Assembly (NCBI GenBank): GCA_965113315.1
Contig: OZ220363.1
Source: Podarcis vaucheri
Lineage: Eukaryota
Direction: 5' to 3' (one strand)
Length of the DNA: 64,000 nucleotides
In this document: positions 1-64,000 of the stretch, piece by piece
Layout of the letters: each line of letters starts with the position of its first letter
Position numbering within the stretch: position 1 is the stretch's first letter
The notes under the pieces: model-generated
The model's input: the letters and a program-made list of their open reading frames with translations, nothing else
What the model was told of the DNA's origin: nothing
Databases searched by the model: none
Made by a program: the position numbers and the translations under genes

Positions 1-493
1 ATGGAAAAGGTCTGGTGCATCAAAGAGTGGAGCCCACATAAAATGTTAAGTTCACTTCAGTTTTGCTGCTATTCTATGTGTTCCTAAGTCCTCAGCCAGC
101 AAGCAGTGCGACCTGTATGTGGTATCAGACCACCACAGGTCAACACAATGCAGACTGCAACTGTGGCACTATCCGAAGCATGAAGTAACCTAAGCACAGT
201 TCAGGCACCTCAAGAAAGGGAGTTAAGTTACATATTATATGCATTGTGTGATGGAGCAAATAAATAGGTTGAATAATATTTTCCTCGAAAGCAAAGATCA
301 AACCCAAGAGAAAGCAGACTACACAATCTTCTCTCACTCATACAGACAGAAGGAATTGCACAGCCATTCTTGCTCCTTCTGGCTCTTCCTCTGAATATCA
401 GGTACCCTGTTTTTAAGCTTTGAAAGGTATTTGGCTGGCTACCAGTTCCTAGAAAGCATGTTTGATTATAAAATACATACACTTCTTATTAGT

Positions 494-700
494 TACAGAT
501 AGGTAGCCGTGTTGGTCTGCCATAGTCAAAATAAAAAAATTCCTTCCAGTAGCACCTTAAAGACCAACTAAGTTAGTTCTTGGTATGAGCTTTCGTGTGC
601 ATGTATCTGAAGAAGTGTGCATGCACACGAAAGCTCATACCAAGAACTAACTTAGTTGGTCTTTAAGGTGCTACTGGAAGGAATTTTTTTTATTTTGACT
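494..700. mobile_element. Palindromic non-autonomous Penelope-like element with hammerhead ribozyme core
   Basis: Inverted arms 524-603/620-700, 30-nt unpaired tail 494-523, 13-bp flanking direct repeat ACTTCTTATTAGT (481-493, 698-710). Confidence 0.8.
603..640 (+). ncRNA. Minimal type I hammerhead ribozyme motif
   Basis: GTAT-CTGAAGA-A-GTGTG(catg)CACAC-GAAA-GC-TC^ATAC; stem I GTAT/ATAC; predicted cleavage after C636. Confidence 0.75.
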
Positions 701-3384
701 TCTTATTAGTGTTTAGTTTTGCAATTCTAAAACATGAAACACAGGTAGCCCCTTTAAGCCACTGGCCACCAGTGGAGTGGAGTGGGGCCTGATCCAAGGT
801 AAGTCACAACAGGAGCACTTCCACCTTGCAAATATACGGTAAAAGATTGAGAAATAGACCCCCAAATGCATGTTTGGGTTAAAAGTGAGTCCTGGGTCTG
901 AAAAGGTTGAAGATGCCTCCTTTAAACCGAACAAAGAAACTGTCTTGTAATAAATTAGGGGAGGGGACAGGAAGTGTCCCTGCATGACAACTTTTCACTC
1001 TTTATAAATGAGCAGAGGAACAACTTTTCTCCCTCATTTTGTCTGCTCTTCATGCTATAGTAGGCAAGTCTTTAGTTCTGTAAAACTAATGAAAGTTTTC
1101 AGGTGTTTCATTCCTATTTTCCTCCACAGCTTTCCTGGGCTTTGTTTCAGGGCCTGGGGGAGGAAGAGTTGTGAATGTGATATGACTCACTTGACTCCTA
1201 CTCAACCAAATTCCTGTTCCAATTGGTTCTCACTTATGATTTCAGCTTGGCGCATGAGTTATGCGAGCTTAACTTCCCCTTCTTTCCCTGCTGTTTTTGT
1301 TTTGTGATAAAGGACACGGAGCAAATGAATGCTAGCTCTCTGCTGCTGGCTTCCTTGAACTAGCGAACTGGTAGAAAATCACCCTTATCCCCGAACTTCA
1401 TAAATATAGCTATAGAAAATAAAAAAGGCTGTCTGATCTTGTTCGACACAGTAATGTAGTCTCTGTAATGTTAATAGGTGGAGTCATTGTTTGGCAGGTG
1501 TAACTGGTTTCTGTTCTATTACTTCCTCTACATTTCTCTGCTTTCTGGAAATGTTCCTTTTGTTCCTGTCTCTGCTTGCTGACATAGCATTTTAAATAGC
1601 TTGATAACAGACTTGATGTTTCAGAAAGCAAGCTTAAATGACTGATCAATGGTTGAATGCACATATAAACTCAGATATGGAACAGATTTCTTTGCTTGAT
1701 GTCAGCTGCCTATATTTCATTTTCATGTGTAAGTTTTCAGGTAAAGTAGTCTAATAAATTCAGATAGTGCAACATGGTTCGATAAACTACAAACCAGTCT
1801 TTTAAATAGCCACTTGCTTGGTTGCCTGATAAGAATCACGTATAAGTAGCCAGACAAGGCACTGACGTCCACCTGTCTCGAGAGACAATGGAGGAGTGCG
1901 CCTTTTAGGGGCAAAGACCAACTGTTGGGAGGTTGCAGCACCTGATAAGAATCACCCATAGGTAGCCAGGCAAGGAAAATAACATACTTCCAGGCCACCA
2001 CTGAGCCACAAATGGTCAACATAAGTAAATGTGGGTTGGTGGGGTGCTAAAGTTAGCTAGTGACTGAATTATCTTATTTGCAAGTCTGAGATAAGCAGTC
2101 ATTTCAGAGGATCCAAGTGCCTAGAAATGTCACCTAGATAGGTCAGGAGCCATAGAGTTCTAGAACAGATGACAGAAGTCTGGAATATACACCACTGTAA
2201 AGTGGTGGCGGCGGGGGTGGGGTGGGAGAACTTGATAAAAGAATGGACTGAGAAGGCAAAGTCTGAGTGGATTCAGTAGGCAATGGCTGAGCAGTTTTAA
2301 GAGTTGGCCAATGGCCACCAAAGGGGATGGGGGGGGGAGAGAGAAATCCAAAGAACCTGAAACAGATTCTGCTGTAGCAGAAAACGTACGGAGTTAAAAA
2401 ATTTAGGGAATTGGGTACTCTTAAGAGTTCAGGGCTATTGCTGTATGAAACACTGAACTACTTTTAAGACAAGAGTGTGTAAACTTTTTTTTGCTTGATT
2501 ACGTCCAATCTTTCAGGGACCTCATGCCAGCAGTGGGTGGGGATGAAGCCAAATGTGGGTAGGACACATGCATTCCTTTCTCCGCCCTATCTCTCATTTC
2601 CCCATCCTTACCGCCTGCATGAAATTAGCCTGATAGGTTTGTGCAGGATTGAAAACCAGGCAGGTTGTTTGAACTGTGAATGTCCTGGCTATACCACAGA
2701 TTCTAGGATGAACTGTGTAGGAACAATAGTGCATGGGGGGATTTCAATTGAAGTGCGCATAACTTCTGGTTTGAGGGCTGTATTATTATTGCCTATCATA
2801 TTTGATGGTTTCTGCATTCAGCCATTTGGGGGGAAAATGAGTTTTCTAATGGATGTGTGCAGTGTTTAATTTTTTAAAAAGAGTTTTTAAAGTTGCCAAT
2901 ATTTGTTAATCCATCTTGAGTTGAGACGCCTTCTGTAAGTGGGGGCAAAGTAGCTGGTAGCACTTTGGCCTAATGAGCCAGTATATTATTTTCATTTATT
3001 TCCTTGATCTGAAACATGACCATACTTTTAGGATCCCTCTTGAGTACTCGGAATGCATACTGAGGAGTTCATTAAGTAGCACCCAATAGGTTGAGAGAGC
3101 TCAATGATCCTACAGATATGTGTAACTATAGTGCCATGGTTAATTGCTAAATGACATCTTGTTTGAAGGACATGTCTATTCTGCCACTGCTGCCTGTCAG
3201 TTACACTCTCATTGTAACAGCTACTGTATCACACATAAGGGACAGTGCCGACGCAGTTGGCTTGGACCACCTAGATTAATCCTTTGAAAGCCAGACAGTG
3301 AATGGATTTATAAACAAGTGTATATAGTGTTTTGCAAGTTAAATAATGTAATGCCTGGTATTTTTGTGTCTGTTTCCATGATAG

Positions 3385-3558
3385 AAAAGAGTGGTTGAAC
3401 AGCTGCGGAAGAATTTGATGGTAAAGCAGGAACAGCCGGACAGTAAGTTTCAAATACAACCATTGGCACAGTCAGAAAACAAAATACAAACTCCACAGCC
3501 ACTACAGCTACAGCAGCAGCAAACTACTGCAGCCTCTCCAAACCTGCTTGGATCACAG
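3385..3558 (+). CDS. PHF21A: PHF21A coding exon ([11 protein letters not shown]...SPNLLGSQ)
   Basis: atag|AAAAGA acceptor, CAG|gtaaag donor, 174 nt. Confidence 0.95.
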
Positions 3559-6500
3559 GTAAAGTGGTTGAAGGTGTTACACTAATTTTCAAAATGTATT
3601 CCTTTCTTAGAATCAAATGTATCACTGTATAAAGAAGAGAACACAAAATCAGAGTTAACCTATCATAATCCAGTGCACACTTGCTAGAGAGTAAGTCATA
3701 TTGAATTCAGTAAGGCTCAATTCTGAATCAACATGTGTAAGATTGTGCTACAAAGCTATCAGTAGCATTTAAGTGAAACAAGAACACTTTATGAACTTGA
3801 GTCTAAGCATGGATCACTCCCCGCTTCCCCAGAAAGCTAAGTCAATTGCTGGATTTTGAAGTAACAGTATTATATGAATCTTGCATGCTTTAGTTTTTTA
3901 TGTTTTTTTAAGGACCCTCATGATGAACTGATGTGCAACACTGCACATCAGGTTAACCAGGCTGTCTTTAACAGTTAAGGCACAGCTAATCTGTGCTAAG
4001 TGCTCTTGAGTATACACTCTTGCTTTAAGAACTGGATCAGAATAGAGTCCACCTTGCAGCATTTTCTGCAAGGATAGGTGTCCTTCATTGGAAAATAACG
4101 TGGAATTGTCTTGAGTTTTCTCTTTTTGTGGAAATGATTGCCTTCAGAAGTTGTTAACTAGGGAACTACAAGTGTCCAGAGATCTTGGTTCAATATGTTT
4201 CAGCAGCATGAAACAGAATACCAGAAATAATAATATAAACCAAGCAGGCTATAAACAAAGAAATACATAGAAAGGATCCACATAAACTGCCCCCCACTGT
4301 CTTCTCCCCACAAATACAATAACAGAGATTAATGTAGCTGCATCTATAATTGCTGAGGGCATTTGCTGCAATTTCAGTAAGCTTGAATCACATAGTCAGT
4401 TTAGAAAGCTAGTTGCTTGAATTAGCAAAAAATAAGTTATTTGTGTGTAGACATTTGGCAGTCTAGCTTCTGATATATGGCTTATAATGAGGCAGAGGAG
4501 AGTAAACTCTCATCTCAACAGGGAACAACTATTCCTCTTTCTGTTCTCAGCATGATAGAGACTATACTCTAGAGACTGGGAAATCTTAGGGAAAATAAGG
4601 TATTTAGAGAGGTCCTCAGAAGCATAAATGGTGTTGGTTTGATACTCTGTTTTGAGAGCCACTTGACTGCCTCCTCCCTACAACTTTGGCCAGGGAGTGC
4701 CCTGAGTTTGGAGAAAGGTGTAAGCTTAGATGTTGTCTATTGCTCCTTCTCACTAGAAAAAGATAAGCGATAAGCATGCTTCTAGAGTACTGGAAATGCT
4801 TTAAGGAAAATTGCTGTTGTTTTAAGCGGCATTGGGGCAGCCAAGAAACTGAGCCTTTTTCTTGTGAGCAGTTATTTGCTCCCGCTGGCTCTTTGAGACC
4901 CTGTGGGCAGAACTAACACAATGACTGGCTGTTACTGAAAATGGTGGCCCCTTGTTAAAGAAAATCCTTTCCCATCAGTAACATGCCATGACACTGTGTT
5001 TCCCTATCAGCAGCAAAATATATGGAGCAGAAGCAAGGAAGTGCACAGGATGATGACATCTGGACACATGCACAAGATATTACAAAGGAGGAGCTTGACA
5101 TGAGGCATTTGTTTTTGACATTTATTTCATTTAGTTCTGTACTTGGAAACTTCATCTGGGGAGCCACAGCTCAGTAGCAGTGATGCTTTACATACACAAG
5201 GTTCCAGAGTCAACCTGTGGCATTTCCAAGTTAGGGTTGGGAAAGACTCCTGCCTGAAAATCTGTGGCATCTCCAAGTTAGGATCAGGAGAGACAACTAA
5301 CTGGATTGCTTGAAAAATCACTGCTAGTTAGTGCAAATGCTAAGCTAAGTGCACTAGTGGTCTGACTTCATGTAAGGCAGTGTGTTGGCCCTTTTGGACG
5401 GCAATTAGTATATACAATTTTATCTCACTCTTCAACTGAAGAAAGGGCCCCAAAAAGACTTACAGAGAACAGTCTTTGCCCTTGGGCTTACAACCTAAGC
5501 TAAATGACACTAAAGAGAATGGGAATTGGTGGGAAGGTGAAGGGAAAGCCAACTCCATCATTAGTATGTTGTTACAAAGTTCTTATAACAACCAACTGGA
5601 ATGGAAGTAGTTCAAGGACAGAAAGTAAGCAAAAACTGCTGCCCCTCCTTTCCTTCTCTCCCTTGGTTTCATTCAGCATGATGGAATGGGCATTGCTAGA
5701 ACATAGCTGGGAAGAGAGAAAGCCTCATGGGGCAGTGCACTTTCATCAGAAGAGGAGAAGGATCGGGACTGGCCTGCTATGAATATTCTACCATCAATTC
5801 ATGTCTATACAGAGAATTGCAGAACAGTTGGTGGAATACTTACTTTTTAGTTCGCAAGGCTCTGCTTTGTATGGGAATTGTTCACCTGGAAGTCGATATA
5901 TATTACTGACTAGGACCACTTCAGATATTGCTCTAGGAATTCAGAATTGTCGGACTCTCATCTGACTTTTCCACTTGATGTGCTTTTAAAGTAACTGAAA
6001 CAAAATAATATTTAAAATGTGAGAGAGCAAAGTGTGCATTAACAAGTATATCTTTCAGGTAGATTGTGAGTCATTTTTTAATTATTGGTGTCTGCTTTTA
6101 TCTAGAGTTTTGACTGTAAAGGGACACTCATGTTCTTCTCTGTATTCTGTGCTGTGCACTTTGAGATTAACTTCCAGGTCATTTCTGCATTTGTACAAAG
6201 TTATGTTCAATGCTAAAGAGCCCTCTAGCGACACTGTATTGAAATTGCTTCTACTCTTTCCTTGCCAGCATCCAATTAGGGTGTTTCTTAGAAAGCACTG
6301 AATCTGCAACCCGTTCCTTTAATGTGTATAGAGAAAACCAAGTTATAACTTACGTTGCACACACATGCATCTCTGAATTGTCTACTCGGAAATCTGCAAT
6401 GCTTTCCAAATTAGTCTTCTTTAAAACTAGCTAAATATGTGCTTTCTCATTTGAAATAATTATAAACAAAGCATTTTCCACATTGTGAAACAACCACAAT

Positions 6501-9500
6501 AAGTTCTTCAATAAGGGATTTTAGCAGACCTGATTATTTTTAGTTGTGGAATGTGTTGTGTAAATCATAAGAACTAGTGAAAACACTGTCATAATAGTGA
6601 CGCTAAAATCTAGTTGTGATGTGCTTTTGCTGATTATGCTGAAAGCCCCTCATTTTAGTCTTGATACTTTAGCTTTGAAATATCGCAGGAAATTGAAGGT
6701 GTTTCAACAATATAAAATTACATAAAATACCAAGTCAATTAAATCTGATAATGAAAAAGGAACATTAGAGCAACAGCAAAAACAAAAAAACTCAATTCAA
6801 TATCAAATGCTTGGAAAATTCTGCTAAAGTACACATTGCATCTACTTTGCACCTCGGTGTTCCTGGTTCCATGTTTGCTGAGTACAAGCACACACACCCT
6901 AATTGGTGTGTGTTGCTCCTGCTGCTCCTGCCCAGTACATTGTGCCCACTATTACAACTGTTGGTGGCCAAGGTTCTCAGACTCCTGTCTGCTACTGAAC
7001 AGTTAGTTCAACACTCTGTCAAGGGCATTTCTAGGCAAATTCTCCTGAATTCCCTAGCAACCAAAAGTCCATCTACCTGGATTCAGTATTAGCCTGTTAA
7101 CTCTTATCCATTTGATCACAGCCTACAAACACTGGTTCAAAACAAATTCCATTTGACACTGCCTGTAGCATCGTATAGGTACACTAATGTTTGGGGGACA
7201 TGGAATTGACAAGAGACATGGGGACATTATATGCGCCAAAGCATGTACTACCAAGACATGGTTGATTTCACACACAGTTCAGCAATGGATTAAGCAAGCC
7301 ATGGCATGTTGTTTCCTGTGCGGTTGTACGTCTATATGTGGAAGGTTTATTGAAAGTATTTGTAAAGGAGTGGACTGATTCCATACAGCTTTGACAGGTA
7401 AGAAATCGGTGTTTTAAATCTTCCCAGTTGCATTTCCCTTGCACTTCAGCTTCTGCTTTCTCACTTGTGAATTTCTAGAGCAAACTCTGTCCAGTTTGCG
7501 ATGAATAGGTTCCAAAGTGTTTTTTTTTTTTTCCTCTTAGAAGACGGTAACTACAGCTTCTATGATCACCACTAAGACACTACCTCTTGTCCTGAAAGCA
7601 GCAACAGCAACCATGCCTGCCTCCGTTGTGGGTCCAAGACCTACAATTGCCATGGTGACTGCCATCAATAGCAACCAGAAAACTGTCCTTAGCACTGATG
7701 CACAGAACACGCCAGTCAACCTCCAGACAACAAATAAAGTCACTGGTCCAGGAACAGAGGCAGTTCAAATAGTGGCAAAAAATACAGTCACATTGGTAAG
7801 CGGTCTTTGTTGCCTAGTGTTCTAAGGACGTGAGCCATTTTTTAAAATTTCCCTTGTTGAAACAGAGATGTGTGCCCTTTTGGGCATATACACGTATTGA
7901 GAAACTTTGTTTAATGTGAGAAAATACTTTTGCTCTAATGGGTTTCAATTTTTAAAATAATTTACTACTTTAACAAATGATTACTATCATATCATATATT
8001 TTTCCTTGGTGTGCTGAAAGATAATTGACAACGCACCTTCACTCCAACTTTTTACAATGCTGTGCTTGCCAATAAAGGCATGTAGGACCATGCATGGACT
8101 TTCCTTATTTAGGTTATGGTTTTAAATATATGTTCCTTTCACTGCTTATATTAAAATTATTTTAATGAGGCTCACCAACGTTGTCTATTTTTTGCTGCTG
8201 CTGGACCCACAAAGAAATCATCCTGCATGACGGGATCTAGCCAGCATCTTCCTCAACCTGCACACGAGTCTTTCTCAGGGGCGCTTTTGTGACTAACTAG
8301 TAACTCTGATAATCAGTTTCACAAAGTGCTAAGCAGCTGAAGCCTGCAGAAATGTAAAAATTAACTTGAGTGGAAAATATATCCTTGCGAGGGAGGCCAG
8401 GCATTTAAACGGAGTTTTGCTGTTTAAATAAGAATTGATCCAGAGCTGCAGCTGTAACGAAATCCATTTATACCCTAAAGTATTTCACTCCCAAAGCAAA
8501 TTACTGTATATGAAAACAGTGTTCTACACATTTAAGAGAGAACCAGAGTCCTAATGTACTAAATAATTTATCTAGTACCTAACATTTATCCTTCCAGCAT
8601 TTTTGAATATTATTGTTTATGCCCTCTTATCAAATATTTCAAAACATCCCCCCAAGTTATGAAGCCTTAGCACAATTAAGCATCATGTGCAGCTCCACTT
8701 GAATGGGCAGCCAAACCTGATTATTCTTTGTGGTTATTTGTAGCGCTTTGACTCGTAAAACAAAGAGGAGAATTCAAAAATGTCAAGGATGAGGGCATAT
8801 TTTTAAAAATAGTAGAGGTCTTGGGTTTTACATGCTGGTGAAACAAAAGGATACTTAGCTCCATTATGCCCATGAAATGCCATTTTATTTCAGAATGGCT
8901 TGAAGAGCAAGAATTATTTACTGTGAGAAAGGTAGGCTGTGCCTGAATAGCTTTGAAGTTGCTCATCACACCTATTCCCTTTGCTTAAATTTGTCTTCTT
9001 CCCACCCGCCCCACTCTTGTTGTTAGCAGGTTCAAGCTACACCTCCTCAGCCCATCAAAGTGCCACAGTTCATCCCTCCTCCCAGACTCACACCTCGTCC
9101 AAATTTTCTTCCACAGGTGAGTTTGTCCAAAACAGGAAAAGGGGTAGGAGTGGGGAGTTTGTCCTAAAAGTGTGACTTTGATTGGAAGAAGTACAACACC
9201 AGATGTTTCATATACCTGGTAATAATTGAACACTGCCTAATATGCTTTCCAGATTAAATCTCCAGCTTTGCTATCATATTTTTGTTTCCCTGTCAGCTCT
9301 CTAGCTTGCACTAGTTCTGTAAGAACTGAATTAAAGACGAGATGATGAAGAAATGCCTTGCTTGTTATAAGGTTATTGAGTGCTGAATATTTTTCATCGT
9401 TTCTTTGATTAAAGAGCCCCTATTTAATGTGAATCCTTAGCCTTTTTGTTAAGCAAAACGTAACTGTAATCTAATTAATATAGTTTCTAGCTTCCTGCTC

Positions 9501-12500
9501 CTTTCTTCCAAAGAGGAGCAGATTTTATCTAGAAATAACTTGAGCTGCAACTTTTTGAAAAAAATCTGATCTTTTACCCAAAGATGAAGGCATTATATAA
9601 TAGATTGTTTGCAGTATTTTAAATTACTAGAATTAATTTAGTTGCTCTCTCTCTCAGAGGATGCCATCTGCATCTCATTGAAGCTACATCTCTTCTCCTA
9701 CCCACACTGTTGATTTTTAATATAGTTGTTATTCAAATTCCTAGTTGTAATGTCAACAATCATTACCCAGTTATGAAAGAGAGGAAAGCGTGAAAATATT
9801 AACTGCTGCACTATAGATATGCCCATCCAAAGCTCTAGTCACCTGCATTTAACCCAAAGAAAGTTAGACGGGCTCAAAAATGTAATCCCTGATTGGAGGA
9901 GAGAGCTGTGTAATTCAGAAACTAGCTACTCTTGCCAACACAGTTGATCTAATAATAAATTAGAATGCATAGCTATTTGTATCCAATTTAGACACCCTAG
10001 ATTTTAGAAATACTTCAAATTAACAGACCTTTGAATTCCCCCAGATCTATCCAAAGATATTTTGGTAATGCAGTTGTATTTGATAACCTGCTTAGACTCC
10101 CCTCAACACTCAGTATTCCTTGAGAATATATCATTGCAAGTTGTGCTTCCAGACCTGTGCTTCCAGAACCAGTATATCCTTTTAAAGTATGATTAACATT
10201 GAATATGTGAAGATACAAAATGTAACATACAAAATGATGACAGTATTGTAGAAATGTACAAGAATGTGTGGTTAACATCTGCGCACTAGCAGTTAATGCA
10301 TAGTGCAGCCATTACTAGCCTGGCAGCTTTCAAGTGTTTTGGACCACAATTCCCTTCAGCCACAATTACAACGGGATATTGTGAAGGAGAATGAAAATCG
10401 TAGTTCAAAACCTCTGGAGGACAGTAGGCTGTGGAAGGCGAACACAGTGCAACAATCATAGCTGGAATTAAACAAGATTTGGGGCGGTTTTAAAAGTGTG
10501 GTAGGCCTGAAATGTACATGAGGGTTACATTCCAGGGATCTACTTGCAAAGACAAAATCATTCAACGTCAGGAAACCACGCACCCAACCTGGAACTGCCT
10601 TCCTCTGCAAGCAATTCCTACCCATCTTGATATTGGCGCACTGAGCAGGCAAGATCTTGGGAGCCTTGCAGGGCCTTCGTGGACCCTCACACAACCTTCT
10701 GAGAGTCCTATAAGTAAGGCAGAGGGCTTAAAAACTCTTTCCATGGCAGGAAAACTGGGTGCTGAAAGAGCCTTGTTTTCTAGGCTTTGGAAGGTCACAT
10801 GAGGGCTCTGGAGGCTTTTGTGAGAGATTGTGTGGCCCCTTCTGATGGTTTTTCCAGTCTCCCACCCTCTTTCTATTTATTTTTTGTTGAGGTATGCAAG
10901 GCTGCAATTGTGTAAGTTTTGGGCCTACTGTAGTTCTTTCCAGTGCAGATGTGTAGCACTATATAATACAAACACTATTGCAATCTGAGTCATATTTGTT
11001 GGCACAGCCATAAGTTATGTGTTAAGTACTATATCTTATCTATGCATGTGGTCTGATATGGGTTTCTCTCTCTCTTATGTAGGTTCGACCTAAACCTGTT
11101 GCCCAGAACAACATTCCTATCGCCCCTGCCCCACCTCCTCCTATGCTCGCTGCTCCTCAGCTTATTCAGAGGCCTGTGATGCTGACAACAAAATTCACAC
11201 CCACCTCCTTACCTTCCTCTCAGAATTCCATACACCCAGTCCGTGTAGTGAATGGGCAAACAGCAACCATAGCCAAAACTTTTCCAATGGCACAACTCAC
11301 CAGCATTGTTATAGCAGCCCCAGGTACCAGGCTTGCTGGACCTCAGACTCTACAAATCAGCAAACCAAATGTTGAGAAACAGGTACAGATGGAGAAATGC
11401 ATTAGTAGTTTAAACTGTGAATCGTTTCCTTCTCCTAAAGTCAATAGAATTAATGGAGATACAAATGCAATTAACCATAACATAAAACCTGTCCTCTCAT
11501 TGCCTCTCCTGTGGTTAGCAATCTTGTGTGACCAAGAACAGGTCTGTGCCCACTAGCCCTTCCATACCAGCCATCCCATCCCCTTCCATCGCCACTTAGA
11601 CTGTCCATATGTTGGAGAAGCCTGGGCACGCTCCCTGCACAATTTGGAATAGGGATGGGTGGATCAGTCCATTTCCAGCCTGTGTACATTTCCTGTATGT
11701 GCTCATAGGTGCATTCCATCCTGTTTCCATATTAAGCTGAGCAGTTTTTAAAAGACTGTCCAAAACTCTGCATTTAAATACATAAATATGTATTTTAATA
11801 TCAAAATATGTATTTAGTTGTGTATTTTCCAAAATGGCGTTTGGAAAGCCTATTTTATCCTGAAGCAAATTCCTATTTTTTAATGCATTTTGACACTTTT
11901 TTTTTGAGCCAAGAACGATATTGCAAAATTTGGAGAAGCACAAAATCCAAAGTATGATTATGTTTCAATCTGTTTATTTAGTCTGGGAGGTGCATTTGCT
12001 TAAAAATGCAGGCCAAGTGAAATTTTCCTCCATCCCAAATTTATAATCCTGATTTCATTGGGTTCTATATCACAGGGGGCGGATACACATATAGGGTATG
12101 CTCTCCTGTTCAGAGGTTTCTTGCAATGTATGGATGGGGCAGGGTTGGCAGAAGAGGACGCGGGTGGACAAGCCAGCAACTGTTCTCTGTCTCATGCCAA
12201 TCGTGAGATACAATGTGTGAAAAGAGATGGCTGATAATACCTTGTTCCTCAGACAGGGATTGGGAATGTACCAATAATTCATAATGAGTGAGCAGTTAAT
12301 TTGTGATTTTATATATAGTACACCAGAATAATTAAAATTTACTCGTTTTGTGCTTTTTCTGCTGCTTCAGCATGAAACATTAACCGTCAAATAATATTTA
12401 TCCATAATCTTGCTGACATTTATGATGAAGCAGACATTCAGATGACTTAATTACCATCAGTTTCAGCTAACCTTTTTTAAGTAGTTTATAACCCTGGACA

Positions 12501-15500
12501 TTTGAGAATTTCCTCTAATTCCATCTATCAGATGTAGGCCTTTTTGTGCAAATGCACTTTAAACTGACCTTTGAGTCTACTGATCTGTATTCTCAAAAGC
12601 TTGCTTGGTTTCAGTCTTTTAAGCTTGACAAATTTGCCACGAGCAGTTGTTTTTTAAGTAGACAGAAGTGTGTCACCTTCCCCCCAAAACTTACATTATC
12701 GTTCTCTCTTCAAAACACTCTGAAGCAGATGCAAGGTGATATGGCTCTGCAACAGGTGGCAATGTGCCAAGACTGGCCACAACTCTAGGTTTCATAGAAG
12801 CAAGGACCTTCAGCAAAAACCCTAGTACTTAAATGTGGAAGAAAAGCCTATGCGTAGTACCAGTGCAGAGAAACTGCCTTTCAGCCCTTATGTACTGAGG
12901 AAGGCTGCTTCCAGTCTGGTCATGGCTTTTCTTGTCATAAATAGGCAGAAAGTTTTCTCAGTGGCGTAGCGTGGGGGTTGCAGGGGGGGCCGGCCGCACC
13001 GGGCGCAACATCTGGGGGTTAGGGTTAGGGGGCGCAAATTACTTGCCTTGCCCCGGGTGCTGACAACCCACGCTACGCCACTGAGTTTTCTCAAGTGTGA
13101 ACAGAGCCAGACCTCTCTTTTCCACTTGCCAGTCTTAGGAATACACACACACACACACACACACACACATATTTATTTATAATAAAAGGTACATCCTCCT
13201 ACTTTTATTTTCTAAGGGAGATGTCCAAAGTGGCCACCATCATTTCAAATAAAACAATTAAGAAACAAGGTTTCATCCTCACTTGTCAAACCATTGGTCG
13301 AGTTTGCGCAAGCCACAAACCATAGTTTAGTGTTAGGTTCTTGAGTTTCCCCCTCTGCTCTTCCAGCACAACTGCACTTATAGTGTTAGTTGTGGTTCAT
13401 CCAAACAAGCAAGTGGGATCATACAGTCTAGTAGATGGGACCGAGAAGTAATTCAAAATAATTCACAATTTCAAACAATATGGTTCAAGTTATTTCTTTA
13501 TGTTTCTCTTATTTCTGAGTAAACACATTGAGAACATATTTGTCATCTTAGAACAGATGGATCTAATTTTGTGACGTCACAGCTATGTCTCAAAGTGGGA
13601 ATCATGGGCAGGCACTTATGATGCAATATGCAGGGGATTATGACATCACTAAGTGAATGAGTTTCAGGAAAACCCAGCACTTGGGAATTCTGGAGAACTT
13701 ATCTTCAGGCAAATTCTTGTTATAGTGAATAATGAATGAGAGAGATGCAAGGTGCATCTCTCAGGCAGATTGTTGTCTGGACAAGCTTTTCATGGAATGT
13801 TATTCCACAAAACGTCATCCCATCTGTAGTTATTCTGTTTACCAGGTCTCTCTTCTACATATCCCCTCTTACCCACATCTTAGATGCAAAGTTATTGTTA
13901 TTACATGATCTAGTTGCTGAATTGGGCTACTTAAGTGTTGCAGTTGTACCCTTGATGTTCTAAATAGTAATTTTTATTTGGGATTGTGTTTTCACTACTT
14001 AAAATGTACCTTACCACACTTTTTAAAGGAGCTCTTGGGGAAAATATTTAGTGTATTGTTCGGATTCATTTCCATCCGTTTCTTCATTTTGGTAAAGAAA
14101 AACACTGGCCGCTGTTTCTGTTTGTTTAGGAATTTAAGAAACCTGTGTTCACTTGCTGTTGTTTCCCTTTCAGACTATCAAGCCCCAAGTGGAAACAGAG
14201 GAGAAGCCAACAGAGATTCATACAGTTGCTCCTCCTGCACCACCCAAACCAAAACGAGAAGAAAACCCACAGGTACTAGTACAAATATCTACAATATCCT
14301 TTTGTGGGGTTGGGCAGATTTTTTTAAAAAATCTGTCTTTAGAAATGCTTATTTTCATCTACATTTTAATGCCACTTTTCCTCTTAAAAGAGATTCACAT
14401 TCTTCACAGTGTTATTGCTGCAGTGAAGAGGTCTATATGTCTGAGGAATGCTAAATCTAGCCACAAATTCCAGTTCACCAAATATTTTCAGGGCTAGAAG
14501 AAAGAAAGAGCATTATATAATATATTATGATAATGATGCATGTATGTAGCACTTAAGGGTGTTCAAAGTGCTTCATGTTTTCTTAGTAATTTTTGCAATA
14601 ACCCTGTAATGGTTAGGAGGCTGAAAGAATCTAGCCTTGCTTTAAGTTCTTGCCTAAGGTAAGGCTTGAACAGTGGCTTTTCCAGCTCTCTCTACTGTTC
14701 TATATAGATAGAAATCCAAAATTATCCTTAGCTCTTTTGAGTGTTCAGATTGCATCACACACGGCAACTTCTCCAATCCCACAGGCACATTTTAAACATG
14801 TTTCGGTTGGCCTTGTTTGACTAAGGAAAAGTTGTATTTGCTGGCGCCGTGACTGCCCCTCCCCTTTGCAAAGGTAGCATGGGGGCTTAAGGATGTCCCA
14901 AGAGACTTTGTGCATGGATGCCCAGTATACTCATCCTACACACAACAAACACACACTGGCCTTTCCTGAAAGCTGAGAGTGTCCTGACACCTCGGCTTGA
15001 AGGTGCTCCAAGTGTCTCCAGCCCTCCCTTCACCTTTCCTGTTTCCAAAGATGAAAATACACCCTGTGAAAAATCTCACAATTATGGTTTGTATAACAAA
15101 TAATAAGACCCAAATTATATTCACATAGTAGCTATATTGTACTGGTACATAGTAGCTATATTGTACTGGTACATGTTTTAATACCTGTACAAATTTAACA
15201 ATAAAGCTACAGCTCACTGGTAACCATTTCAACAAAGGAGCGTCTCCACCCCCATCATTCTACCCGGACACTGAGGTCCAGCACCGAGGGCCTTCTGGCG
15301 GTTCCCTCACTGCGAGAAGCCAAGTTACAGGGAACCAGGCAGAGGGCCTTCTCGGTAGTGGCGCCTTCCCTGTGGAACACCCTCCCACCAGATGTCAAAG
15401 AGAACAACAACTACCAGGCTTTTAGAAAACATCTGAAGGCAGCCCTGTTTCGGGAAGCTTTTAATGTTTGATGTATTATAGTATTTTAATATTCTTTTGG

Positions 15501-15556
15501 AAGCCGCTCAGAGTGGCTGGGGAAGCCCAGCCAGATGGGCGGGGTATAAATAATAA

Positions 15557-15602
<46 letters not shown>

Positions 15603-18600
15603 GGGTTTTTGTTTAATCAAGCTCCTGAACATTTGCATCATGTAAGTTTGAAAATAACACATTATAAATAACATAAATGCCTGTGGATTTATTTTGTTTT
15701 CTGTGGGACAATGACACATTTAAGTGAGTGTGTGAAGGTTCCCCCAGCTGTTAGAAAAGAGAGATTGGGTGAGTTTATTCTTTCCTTGGGTGAGTGGAGT
15801 TATAATAGCATTTCAGACAGCTTGTTTTCCAAGAATACCTGCAACTCAGAAAAACACTTCTGATGAAATGGACTTTAGTCCACAGAAGCTTCTACCATAA
15901 TAGATTTGTGAGTCTTCAATGTGCCACAATTCTTTCTTTTCTTTTCTTTTTCTTTTTGTTGCGAGAGGTTAACATAGCTATCACCCTGCAAATCTTTCAG
16001 AAAGCGCAAGCTAAGAAACCTGGATTCTGGCAGCTTGAGCAACACACAAAATCAACTGGAACTAGTGAATCTCCCTCGGGGCCCATTTAGACAATATTCT
16101 ACCATCAAAATTCTGATATTTTTTTTAAGGGGGAGATCTTGGTTTCCCCTCTGCACAGGGAGAAGATATTAAATGAGCCAAGAGACTTCACTTTTTACTA
16201 ATTTACTTAGTATTGTCAGAATCTGAAATACTTTTTTGCTCCACTGTGGCTGTCCTTTTGCAGTCCATGTGATTCATGTACAGTGAAAGGGAATGAGGCC
16301 AAACATTGTCACACAGGTCTAGTCTCTTGAATTCTAAAACATGGTTCATGGAGTTAAGAAATCATAGACTGCAAATACTTGACCTGAACAGTTGTGCTAG
16401 ATGAGATGAAAGTGCACTACTGCTTTTTGAATCTCACGGTTCTCATGCCCTAAAACTTTTTATAGCGGTCTAAGAATAGCATAACTTGGCTGTCTCTTTA
16501 AAATAGATACATACAGCTGTGATGTTCTGCGCAAACAGCTTATGCAGCAATCATCTGGACAGTTCAGAAATCCTTGCTTGTGCTGGAAGGCTTCCATGTT
16601 TTCAGGTTTCGAGTAATCTCCAGTTAGATAACTATGGCTTTCATAATTCAAGTCACACTATGTTCTATTTTCATTTTCATAAAGTATAATGTTATTTATT
16701 ATTTATTATTTTATTCATTTATACATTGCTTGATTGTAAAAACAAACAAACCTCAAAGCAATTTACAAAACGATAAACCATAAAATCATGAGAATTTTAC
16801 AATATATCTGATGCACATGCAAGTTTATACAGGGATTTTTTTTTTATAATTTTTCAAATTAGTTTTGAATGGACAGCAAAGGCCTAGGGTGCAGCTGAAC
16901 TGTTAGGTTCAGAGTTGGGGGCTATTTGTAAATAGTGGTCAGAGGAAGCTGAAATGCAGAGAAGTACAGACAGTGTATCTAATTAGCAGTGATAATTCAC
17001 AAAGCAGTTGTTGGTAATACAGATTATCTTAATTATCTTACTCAGTATGCCAACAAATATTTTGTCTTAGGTCAGTCCACAAGTGATAGCAATGTGCTTG
17101 TTGTATTGTAATTCAGCAGTTACAGGTGCAGCTAGTTTTAAATTGGTGTTTCTCTGCAGCAACACTTGTGTCTGCATCTTTTAACTCCCAAGTCCATGCT
17201 TCTGGGAGCCCTGGCCTAGTCAGGCTTTAGGAATCACGTATATGCATCTATGTTGTCCAGCCTTTATGAGGTTGCTGTAGAAAACACTAGTGTCCCTGCT
17301 GCATAAAGACTTCTGTGTAAAATGTGGAGCTGCCTTCAGTCTCATAGATCCACAGAGATGAGCTTGCCAACCCTCCTTTTTGAACTAAGGGATATGCAAG
17401 TTGTATAAAGAGACATAGTGCCGTTATTTGCTTCATTTTATGAAGTGCCATTTCAGATATACAGGTGATGTATGTTTTTGAAAAATTGCTCAGTGAAAAT
17501 TGTATCACTTTTTTAAAGCTACTATTTCACCTTAAAATAAGTTTAGTTCCTCTTTTAATTTGATTGAATTGTTTTCTTCTTCTTTTCTGATACAGAAACT
17601 TGCCTTCATGGTGTCTCTTGGACTGGTTACACATGACCATCTAGAAGGTAAGAAAAATGACTATGGCTGCAATCTTTGCACGCTATCAAGGAAAAAGTTT
17701 ATTTAACTTAATGGTGCTTACTTCCAAGTAAATAAGTTTAGGATTGAGCTGCATAAATTATTCCAGAGCTCTGGAATTAATGTAAAAGTTTCAAATATTT
17801 CTGCTTAGAGTGAATACTTTCCCATGTATCAAAGTTTAAAATATCAGTTTTAAAAATGAAATATTTTCTGTTCAAGGTTATGGGTTGTTTCCTGGACTTG
17901 AAAAAATGACCAAATAGGTTGATGATTCTAAATGCTAGTCTGATTTTTAGGTTTCTGACTAGGAGATCTAAGGTCACAAATATGGTTTCTTCAATATCAG
18001 AACCACCACAGTACTATTTTTCAAATAACTTAATTTCCTTTATCAATTAATTAGCACATAGTTTAAACTGAGGGAAACTATTTTGACTGGCAGGCTGGAT
18101 CCTAGGTTCCCTCAACCCTGGCAGCAACTCTGCCAATCAGCTGATCTCACTATGAAGTCAGGTGACTAATTTTTCATTTCTGTGCAACAACGCGTGCTGC
18201 AAAAGAAAACATGAGGCTTGAAGTTTTTGCCCATCGGCTGAAAGGCAGTGACTCCAAGTCTCTTTTCTGTAAGGATCAGCTGTGTTGCCAATTCAGTGGG
18301 CAGTGACACCAAGCCTACTTTCTGCAGAGATATCATCTGCACAGCGTATCCATCAGCCCACTGCAGTTCCATCTGCTCCACTTTGAACAACAGGGAACAT
18401 GCTTTAAGCTCTCAATTGTGCCTTCGCAGCCACATCTCTACCTGCCCCACACCTGTTGTCACATATGAAGTCAGGTGTGGGGCACATGGGAGTGGTTTGG
18501 GGAAAGCGGCCTCCCATGGCCTGGAGATTCCTCACCCCTGGGTTAAATATATTTAAATGGTTTTGTACCTTTAAAAAAGTTTGCAATATTTTGATATGAA

Positions 18601-19517
18601 GTTGTTGTAATCCACCTTTGCATTGAGAAATACTGGGATATAAGTCGAGCAAATAAATCAGTCTTCAAACCAACTCCCTGCCTCTGGCAGAAATAAGTTG
18701 CCAGCAACAAATTTTGTGTGGCACAGAATGTGGAAGATAAAAATATCAGCTGAGAGCTTTTGGAAGAGCAGGAAACACTTTCTCAAGCTAATTTACTTTC
18801 TTTTACTTCACTTTCCTCTCTACTTTCAACCCATTTATATAATATGGATGTTTCTTCAGAATTAAGTTTGTATAGAGCATTTTAGAAACCATAGTTCCTG
18901 ATTCCTAACTTGCTCATACTAGATATTGAGGTCTTTGTGCCCTTTACAAATGCTTTTATTTCTACCCTTTCCCCAAGAAATACAAAGTAAGCGACAAGAA
19001 AGGAAACGAAGGACAACAGCAAATCCAGTGTACAGCGGAGCTGTCTTTGAGCCTGAGGTAACAATTTTTGCTTATAAAATAAGTAAATAACTTGCTGAAA
19101 AGCATTTTGCTCATTGCTTCAGCATTCTAGGTGTATGAAAACAATCACATTCGAAGCTAGACAGTGGGACTGTCATCACTTAAGAGAGCATAAAGGACAA
19201 TTATAAATGGAAAGAAGTTTCCTACTTTATACTTTCTTTCCCTTATATCTCCCCCCTCCTCCTTCTTCTCTGGCATGATTGCAGACTTGGCATTGAATTA
19301 TTTCTCTCATCACAAGTGGGATCAGCATTGCCTGTAATTGTGTGAAAGACTAGCTTTTCTACAGGGTAGTATCCAGATACTGAAACGATAATGGACATAA
19401 TCTGAAGAAAGTTAAACATACATTTGATTCTTACTGAAATTTATGGATTTAAGTGGAAAAGCCTGTTTGCTTCAATGGGACTCAACACTTGTGTTCTTCC
19501 AGATTTTTTATATAGTC

Positions 19518-19564
<47 letters not shown>

Positions 19565-22500
19565 GTGTAGATGTAGCTTTCACTTGCCAAAACAGTTGGC
19601 TAACTACTTTCTTCCTTTCTTCTGTAAAGCGCAAGAAGAGCGCAGTCACATACCTGAACAGCACAATGCATCCTGGGACACGTAAACGAGGTAGGTGTCT
19701 CATAATAGCACCTCCCTGTATGTTTATTTCCCTTTCTTTTGGACTGAAATAAAACAATATAGAAAATAGTTTTGTGGTACTGAATACACATAGTAGGTAT
19801 GCTGTAACCCTGGTAGGCAGCTACTCTACAGAAGCATCCTTTGTTGGTAGGCTTTGGGGGTAATCTGGAATGAATAAGGATATATATGGGAGAATTTCCT
19901 GTGTGTGAACTGCCCTGGGCCAGTAAAGATTCCCAACCCAGATTAGTAAATGTAACCCGTCATGCAGACTAGAAGGGGGGTGCCAAGGTGGTAACTGAGC
20001 TCCCATTCTGAGACTCTTCCTGGGTAGTGACTAAGTGCGTTTGGTCCTATGTTAGGACTCACTGTTTATGAAATTATTTCTTGTTCTGTTAAGAACATGT
20101 TCAGGTTTCTTTGAAAGGCGAGTTACTTGATATTTGATGAAATCGTGTGGCAACCGTGGTACTCTTAAAATTATTACAGGGATGCTTGCAAAATTCTTCC
20201 TACCCAATTTTCTCCTTAGATTTCAAGGTTCCGAATTCTTGATCTTGCTTATGGAATGGCACCAGTAATCTGCCATTTTTCCGTTTTTTTATTGTACAGA
20301 CTTTGTTTAGGCTGCTACACATGCAGTTCACTAGTTTTCCATTTGCATATTCCCCCCCACACACATTACAGGTTACTAATCCATGCCATACTAACGAAAA
20401 AGGCAGTAGTAACATGGCCATATCTATTCATGTGCCCTAGTGTGTATCTGTAAACTGTTAAGGGTTAGGAGTAATGTTGAAAATGGAAAACTGGCAAACT
20501 GCATATAAGCCAGTCCTGAGATGTATTTTAGAAATTGTCCATGTAAAACTGTAAGGCAGGTAAAGCAGAGCATGGGGCAGCCAATCCATGGAACAAGAAA
20601 AGAACTTGGGATATCTATTTTATCCCTTGATCTAAACTGTGCTGCTTCCACTGTGAACAATATATCTAGTATTAAAGGAAAGAGAGCCCAGTTGAAACTG
20701 AGATGGTGTGAACTTTGGAAGGTTTGCTCAGAAACACTTTTCCTTGAGGAGGGAAGGTTTCTGCATTCTCCCTGCATCTTGAACCTTTAAGTGTTGTTTG
20801 GTCTCCAACAAGCAAATGATGCACAGTTTTTGAAGTTTTGAGATGAAGCCCTCAGCTTCAGTAGGTTGTGACAGCTATCGACATGGTTGAGTTCAAGAGA
20901 GGTTAAGTTAATTCCTAATGCTTTGGGTGACCCTAAGATCACCAGAGAATGTATGTTGATGGCCAGGAATCAGAAAGGTACTACATCATCAATGCTTGTT
21001 GTTGCTAATACATCACCAAGCATGTCTGTTTTGTGTCTGAGACAAGTTACTACTGATCTGCTCTCGTGTGGTGGTTGCTGTGTTCTTAGAGCCAGCCAAT
21101 TGCACAGTAGAACTAAGCTTGGCTTTGAGATTAATTTATTTTGACTCTGTTCAGTGCTAAATATCATGGGTGAGCACTGAATGCCCTTTCTGTAATGCTT
21201 TCTAATGTTTCCTCTGCTCCTGGGCCTGTTGTTCAAAAACAAATGGCCAGGTCAGAGGACGTAAGTTGTATAATACTTGATATTTCAAATGTTAAAAGAT
21301 AAATGCACTATGTACCTAATAGGATGAGTGTGTTCATGCACATGAGTGTTTGGGTGAGTTATTAGGTAGCTCAGTAGAGTGCATTTGTCTCTTTCTGTTT
21401 AGCCCACTGATTTGAATTTGCTTAAAATGATAGTGCCTGATATTATTATTATATTTATTTATTTATTTATTTATTATTAGTCTTTGGCAGCTTTTGGCAT
21501 TTTGAAAATAAGGTGATTTTCTCATTGCAGTTTACATTGAGCAGGCTTTACTTTCTCCAAAAATTGCTGCCATAACTGCTCATTTCAGCTATTAGTGCAT
21601 TTCCCCAGGAGATCAGATGTTCAGAGGAGCCCTTCTTTCCTTGCATAATTTGTTTCTCACCTGAAGCAAAATTGGATGTACTGGGTTTTTTTGCACTGTG
21701 TCCCTCAACACACAGAGGGCATTGGCCTTCAGTGCCACTTTCCATCAGAGTTGTTAGGTGCCATTTACTGAAGATAATGATTACTATGCATGTTTAATTT
21801 GATCTTCCTGCCTCTTTTCTCAGTCTCTAGCTTCACTTATTGACTGCTTAAATATCTTTATTTATATATTCCTCTCTGAGCATATGCCTCTCTCATCAAT
21901 CATCAGAGTAGTGGTAATACAAAAGACAAAGATTGGTGTTTCCTACAGTGTTGTGATTTCACTTGGAATAATAGCACACTTTATCGTGAGTTATATCTTC
22001 CTACAATCAGCAGGATAGGATTTTATCTTAACTCTTCATACTTGCGGATTTGCTTTGTTGAGGCTTTCTCCCACTTAGGCTACCTTACAGCTCCTTTTGC
22101 TGAGAGAGATCTCATGGGGTTGCAGGCCATAATTTTCTCTGGCATTTGTGGAATGTTGTGAGTTTTTCTTAGCACAAAGGTGGTATTTAGATGTAGGTTT
22201 CACCTTAGGCTCACTGAGGGTGATTTACCAATGGTCATAACAATGTGATGGAGATACCATGATAAACTAGAGTGGTAGAAATCATGGCAGCTTTTCTTTG
22301 CCAGTGGAATTTGGGGCTGGTAAGTTAAAAGTTAAAGACATTAGTGTGGTTATATAGATATATTGGGAGTAGTGCTCTTTCTGAAGGCATGTGTTTTCTC
22401 TCTTGTGATACCATCCTTCCTTACACAATTCTCCTTTAAGTGTCTTAAAAATAACTTTACAGTCCTGACTTGGCTTTCTTTCACTCGTGACTATAATACT

Positions 22501-22950
22501 AACTTCTTCTCTGTACTACATCACTTCCTTTTTTTCATGCTAGCCAATGAGGAGCACTGGCCAAAGGTATGTAAGATTATTTCCCCTCCCCTTTTTGTTC
22601 CCTTTTGTTAATGTGTAGGTCGTCCACCTAAATACAACACGGTGCTGGGGTTTGGGGCTCTGACCCCCACATCCCCTCTGTCCAGTCATCCTGACTCCCC
22701 TGAAAATGAAAAGACAGAGACCACATTTTCTTTCCCCGCAACTGTTCATCCTGTGTCCCTGCCCAGCCCCAGCTCCACAGACGTAAGTAATTCTTCCTGA
22801 GAGGTTTGCTGTTCGAAGAGACCGTGGAGACTTCAGAATTTGGTTCTTTAGATGCACTGGTATTATGGTAAACTGCAATAATATGACCCCCTTCTTCAGC
22901 CCCCTACACTTCTACTTGTACCTATTCACCCCCCACCCAAACTCTGGAGT

Positions 22951-22983
<33 letters not shown>

Positions 22984-23238
22984 GCAGGTTTTGGTGTCTT
23001 CGGGTGTCTTCCCGTGTAAGAGTCGGGGTGTCTGTGCGACGTTTCGATGAGGTCTCACTCGTCATCTTCAGGCTGGTGCTTACGGCTTCTTGTTCCAGTA
23101 ACAAGAAGCCGTAAGCACCAGCCTGAAGATGACGAGTGAGACCTCGTCGAAACGTCGCACAGACACCCCGACTCTTACACGGGAAGACACCCGAAGACAC
23201 CAAAACCTGCATTCCTGTACCCGTGAAAATCTACGAAA

Positions 23239-23284
<46 letters not shown>

Positions 23285-26200
23285 TATCCACAGGACATGC
23301 CAGAATGTTCATATCCTAGAATTGTAGAGTTAGAAGGGGAAATATTTCAAAGTTCTAGAAGCCCTTCCCAGATGCACAGTGATGCAGTGAATTAAAGACA
23401 GTGCATATGTGATATATTTCAGCAATCTAGTGGCAGGAGGAGAACAGGTCCTGTCACACAATTACGTATTATTACTGAATCAATAAAGTAAGGAGAAATT
23501 CTTGCTCAAGATAGTTGGACACAGCGTTAGTGGAATCAGAGGGAGTGCCTTCACTGACACCTGGCAGTTGCTTCTCGTTTATGGATTCTGCATACCTATC
23601 TGGGGAAAAGTTTTCTTTTCTGTGAAAGTATCCTCCTGGTATGTGAGCCCAGTTGCCTATTCTGCCAGTTTAGCACAGGCTGAATTAAAGTTGATCTAAT
23701 CCATAGCTTGATCTGCATCACTGTCTGTTTTTGGAGAGTGTGAGTGGTAAATTTTTATTACTCAGAAGGAAGGTAAATCCATCCTTCTCATGATAGCTGG
23801 GTTGGAATTGGAAGTTCTGGACTCACAACCTTGGTGAAGTCTCATCACTTCTCTGTACCTTCGTTTCCTCATAATAAATAGCTCCATGGTTGTAAGACCC
23901 AACTAATGAACACATTTTACACACAATCAGACTTGCATAACTTTTATGTTCTAGTGGGCTGCACTAGATGTTCCTCCAATCTGTTTTTTATGCTGCTGAG
24001 CTAAGAGCCTCTGCATCTCATTCATGAAATATGCAGCTTGAGGATTGCTCTAACTTACATAACTGTATCTGTAGCCTCATTGTTGAAGCAGCCAAGAATA
24101 GCCAAATCAGGAACACCATCAGTATCTTTTCTGCACTGCTGGGTATTGCAAAAGATAAAATCAACAGGCAGCATTCCTATAGGATGCAAGTTCTGTGTTA
24201 AGAGCCATAGTCATTCATTCTCTAGGTATTGTATTATTCATGAAATCTCCCAAACTATCAGAAGGCAGTAGTAAAAATTGATCCAAACAAAGAGGACTTT
24301 CCTGCTGATTTAGCATGGTGTGCACACATGCACATGAACACATTCTACTTATAACAGGTTTGACAAAGGTTGCTAGACTCTTAAGCACATTAGCTTTATA
24401 AATAAAGCACTAGGACAGTGAGCTCATTGTCATTCCAGTTGATGTCTGTTGCACATTTTTACATAATGTTCTGAGCTTTCGGTAATGATGTAATTCTGAT
24501 TAGCCATCGGCCTTCAAGCCTAGAGTGTTTTGCTAAATATCCATCCACCAAACATGTACACACATCACATGAATGTATTGCTTCCTCCAGAAATTCACCT
24601 CCTATTTCACTTCAGTGGTGTGTGTTTTTTGGAGAATTTATGGTAAATAGGTTTGTTTTCAGTTGTGTCCCTCCACTCACCGAAGATTCTTTAATCCAAT
24701 ATAGGATTCCCTTAATGGAATGGGGGCAGGCATTGTTTGCTGATTTCCCCCCATCTCTCTGCAGTTCCTAGACCTTCCCTGGTCTGCTCCAAAGGATTGT
24801 GGAGGCTGATGGGGCAGGTGGCCCCAGAAGATAATGAAAACTGCTTCTCTTCCATTCATGGAAACCTCTGCTAGTGCAGAGTACTGCCCATTAATGGAGA
24901 GAAACAACTGAGTACAACCTTCTGATCTTGTTAGCTTCTGAATATCTTTAACTGCCATAATCAGTTATTCAGATTAAGATGCTCATTAGGTTTCAGCTCC
25001 ACTTCAACAAGTGCTCTAGGGCTAGGATGTGGGATCTGTGGCCTTCCAGATGTTGCTCTACTCAAACTTTCATTAGTCTTGGCTAGCACAGCCAGAGGTC
25101 GGGGGATTTTGTAAATTTGTTCAGCAGTATTTGGAGAGCTATATGCTCCCCATCCCTGTTCTAGGGAAACCTCATTGTGTTTGTCCTTCATGCAATCACA
25201 AAATACAAGAAAAAAGTAGGCCGTTTGAGTTTGGGTAGTCATAACGCTTCAAGAGATACATGAAAGTTTAACTCTGTTGAGTGGACAATATGAAACTGGC
25301 TGTATTATTATAGATTGAACTACCTTAGAACCCAACAATGCTCAAGTCACAGGGGATCCAACCCCCTTCTATTTTGTGAACTCATCTTAGCTACTACTAC
25401 TACAACACTGTAGAAAGCTACAGAGAGTGGTATGACTGACTTAAAAGCTGGGTGGGGGGTTGAGGGATAAAATGTGAGGTTTTCATTAAGTCCCCCCCCT
25501 TCCCCCCATAATTTGAACATTGGAATCCAGCACTCATTTGATATGTAGAACTTGCAAAATCAAAGCATCTTTACATGCCAAAGTCAGGATAGCACAGTAA
25601 ATTTAGGAATTAATAGAGAGAGGTTTCCATCAAAGTGTGAAGGCTTGGTTTTCAGTGTCAAAGTTTAAGCCTCAGCTAATGTTTGTGGGTAATATCCTCC
25701 CACCCGCCAGTGGTTGGTATTCTGGCATCATTTAATATGTATTCTTAATAAAGATGGGCACATTAGCATGCTATGTAAGGCAGTAGAAAACATCTGGCAT
25801 AATTCAAATCCTACCACTGCTCAGTTTGATATGGAAGATTGAATTACATATTTTAAGGAGGCTGTGACACTTTTATTTCTTTCAAATTTTATCCCTATAT
25901 TCTGAATTTGAAGAAAGCTTTAGAGATTGGGATTTGGATGTAGCAATTTTCCAGAGCAGCCCTCAGTTGATTGAAATTCATGTATTAAGCCATTTTCTGT
26001 TACCTTATTTCTGTTCTTTTTAGCTCTTCTTCTCTTTCTGCATTTCTGTACAGTAATCTACAAATAAAAATAGTAACTATGAGATGGTAACTGCAGAAGG
26101 AAAGAGAGAAAAGGAAACTAAATGGCTTTGCTAAGAATTTTGCATCCTAAAGTGAAGAGATAAGGAAGGGAAAGTAATGCAAAGAGTCATGCAAAACTGA

Positions 26201-29200
26201 AATGTCCTTGCTATTAAAACTAGTACTGGGGCCTTTGTTGCCATTTTACAGCTGGGGATGGTGTTTTGTGTTAGTCTGGTTTGGTCAAGGTTTTCCATCT
26301 CTTCTATCGAAAGGCCAAGTTTACGTAAAATAAATCAGAAAAAGTATACCTATTACTGGATATTGCAGTGATGCACCAAGGTTAAAGTTATATTAGGCTT
26401 AAAGTGGCGCATTAACTTAATTTTGCAACCAGTGCCTTCTACTTCCAAAATATGGAAAAGATGATGGCACATGAAACACATTTCTTAGGAAAGACTGTAG
26501 CTACCTTAAGAGGTAGCACCCAGGTGAAATTATGCTTATGCTCATGCTAAGCATGCCCAAGGCTATATTCCATAGCCTTTTGCAAACAATAATTTTATTG
26601 CACAATAAATATGTAGATCTTACTCATATTTGCAGAGAATCCAGGCAGCCTTTCTCCTCAGTGCTGTTCCCCAGATATCACATTTTGCCAACGTGTAGGT
26701 CACAGCTCTTTTGCCAATAGAAAGCATTAATTTTATGTTTTATCTTTGGCCCCCACCTGCTTAACCCATCCCCTTGCTTTCTTGTTTTGATTTGGCGTGC
26801 TGCGTGGAATGAGGCTGTACAGATGTCACAGGCACCTAGAAATGGCCATGACTTCACTGCTCACAATTTTCTGCCCCTATAGCTGTGCAGATTTTGCTTA
26901 TTTGCTTAGAGGCTTATCAATCCAGTGTGGTCATATAGCCATTGAAAATAAAGACATACAGTAGCAGCAGCAACCACCACAGCAAATCTCTCTTATCCAT
27001 CATGGTTAATGATATCAGCTTTTATTCCTTGTATATGTGTTAGTTTCACTCCTCTCCAGCATTGGAATATTCATATTCACTATTTGATTTATGCACTCTA
27101 TACCCAAACAAATTAAGCACCTCAGTATTGTGAGCTCCTAGTGTTGGATCGGGCTACTAGTGTTGGATTTAAATTATTAGTTGCTTACTACAAAAGTCTC
27201 TAATGGAGCAATCCTAACTATAGAAAGCTAGCATAAGTAATGCTGGCATGTTACAGTGGCAAAAGTTACCCTTATTCCAAACTCAGTTCAGAAGGAATAG
27301 GACACTCTTTGCCAGCTACATTGGCTGGGCTGCTGGGTCACTTGACTGAGCCAGAAGGTGTTTGAAAGAGGTGTAAGTCTCTCCTTGCTCTGCCACATCT
27401 CCAGAATGCCCCCTTCTGGGGGGAATTTGTGCTAGTATAAATGATACCGTCTTAAGATCCACCGGCTGAGCACCCATTAAGATCTGCCATATCCAAATTC
27501 TTTCATCCCAGTGGATCCTAGTTTCAATTACACTGCAAGTGACTTACAATCTTTTGGTTTTTAACTTTTTTGTAACAAAAAACAGAAGCTAAAGCATTCT
27601 GCACTACCAGGGCCACCTGTCCCTCAAGTGACAGCAGTGGATACAGATCATGGACCTTTCAGAATGAGTCTCACCCTGCCAAGAGCAGATTGCATGCCAT
27701 TCACCTGGTCAGAAGATCCACCTGCTAATCCATCTTGGCTGGATTAAGACTCATGTCATTGGTCCTCATCCAGTCCATTATCATGACAGGGCACCAATCA
27801 GCAGATCCACTGCCTACCTGCAGAAGATGACATAAGAGCTGTGTGTCATCGGCATGGTGATGACAGCACACTCTCAGACGCTGTCTAATCCCACCCAGCA
27901 TTAAGTGAAACGTGGGTGACAAGTTCTGCACCTCCTGGAGAACCGAACCTATTGCGGCACTTTAAAAATGTTTTCCATACAGTGGATCACTGGGACTTTC
28001 ACCCCACATTTAATTTCACTTACTTGGAAATAAGATGGGTGTGATCCTTAACTATATAAATAAGTGATCTGTGCTTTATAGTTTGAAATTGTACTAGGGT
28101 AGACATGGTGGCATTTGAAGAAGCTGTGGCCCTTGACGTTCCTTGTGGTTCTTTTCTGTCTGAAGAAAGTGGATCTAATCGTCAGGCACCCTTTGGTAGC
28201 TTTCTTTCTGTGTTTCATGAAAAGGATATTATTTGGGGAATTTCATTCACTTAGGACTTTACTTTGAACTGGAATTTAGTTTTCAAAGTTTGTAAGTTCC
28301 CTTTCCCCCCTCTAATTTTATAGGGTGATATCCATGAAGATTTTTGCAGTGTTTGCAGGAAAAGTGGGCAGTTGCTGATGTGTGACACGTGCTCACGTGT
28401 GTATCACTTGGACTGTCTGGACCCACCTCTGAAAACTATTCCCAAGGGCATGTGGATCTGTCCCAAATGTCAAGACCAGGTATTGTTTGACACAAAAGGG
28501 GAAGCCTCTCGCAATGGTTCTCTGCTTTTGGACAAAATGGGTGGGGCACATGGCTTAGACTTTGAGAGGGTGACAATATCTGACCTGAACTGAAATGGCC
28601 TCACAAATTCAAAGCCATCAAACGTTTGCTTTTCTGTTCCACGTCTCAGGATACTAAACAGCCATTTATTTGCCATGGCAAAGCTCGAAGACTTACGAGG
28701 AAGATTCCCTTTGATCCACTTGCATCTTTATCTATTTCTGCTTCCACAAAATAATGTTAGCTTCATTCTACAATACATGTGTTGGAAAGTCCAGTATTTT
28801 AAGGTCTAGGACAAAGCTACGTGCTGGAAAAGCAATGTTTGCATGATAATGCAGGGACACAGGGTATTTTACAGGTGCGAGTTAGCAGGCATGAGATAGA
28901 TGCTAAATCTTTCCCCATAGCTGGCTCTGAGAGCAAAAATAAGCCCAGCTGGGGAGGAACGTTTTGTGATGAATAACCACATGATTAAACACCCGTCTCC
29001 CACCCACCAATTCTCTTCTGGAAATGCCCCGCTACTCCTGCATTGCTGTTAACCAACAAACACATTTGTGGGAAATGCATGTTTGCCAAAGTAACATGTA
29101 GTTTTCTCCACGGAGACTGCTCTTTGCTATCAGAGTGTTTTTCCTTTAGCTAATTAGATCAGCAGTTTGTGAATCATGAAGTCACAATCCTCTCTACTGG

Positions 29201-31209
29201 CAAGTTTTAAGATCAGATATGTTGTCTCTTCATTCCTGTTCAGCTTGTTAAAATTTCATCAGCAGAAAATGTTTGTAGATGCAAGGGAATGTACAAAATT
29301 GCTGACATGGTGATTAAACAAGCTTCCCTTGTGGGAGGTTTAGCACAGATGTGTGAGTATTTCATGCTATTAAATCTTGAGGGTCTTCCCAAACTATTGT
29401 GGAGGTTTTTGTGTGTGCAGTAAATGCAGTGTTTACTTGCTTGAGGTGCGTGTTGAGTTGTGGATCAGGCATCTTTTTTTGGATAATGCTTCTGTTGAAG
29501 AATTTCCCCAGTACTCAAACCTCAGTATTCTTTTGCTTGGAATTTCCTTCCCCTCTCCCCCCTCCCCATTTCAGCATACTATTGTGAGTGCTGTGTATAA
29601 GCTGGTTTTGAATATCACAGGCACATATGTTTTAGTGATTGGTAACACAATTCCCCTTCTTCCTACCAGTGCCTCACTATTTTGTTATCCATTTAGGGAT
29701 TTTTATTTTTTTTAATTAATTCTTTAGGGGCTGAATGCTTGCCTGCTGAAACAACCAAGCATAGAAATGATCATGTAATTGCCTTCATTTCTCTTTCCCA
29801 TTGGCCTCCCACATCCATCCCATGTCAACAAAGCATCAGGCTTCTTGTCCCGGACCAGAACTAGCAGCAACCCAAGAGGTAGAACAAAGGGGGATGTTAA
29901 GTTGTTTTATTGCCTGGGAAGGGCCTAAGAAGAGAATGGCATTGATTTTAATAGTTGCTGTGTAAGATACCCTTGAGTGTGTGTCATCTTTCCTAGAGGT
30001 AGAACATGTCAGCCAAGTGTTCCTTCTCCTTTCTTTCAGATGCTAAAGAAAGAAGAAGCAATCCCGTGGCCAGGAACTTTAGCTATTGTTCATTCATATA
30101 TTGCCTACAAAGCAGGTAAGAAAATGGTGCAGGACTTGGCTTGGTTTTCTTTTCTTTGGAAAATGTTACTTTGAGGAAGGGAGTAGGATGTTTGTTTTCA
30201 GAAGGAAATTAAGAGCTGACTGCATGATAACCCCAGTAATGAAATGGATATGACAGCTTCATCCGATTCTCTTTATGTCTGCACCTGCAGCTTCAGGTAT
30301 GGTCCAGTACTGGCTTTCCATTGTGCAAAAGCAGCTGAGAGATCCCATCTGCAGGGCATAATTGATACAATTGATGTACTCTCTTCCACAGCAAAAGAAG
30401 AGGAAAAACAGAAATTACTGAAATGGAGTTCAGATTTAAAACAGGAAAGGGAGCAGCTAGAACAGAAAGTCAAACAGCTCAGCAATTCTATAACAGTAAG
30501 TATTGCTGTGCTAAATGATGGTTTGTTTATCCTCTGTGTTCCGCTAGAAGCTACAGCCGTGAATCTTAGAAAATGACTGTTTACTGTGACCAATCACAGT
30601 ATCAGTTCTGAGCCGTGCTTCACCACAGCTTTGTCATGGTGGTGTTTTTTAAAAGTCTCAGAGGCTTCTTATGTTTGTTAGAGCTTCTTTTTCTCTGCTA
30701 AGTCATAGTTGTAATCTATATGCTGTAGTCGTGGCTGTGAAATAGCATTTGCTTTCTTTGAACTCTTTGGTTTGCTATGTGGGCCGTATTTGGTATGGGA
30801 GCCATGTTGTATCCACCAGGTACTCTGACAAAGAATCTGTTTTTGCAGTCTCTTGTGGATCTTGGAATCCCTTTGCTTTAACTTTCATTCTCGTTTGGGC
30901 CTTTTTTTATGAGCGCACTCATTAATGCAATGTCGTTCCAATCTGCTTCAGAAATGTATGGAAATGAAGAACACCATCCTGGCAAAACAGAAGGAAATGC
31001 ACAGTTCATTGGAGAAGGTAAAACAGTTAATTCGCCTCATCCAGGGCATCAACCTTTCAAAACCCATAAACTCTGAGGGCAGTTCCGTCGCCATCTCCAA
31101 TGGCATGGACTCCACCAATAACGCAAAGGCTCCCGCCGCCTCCACCCCAGCCTCTTCCCCCTCCCAGAGCTGCATGGTGAACTGTACCAAGGGCGACGAG
31201 ACTAAATAA
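3385..31209 (+). CDS. PHF21A: PHD finger protein 21A (BHC80), 5'-partial spliced CDS: join(3385-3558,7541-7795,9030-9116,11083-11382,14174-14272,17596-17647,18978-19057,19630-19690,22619-22782,28324-28479,30040-30115,30392-30495,30952-31209)
   Basis: Joined exons give a continuous 621-aa frame matching PHF21A ([11 protein letters not shown]..., AT-hook RKRGRPPK, PHD finger, C-terminal coiled coil, ...GDETK*); all junctions GT-AG and phase-compatible. Confidence 0.97.
5205..5385 (+). mobile_element. SINE fragment with internal duplication
   Basis: ctgtggcat(t/c)tccaagttagg occurs twice; gggaaagactcctgcctgaaa...tggtctgact...taaggcag resembles a squamate SINE body. Confidence 0.5.
7541..7795 (+). 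CDS. PHF21A: PHF21A coding exon ([12 protein letters not shown]...KNTVTL)
   Basis: poly-T tract cttag| acceptor, TTG|gtaagc donor, 255 nt. Confidence 0.95.
9030..9116 (+). CDS. PHF21A: PHF21A coding exon ([11 protein letters not shown]...PNFLPQ); alternative NAGNAG start at 9027
   Basis: tagcag| acceptor, CAG|gtgagt donor, 87/90 nt. Confidence 0.93.
10310..10440. repeat. Old ~140-bp palindromic MITE family copy
   Basis: ggaccacaattccc...gtagttcaaaacctctggagg; related copies at 25020, 47005, 50200, 55185. Confidence 0.5.
11083..11382 (+). CDS. PHF21A: PHF21A coding exon ([10 protein letters not shown]...PNVEKQ)
   Basis: gtag| acceptor, CAG|gtacag donor, 300 nt. Confidence 0.95.
12959..13083. 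mobile_element. hAT-type MITE, 125 bp
   Basis: 17-bp TIRs CAGTGGCGTAGCGTGGG/CCCACGCTACGCCACTG; 8-bp TSD AGTTTTCT (12951-12958, 13084-13091). Confidence 0.9.
13143..13169. repeat. (CA)n microsatellite
   Basis: Direct reading. Confidence 0.95.
14174..14272 (+). CDS. PHF21A: PHF21A coding exon (TIKPQVET...REENPQ)
   Basis: tttcag| acceptor, CAG|gtacta donor, 99 nt. Confidence 0.93.
15123..15174. repeat. 24-bp tandem duplication ACATAGTAGCTATATTGTACTGGT x2
   Basis: Direct reading. Confidence 0.9.
15235..15602 (+). mobile_element. 5'-truncated L2-clade LINE 3' end with (TTA)n tail
   Basis: Open frame 15235-15471 ...[15 protein letters not shown]...[14 protein letters not shown], typical ORF2 C-terminus, then 3' UTR and (TTA)n. 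Confidence 0.8.
15855..15990 (+). mobile_element. Decayed Penelope-like 3' terminus related to the 494-700 element
   Basis: CTGATGA-A-ATGGACT(tt)AGTCCAC-agaagct followed by degenerate matches to the arm and tail of the 494-700 element. Confidence 0.55.
17596..17647 (+). CDS. PHF21A: PHF21A coding exon ([17 protein letters not shown])
   Basis: tacag| acceptor, AAG|gtaaga donor, 52 nt. Confidence 0.94.
18978..19057 (+). CDS. PHF21A: PHF21A coding exon ([27 protein letters not shown])
   Basis: ccccaag| acceptor, GAG|gtaaca donor, 80 nt. Confidence 0.94.
19522..19562. repeat. (TG)20 microsatellite
   Basis: Direct reading. Confidence 0.95.
19630..19690 (+). CDS. PHF21A: PHF21A coding exon ([20 protein letters not shown])
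   Basis: gtaaag| acceptor, GAG|gtaggt donor, 61 nt. Confidence 0.94.
22544..22566 (+). CDS. PHF21A: PHF21A 23-nt alternative (neuronal-type) microexon, ANEEHWPK
   Basis: TACTAAC branch point, T-tract, catgctag| acceptor, AAG|gtatgt donor; same phases (1 to 0) as the AT-hook exon; peptide matches the known PHF21A neuronal isoform as I recall it. Confidence 0.92.
22619..22782 (+). CDS. PHF21A: PHF21A canonical exon completing the AT-hook ([13 protein letters not shown]...PSPSSTD)
   Basis: gtgtag| acceptor, GAC|gtaagt donor, 164 nt. Confidence 0.95.
22952..22983. repeat. (GT)n(AT)n microsatellite, left flank of the palindromic element
   Basis: Direct reading. Confidence 0.9.
22982..23240. mobile_element. 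Palindromic non-autonomous Penelope-like element (second family) inserted in (TA)n
   Basis: 113-bp arms 22982-23094/23100-23212 with one mismatch, 5-nt loop, 28-nt tail 23213-23240, (TA)n both sides. Confidence 0.8.
23121..23158 (+). ncRNA. Minimal hammerhead ribozyme motif (mirror copy on - strand in the left arm)
   Basis: GC-CTGAAGA-T-GACGAG(tgagac)CTCGTC-GAAA-C-GTC^GC; stem I only 2 bp. Confidence 0.65.
23241..23280. repeat. (AT)20 microsatellite, right flank of the palindromic element
   Basis: Direct reading. Confidence 0.95.
25020..25165. repeat. Old ~140-bp palindromic MITE family copy
   Basis: tgtggccttccagatgttg...cagtatttggagagc. Confidence 0.5.
27610..27940 (-). mobile_element. 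Degenerate L2-like reverse transcriptase fragment
   Basis: HHADDTQL (YADD motif) and [14 protein letters not shown] resemble LINE RT domains. Confidence 0.7.
28324..28479 (+). CDS. PHF21A: PHF21A PHD-finger exon ([11 protein letters not shown]...CPKCQDQ), H3K4me0 reader
   Basis: C4HC3 pattern; ttatag| acceptor, CAG|gtattg donor, 156 nt. Confidence 0.97.
30040..30115 (+). CDS. PHF21A: PHF21A coding exon ([25 protein letters not shown])
   Basis: tttcag| acceptor, CAG|gtaaga donor, 76 nt. Confidence 0.95.
30392..30495 (+). CDS. PHF21A: PHF21A coding exon ([12 protein letters not shown]...LSNSIT), coiled coil
   Basis: ccacag| acceptor, ACA|gtaagt donor, 104 nt. Confidence 0.95.
30952..31209 (+). 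CDS. PHF21A: PHF21A last coding exon ([10 protein letters not shown]...GDETK*)
   Basis: cttcag| acceptor, TAA at 31207-31209. Confidence 0.95.
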
Positions 31210-31411
31210 CATAGCACAGGAAGAAGGAGCCGGGGGAGATGGCGGCGAGGCAGAAGAGCAAAACAATAAAACTCTAGAAAAGAAAAGCTGGATTTCTTCT
31301 GGAAAGCGCAGAACTCTTTGGTTCCAGAAAGAGCGCGAAGAGGCTTGTGCCAGGCGGCACCAGAGTTGCCAATCGATCCTCCTTATTCTGTGTGTACGTG
31401 CAAAGTTTGGA

Positions 31412-31587
31412 NNNNNNNNNNNNNNNNNNNNNNNNNNNNNNNNNNNNNNNNNNNNNNNNNNNNNNNNNNNNNNNNNNNNNNNNNNNNNNNNNNNNNNNNN
31501 NNNNNNNNNNNNNNNNNNNNNNNNNNNNNNNNNNNNNNNNNNNNNNNNNNNNNNNNNNNNNNNNNNNNNNNNNNNNNNNNNNNNNNN
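31412..31587. other. Assembly gap (176 N)
   Basis: Run of N. Confidence 1.
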
Positions 31588-32425
31588 GGGAGGAGGAGCA
31601 GGTTTCAAATCTTATCTGCAGACCAGTTTGTTTAGCTAAGGAAACTTCAAGTCCAAAGAGCCTGTGGGCTTTTCCTGTTTCTGAATTCTCCGTACTACTA
31701 AACCAAAAATCCAGAAATATGAATTAACAAGTCCTAGGGTCCAGAGGGGTGGGGTGGTGGGAGTGGGGACCAAGCCTATCCAATAAGCAGTATTCACTAT
31801 TGTTTTGACAGGAGAAACAAAAAGGAATGGGGAAGGGTTTTTCACTAAGTATCTAGTGCACACTCAGGCTGGGGATTACTAGATTGGCAGCTTTGGGTTT
31901 ATCCATTTTTTTCCCCAAATAATGAAATAAATTTTTTCCCCAAAGTGAAATAAATTGCTGGTTTGGGCATCACATTGGCCCAGGAAGCTTTTGCTGAGGA
32001 AGAGGAGAAGGGAGGGGGACTAATATAATCAGCCTGGGGTTTCAGAAAAGCGGGTCACGACTGAAATGAAAATTCCAACTTTTTTTTTTTTGTACACTTG
32101 TCAAGCAAAAGTGATATTCCAAACAGTACAGCACATGTCCCAAACATATGGCCCAAATAGTAAAAAAAACAAAAAAAAAATAAAATGCCTGTTTCCTTTG
32201 TTTCCTTTCTCTTTTGGTTACAAATGTAAGGAATAGAAAAGCTGTTTTTTTCAGGCTGACAGTCCGATTAAAGAGGTAGATGGGACCTTGCATGGTATAG
32301 ATTAGAAGTAATAGTGTCAGTGAGATACAGTGAGTCTTTGTGAGTCCGTGTGTCATCGTTTTGGGCACTGTTTTTTATGCAAGGGCAAAATCTTTGTATC
32401 TGGGGGAAAAACAACTTTTTTAAAT

Positions 32426-32577
32426 NNNNNNNNNNNNNNNNNNNNNNNNNNNNNNNNNNNNNNNNNNNNNNNNNNNNNNNNNNNNNNNNNNNNNNNNNNN
32501 NNNNNNNNNNNNNNNNNNNNNNNNNNNNNNNNNNNNNNNNNNNNNNNNNNNNNNNNNNNNNNNNNNNNNNNNNNNNN
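32426..32577. other. Assembly gap (152 N)
   Basis: Run of N. Confidence 1.
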
Positions 32578-35500
32578 TTAGAATTTTTTAACACAGGTTT
32601 TGCTTATGATGTTGCCATTCTGCTGTGTTTCTGTTTGAAAAATGCCTTGGGGGTGAGTGTCGAGAGATTGTCATGCCATTCAAATAGCCTGTGGGGTTGA
32701 ACTGCATCCAATCTGCAAACCTTCCTCCAACTGGTGGAATCTCTCCTCTGTTAAGCTCTCCTAATTAACTCTTGTGCTTAAAAGCACAAGAGAGCATTGG
32801 CAGCATTTAAAAATCTTTGTCGTTATAGCACCTAGATTATAGGGAGAACGTGGAGACAAAGGATTTTAGCGTTGGGATCTGGCTCTGCTTAGCACAGCTT
32901 GTCTGTCTTCTGAAGCAAATTGTCGCAGTAATTTCATGCTATTAAAATGCTGGTGCTGGACATGAGATGAGCGAGTCTGAAATAGCCACCTTTGCATAGA
33001 CAAGTGCAAATGGCCTATATTTCATACCCTTTCACTTCCATGGCAGCACTCATGTTGGCGTAAGTCATGGCAGTCAGCCCAGGTCCATGTTAGAAAGTCT
33101 CTCCTCTGTCAGACAGCCAGTGATGGTGCTGCCGTGCTTTCACTATTCTGTGTTAAAGAACTATGCATCCTAATGCACTTTATTTACATAATCATCTGAA
33201 TTTTGTTCCTGCCACTCATTGTTTGTGGCGGTTTCTTTACTTCTAGCCTCCAGTCTTGTCCCTCAAGGACTCCTCAGTGACACTCAGTTATGCTCACGGT
33301 CCAGCAGCTGATCTTTTATCATTATACATATCAGTGAAGAGTAAGGATAATTCGTGTCAAATAGCCTTAGCTTTACGTTTGAAAAAGATCAGGCCTTACC
33401 ATTTGACTTTTGATACTCCATAGTGAAGTTGGCAGCTTTCTAAGTACCTGGTGTTATTAGCAAGTAAAGTCAGAAGGCAGCCAATCAGGAAAATTGCTCA
33501 GAGGAAATAACACTTTTTATAGCAATACACAGAACAAAATATCATTGGGGGCATGTTTGAGAGGCCTTTTCATCTTGTGACCTACCAATACAAATGTAGC
33601 CCACCAGATCCCTGATAATCCTAGTTTTGCCTGCCTTTGAGTGCAGCAAACGAGCAACCGTGTGTGTTGGGTGGTTTGCATTTGGCTTGATGGGTCACGC
33701 AATTTGCAAACCTACATTTAGATATTCTGAGTGTAATGGGTGAAAAATAGACAAGTCCTCATATTTCAGGCCAGAAGCTGGATTTCCAGCAGCAAGGAAC
33801 AGGAGGAAGCCAATTACCCTCTTCTGGTTGATAAATTGGTGTTGGCTGTTGACAGAGGCAGGCGAATGGGATTTCTGATTTCAGCTGTTCCCATGTGCAT
33901 GTGGCCCTTCCTTCCCCTCACCAGACACACTTGCCATCCTTGTATTCTTTTCCCTTAAAGCCATAGGTTCATTCAGAATGGCCACACATGCATGAATTTG
34001 GGCAGTGGCCATCATGCCCTCTTAGCCTATGATGTAAGGTGCAGGGAGTGCAGAACTATTTGCTTTATCTTAAACATGGAACAGGTGCCAAAAATAGTGA
34101 TCTTGTGTTGAATTCTCTGCCTCCTTTGTGTTTCAGGCCATGAAAATTTGTACCACACAGAGAGGGAAGACTAGAGCTCAGTGCAAGGCTGTTGTTGGGG
34201 GAAGGGAAAGAGAGTCGTGTGTTGATCTGTGCTGAGGAAGGGGCATTTGTCTGCTACCTTCCACTTTTAAGCAATTTAAAAACTGTGCCTCAGCAAAGTA
34301 GTATTAATAACATGCTATCTTTATGCCCCCACAATGGGGCTGACAGTTAGTCCCTGGTACTTTCTGAAGGGAAAACAATTTATTATACAAAGGTCTCCCA
34401 TGTGTTGAAACCCTGCTTTGGATTTAGCCATGGGATTTTTTTTTTGGGGGGGGGGGGTTACTTTACATTTGGCCTCTCTTGACTAGTGACATCTGTGGTA
34501 TAACTTTGCTTAGCCTGCAGCACTGGAGTGATCAGCTAGTTCAAGGTACTCTTGTGAATCTTTAATTTTGTCATTCGTCTGATTTTGTGTGTACTTCTCT
34601 CCTTGCCCCTTCACCCCCGCCTCGCTGGCATCTCCTGTCCGGGAAATGCCACCAGCTAAGTTTAAGAGGGATTTGGCTTCTGGAAATATAGCCAAAGGAG
34701 AAAATAAAGTTTGGGCATGTTTTGTTTGGCTGTGCAGAAAGATCCTTGCTTGGGTAGCAGATGTGTCAGATTTCCTTTTGCCTTGAGAAAACGTAGGGGA
34801 ACCACAGTATCTTTGTTCATCAGGGTATCAAGTTTGTCACCCTGATTTTCTTAGAATTCAGAAACATAATTAGTACTATGAGAGGACAGTGTTCTGCACC
34901 TGAAGGCTGGATCCTGGCTAGTTGCTTGCATGCAAATGACATTGCCTCTTTACATCCTACTCCTAAACATTCTGCAGGAGTTGCCTGCTGCTGCCTTGGC
35001 TCATTTGTGGTACGCTGTGTGAACGTCAGGGTGTACACTCACGTGCTGGTGCAGCAAAGTCCAGAGAGTACCCATCCATATTTGAGGATGCAGCCGGGAG
35101 TTTTTATTTGCTTATTTGCAATTGAAAATGGAAAGAATGGCTTGTGTGGTCAGACTCCATTAGTAGTTGTAAGGTGGAACCTATTTGAACTTGTGACTTT
35201 TCTGACGCTAAAGAAGTCTTGTACCAGATTTACATCTTTCTTTTTTTTTACTGAAGAGGCACTGTCACAAGAATAACTACAGCTTCCTAGTTGTTGGGAA
35301 ATTGCAGCAAGCATAGCCCATGCATTTGTGATTGGAAAATACAAATTAGAAGATGATAGTCGGTACTTGTGCAAAAACAACATTTCTCTCATTCGGGCCA
35401 ACAATTCTGTGTACTATCTTTACTGCTTTTATTTCACTTCTTTCAAACCATTTTAAGTCTGACCATTATTTATATAACCTTTTAAATTCCCCTAAAATGT

Positions 35501-38500
35501 GACTGTGGTTCATGACCCCAGCCCCAGCACTGTAACGCTGCTATTTTAGTTTGGTGCCCTTGGTCAATCCAGTAATGCAGTGTACACAGTTGTGTCTGGG
35601 TCCAGGGTAAGCAGAAATGCCTACCCCCCCCCTCAAAAAAGTTTAGGAGGCTTTTTTTTACTTGTTTTCTAATATGTATGCAGGTTAGAACAATGCTCAA
35701 TTATGTGCTAAATCCCGGTCTAACCCTCTGCAAATGACACTGCAGGTCACAAAAACAGAAAGGCCTAAACTCAGTGACAATTACAGCATCTAATTTCCTT
35801 CCCCTCAGTTGAGGATGATAAGAAGCCTCTTTGTTATGGGGTCTATAATTTTGCCCAGGTGCTGAGTGTTTCTTTACATGACCAAGAATGGACAACAGCA
35901 AACATTCCCTGGTGAAGCTGTCATTATCTGCATCAGTGTTGGCAGCTTTTAGAAATAGCTCTGCACAGCACCTCCATTTTTATTGTGGTTGGAATAAATA
36001 GTTATTGACCCTGGCATTTATCATCCCCCTTCCCCTAGCACATACTCCTCTTGAGTTTAGCCAGGGCTCCCTTTGCAGCTCAGTTATGTGAGCCTAGAGG
36101 GTGAGTATTGAGTCCACCATCCACTCCCCCAGCAATAAGCGCTGTACCTGCATCCCAATCTGCTGGGGAGTCTGCTCACTCCACAGTGCCACACCTGTAC
36201 ATCCCCACAGTGAAGGAAGGCGCCTTGTTGAGAGAATGTGCTTTAGCAAGGATTGGACTAAGCTGGTCCTTCACTCTTCCTATGGCATGGAACAACATCA
36301 GGGGTCTACACACCCTTGCTGGTTGCATTGGAGTCTCATGAGGACACCAGTTGAAAAGTCCTATTAGTGCCAATTTACATTATGAACAACAGGCCTGTGA
36401 GAAGTGAACCAAGACTAAGAACGGGCATTATCAATAAAGTTTTATCTTGAAATTGTATGTCAGTTTGGTCATATCCGAACTAGCAAATACTGAATAGTCC
36501 TTAGCTTTTCTACTCTGTCAAGTCCAAGTGGTTTGTTGGATGTTACACTCACCTGTGGCTTATGTTGTAGTTTCATTCCATTCTTCGGTAGTAGAGGAAC
36601 CGGCAGTGTGCTGCTTACAAGCCAACTATCCCATCTGTGTCTCAAGACCATTGTTGAAGCCAGAATATTTCTAGTAACTGGAATAAGGACTCTTTGAAAT
36701 AAGTGGTCTGTGAAAGAGGCCATGACCCTAAAAGGAAATTCACAGCCTTTGTTTTTAAGGCAGTGGGTTTCTAAACCCTCCTCCCCCATGTACACTGATG
36801 TATTGATTCATACATAGCCAGCATCCTCCCATCTCTTCTTCTCCTGATGTTTGTGCCAGATAAACTCAACCTCACTCGTGCTGCCTCTGCATCCATCCTG
36901 AGTTCCCATACCTTTAAGTGAACTGGGCACAATATTGCTTTCACAGATCAACACCCTGTGAATGTTATATGGATGCATGACTTCTGTTGGTTAGGTGGGT
37001 TTCTTTTTTGTTAAGTTTTTCTTTTTCTTTTTTTAAGAAATTGAATAGCCTGGTGCTCATAGTGATTTGCAGTCTCTTTGCTGCCTTCTTTTCTGTAGCC
37101 TTCCAGTCCCTTGTGGGTTTGGTACAATTGTGTCTAGATTTTAGTCTATTAAGGTGGGAAGAAAAAGAAGGGGTCCAGAATAAACGATCAATTTGTATTT
37201 ATTTAACATTTTACTAAATAAAACTATGAAATCTATTGTCTCTAGTTGTTTATCATGCAGCTGTGTTCATGTGTGCTGATCACTCTTTGCTTTATCCACA
37301 CTGAAGCTGCAAACGAAGAGAAATGCCGCTTCTCCCATCAAAGCTGAAGGCTTAACTGCAAACAGGTATGTTGTGCCACACCCTAAAGGTGCAGACACTG
37401 CAGGCAGATCAATATTGGCACTTCCAGGATTTGGAAACTAAGGCTAGCCCAAGGCCTAATTCTGTCTTGTATTTCTAGTGTAGGCCCCATATAAATAGAG
37501 AATACTCAGAGCTGCGTTTCAGCTCCTGTCTTCCATCCTTTCAATTCTCCTCACTTGGCCTTTTCCCCTGGGGCCCCATTGCAACAGTTTTCTTCACCAC
37601 CGCATGCTTATAGTATAGGAAGAGTCTTTTGTCCATTTAGTGCTCTGCTATCCTATATTGAGCTCCTTTCTCCCATTTTCAAAATCCTCCAGTGCAATGA
37701 GGTCTTTTCCCAGCTGTGCTGACCTTATGCTTCCCTCCAGTCCTCCTCATTCTACACTTTGAGGCTGTTCTTCCGAGCAGTTAGAGGTTTGCAATATCTA
37801 TGATATCACAGCTGATCAGCCATAAAAGCAGGTAGGGGACCTTTACAGCACACCTGCAAAGCTGAACCTCTCCTATACTTATTATTTCTTGGCCTGTAGA
37901 AAAATAAAATACAAAGTTTTATAATGATAAAGAGTCTGGGCTTCAGTTTCCCTTCTTTACAGAATTTAAAGCTCCCTGGACCTGCAAGGAGAGTTGGCAA
38001 TGACCTGAACTTGGCAAAGTCTACTGCAATCACTGACAGCTTGGTCCTATGAGGGCAGTAGAATAAGTCAAGTGTGCTTCAACTTCTGGGAATAGCTTCC
38101 TGTATGGATTGTCCTAAGTGGGTGGTAACTAAGTTTTACTCAGAAAGTAGACCTGTTGAAAATAATGACTAATTAACTTGACTAAGGCCCACTAATTTCA
38201 GTGGATCTACTTCGAGTAAAAGAAAGTTGGATACCATGCAGAATACTTTCCTGTCCCTGGCAGATTTGTGGGTTGTAGCCAAGAGTTCCCTGAAGGAATT
38301 GTTTCTCTAGTTTGTTCTCTCCCCTGTTCCTCATTTTCATGACTAGTAGAAATGAGAAACGCATTAATACTATGTGGACATAATAACCAAACAACTCTCA
38401 CAGCAGCTTGAAAAGGATTTTCCTCAAAACTTTAATGTTTTTTAAAAAGGAATACTTGTGCCCATGCTGTACAGTGCTCAGTGTGGGACAGTTTCAGCGT

Positions 38501-40805
38501 TTACATCAGCCTGTCTAGAGGGATGGAAAACTTTAATCCCAGCACTTTGGAAGCTCTTGAATTCCATGAAATCAAAGGAAAAATCAAAGATTCCAGCAGA
38601 AGAAGAAGACCCTAGACAGACTCCAGAACCAAAGAGAGAAACTACCAGAAAATCTATGACACCCAAATCATTTACAGCTTGTGAGAAATCACCTTAAATT
38701 ATATAAACAGCAAGGAAAGAGTTTTCCCATTACATCTCCATCCTTGTGCTCCAGTGTTTGATAATTGTGGACCATGGCTGGGCTGAAGCTGCTCCCAGCA
38801 CAGACATTCAGCTACAGCATACATTAACAGACCCTACGTCAGTTGCAGATACAGCAAGATGCTCATGTGTTCCTTTCTTCAAGAAGTGGAATTAGTCCCT
38901 TCGAGCATCAGGTTCACCAAGCAGCTATCAGGACGGAAGCCTGCATGCAATGACTTGCCTACTTCCATGGTTGCACAGACTTAATCTGTAATCAGCTGTG
39001 ACACTTAACTGCATCTAGGCTGAAGACAGTCCGATTCCATTATGGACTCCTGCACAAGGCCCAATTGTGCAGTCCTTGGTCCTGATCATACAAACACACA
39101 GTTTGAGCTGATCTTACTCAGGAAAGCAGCTGATCAAGGCCATAGTCCAGCAGATATAGGAAGGGCAAGACTTGCGTTCCTCCATGGGAGGGGGAAAGTA
39201 TGTTTGGCAATGATGTGCAACATCAAGCTAAACAAGATTTACTGAATAGTAGCCATGATAAGAGGTTCTATTTAGCTCCGGTGAGATGAACTACACCCGC
39301 ATTTTAGATGTGGGGGTGGGGGGCGAATAGGCAAGCAGGGTTTGGGCTTTTTCCAAAATGCCCTGCTTACACATTTTCAAGGACTCTCGCCTGAATCATG
39401 TTGGAAAGAAGTTCGTTTGGACTAAAGGGATCTTGGTTTCAGCCATGTACTCACAGCAAAGCATGTGCGCTATATAGCCCCTGTAACAAGGACCTGGCTT
39501 TGCTTACACTAGGCTTTTTTCTAGATAGTAAAGTTATCCATGAAGTAGGCACAAGGCAGATTGAAGAGAAAGTTCCTTACCACTACCCCTGACAGCCACA
39601 TTTCTTGGTGGGCAATTTCCCAGAAGCCATGTGGTGGTGGTCAATAGCACCGAAGGCAGAATGTGGGTGAAGCAACAGTTGTGACTCTTCTGCCTTGTGT
39701 AGTTGTGTGTGTGTTATGGGACACCCTGTGCTAAAATATTTTCTATTCCAGTGCAGGGCTTCTCTACACACACATTATAAAAAGGAAAGGAAAGGCTGCA
39801 CCCATAGAGATAAGCAGGGACACATGCAGCCCCTAGGCCTCAGGTTCCCCACTTTAAACTTTCACAGTAGGTCCCACATCATCCTTTTCCCATCAGTAAA
39901 TCCCTGATCCATGACCAACAGGAAGGCTATGCAGATTTGTAAAAGGGTACAGGCAACTCCTGTTTTGCATGGGTTCAAAGAATGTGCGACTGTGCACACA
40001 TACACTGGTTTTGGGCCTGCAAGATGGTGTTACAGGGTCGGGTGGGCTTATGCATGCTCCACCAACATGCACAGTACCCTGACATACAACCCATGCACAA
40101 ATTGAGTTGCCTGTATATGCATACAGTCCCTCTTGCCACATATATAGGAATAGCTCACATAAGATTTTCTAGATGCTCACTTTATATGATTTAGTCATAA
40201 TTGTCCTATTTCGGTTTTGGCTTAGAGGGGACAAATGAAAGAGCTGGAAATAAGATGGGGCTACTACACTGATAGAGGGACACAAGACATTACTAGAAGT
40301 CTCAATTTCCACGTCTAGTCTACCTTTCTACCACAGGAAACAGGTGACTGTAGCTGAATTAAGGCATCAGGCTCGTGGGGTGGGAAAGGCCCACCTTCAA
40401 AACAGCAACAGAGGAAGTTGCTTTAGAGTCAGGCCACTGGTACACCAAGAGGAAGTGGCTCTCCAGGATGTCAGCTCAGGAACACACCTTCCCTCCTCTT
40501 CATTCCCATGCTTCCCCCCTCAATTTGGAAACAGATGTACACAAATGTATGGAACTTGCCTAATTTAGATTGGGAGCACTGTTTTGATTGGCTCCATAGC
40601 CCTGAATGACATGCCACCCGCCCCGCCCCAACCGGCTGCAATTGTACCCACAACTTAGACAAAGTGTGTGGCATCCGGCTACCATTGGGAGAGTGGCTCT
40701 GCCGTCGGTCTGCACTGCTCCAGGACACGAGCGTGGTCCGCTGTCCCTCCTCTGCAGGGCATGAGTTGCCTTGCACGGACTGTCCTTTGGTGTGTGTCTT
40801 GCCGT

Positions 40806-52214
<11,409 letters not shown>

Positions 52215-53043
52215 GATGGTGGCAAAGGTCATGTGGGCAGGCCTAGCCGCACCGGAGCCAGCATCCTACACCCTGCAAGGGAAGAACAAAAGAGTGAACC
52301 AAAAATGGTAACCAGCGGAATTGATCCTCAAAATGGAAATGGAGGACTTTGCTAGACTTGGCTTTCCAGAACCAGCAACAGCAGCAGCAAGCAGCTGAAA
52401 CATCTGCCCCCAACTTTGGGTAAAATGGGCTTTGTTCTGATGTGAGTCCACAGCCTATTCATTTTGCACCAGCACAGTCTCCTGACTTGAGGTCAACAGC
52501 CACATCCTCCTCTCCCATGAAGCCTACCCAGTAGCGGGGGCCTCATTCATTCTCCAAAATGGCCAAGGGTGTCTTGAAACATGCTGGAACTGCAAAAGGT
52601 GTCACCAGGACTTCTAATAGCTGACGATCACATCTGAGGAAGCCAAGGAGTCCTCTCTGAGTCCCACCAGCCAGGATTTGGAAAAGCAAGAAGGATCCTA
52701 CTCTTTCAACTCCCTTGGCTTAGCAGTAGATAATTTCCCAGTAGGAACTTGCCAAACAAAAGTCCTTGAACTCTCAGCTGTGTGCTTCATTCCACCCTAA
52801 TCAGCACCAGAGTCATCCAAGCTGAACCCAGTTCTAGAAACACATGGCAAAGGGTAACATGAAGGTCCCTTGTTTTAACATATACTGCTGAAAATGATGC
52901 ACACAGAGAAGACTTAACCCCCACGGAGGAGATGTGCCGTGCACATCTTCAAGAAAAGCCCCTGATATCAAGAGGTCCTCCAAACTCACAGCCCTTGCCA
53001 CTTACCCAGCACTCCTTTGTTCAGCAGAGGCAATTCACTAATA

Positions 53044-53269
53044 CAGTGGTACCTCGGGTTACATACACTTCAGGTTACACACTCTGCTAACCCAGAAATA
53101 GTGCTTCAGGTTAAGAACTTGGCTTCAGGATAAGAACAGAAATCGTGCTCCGGCGGTGCGGCAACAGCAGGAGGCCCCATTAGCTAAAGTGGTGCTTCAG
53201 GTTAAGAACAGTTTCAGGTTAAGAACGGACCTCCAGAATGAATTAAGTACTTAACCCGAGGTACCACTT
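53044..53269. mobile_element. Tc1/mariner (Tigger/pogo-like) MITE, copy 1
   Basis: TIRs CAGTGGTACCTCGGGTTA/TAACCCGAGGTACCACT, TA target duplication, internal TCAGGTTAAGAAC repeats. Confidence 0.85.
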
Positions 53270-53795
53270 TACTTTCTTCCAAGGAGAAACTTGCAGCCCA
53301 GAGTATGAACAATAGCCAGTGCAGGTCACTGGAAACAGTGTTTGGTTTGGAGATAAGGTAGATGTATGTTGTTGCTCAGCCATGAAACTCACCGAGTGGC
53401 CTCTCGTAAAACATTATCTCTCAAACTACCTCAATTTATGGAATTTTTGTGGGGACAAGAATTCCAAAGCACTTTATTATGCTGAAAAGGGCTACAGAAG
53501 CGATAAAATTAATACCTACATTGCTGTTTAACAGCTTGACCAGAGCAACTAAACCCTGGTCTGATGAAAGACAGATTTGTCCGTGTGTGCATGGCTCAAA
53601 CCCTGTTTTCAAAGTTAGGGCCCGGCTCTGCAGTGAATTAAAATAAAATAAAATTTCTGCAAAAACGCATAGAACAACTTCCTCAGAGTTAAAAACAGAG
53701 AGCAGGGCAGGAAGATTAGGAGCTGGGACTTTCCAGATAAGAAGATATAAATTGAGGTTCAAAGCAAAGACAGAAAACTGAGAAATGACTACTCT

Positions 53796-53980
53796 TATGC
53801 AAGAAAGGAGATTCCGACTAAACATAAGGAAGAGCTTTGTGATGGGAAGAGCTGTTCGACAGTGGAACGAACTTCCTCAGAAGGTGGTGGACTCTCCTTC
53901 CTCTGAGGTTTCTACGCAGAGGAAGGATGGCTATCTGATCCTCAGGGTCACTTCCAACTCTACAATCCTATGGTTCTGTG
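53796..53980 (+). mobile_element. CR1 LINE 3' end fragment
   Basis: QERRFRLNIRKSF..RAVRQWNELP..VVDSPS ORF2 tail plus ttccaactctacaatcctatg terminus. Confidence 0.75.
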
Positions 53981-55184
53981 CAACGGGCTTCTCTCATGTC
54001 ATCAGATTTTGGGCACCTCCTGGTGGTCAGGGGTCAGATGCATATTTTCCATTCACAAGTTCTCTGCAGTACAAAACAGGCAAGACAGACACTCCCGCTT
54101 GGGCTGGTCATTTGCTTGGCAACAGGACTGACTGGGCAGGCACAAAGCTGTGCAACCTACATGCGTGACTCTGAACAATGAGCTTAACAGTGTACCAGAG
54201 AATAGGCACTTCTCTTTCCCCTGGATACCTTCCATGGTCCCAAAGTTTTACTCTGCAGCATCAAAATGAGAGCACAGAAGAATGGCAATGTGGAGATGCT
54301 ATCGGAACTGTGATGCAAACCAAGAGAAAGGAACTCAAAATCAAGAGTGCAAAGAAGTTGTTCTGTGCCTTCCTGCCTGAATCAGTAGCGGAGAGAAAGG
54401 CAACAGTGGTGGTGCATAAATGGCTGGACCACCACAAACCAACGCCAGGTTGCTTATGCTTCAGGTGCGCCCTAGTGTGCAGTCCTGCAGTCTTCACTGT
54501 GCCCCAGGTTGGTTGTATGGGTGCTGATGCATAACTGAGCTGCTGACATCTGAACCTCACGGCTGACACAGAACTTGGTGTTCTGGCGGCAGGAGCGATA
54601 TCAGTGTTGAGTCAGAGCGCACTGCGCTGTTCCCAGTTTGAGAGCGCTCCTGCCACTTCCTGCCACCTTAGTGCTTCAGACAATGCGCATGCACACACAT
54701 ACACAGCCTTTGATGCTGGCAATGCAATTGCAAATGTTCCAGAATCAGCAGCTCCCTTCAGTGATGTGAGGCAAGCTGTGTGTATACCTCGGCTGTTCTA
54801 TTTGGCAGTCTGCAGAGTCAGCTATATGGAAGCCACATTTAAGTTTATTTCCATTTACTACCACATTCAAGTTTTCTAAAACAAACACAACAGGTATTAA
54901 AATCCAACAGAATGAAGGGAATGTCAGACAAGATGGGGAAAGGCAAGAGGAAATGATTGAAGGAGGGGGGACACACAAAGCAAGCAGGGCCTTTTAGCTT
55001 CAAAGTTTCATCTCTGCCATGTGATTTTATACTGCCTTCACTTATTTTTGTTGCTAATATGTATATGCTGTTATTTTATGAATTTTAGCTGGGGGGGTTT
55101 TAAATTCCTTGACCATGTAAGCCATACTGAAAAGCAGCAGGATGTAAATATCTAAATAAATAATATTTTAATGGAAGAGGAAAA

Positions 55185-55310
55185 ACAGGTAACCTGTGGC
55201 CCTCCAGATGATGTTCAATTCCCATCATTCCCAGCTCGAATGGCCACAAGTAAGAGATGATGGGGAGTTGTAGTCCAGCAACAACTGGAGGAACAGGGTT
55301 AGCTACCCTT
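55185..55310. repeat. Old ~140-bp palindromic MITE family copy
   Basis: tgtggcctccagatg...gagttgtagtccagcaacaactggagg. Confidence 0.6.
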
Positions 55311-55759
55311 GCATTAAGGAATGGGAGACAGACAGTTTTAACCCAAGAGGCACAATTAATTCTCTCCTGCATAAGCCTCACTGAAATGAGACCATATCAG
55401 TGGAGAGAGTGAAAGAAAACATCCTGGCTGCTGCTTCCCCATCTTTACCCATGGAATTTGGGCCTTTGGCCCCCAGGCACCAACATGTCTTAGGGAAGCC
55501 CTGATCTGATATAGTCCCTGGCAAAGCTGTCTTGCAGATCTCACGTTAAGTGGGCCCATCAGTAAAAACCATCAGACGATGAACAGATGCTGCTCTTGGG
55601 CTGCACCTTTTAATTGGCAGAGCATCGGAAAAAATTAGCTGGCCAACAGAAACCAATTTTAAATCTATGAACATTTTAAACAAGTGGGACTGTGAGTTAA
55701 GGGAATAGAACTTTGGGGCAATGTTGGCGTGCCATTCATTTGGCTAATGTGTAACTAGC

Positions 55760-55762
<3 letters not shown>

Positions 55763-55796
<34 letters not shown>
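55763..55796. repeat. (CA)n microsatellite
   Basis: Direct reading. Confidence 0.95.
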
Positions 55797-55798
<2 letters not shown>

Positions 55799-55855
55799 TA
55801 CACTTAACTTCACTATCTCATTAATGAACCTAGATTTGGCTTTGGGTAATACGCC

Positions 55856-56026
55856 TATTTATTTAATTTATATTTAATTTCTTACATGTATACCTCACTT
55901 TTCTTCTATTATGGAACCCAAGGCAGCATACATGCAGTCTGGCAGGAGGGACCCATCCAGGCACTGAGCAGAATCAGGCTTGTTTAACTTCAGCAAGGTT
56001 GTGGGCTCATATGCCTTCAGACCATA
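55856..56026 (-). mobile_element. Possible 5S-rRNA-derived SINE remnant
   Basis: Minus strand gaagttaaacaagc...cagtgcctggatggg resembles 5S A/C boxes; A-rich tail. Confidence 0.4.
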
Positions 56027-58264
56027 CCTTGGGTCAACAGACAGATGATCAATCAACTAATAATTATTTTAATTTGGTGAACAACCCAACCGTGAGCAAA
56101 GCCCCTAGATTTAAATGGGTAAATGCTGTGGAATTAGTAGTTTCCAGTCATCAGGAAATGGGTACATGTACAGAGCTGTCAGAAATCTCCAAAAAGAACG
56201 GTAACATAGAAATTCCATTATCTAGACTTGGAGGCATCTTTCCCCATGCCCATAAGTGGCTGAATCCAGTCTCTTTCTCCAGTGACTGGCAAGCATTAAA
56301 GGGAAGCAAGAGTTTCTCATGTGATTTTTTTCCAGCTTAGCATCCTGCTGTTCACAAAGCTAATCCTTAAGCCCTCCAGTCTCCAATGCGCCTGCTGCAT
56401 TCCTCAGAGACCCATGAGGCAATTACCAACCAGACAGAGGCTCCATTTAGGTTGAAGGGTCACTGGCTAAACCAAGTGGAAAACGCATTCATGACTGTTC
56501 CCTGATCTTCCTCATTTCCCTGCTCACCGGAGTGCAAAGGCATCAACATCTGTACCTTCCCATTAACACCGTGTGTCTAAAACAAACAAACAAAACACCC
56601 TAGCCCAGACAGTCTCTCATGGGTTCCATGTCTTACTTGCATATATGTAAAATGCAAGAAGACCAGACAGCCTTTGCCATTTGCCTGTTATGGAAGAGAG
56701 TGAGACAACACAGGCAACAAGGCACAAATTAGTTATTTATTTATTCATTTATTTTGCAAAGGAACAGGGAAAGCACCTGCTATAATCAGTGCATTAAGGG
56801 GAGGAGAAGACATTGCTGTGTGTTTGCCTCCTTAAAACTTTTACAGAACCAACTCCAAGCACCACAGATCTGTTACCCAGCATTGCTTCAAAGGGTGGGT
56901 GGGGGAGCCCAGATTTTGTTGTAAAGAACATAAGCCTTGGACTGATATGTGGAGAGAAGAAGAGAGGGTGCATGGGTGGAGTCTACCATATTCACAAACA
57001 ACAATTCCCACAGCCTAACATGCTATTGTGGTGCATATTCTTTGAGGGCCCCTATTTGAACAGAACTGTAGGGTTTATTTTCTATTATACAAGTCGTGCA
57101 ACTGGGTTTGTGGACCAGGTTATGATTTCCTAGCACTTCACTCCCCGCGCATAGCCCTCATTAGCAGCAGCCTCTAGGAACAAGGTGGCCATATCAAAGG
57201 CAGCTGCATTCACACTGTGATCTGGAAAAGCTTGTGCTTCCTTGAAAAGGGCTCCTCAGCAAGAAGATCGGGAAAGAAAGACAGGATTTCCCATCACAGA
57301 CAATCTTTTGCTGTAACGTACATCTGTAGTGATGTGAAAGCCCTGAATATAGGAAGTTTACAAACCACCATTCTAAGGTTGAGTTTAAAACCCAGTCACT
57401 CCCATCTTGCCCTGCATTCTCCCTGTTTTGTCGCTCTTTTTGATTTTATTATGTTTATATCCCACCTTTCTTCCGTCCAGGCACTGCCCAGAGCCAGACC
57501 TCTTTAGCTTCAGCCAAGTGGTGGTCTCATGCGGTGCCTTGGGGCCATATCCTGTGGACTATGCAACTTCCATGGCAAGGACATTGGAGACAGGAACCCC
57601 ACTCCTAAGCTGTACTATACAAGACGGTTACCTGCCCCCAACTCTTGGGACGGGGCTGACTTCCGTTTCAAAGTTCTAAAAGAGGTTTTTAGAAAAGTAA
57701 GAGCAGTTAATTATAAAGCGGGTGACTCTTGGTGGGGAAGGGTGTCTCTCTTGGGGAAAAGGGTTTTGCCTTTTATAAAATAACAGTTGAGATTCTGCCT
57801 GCAAGTGAGCTTTCCAGTGGTATTTGACTGTGTAAACACAACCACATACTATCAGCGATAACTATGCTAAAGCAAGGGGAGTTATGCTACAAGCTGAAGG
57901 AATGCAACGTGTGTGAATAACTCCCAATTTTATTCAGGCTGCAAACTCCAAGGGATCAGGTTGAACTTTTGTAGCCTCATTAGTTTGCTCAGTAAGCTGT
58001 GGATTCCAAGGCAAATGAGAAGAGCTTCCCATATCTCCACTTCATGCTACAAAGCTTAATCTCTCACTGCCGGGAGATGCATATTGTTAGTGGTTAGGTA
58101 TCCAAAATGCCAGATTCCCAGGATGTGTATGGACATGCTGGCGAGGCCCCTCTGTCAGGTTCTAATCCCATAACTTTGTTCCAGGAGAAAGGCAATGCCC
58201 CATAGCTTGATCACTGCCCCACAACCTCACATCCTAGATAAGAACAGTGAAAAGCATTCACATA

Positions 58265-58506
58265 TAGTGGTACCTCATGTTACAGACGCTTCAGGTTACA
58301 GATGCTTCCGGTTACAGACTCCGCTAACCCAGAAATAGTACCTCGGGTTAAGAACTTTGTTTCAGCATGAGAACAGAAATTGTGCTCTGGCGGCGCGGCG
58401 GCAGCAGGAGGCCCCATTAGCTAAAGTGGTGCTTCAGGTTAAGAACAGTTTCAGGTTAAGAACGGACCTCCGGAAGGAATTAAGTTCTTAACCCAAGGTA
58501 CTACTG
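58265..58506. mobile_element. Tc1/mariner (Tigger/pogo-like) MITE, copy 2
   Basis: Highly similar to 53044-53269; TA flanks. Confidence 0.85.
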
Positions 58507-60589
58507 TATTGCCTTTCCACCCCCATACACTGGAATCTCCCGCAAAAGGGCTGCCTTTCTCAAGAAGCCTATTAGTGTGCACGTCAGAGGAACATTACTG
58601 GTGCATGCATCCACTCACTTTGCTGAACACCGTGCAGATTCACGTTGTTTTTATTTATAACACATGTCCACAAAAGGAAGGCAAATGGTCATGTAAACAT
58701 TTAGGAAAAAGAGTTGCAAAAAGGCCATAAAGCCACTTGTGTGCTAATATTAATTATTCATATAGCTCCTGGGCAAGTGACAGAATAATGACTCCATGCC
58801 TGAGATTTGCATTAACAACAGCTGGAGGTTGTGCAGGAACCTTTCTTTAGTCATAGGACTAAAAAAAAAAAGGCCTGGATTACTAGTCAGTCATCCATTC
58901 AGAGCTCTTGTGCCTATTGATGTACAGAACTTTTGATGAGTCTTTAGAGTTGGAGGAGGGAAGAGCAGGTGTGTAAGGTCTGTAGGCAAAGGAACTGCTC
59001 TCCATACCCTTTGTAAGGATTGCTCAATGAAAGGGACATGCAGCGTTGCTGTTCAGACAAATAATGAAGCCCATCACACAGCAGGGCGTTGATTCACTGT
59101 GACACAACTGCAACCCCTTCCTATGGTGGACCCCCGCAGTGCCCAGTTGCAGAGGCCCCCAACCCCTCACACATCCTAGAAACAAGACAAGCAACTTTGA
59201 GGAGCCTTTTAAGTGAGGCTGCCTGGATATAGGTCAGGTGCACTGAGCTGGGGTAGAAGCTCTAGAAAGCAGCAAGTGCCAGCATGACACCCAGTTTCAT
59301 AATCCCTTCTCCTGCTGACATCATCATTGCTGGAGGGCACACCAACTGCTGAAACCCTGCTTTCTTGATCTTTCCAATAATACCACTGTGCCAGCTAGAT
59401 GCAATAGAAATATCTGTGTCAGGAGAAGACTCACGGGTTGTGCACCCTTCACCATGTCTATGCAGCTCTCGGCCTAGAGGAAGGGGGATGAAAGAAAGCG
59501 ATAGTTTGGGGGAAGGATATAAGGTACAAGGAAAATAAGAGAAGAAATTACAGAAGATAGGTAATATATATATTCACTGGAGAGGCATGTAGAGGAAAGG
59601 AAAACAAAAGTAAAAGCTTTCATCAGCAAATGGGGAGGACATTACAATACTTCCAGAACCAATGTTTGTACTTAGCTTGAGAAAAGTGAAGTGGTGGGAC
59701 ACCTCTGCCACAAGGTAAAAGCTCAAGCAAAGAACTTTCAAATATGGCTTACATCTCAGTAGAAAACGATGCCAGTAATTGCCAGCGGATTAAGCCAAAC
59801 TCTGCCTCCACCTGGCACCATGACTGGTTCTGCCCACCCTCCCTGCACCACCATTTTGTAGCTGGTGGGCCTCGGTAATTTTCAGCCGTCTCAAGTGGGC
59901 TTTAGAGTTGGAAAGTTTGAGGACTGACCTCTGTTCTAGGAGACGCTGCCTTACACCAAACGGCTACAGGATTATACAAAACTGGCTAATTATGAAGACG
60001 ACTGGAAGATATTCCTAATTCTTAGGAAAGGCTATTGTAGATCAGTAGCAGATCACACACTTTGCATGTAACCCCTTCCCTGTCCATTCAATCATTTGAA
60101 CCACCAGCTCAGGTTGATACAGCGCAGAGGCAGCGCCGATTAATATGGGCACCCCTGAACAGAGGCACCAATGGCCAGTCTTCCATGAACCACCCTTCGC
60201 GGTTATGCACACAAGTCCCAATATCAAGTTTTATTTATTAAAAGCACGTTACCTAGCTATTGAGCGGAAACAGCGCCTTAGATGTTACCAATAACAAGGC
60301 AACCCCTGCCCGTTCTAATCTAAAAGATGTGACACAATTGGGGGGGGGTTGAGGTTGGGAAGAGGCAAGCAACGTCTGGCAGCAGCCAAGTTACAAAGTT
60401 CTTCCGATCAGCTTGAATGAGAAAGGGAGGGAAAGGAGGCGCCAGACAGCTGGTCTCTTTGAGGTAACCAAACATTAAGAGGTTCCCAGGAGGTGTACAG
60501 CCCTGCTGGTGGGTCCCTTTTTTGTTCAGCCCTGTTCGAAACCCGCCACACACGCACACACACCCATTCACAAAAGGGGTTTAGGAAAA

Positions 60590-61960
60590 GAGCGAAGACC
60601 TAACCTGCGCCGCCCACCTTCCGCCGCGGCTTGTGAGTGAGCGGGTCGCCAGAGCCGCGCGGGCGCGACGTGCCCTTCACGGGCCAGTAAACTGAGCTGC
60701 TGGGAAAGAGGAACAAGTGAGCTATCGGGGCAACGAATGTCGCTGCTGGGGCGGCTTCATGCTAGAGAGATTAAGGGAGTTTCAAGGGTCCTGGAAACCA
60801 GCTCAATAAAGAGCGCACTTTCACTGGATGCTGGGATGCGATGCGGGGCGGGGGGGGGGGCGAGTGTGTGGCTGCGGGTAGAATTCTGCACACCTCCGTA
60901 ACTGCGCAAGCACACCGCCCCCACCCCAAACAACCCCACCGCGGTGCCGTGCGCTCTGCGCCCCGGGGCAATGCCTTCCGCAACCCTGATTACGCGCGAG
61001 GTAACAAGCAAGGACGCAGCGCGATCTCTCGCCGACGGGGAAGCTGGTGGGAGGCGCCACCGGTGTTGCTTCACAGGGACCTCCGAGCCTCTGCATCTGG
61101 CCCGACGGTCCTCTCCCCTCCTCCACTTTCCTTCCCACCTGCTGCAGGCGCTCCCAGCAAGTCCAGGTGTCCTTACCTGGCTCTTGTCCTCCGTCCGCCG
61201 CCTCCCCCCGGCCCTGAGCTTTACGCGCAGCCCACAGACAGCAGCGCCCTTTTCTACGCTTCCTCTGCCCTCTTTTCCTTGCTTGCACACGCCTCCCTTT
61301 GGGATCAGTCACTTTCCTCTCCCCTCTTTTGTTAATTCCCGGAGCCGGGGCCTCCCCTCCCCTCCCCGGAAGGCGAAGAACAAAAGGAAAGCCCACAAAA
61401 GAAAAAGAAAAAAGGTTACATTAACTTTCTGCTCAGCCATCGCAAAGTCGCCCAGGGCAAAGGGGAAGCCGCCTGCTCCGCCTCCCCTCGCCCCCCCCCC
61501 TACCTTGACTCAGCCGAGCTGCCCCTTCCTCCCCTCCGGTAAGTTGAGGCAAGAAAAAACTCGCATCGCCACCGGAGGGCTCGAGAAAAGCGCCGCCACT
61601 GCTAGAAGTGCCAAAAATAAAGTAAACACAGAGGGTCACCGCTGCCCACGTGAGAAGCGGCGCGGCGTCCCGGGAGCTCCGAGAAAAGAGCCTGGGCTGG
61701 GAGGAGGAGGAGGAGGAGGCGAGCGAAAGTGGCGGCAATTAACTCCGCAGGCGCCGGGACTGACCCCAACTCAGGACGCCTGGCAGCAGCAGCAGGGTCG
61801 AACCCGGATGTGGGAATCCTGCTGCTTGCGGGGGGAGGGGTGGGAAGCCCCCGGGACCTGAATCCGACAGTCAGCCGAGCCTGACCTGAGAACCCAACTC
61901 TCGGGTTAGTTCGTCCTATAAAGAATTAACACGGCGGGTCCCTGCCCTCGAATGACATGC
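60590..61960. promoter_or_regulatory. CpG island, likely LARGE2 promoter / non-coding first exon(s)
   Basis: High GC and CpG density against a CpG-depleted background; minus-strand donors CAG|gtaagg (exon end 61177) and AAG|gtaggg (61504). Confidence 0.75.
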
Positions 61961-62269
61961 TCGCTGCACTGCTTGAATGGCACCTGCTCATGCCCATCTA
62001 GTTTCCTCTTACTGTTTTTATAACACGCACTCGTGCATGTTTACACAGAGGTAAGTCCCGCTGCATTCAATGGGGCTTACTTCCCTGTAAGGGAACTAGG
62101 AATAAATCTCACTGGGATCAAGCCTTTGCTGTTGTTTTGTAACCCAGACCCTTGTTTTGTCGTGTCCTACTCTTCGTTGACCCCATGGACCAGAGCACGC
62201 CAGGCAACTTTTGAGGAAAGATAGCTTGGAGTGAGCTTTATCTTTTTTAATAAAGAAAGACGGAACTCT

Positions 62270-63000
62270 TGTATCGCGGGTTTCCCACAAGCATCTAGTT
62301 AGCCACTATGAGAACCAGATGCTGGACTAAGCTGGGCCACCGGCTCTTATGTTCTTACTATGCGCCAAGATCTATGGCCGTGCAAAGAGAGAGATGCATC
62401 GAGTGTGCCTGTTTGCTCGCAGGCGAGGTTGGAGAGGCTTCTCCAAAAATAATCAGCTCCGGTCACCATTTTTCTGTCCTGCTTGAAAATAAAAGCGTCC
62501 GGGGGATTCATCAAAGCCCCATCCACCCGAAAAGGTCTCGAAGAAACAGGAGCGGCTAAAGATGGAAGCGCGTTCTTCTTATCTAGGAGCCTCCGGCCGA
62601 GAGACTCGGAGGCAACGCGCGCCGTGCCGAGGACCTGGAAGGAGCCCGGGCGACGAGCCTGCAGGAATGCCAACTATGCGGAGGCTGCCTGTACCTGCAG
62701 CTGCTCCCTTGCTGGTGGCCCCCAGGCCCGCACGGGGAGGAAGAGAGAGAGAGAGATTCTCCTCCAGCATCCGCGAAGAAACGAGCAGCGCCCGAGAAAA
62801 ACCATACCTGGGGCGGAGAGGGAAACCAGCTTCACCGCCTCCCTTCACGCCCCGGTACAAGCAAGTGCAGACCCGCCTGCACTCGCGGGCCGTCTGGGCC
62901 TTCGTACCAGCGAGACGCAGAGATGTCTGCCCCCAGGCTACCATTTATTTCCATTACAAAACTGCAACGGCAACGAAGCTCTCGGGGAGTTTTTCCAGCT
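62270..63000. promoter_or_regulatory. Second CpG island (alternative LARGE2 first exon or promoter of a divergent neighbour)
   Basis: CpG-rich; minus-strand donor CAG|gtatgg with exon end 62808. Confidence 0.6.
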
Positions 63001-64000
63001 AGTTTGCAGACCCACCTTTTACGGCTCTAAAGGGAGGTGGGGTGTTCATTGTACAAAGAAACTAATAACTCCTTTCCAGTTGTCACATTCCCAACAAACA
63101 TGCATAGAAGAAGGGTGCAGGTCTGGCCCTAGCCGAGGGTGTGAACAGTCAGAGGGAAGATATTACAAGCGGTAAAATGTATCTTCTAGTCAAACAGTTT
63201 TTGTATGTTGTGGGTAGAGGGGGGAGAAGACGGACAAAGTTTCTTTTGTGGAATGCATGACTTCTACAGTACAGGCCATTTCTGAGTTTCCCCTCTCCAA
63301 GAAATGCAGCAAGAGGAGAGGGTGGAGAATGCTTTTAGGGAAAGGTCATTAAACGTGCAGCTCTGCTGGAGCCACACATTAGAGATCCGAAGACACCCGT
63401 AAGCGTGTGCGTGCGTGCGCGCGCGCGCACACACACACACACGCATAGTAATATGGTTTACACATGCATCCATAGGCACATAATTTAGTGCAGTAGTTGC
63501 AGAATCATGAATATGACTGACAGACGAAAACCCCTTGGCCAACTTTTTTAGGTCACAGAAATGTGCTCTCCCATGTATACTTGCAAAGTGAAGCAAAGCA
63601 CCACATATGCATGCGCACACAGAGCTTTTGCACATTAACAAGTACTTTTGCTCCTATCCATTACCACCACGTTTTGGAATGTTGCTGTCTATGTCAGGGC
63701 CTGTGCTAAGTTAACTCAAAGGCAGAAACAACCCTTAGGAAATGTAAGACAAGACCTTTCTGTGACAGGTTAGATTTTTTACTTCCCCTATGATCCTCTC
63801 TTGTGCCAGACAAAATAGTAGGCTGGCATAAATCACACAAGGAAGAGGGAAATCAAGGGACCAGAGGTCTCCCAACTCCTGCACCTTCAGTTCTAAGGAA
63901 TCCTTTTGTCCCAAGAGAAAATCCTTCTCAAACGTCACCATATTAATTGGCTCCTTTTGTTATTCCTGGCTGGAATCTATCCTTCCTCAGCAGCTTCTTG

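Follow-up and report, generated by a model that had tools for sequence, protein, structure and literature searches.

Penelope-like element (PLE) insertions are 5′-truncated, often bear an inverted 5′-truncated copy at their 5′ side, possess a 30-40-bp tail at one end only and carry a hammerhead in the repeated end (PMC8557442), with the one-sided tail also described in PMC3846280 and PMC11167929. Elements of Adineta vaga contain inverted pLTRs, one of which carries a 31-bp tail, together with 8-10-bp target-site duplications and palindromes at the inverted junction (PMC3846280). In purified form, the Anolis Poseidon protein nicks an AT-rich (ATT) target on both strands and extends them, and reverse transcription begins at two internal sites inside a stem-loop that is AC-rich, the tail being the interval between them (PMC11167929). 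Cleavage by the Anolis hammerhead requires the element protein, and the hammerhead is dispensable for insertion in vitro (PMC11167929).

The minimal hammerhead ribozymes (min-HHRs) of metazoan PLEs reside in the pLTRs and are marked by one additional base separating positions 9 and 10.1, a G10.1-C11.1 pair and a palindromic 15.2/16.2 (PMC4209133). These three traits, along with a short helix I, are features that emerged beyond the descriptor used by Cervera and de la Pena themselves, and min-HHR cleavage is weak even for dimers (PMC4209133).

Here, we analyze an insertion at 481-710 of a 64-kb window, the whole stretch of DNA under study. In all probability, it represents a recent, single retrotransposition of two head-to-head, 5′-truncated PLE 3′-end modules into an AT-rich stretch of intron in a PHF21A-like gene. 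The insertion belongs to a known class, being an abundant element in standard form, and is neither a new kind of element nor a new kind of ribozyme.

Anatomy of the insertion

The insertion measures 217 bp, of which the element copy accounts for 207 bp, and is composed of the following features, listed with the motif of a second hairpin in the same window.

481-493, no strand: left copy of the target-site duplication, ACTTCTTATTAGT, 100% identical to the right copy and present as a single copy in relatives
494-523, minus strand: 30-nt tail on the left side only, forming the extra 3′ end of the inverted copy, AC-rich and reading ATGGCAGACCAACACGGCTACCTATCTGTA in sense
524-603, minus strand: inverted, 5′-truncated copy of the element end (80 nt), ending within the palindromic helix II/loop II (CATG)
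603-640, plus strand: loopless type I minimal hammerhead motif (descriptor match), predicted cut after C636
604-619, plus strand: unique 16-nt spacer, the 5′ extension of the plus copy, containing the CUGAAGA box and supplying helix II with its 5′ strand
620-700, plus strand: copy of the element end (81 nt) without tail, terminating in ...TTTTGACT, its final three bases within the duplication
698-710, no strand: right copy of the target-site duplication, ACTTCTTATTAGT, 100% identical to the left copy
23121-23158: Poseidon-like min-HHR motif inside the second hairpin (descriptor match, helix I of at least 2 bp)

Comparison of 524-603 with the reverse complement of 620-700 reveals zero substitutions and a sole difference in the length of one run (T7 versus T8), in line with the preliminary description, which had recorded ~80-bp inverted arms differing in an A/T run and a 30-nt tail lacking a partner. 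In sense, this tail is AC-rich (CAGACCAACACGGCUACC) and contains a weak stem-loop. The same description had proposed a 13-bp target-site duplication; the two identical 13-mers stand, but the length has to be given as a range, since ACT at 698-700 is both the end of the right arm and the start of the duplication, leaving a true duplication of 10-13 bp. The target site is AT-rich, and the 13-bp repeat includes ATT. The distance from the predicted cut to the two 3′ ends of the insertion is 64/94 nt.

The copy had been called ORF-less, which proved correct: the insertion contains no ORF of at least 30 aa, and stops occur in all three frames of the stretch from the hammerhead to the tail. The tail itself begins with an ATG, whose frame continues to the tail end (MADQHGYLSV). 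Within the 64-kb window, no further family copies were detected (blastn, word size 7), and there is no RT/GIY-YIG ORF of PLE type. The RNA of 481-710 is predicted to fold into a single hairpin of -151 kcal/mol (z = -24.7 versus shuffles). Rfam microRNA and leader models gave matches to the insertion of the generic long-hairpin type, far below threshold.

A complete loopless hammerhead across the spacer and right arm

The plus strand of 603-640 contains all type I hammerhead boxes in the correct order: GUAU (603-606), CUGAAGA (607-613), the extra base A614, GUGUG (615-619) and CACAC (624-628) enclosing CAUG, GAAA (629-632), GC and UC with the cut after C636, and AUAC (637-640). The motif is composed of a 5-bp helix II with a 4-nt loop and a 4-bp helix I, carries a single additional base following position 9 as well as a G10.1-C11.1 pair and a palindromic 15.2/16.2, and lacks loop 3, with AGCU able to pair with a second copy. 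Helix II is itself a perfect palindrome. Both the complete core spanning the spacer and right arm and the loopless, palindromic (AGCT) stem III had been read this way beforehand, and every box is found at the coordinates given above.

We searched the window with a min-HHR descriptor (CUGANGA, 0-1 extra base, helix II of at least 4 bp, GAAA, complementary 15.2/16.2, U, H and helix I) and used random sequences with the dinucleotide make-up of the window, scanned on both strands, as controls. With helix I of at least 4 bp, the window yields a single match (603-640), compared with 0 in 1,300 random 64-kb sequences on both strands. With helix I of at least 2 bp, two matches are obtained (603-640 and 23121-23158), each within a PLE-type hairpin, at a random rate of 0.001 per 64 kb. 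The motif at 603-640 is no chance match.

A search with Rfam hammerhead models, proposed earlier as a check, gave no support: Hammerhead_1, _3, _II, HH9 and HH10 produced no match at E <= 10 or at the gathering score in 400-800, in 598-700 or in the whole window. The control motif at 23121-23158, built like the cleaving Anolis Poseidon hammerhead (PMC11167929), was likewise missed, so the non-match at 603-640 is uninformative; the Rfam hammerhead models leave loopless forms uncovered.

The hammerhead monomer fold is predicted to reach -6.8 to -7.6 kcal/mol (z = -0.3), no better than shuffles, and the AGCU/AGCU duplex reaches -3.9 kcal/mol; the plus copy alone favors another fold (-11.3 versus -6.8 kcal/mol). 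Imposing helices I and II on the full insertion gives -110.8 kcal/mol versus -151 kcal/mol for the hairpin, a cost of ~40 kcal/mol, as anticipated by the earlier view that the antisense arm masks the ribozyme. Because the hairpin formed with its own antisense arm buries the motif, the motif is probably inert in host pre-mRNA, and in these folding models the 603-640 hammerhead is most likely a passenger there.

The second hairpin of the window, at 22982-23240, is unrelated in sequence to the insertion and has a like layout, including a one-sided tail. Its frame is open from the hammerhead onwards (23129-23240), and its spacing from cut to 3′ ends is 54/84 nt.

Host gene

On the plus strand, the window contains an exon near 22.6 kb that encodes the AT-hook motif GRPPK, and another exon, at 28345-28416, that encodes a PHD finger (Pfam PHD, E = 9e-14). 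A Glyco_transf_49 gene lies on the minus strand near 41 kb, in convergent orientation. We take the host gene to be PHF21A, from the pairing of AT-hook and PHD domains and from the neighborhood of PHF21A with LARGE2 in human. Since the host-gene exons lie on the plus strand, the hammerhead motif is sense to the host pre-mRNA, which bears out its prior placement on the PHF21A sense strand. The window also contains two N runs, at 31412-31587 and 32426-32577.

Empty site, age and abundance of the family

Contigs of four related organisms (B, C, D and F) were compared with positions 1-1500. In each of C, D and F, a single contig joins 480 directly to 698 without a gap, so that exactly 217 bp are absent and one copy of the 13-mer is left; the flanks of these contigs are ~2-3% different from the window, with a few indels. 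Organism B carries the insertion, with contigs entering the element from both flanks (2-515 and 673-910) and 2/514 mismatches in the flank (~0.4%). The empty site in C, D and F places the insertion later than the split from these organisms. The arms, free of substitutions, agree with a recent insertion date. The proposal of a young insertion, for which an empty site with a single 13-mer in relatives had been named as a check, is thus borne out by the three empty organisms and the filled, near-identical B.

The contigs of the relatives also revealed an abundant family. The element region 494-700 is matched by 9,500-14,700 contigs per organism, about a third of them at >= 99% identity, with single-copy depth in the flanks; a contig depth does not amount to a copy number, and these figures support abundance only. 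The insertion is one of very many copies of a very abundant family. At other family loci, fold-back joints display variable inner arm ends and fixed outer ends (best-supported 15 of 218 joints), and other copies extend with related tail sequence beyond the equivalent of 697. Among the positions listed, none within 494-700 varies in at least 10% of contig depth. No family copies were found in viral contigs, and strings of element sequence gave no match in the full-text literature. The single match in a metagenome scan for family copies (L001) was rejected as a chance match, lacking helix II and lying in an unrelated context.

Comparison with described elements

The insertion combines a head-to-head, inverted, 5′-truncated copy, a one-sided 30-nt tail, a short AT-rich duplication, an empty site and a hammerhead in the repeated end. 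The Penelope-type assignment made at the outset is upheld by the inverted truncated copy, the one-sided tail, the AT-rich target and the loopless hammerhead, all of them published hallmarks (PMC8557442, PMC3846280, PMC4209133, PMC11167929).

Pen2a_Av of Adineta vaga shares with the insertion a head-to-head, inverted truncated copy, a 30-31-bp tail on one arm, a junction palindrome and a hammerhead in the repeated end (PMC3846280, PMC8557442). The duplications span 8-10 bp for the Adineta vaga elements and 10-13 bp here (PMC3846280). Unlike Pen2a_Av, the insertion has neither an ORF nor a direct pLTR pair, contains only the last ~100-130 nt twice and belongs to a different sequence family.

Poseidon_Ac of Anolis possesses the same loopless hammerhead layout (CUGANGA, one extra base, helix II, GAAA, palindromic NN and UC), two start sites ~30 nt apart, some 60-90 nt past the cut, and an AT-rich/ATT target (PMC11167929). 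We estimate its spacing from cut to 3′ ends at ~59/89 nt, using the published positions of the cut (+26) and the start (+111-118) (PMC11167929). Nicking and extension of both strands by this enzyme explains fold-back products (PMC11167929). In Poseidon_Ac and in the second hairpin at 22982-23240, the ORF starts inside the hammerhead, whereas all frames of the insertion's family are closed from the hammerhead to the tail and the first open ATG lies at the tail.

Like 603-640, the min-HHRs of metazoan PLEs lack helix III and loop 3, have a 4-5-bp helix I and carry a palindromic 15.2/16.2 that allows a dimeric helix III (PMC4209133). They occur as single scattered motifs or as opposite-strand pairs, as does the motif of the insertion (PMC4209133). 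The 5-bp helix II of 603-640 is shorter than the 7-8 bp typical of Schistosoma families (PMC4209133).

Animal non-LTR retrozymes resemble the insertion as short non-coding units with type I hammerheads and kinship to PLE pLTRs, but they are direct tandem repeats yielding circular RNAs, whereas the insertion consists of one inverted pair in which a single motif is complete (PMC7229834; 10.64898/2026.07.22.740005). With only one complete motif, the second copy being inverted and cut off inside helix II, there is no unit bounded by two cuts, and a non-LTR retrozyme made of direct tandem units bounded by hammerhead cuts was rejected.

Autonomy of the family

A tentative possibility is that the inserted unit is itself a full-length, ~130-nt non-autonomous PLE-tail retroposon, retrozyme- or SINE-like, whose RNA runs from 602/603 to the tail and which is mobilized in trans by a PLE enzyme. 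At many fold-back loci of the relatives, variable inverted arms (ends at 511, 516, 518, 531, 554, 556, 557, 561 and 569) are joined to a plus copy starting from 602/603, as this reading expects. The stops in all three frames between hammerhead and tail, set against the open frame of the Poseidon-like hairpin (23129-23240), point the same way, as does a preprint that ties animal retrozymes to PLE pLTRs (10.64898/2026.07.22.740005). Longer copies argue against it: beyond 602 in the upstream direction they read ...CTTCTGTTTCAG, a sequence resembling a splice acceptor, in 46-57 contigs per run. An autonomous ORF could also start at the ATG that opens the tail, and in other PLEs the first codons lie in the pLTR plus tail (PMC3846280).

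The 602/603 start, moreover, was seen among the best-supported 15 of 218 joints, and longer copies are clipped there because the reference sequence changes. A defined RNA 5′ end at 602/603 is a lead rather than a result, part of the signal in these best-supported 15 of 218 joints being expected from clipping. Possibly the family is non-autonomous; alternatively, an ORF may start at the tail ATG. A fuller version, in which the RNA of a ~130-nt non-autonomous PLE-tail retroposon starts with the initial base of helix I (602/603), immediately downstream of the CTTCTGTTTCAG of longer copies, and the usual product is a perfect hairpin primed from both nicks, appears rather unlikely.

Formation of the head-to-head structure

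In the proposed route, the PLE endonuclease would nick both strands 10-13 bp apart, creating two 3′ ends. The top-strand 3′ end would prime cDNA from the outer start site, giving the tail and arm of 494-603 (minus), while the bottom-strand 3′ end, aided by the ACT microhomology, would prime cDNA from the inner start site, running from 700 back to ~602 (plus, no tail). The first cDNA would halt inside the palindromic helix II, and a template jump at the TG/CA microhomology of 602-603 would join it to the 3′ end of the second. The plus copy extends 5′ far enough to hold a complete minimal hammerhead, the inverted copy ending within helix II. The hammerhead would be a normal part of the element, and any use of it would lie in processing the element RNA, helped by the element protein. 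We infer the twin-priming and template-jump steps for this insertion, twin-priming by analogy with in vitro work on a different PLE family.

An alternative origin of the head-to-head form, in which an antisense template primed itself by snap-back at the palindrome GTGTGCATGCACAC, is improbable. The inverted arm does end exactly at the center (CATG) of this 14-nt palindrome, plus copies at other loci start inside it, at 617-622 (best-supported 15 of 218 joints), and palindromes at inverted PLE junctions have been taken as evidence of self-priming (PMC3846280). Snap-back, however, predicts a perfect palindrome without a unique spacer, whereas the plus copy extends 16-18 nt past the palindrome. 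Only one of the two 3′ ends has the tail, the outcome expected of two separate initiations, and extension of both strands has been demonstrated in vitro (PMC11167929). Self-priming suits 481-710 less well than priming from both nicks.

Host use and significance

The host might use the hairpin or ribozyme as a switch that self-cleaves within PHF21A pre-mRNA, or as a precursor of small RNAs, but this is very improbable. In its favor, the motif has the sense orientation relative to the host gene, a perfect RNA duplex of 80 bp could plausibly be edited or diced, and the microRNA-hairpin matches, weak, generic and all far below threshold, lean in the same direction. Against this, the insertion is missing from three close relatives (C, D and F) and hence unconserved, the motif is masked by the hairpin, min-HHR dimers cleave poorly (PMC4209133) and the Anolis hammerhead depends on the element protein (PMC11167929). 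A fold-back DNA transposon (MITE) with a fortuitous hammerhead-like string would account for the long terminal inverted repeats and flanking direct repeat, but it is scarcely credible given the asymmetry of the ends (only one has the 30-nt tail), a duplication length (10-13 bp) atypical of MITEs, the variable inner and fixed outer arm ends at other loci (best-supported 15 of 218 joints) that are the 5′-truncation signature of reverse transcription, the chance expectation of ~0.001 or less hammerhead motifs per 64 kb, and a second hairpin of like layout but unrelated sequence within the window.

As a PLE insertion, this one locus brings together the duplication, the two start sites of reverse transcription (one with the tail, one without it), a join at microhomology and an empty site that dates the event. 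It fits the both-strand nicking and extension by a lizard PLE enzyme in vitro and offers a natural product for a mechanism so far seen mainly in vitro. If the family is indeed a ~130-nt non-autonomous retroposon, its thousands of hairpins, many of them in genes, would constitute a source, specific to the lineage, of long double-stranded RNA within the pre-mRNAs of lizards, and a fixed 5′ end would indicate a defined processing or start site beside the ribozyme. For the host, the predicted outcome is a young, lineage-specific, 80-bp perfect hairpin in the intron of a chromatin regulator, which could matter for RNA editing or small-RNA production.

5′ end of the plus copy

At other fold-back loci in relatives' contigs, the plus-copy 5′ end of the head-to-head Penelope-like element (PLE) insertion at 481-710 recurs at 602/603 (best 15 of 218 joints). 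One joint, from 585 to 637, starts exactly at the product predicted for cleavage of the insertion's hammerhead after C636. Immediately upstream of 602/603 (region 598-604), longer family copies in relatives' contigs carry ...CTTCTGTTTCAG, a string that resembles a splice acceptor set directly against hammerhead helix I.

A second fold-back

The window contains another PLE-type fold-back, composed of two arms, a one-sided tail and a loopless type I minimal hammerhead motif.

22982-23240: second PLE-type fold-back, inside a (TA)n microsatellite
about 22984-23098 and 23103-23210: its arms
23211-23240: its tail, 30 nt, right side only
23121-23158, + strand: its minimal hammerhead (helix II 6 bp, ACGU)

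The ATG at 23129, inside this hammerhead, opens an ORF unbroken to the tail end of the fold-back, as in Poseidon_Ac, a PLE of Anolis carolinensis whose ORF starts within the hammerhead. The inverted-arm copy carries a helix II mismatch, CTCATC instead of CTCGTC, and the hammerhead motif is thus retained on one strand only.

A metagenome scan with a relaxed hammerhead pattern yielded a sole match, at 1482-1516 of contig L001. Lacking both helix II and family similarity, and located on an unrelated contig, it was rejected as a chance match.

Genomic surroundings

Host-gene exons on the + strand converge with a Glyco_transf_49 ORF on the - strand, and the window includes two N runs.

22600-22780, + strand: AT-hook (GRPPK) exon
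28345-28416, + strand: PHD-finger exon (Pfam PHD, E = 9e-14)
31412-31587: N run, 176 bases
32426-32577: N run, 152 bases
40967-41695, - strand: Glyco_transf_49 (LARGE-like) ORF (E = 3e-10)

Near the hairpin, 786-926 is a further dispersed repeat, matched at about 85-90% by dozens of contigs per relative, with a summed contig depth of 10^3-10^4 versus about 10 on its flanks. This repeat is unrelated to the 481-710 hairpin.

Indels among relatives

Relative to the window genome, the related organisms C, D and F have in common a 17-bp insertion behind 290, and two of them carry deletions.

126-150: 25-bp deletion in organism D
176-191: 16-bp deletion in organism F

These small indels at 290, 126-150 and 176-191 could be used as markers of species order.

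What the first reader, a model, noticed from the sequence alone, without database searches (positions are those of the whole stretch)
22982..23240. 113-bp near-perfect palindrome carrying a hammerhead core on both strands, inserted in (TA)n
Seen: arms 22982-23094 and 23100-23212 match except for one CpG-type change (T23048), with a 5-nt loop and a 28-nt tail on the right arm only. The + strand reads CTGAAGA-T-GACGAG(tgagac)CTCGTC-GAAA-C-GTC (core 23123-23156, GUC triplet, palindromic ACGT stem III). The - strand carries the mirror copy with one stem II mismatch. The high retained CpG content indicates a recent insertion. Its sequence is unrelated to the 494-700 element outside the ribozyme core, so it is a second family with the same design. 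Stem I is only 2 bp here, so activity is uncertain.
Basis: partly seen in the sequence, partly recalled or inferred. Interest (0 to 1): 0.82.

Follow-up and report, generated by a model that had tools for sequence, protein, structure and literature searches.

The report
Fold-back Penelope-like retroelement stub with hammerhead
The palindrome is real, but it is an ordinary dead stub of a Penelope-like (Poseidon-type) retrotransposon in a lizard intron: two inverted 5'-truncated copies of the element's end, each carrying the element's usual minimal hammerhead ribozyme, inserted into a (TA)n tract.

Summary
Arms 22982-23094 and 23100-23212 are 113 nt with one CpG-type mismatch (T23048). There is a 5-nt loop and a 28-nt one-sided tail (23213-23240). 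A complete minimal hammerhead lies at 23123-23156, and the insert has undecayed CpG and sits inside (TA)n.

It is not a new hairpin-ribozyme design. Every feature matches the published anatomy of Penelope-like element (PLE) insertions:
- a strongly 5'-truncated copy;
- an adjacent inverted 5'-truncated copy;
- a roughly 30-nt tail at one end only;
- an AT-rich or microsatellite target;
- a min-HHR at the pLTR-ORF junction.

The layout also matches the Anolis Poseidon element PAc. The ORF start codon is A9-U-G10.1 of the ribozyme, and the cut site is 25 nt after it. The two outer ends fall at +84 and +112 of the ORF; the PAc tail spans about +85 to +119, between its two reverse-transcription start sites.

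The 37 codons kept are open. They are 68% identical to the N-terminus of a database protein that I aligned by eye to the Poseidon_Ac ORF.

This copy has no promoter or RT. Its ribozyme would be locked in a -242 kcal/mol hairpin.

First-stage notes list many such palindromes in this genome. Read-level checks could not be run. Verdict: a new member of a known kind, of low interest.

The parts
22951..22983 (.). Left half of the target microsatellite: (GT)n followed by (TA)n
   Evidence: Read. The (TA)9 tract 22965-22982 is one of only two (TA)>=8 tracts in the window.
22982..23094 (-). Left arm. It is an inverted, 5'-truncated copy of the PLE pLTR-ORF junction, sense on the - strand, covering -29 to +84 relative to the ORF AUG. 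It has no tail. The outermost AT is ambiguous with the (TA)n target.
   Evidence: Inverted repeat I1. One mismatch at 23048. tblastn of P0002 residues 1-30 maps to 23065-22976.
23038..23071 (-). Mirror min-hammerhead motif on the - strand, with a C10.3.A11.3 mismatch in stem II caused by T23048
   Evidence: Mirror coordinates of 23123-23156 in the repeat. It failed the perfect-stem descriptor, as expected with one mismatch.
23095..23099 (.). 5-nt centre (CCAGT) where the two 5'-truncated copies meet
23100..23212 (+). Right arm. It is a direct 5'-truncated copy, sense on the + strand: 29 nt of pLTR 3' end plus ORF nt 1-84.
23123..23156 (+). Minimal type-I hammerhead. It has CUGAAGA, an unpaired U, a 6-bp stem II (G10.1-C11.1) with a 6-nt loop, GAAA, palindromic C15.2-G16.2, U16.1 and C17. 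The predicted cut is after 23156.
   Evidence: Descriptor hit, with 0 hits in 200 simulations. The features match the published PLE min-HHR.
23129..23239 (+). First 37 codons of the PLE ORF, open. The AUG is A9-U-G10.1 of the ribozyme.
   Evidence: Translation. It shares 25/37 identities with residues 1-37 of P0002, with the first 10 residues identical.
23213..23240 (+). One-sided 28-nt 'tail', ORF nt 85-112. This is the segment between the two reverse-transcription start sites.
   Evidence: Present only on the right arm. The PAc tail spans about nt 85-119, and PAc RT starts at 111-118.
23240..23281 (.). Right half of the target (TA)n microsatellite
   Evidence: Read. The (TA)19 tract lies at 23242-23279.

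Best explanation
This is a young, non-functional insertion of a Poseidon/Penelope-clade Penelope-like retrotransposon (PLE). It consists only of the last ~141 nt of the transposition unit (29 nt of pseudo-LTR plus ORF nt 1-112) and an inverted second copy of the same piece (to ORF nt 84), joined head-to-head.

Inferred mechanism, by analogy with the Anolis element PAc:
1. The PLE RT/GIY-YIG protein cut an AT-rich target, here a (TA)n tract.
2. Both DNA strands primed reverse transcription at internal start sites of the element RNA, one at about +84 and the other at about +112. This gives the one-sided 28-nt tail.
3. Synthesis stopped or switched template about 29-34 nt upstream of the start codon, giving the equal arms and the 5-nt centre.

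The hammerhead is the element's own min-HHR, which straddles the pLTR-ORF junction. It appears on both strands only because that junction was duplicated in inverted orientation.

The sequence shows the anatomy, the ribozyme motif, the ORF homology, the target and the youth of the insert. Two-strand priming, the use of two start sites and the cause of the equal truncation are inferred. In this copy the ribozyme is a passenger: the copy has no promoter or RT, and in any read-through transcript the motif is buried in a 113-bp duplex.
For: (1) Anatomy. The insert is an inverted 5'-truncated copy next to a direct 5'-truncated copy, with a tail at one end only, in a microsatellite. Craig et al. 2021 describe exactly this for PLEs, including the 30-40-bp one-sided tail, hammerheads in pLTRs and (TA)n targets.

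(2) Ribozyme. All core nucleotides are present. [quoted passage not shown] A 2-bp helix I is documented for D. virilis Penelope.

(3) Layout compared with PAc (Frangieh et al. 2024):
- In PAc the ORF starts at the start of stem II. Here the AUG is 23129-23131, which is A9-U-G10.1.
- In PAc the cut site is 26 nt after the start codon. Here it is 25 nt.
- The PAc tail spans about nt 85-119. Here it spans nt 85-112.
- PAc RT starts at 111-118. Here the insert ends at 112.
- PAc cuts and extends both strands and prefers AT-rich DNA.
The Poseidon_Ac consensus in that paper's supplement reads ...CTGAGG|ATG...GAAACGTC. That is the same architecture with a different, still paired stem II.

(4) ORF. 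The 37 codons are open. They are 68% identical to residues 1-37 of P0002 (E 6e-4 against 1.8 billion proteins; pairwise E 2e-13). P0002 residues 33-143 align without gaps, by eye, to Poseidon_Ac_1p residues 34-144. That is 26/49 identities over residues 33-81, with motifs such as LYGE, FQ.TR, EKL, LC..FL..CRD..IP, KTP and LL.LH.

(5) The element at 494-704 in the same window has the same anatomy (fold-back, 32-nt one-sided tail, 13-bp target duplication) with unrelated sequence.

(6) Youth. CpG observed/expected is 1.05 against 0.27 in the window, and the arms differ at 1 of 113 positions.
Against: No full-length parent with RT and GIY-YIG could be fetched.

The link from P0002 to Poseidon_Ac rests on my by-eye alignment with a sequence read in a paper supplement. 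It has no reference in the tools, so no computed alignment was made. P0002 has no Pfam hit and no other relatives in the word search.

No Rfam hammerhead model matches, even at E<=10. The tail is 28 nt, just under the quoted 30-40. The predicted AC-rich stem-loop is not more stable than shuffles (z -1.14). Only one locus was examined, and no family alignment was possible.
Confidence: 0.88

Rival explanations
1. It is an independent non-autonomous mobile family whose functional unit is the hairpin itself: a palindromic ribozyme SINE or retrozyme-like element that propagates as a fold-back RNA or DNA.
For: First-stage notes list many hammerhead palindromes of different sizes in this genome (unverified). 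A 2026 preprint argues that animal retrozymes are non-autonomous PLE derivatives.
Against: The arms contain the start codon and an open 37-codon N-terminus of a PLE-type ORF. The outer ends fall on the homologues of the PAc RT start sites. The asymmetric tail and variable arm lengths are what 5' truncation of PLE copies predicts. Retrozymes are direct tandem repeats, not inverted ones. A hairpin of -242 kcal/mol would block the ribozyme fold.
Confidence: 0.06
2. It is an assembly artefact: a fold-back created by chimeric or hairpin reads or by misassembly in a (TA)n tract.
For: Craig et al. note that such structures cause assembly problems. I could not lay reads. Only runs X1 and X2 of one sample, possibly the assembly's own source, hold ~0.96 of the sampled words. 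All other runs hold 0.70-0.76.
Against: The palindrome is short and bounded by unique, non-inverted flanks on both sides. The arms differ by one CpG transition and by a 28-nt tail that maps to a biologically meaningful site. An artefact would not produce either. A second, unrelated insert in the window has the same anatomy.
Confidence: 0.03
3. It is a DNA-transposon MITE with long terminal inverted repeats that inserted at a TA dinucleotide (Tc1/mariner or Stowaway-like).
For: It has long inverted arms and lies in a TA context.
Against: The whole element is the repeat, with no internal region. One end has a 28-nt extension, so the termini are not symmetric. The arms carry a PLE-type hammerhead and ORF start. 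No transposase-family signal was found.
Confidence: 0.02

Closest known systems
Poseidon_Ac / PAc, the Penelope-like element of Anolis carolinensis (Arkhipova 2006; Frangieh et al. 2024, PMC11167929)
   Same: The hammerhead straddles the pLTR-ORF junction with the AUG formed by A9-U-G10.1. The GAAACGUC box and the cut site lie about 25-26 nt after the start codon. Insert ends fall at about +85 and about +112-119, which defines the tail. The target is AT-rich. Both strands are used. The ORF N-terminus is homologous through P0002.
   Different: This is a different family. Stem II is GACGAG/CUCGUC against GCCUGC/GUGGGC, and loop II is 6 nt against 7. As a result the GAAACGUC box is read in another frame (SKRR against ETS). 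The N-terminal peptide differs apart from the ...E(N/S)LR(K/Q) end. Only 141 + 113 nt are present here, with no RT or EN.
Complex tandem/inverted PLE insertions with a one-sided tail (Evgen'ev & Arkhipova 2005; Craig et al. 2021, PMC8557442)
   Same: A 5'-truncated copy lies beside an inverted 5'-truncated copy. The tail is at one end only. The insert is in a (TA)n microsatellite. The hammerhead is in the pLTR.
   Different: The truncation is extreme, so the insertion is nothing but the fold-back. The tail is 28 nt rather than 30-40. (TA)n preference was explicitly reported for Naiads, which lack canonical hammerheads; for Poseidon the published preference is AT-rich/ATT.
Minimal hammerhead (min-HHR) of metazoan PLEs (Cervera & De la Pena 2014, PMC4209133)
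   Same: It is type I with the full conserved core. It has an unpaired nucleotide between A9 and G10.1, a G10.1-C11.1 pair, a 6-bp helix II, and no real helix III but a palindromic 15.2/16.2, which implies action as a dimer.
   Different: Helix I is 2 bp, against 4-5 bp in the general consensus and 2 bp in D. virilis Penelope. Self-cleavage is untested. Published min-HHRs cleave poorly in vitro, and the PAc ribozyme needs the element's protein.
Non-LTR retrozymes of animals (tandem hammerhead repeats giving circRNAs)
   Same: They carry type-I hammerheads with weak helix III, and they are derived from PLE pLTRs according to a 2026 preprint.
   Different: Retrozymes are direct head-to-tail repeats. 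This is a single inverted pair, so each transcript strand holds only one sense ribozyme and cannot form the cis dimer.

Membership tests
Penelope-like element insertion (Penelope/Poseidon clade) | Sequence derives from a PLE (homology to PLE ORF or pLTR) | tested here: met
   The 37-codon ORF piece shares 25/37 identities with the N-terminus of P0002. P0002 aligns ungapped with the Poseidon_Ac_1p N-terminal domain, by eye only.
Penelope-like element insertion (Penelope/Poseidon clade) | Parent element encodes RT plus a C-terminal GIY-YIG endonuclease | not testable with these tools
Penelope-like element insertion (Penelope/Poseidon clade) | Inverted 5'-truncated copy adjacent to a direct copy | tested here: met
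   113-nt arms, 5 nt apart. The structure is described in Craig et al. 2021.
Penelope-like element insertion (Penelope/Poseidon clade) | A ~30-40-nt tail at one end only, lying between two internal RT start sites | tested here: met
   The 28-nt tail at 23213-23240 is ORF nt 85-112. In PAc it is about 85-119.
Penelope-like element insertion (Penelope/Poseidon clade) | AT-rich or microsatellite target | tested here: met
   The insert splits the only long (TA)n tract of the 64-kb window.
PLE minimal hammerhead (min-HHR) | Core CUGANGA...GAAA...UH, extra nucleotide between 9 and 10.1, G10.1-C11.1, palindromic 15.2/16.2 | tested here: met
   Descriptor hit at 23123-23156, with 0 hits in 200 simulated windows.
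PLE minimal hammerhead (min-HHR) | Helix I of 4-5 bp | tested here: not met
   Only 2 bp: C23122-G23157 and G23121-C23158. The D. virilis Penelope variant also has 2 bp.
PLE minimal hammerhead (min-HHR) | Self-cleavage (as a dimer, or assisted by protein) | not testable with these tools
   This needs an in vitro assay. In the full transcript the motif lies inside a -242.5 kcal/mol hairpin.
Rfam hammerhead families (types I, II, III, HH9, HH10) | Covariance-model score at or above the gathering threshold | tested here: not met
   There was no hammerhead hit at gathering score, nor at E<=10 on 421 nt or 86 nt. Only miRNA-hairpin models scored, below threshold, because of the perfect hairpin.
Animal non-LTR retrozyme | Direct tandem repeats, each with a hammerhead | tested here: not met
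   No direct repeats were found. The two copies are inverted.

The most novel reading that the evidence does not exclude
The two outer ends of the fold-back use the two alternative internal RT start sites, about +84 on one arm and about +112 on the other, while both arms stop at the same 5' point. If this holds across the many palindromic copies noted in this genome, each one is an in vivo fossil of a dimeric PLE RNP. In that model the two protomers nick opposite strands, start at different sites and finish by a coupled template switch. That would be direct genomic support for the two-strand priming so far seen only in vitro for PAc.
Probability: 0.3. Interest if true: 0.4.

Novelty: new member of a known kind. 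Interest (0 to 1): 0.15.

Why it matters
It matters little on its own. This is one dead copy of a retrotransposon class whose hammerheads, fold-back insertions, tails and AT-rich targets are all published.

It is useful as a clean example. The two ends land on the homologues of the two reverse-transcription start sites mapped biochemically in the Anolis element. The ribozyme also doubles as the start of the ORF in a second, diverged Poseidon-type family, with a fully compensated stem II.

A genome-wide census of such fold-backs could test the two-strand priming model in vivo. The insert also places a 113-bp perfect duplex in a PHF21A intron, about 200 nt after an alternative exon. That could matter for RNA editing, small RNAs or splicing, but nothing here shows it does.

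Tried and rejected
- **Rfam.** There was no hammerhead hit in three scans. The sub-threshold miRNA hits (MIR6288 and others) are generic responses to a perfect hairpin and were rejected.
- **Read laying.** So there is no read-level test of the palindrome, of presence/absence or of RNA ends. Only local scripts scanned the whole window file.
- **The look-up of encoding contigs.** It was closed, so the DNA of P0002's contig could not be read.
- **Pattern scans.** The hammerhead/ORF-start pattern gave 0 hits in metagenome and viral contigs.
- **The search for related loci with P0002.** The four hits were a chance DLYGEETF match in an 82-aa acidic marine protein and were rejected.
- **P0002 searches.** The search for homologous proteins found only P0002 itself. 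Pfam, the ESM Atlas and the PDB gave nothing.
- **P0001.** This was the top hit of the representative search. It is a 1164-aa protein with a 15-fold internal repeat matching query residues 6-24, and I rejected it as a low-complexity match.
- **Pfam on window ORFs.** A scan of the 10 longest safe ORFs found no RT or GIY-YIG.
- I made no computed alignment of the window ORF or of P0002 with the Poseidon_Ac consensus. That sequence was read in a paper supplement and has no reference, so I compared it only by eye.
- **AC-rich stem-loop.** It is predicted at 23178-23225 but is not significant (z -1.14).
- **Word shares of runs.** They were 0.96 in one sample and 0.70-0.76 elsewhere. These are too indirect to call a presence/absence polymorphism.

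Full report
**Observation**

The repeat finder reports arms 22982-23094 and 23100-23212: 113 nt, 99% complementary, 5 nt apart. A script shows a single difference, T23048 where the other arm implies C, which is a CG>TG change. The loop is CCAGT, and a 28-nt extension (23213-23240) is present on the right only.

The insert sits between the only two (TA)>=8 tracts of the 64-kb window, 22965-22982 and 23242-23279. CpG observed/expected is 1.05 in the 259 nt against 0.27 for the window. The insert is therefore much younger than its surroundings.

The window's two N runs (31412-31587 and 32426-32577) are far away.

**The ribozyme motif**

The + strand at 23123-23156 reads CUGAAGA, an unpaired U, a 6-bp stem II (GACGAG/CUCGUC) with a 6-nt loop, GAAA, CG and UC.

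I wrote a descriptor for the minimal hammerhead: the core boxes, 0-1 extra nucleotide after A9, G10.1-C11.1, a perfect stem II of 4-9 bp, a palindromic 15.2-16.2, and U-H. It hits only this site and 607-636 in the window. It hit nothing in 200 simulated 64-kb sequences.

The mirror copy on the - strand (23071-23038) has a C.A mismatch in stem II, caused by T23048. Stem I is 2 bp.

No Rfam hammerhead model matches at the gathering score or at E<=10, even when only 86 nt are searched. The sub-threshold miRNA hits only reflect the perfect hairpin.

**What it is**

Three papers together describe this object.

*Cervera & De la Pena 2014.* They defined the min-HHR of metazoan Penelope-like elements (PLEs). 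It is type I and has no real helix III, so it is expected to act as a dimer. [quoted passage not shown] The D. virilis Penelope variant has a helix I of only 2 bp. They also noted pairs of motifs close together on opposite strands, and most motifs as single truncated copies. All these traits are present here.

*Craig et al. 2021.* They describe PLE insertions as highly 5'-truncated. There is often an inverted 5'-truncated copy immediately adjacent, which forms inverted repeats. A 30-40-bp tail is often present at one end only. Hammerheads lie in the pseudo-LTRs, and there is an insertion bias for microsatellites, with (TA)n named for Naiads.

*Frangieh et al. 2024.* They characterised the Anolis carolinensis Poseidon element PAc.
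- The cut site is 26 nt after the start codon.
- The protein prefers AT-rich DNA.
- It cleaves and extends both strands.
- Reverse transcription starts internally at two sites. The main one is 111-118 nt into the ORF, and the roughly 34-nt tail (about nt 85-119) lies between the two.

**Point-by-point match with PAc**

| Feature | PAc | This insert |
|---|---|---|
| Start codon | at the start of stem II | 23129-23131, which is A9-U-G10.1 |
| Cut site | 26 nt after the start codon | C17 at 23156, 25 nt after the ATG |
| Tail | about nt 85-119 | nt 85-112 (23213-23240) |
| End of the insert | main RT start at 111-118 | nt 112 |

- The palindrome arms end at ORF nt 84 (23212).
- Each outer end shares 1-2 nt of ambiguity with the TA repeat.
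- The Poseidon_Ac consensus printed in that paper's supplement closes on itself as ...CTGAGG|ATG...GAAACGTC. That is the same architecture, with a different but still fully paired stem II and a loop one nucleotide longer.

**Coding evidence**

The frame from the ATG stays open through all 37 codons that were retained.

A search of 1.8 billion representative proteins found P0002, a 189-aa protein from a 2989-bp Logan contig. Its residues 1-37 match the query end to end: 25/37 identical, library E 6e-4, pairwise E 2e-13. tblastn places the same match on both arms and nowhere else in the window.

The first 10 residues, which are encoded by the ribozyme, are identical. The next 27 are 56% identical. 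This fits extra constraint on the ribozyme part, but it is an inference, because P0002's DNA could not be read.

By eye, P0002 residues 33-143 align without gaps to Poseidon_Ac_1p residues 34-144. There are 26/49 identities over residues 33-81, and shared motifs include LYGE, FQ.TR, EKL, CRD..IP, KTP and LL.LH. This region is the N-terminal helical domain of the PLE protein.

I could not compute this alignment. The Poseidon_Ac sequence has no reference in the tools, so that step is left out.

The other hit, P0001, is a repeat-driven artefact.

**How it most likely arose**

The sequence shows the following directly:
- two copies of the same 3'-terminal piece of the transposition unit lie head-to-head;
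- their outer ends fall at the two positions homologous to the PAc RT start sites;
- the insert is in an AT-only target.

The following steps are inferred:
1. A PLE RNP cut the (TA)n tract.
2. Each DNA strand primed cDNA synthesis on element RNA, one at about +84 and the other at about +112.
3. The two products were joined about 29-34 nt upstream of the AUG.

The equal arm length suggests a coupled template switch or snap-back rather than two independent truncations. One locus cannot decide between these.

**State of this copy**

The copy has no promoter, RT or EN, so it was dead on arrival.

A transcript through it folds into a 113-bp duplex of -242.5 kcal/mol. Each strand carries only one sense ribozyme, so the cis dimer that min-HHRs need cannot form. 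The arm alone does fold stem II. The AC-rich stem-loop around the first start site is predicted but is not significant.

**Context and comparison**

According to a first-stage note the locus is a PHF21A intron in a reptile. The insert lies about 200 nt downstream of an exon noted at 22544-22782.

The other hammerhead hairpin in the window (494-704) has the same anatomy. It is a fold-back with a 32-nt tail, on the left arm only. A 16-nt centre carries the 5' half of the ribozyme, so only the + strand has a complete motif. It has a 13-bp target duplication. It shares no sequence similarity with this element, and its A9-A-G10.1 gives no start codon. It is therefore a different PLE lineage or a non-coding derivative.

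The scan's own notes list 13 hammerhead palindromes and 63 Penelope notes in this genome, several of them inside (TA)n. These notes are unverified leads, but they agree with this reading. I had already stated this reading before seeing them.

**Limits**

I worked beside those places afterwards.
- Pattern scans of metagenome and viral collections found nothing, and the protein-based locus search gave only a chance match.
- The run index shows 0.96 and 0.95 of sampled words in two runs of one sample and 0.70-0.76 in all other runs, including another sample with the same organism label. This is compatible with an insert that is absent or unassembled elsewhere, but it is too indirect to claim.
- An assembly artefact is unlikely, because the flanks are unique and non-inverted, the tail is asymmetric, and the arms differ at one CpG. 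It is not formally excluded.

**Verdict**

The interpretation as a novel palindromic ribozyme design is not supported. This is a textbook fold-back, 5'-truncated insertion of a Poseidon-type Penelope-like element from a family not identical to Poseidon_Ac. I classify it as a new member of a known kind, of low interest. One modest point is worth a genome-wide census: the two ends use the two alternative RT start sites.

Noticed in passing
window 494-704: A second fold-back hammerhead insert. It has a 32-nt one-sided tail at the left (494-525) and arms of about 80 nt. A 16-nt centre holds CUGAAGA, so only the + strand has a complete min-HHR (607-636). It has a 13-bp target-site duplication (481-493 and 705-717). 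Its sequence is unrelated to the 22982-23240 insert, and it has no AUG in the ribozyme. It has the same PLE-type anatomy.
   Followed up: partly
window 40967-41695 (- strand): A 242-aa ORF matches Pfam Glyco_transf_49 (glycosyltransferase for dystroglycan), E 3.4e-10. It is probably an exon of a LARGE-type gene next to PHF21A. The gene assignment is from memory and was not tested.
   Followed up: no
window 60757-61861: A cluster of long overlapping ORFs lies in several frames on both strands, with no Pfam hits for the two tested. It looks like a GC-rich, stop-poor stretch such as a CpG island or first exon.
   Followed up: no
They lie in or next to the exon noted at 22544-22782. I did not send them to any search tool afterwards.
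   Followed up: no
window 22300-23900 (run index): Two runs of one sample hold about 0.96 of the sampled words. All other runs hold 0.70-0.76; they carry seven organism labels, and one is another sample with the same label as the best holder. This may hint that the insert or its family is lineage- or individual-specific.
   Followed up: no
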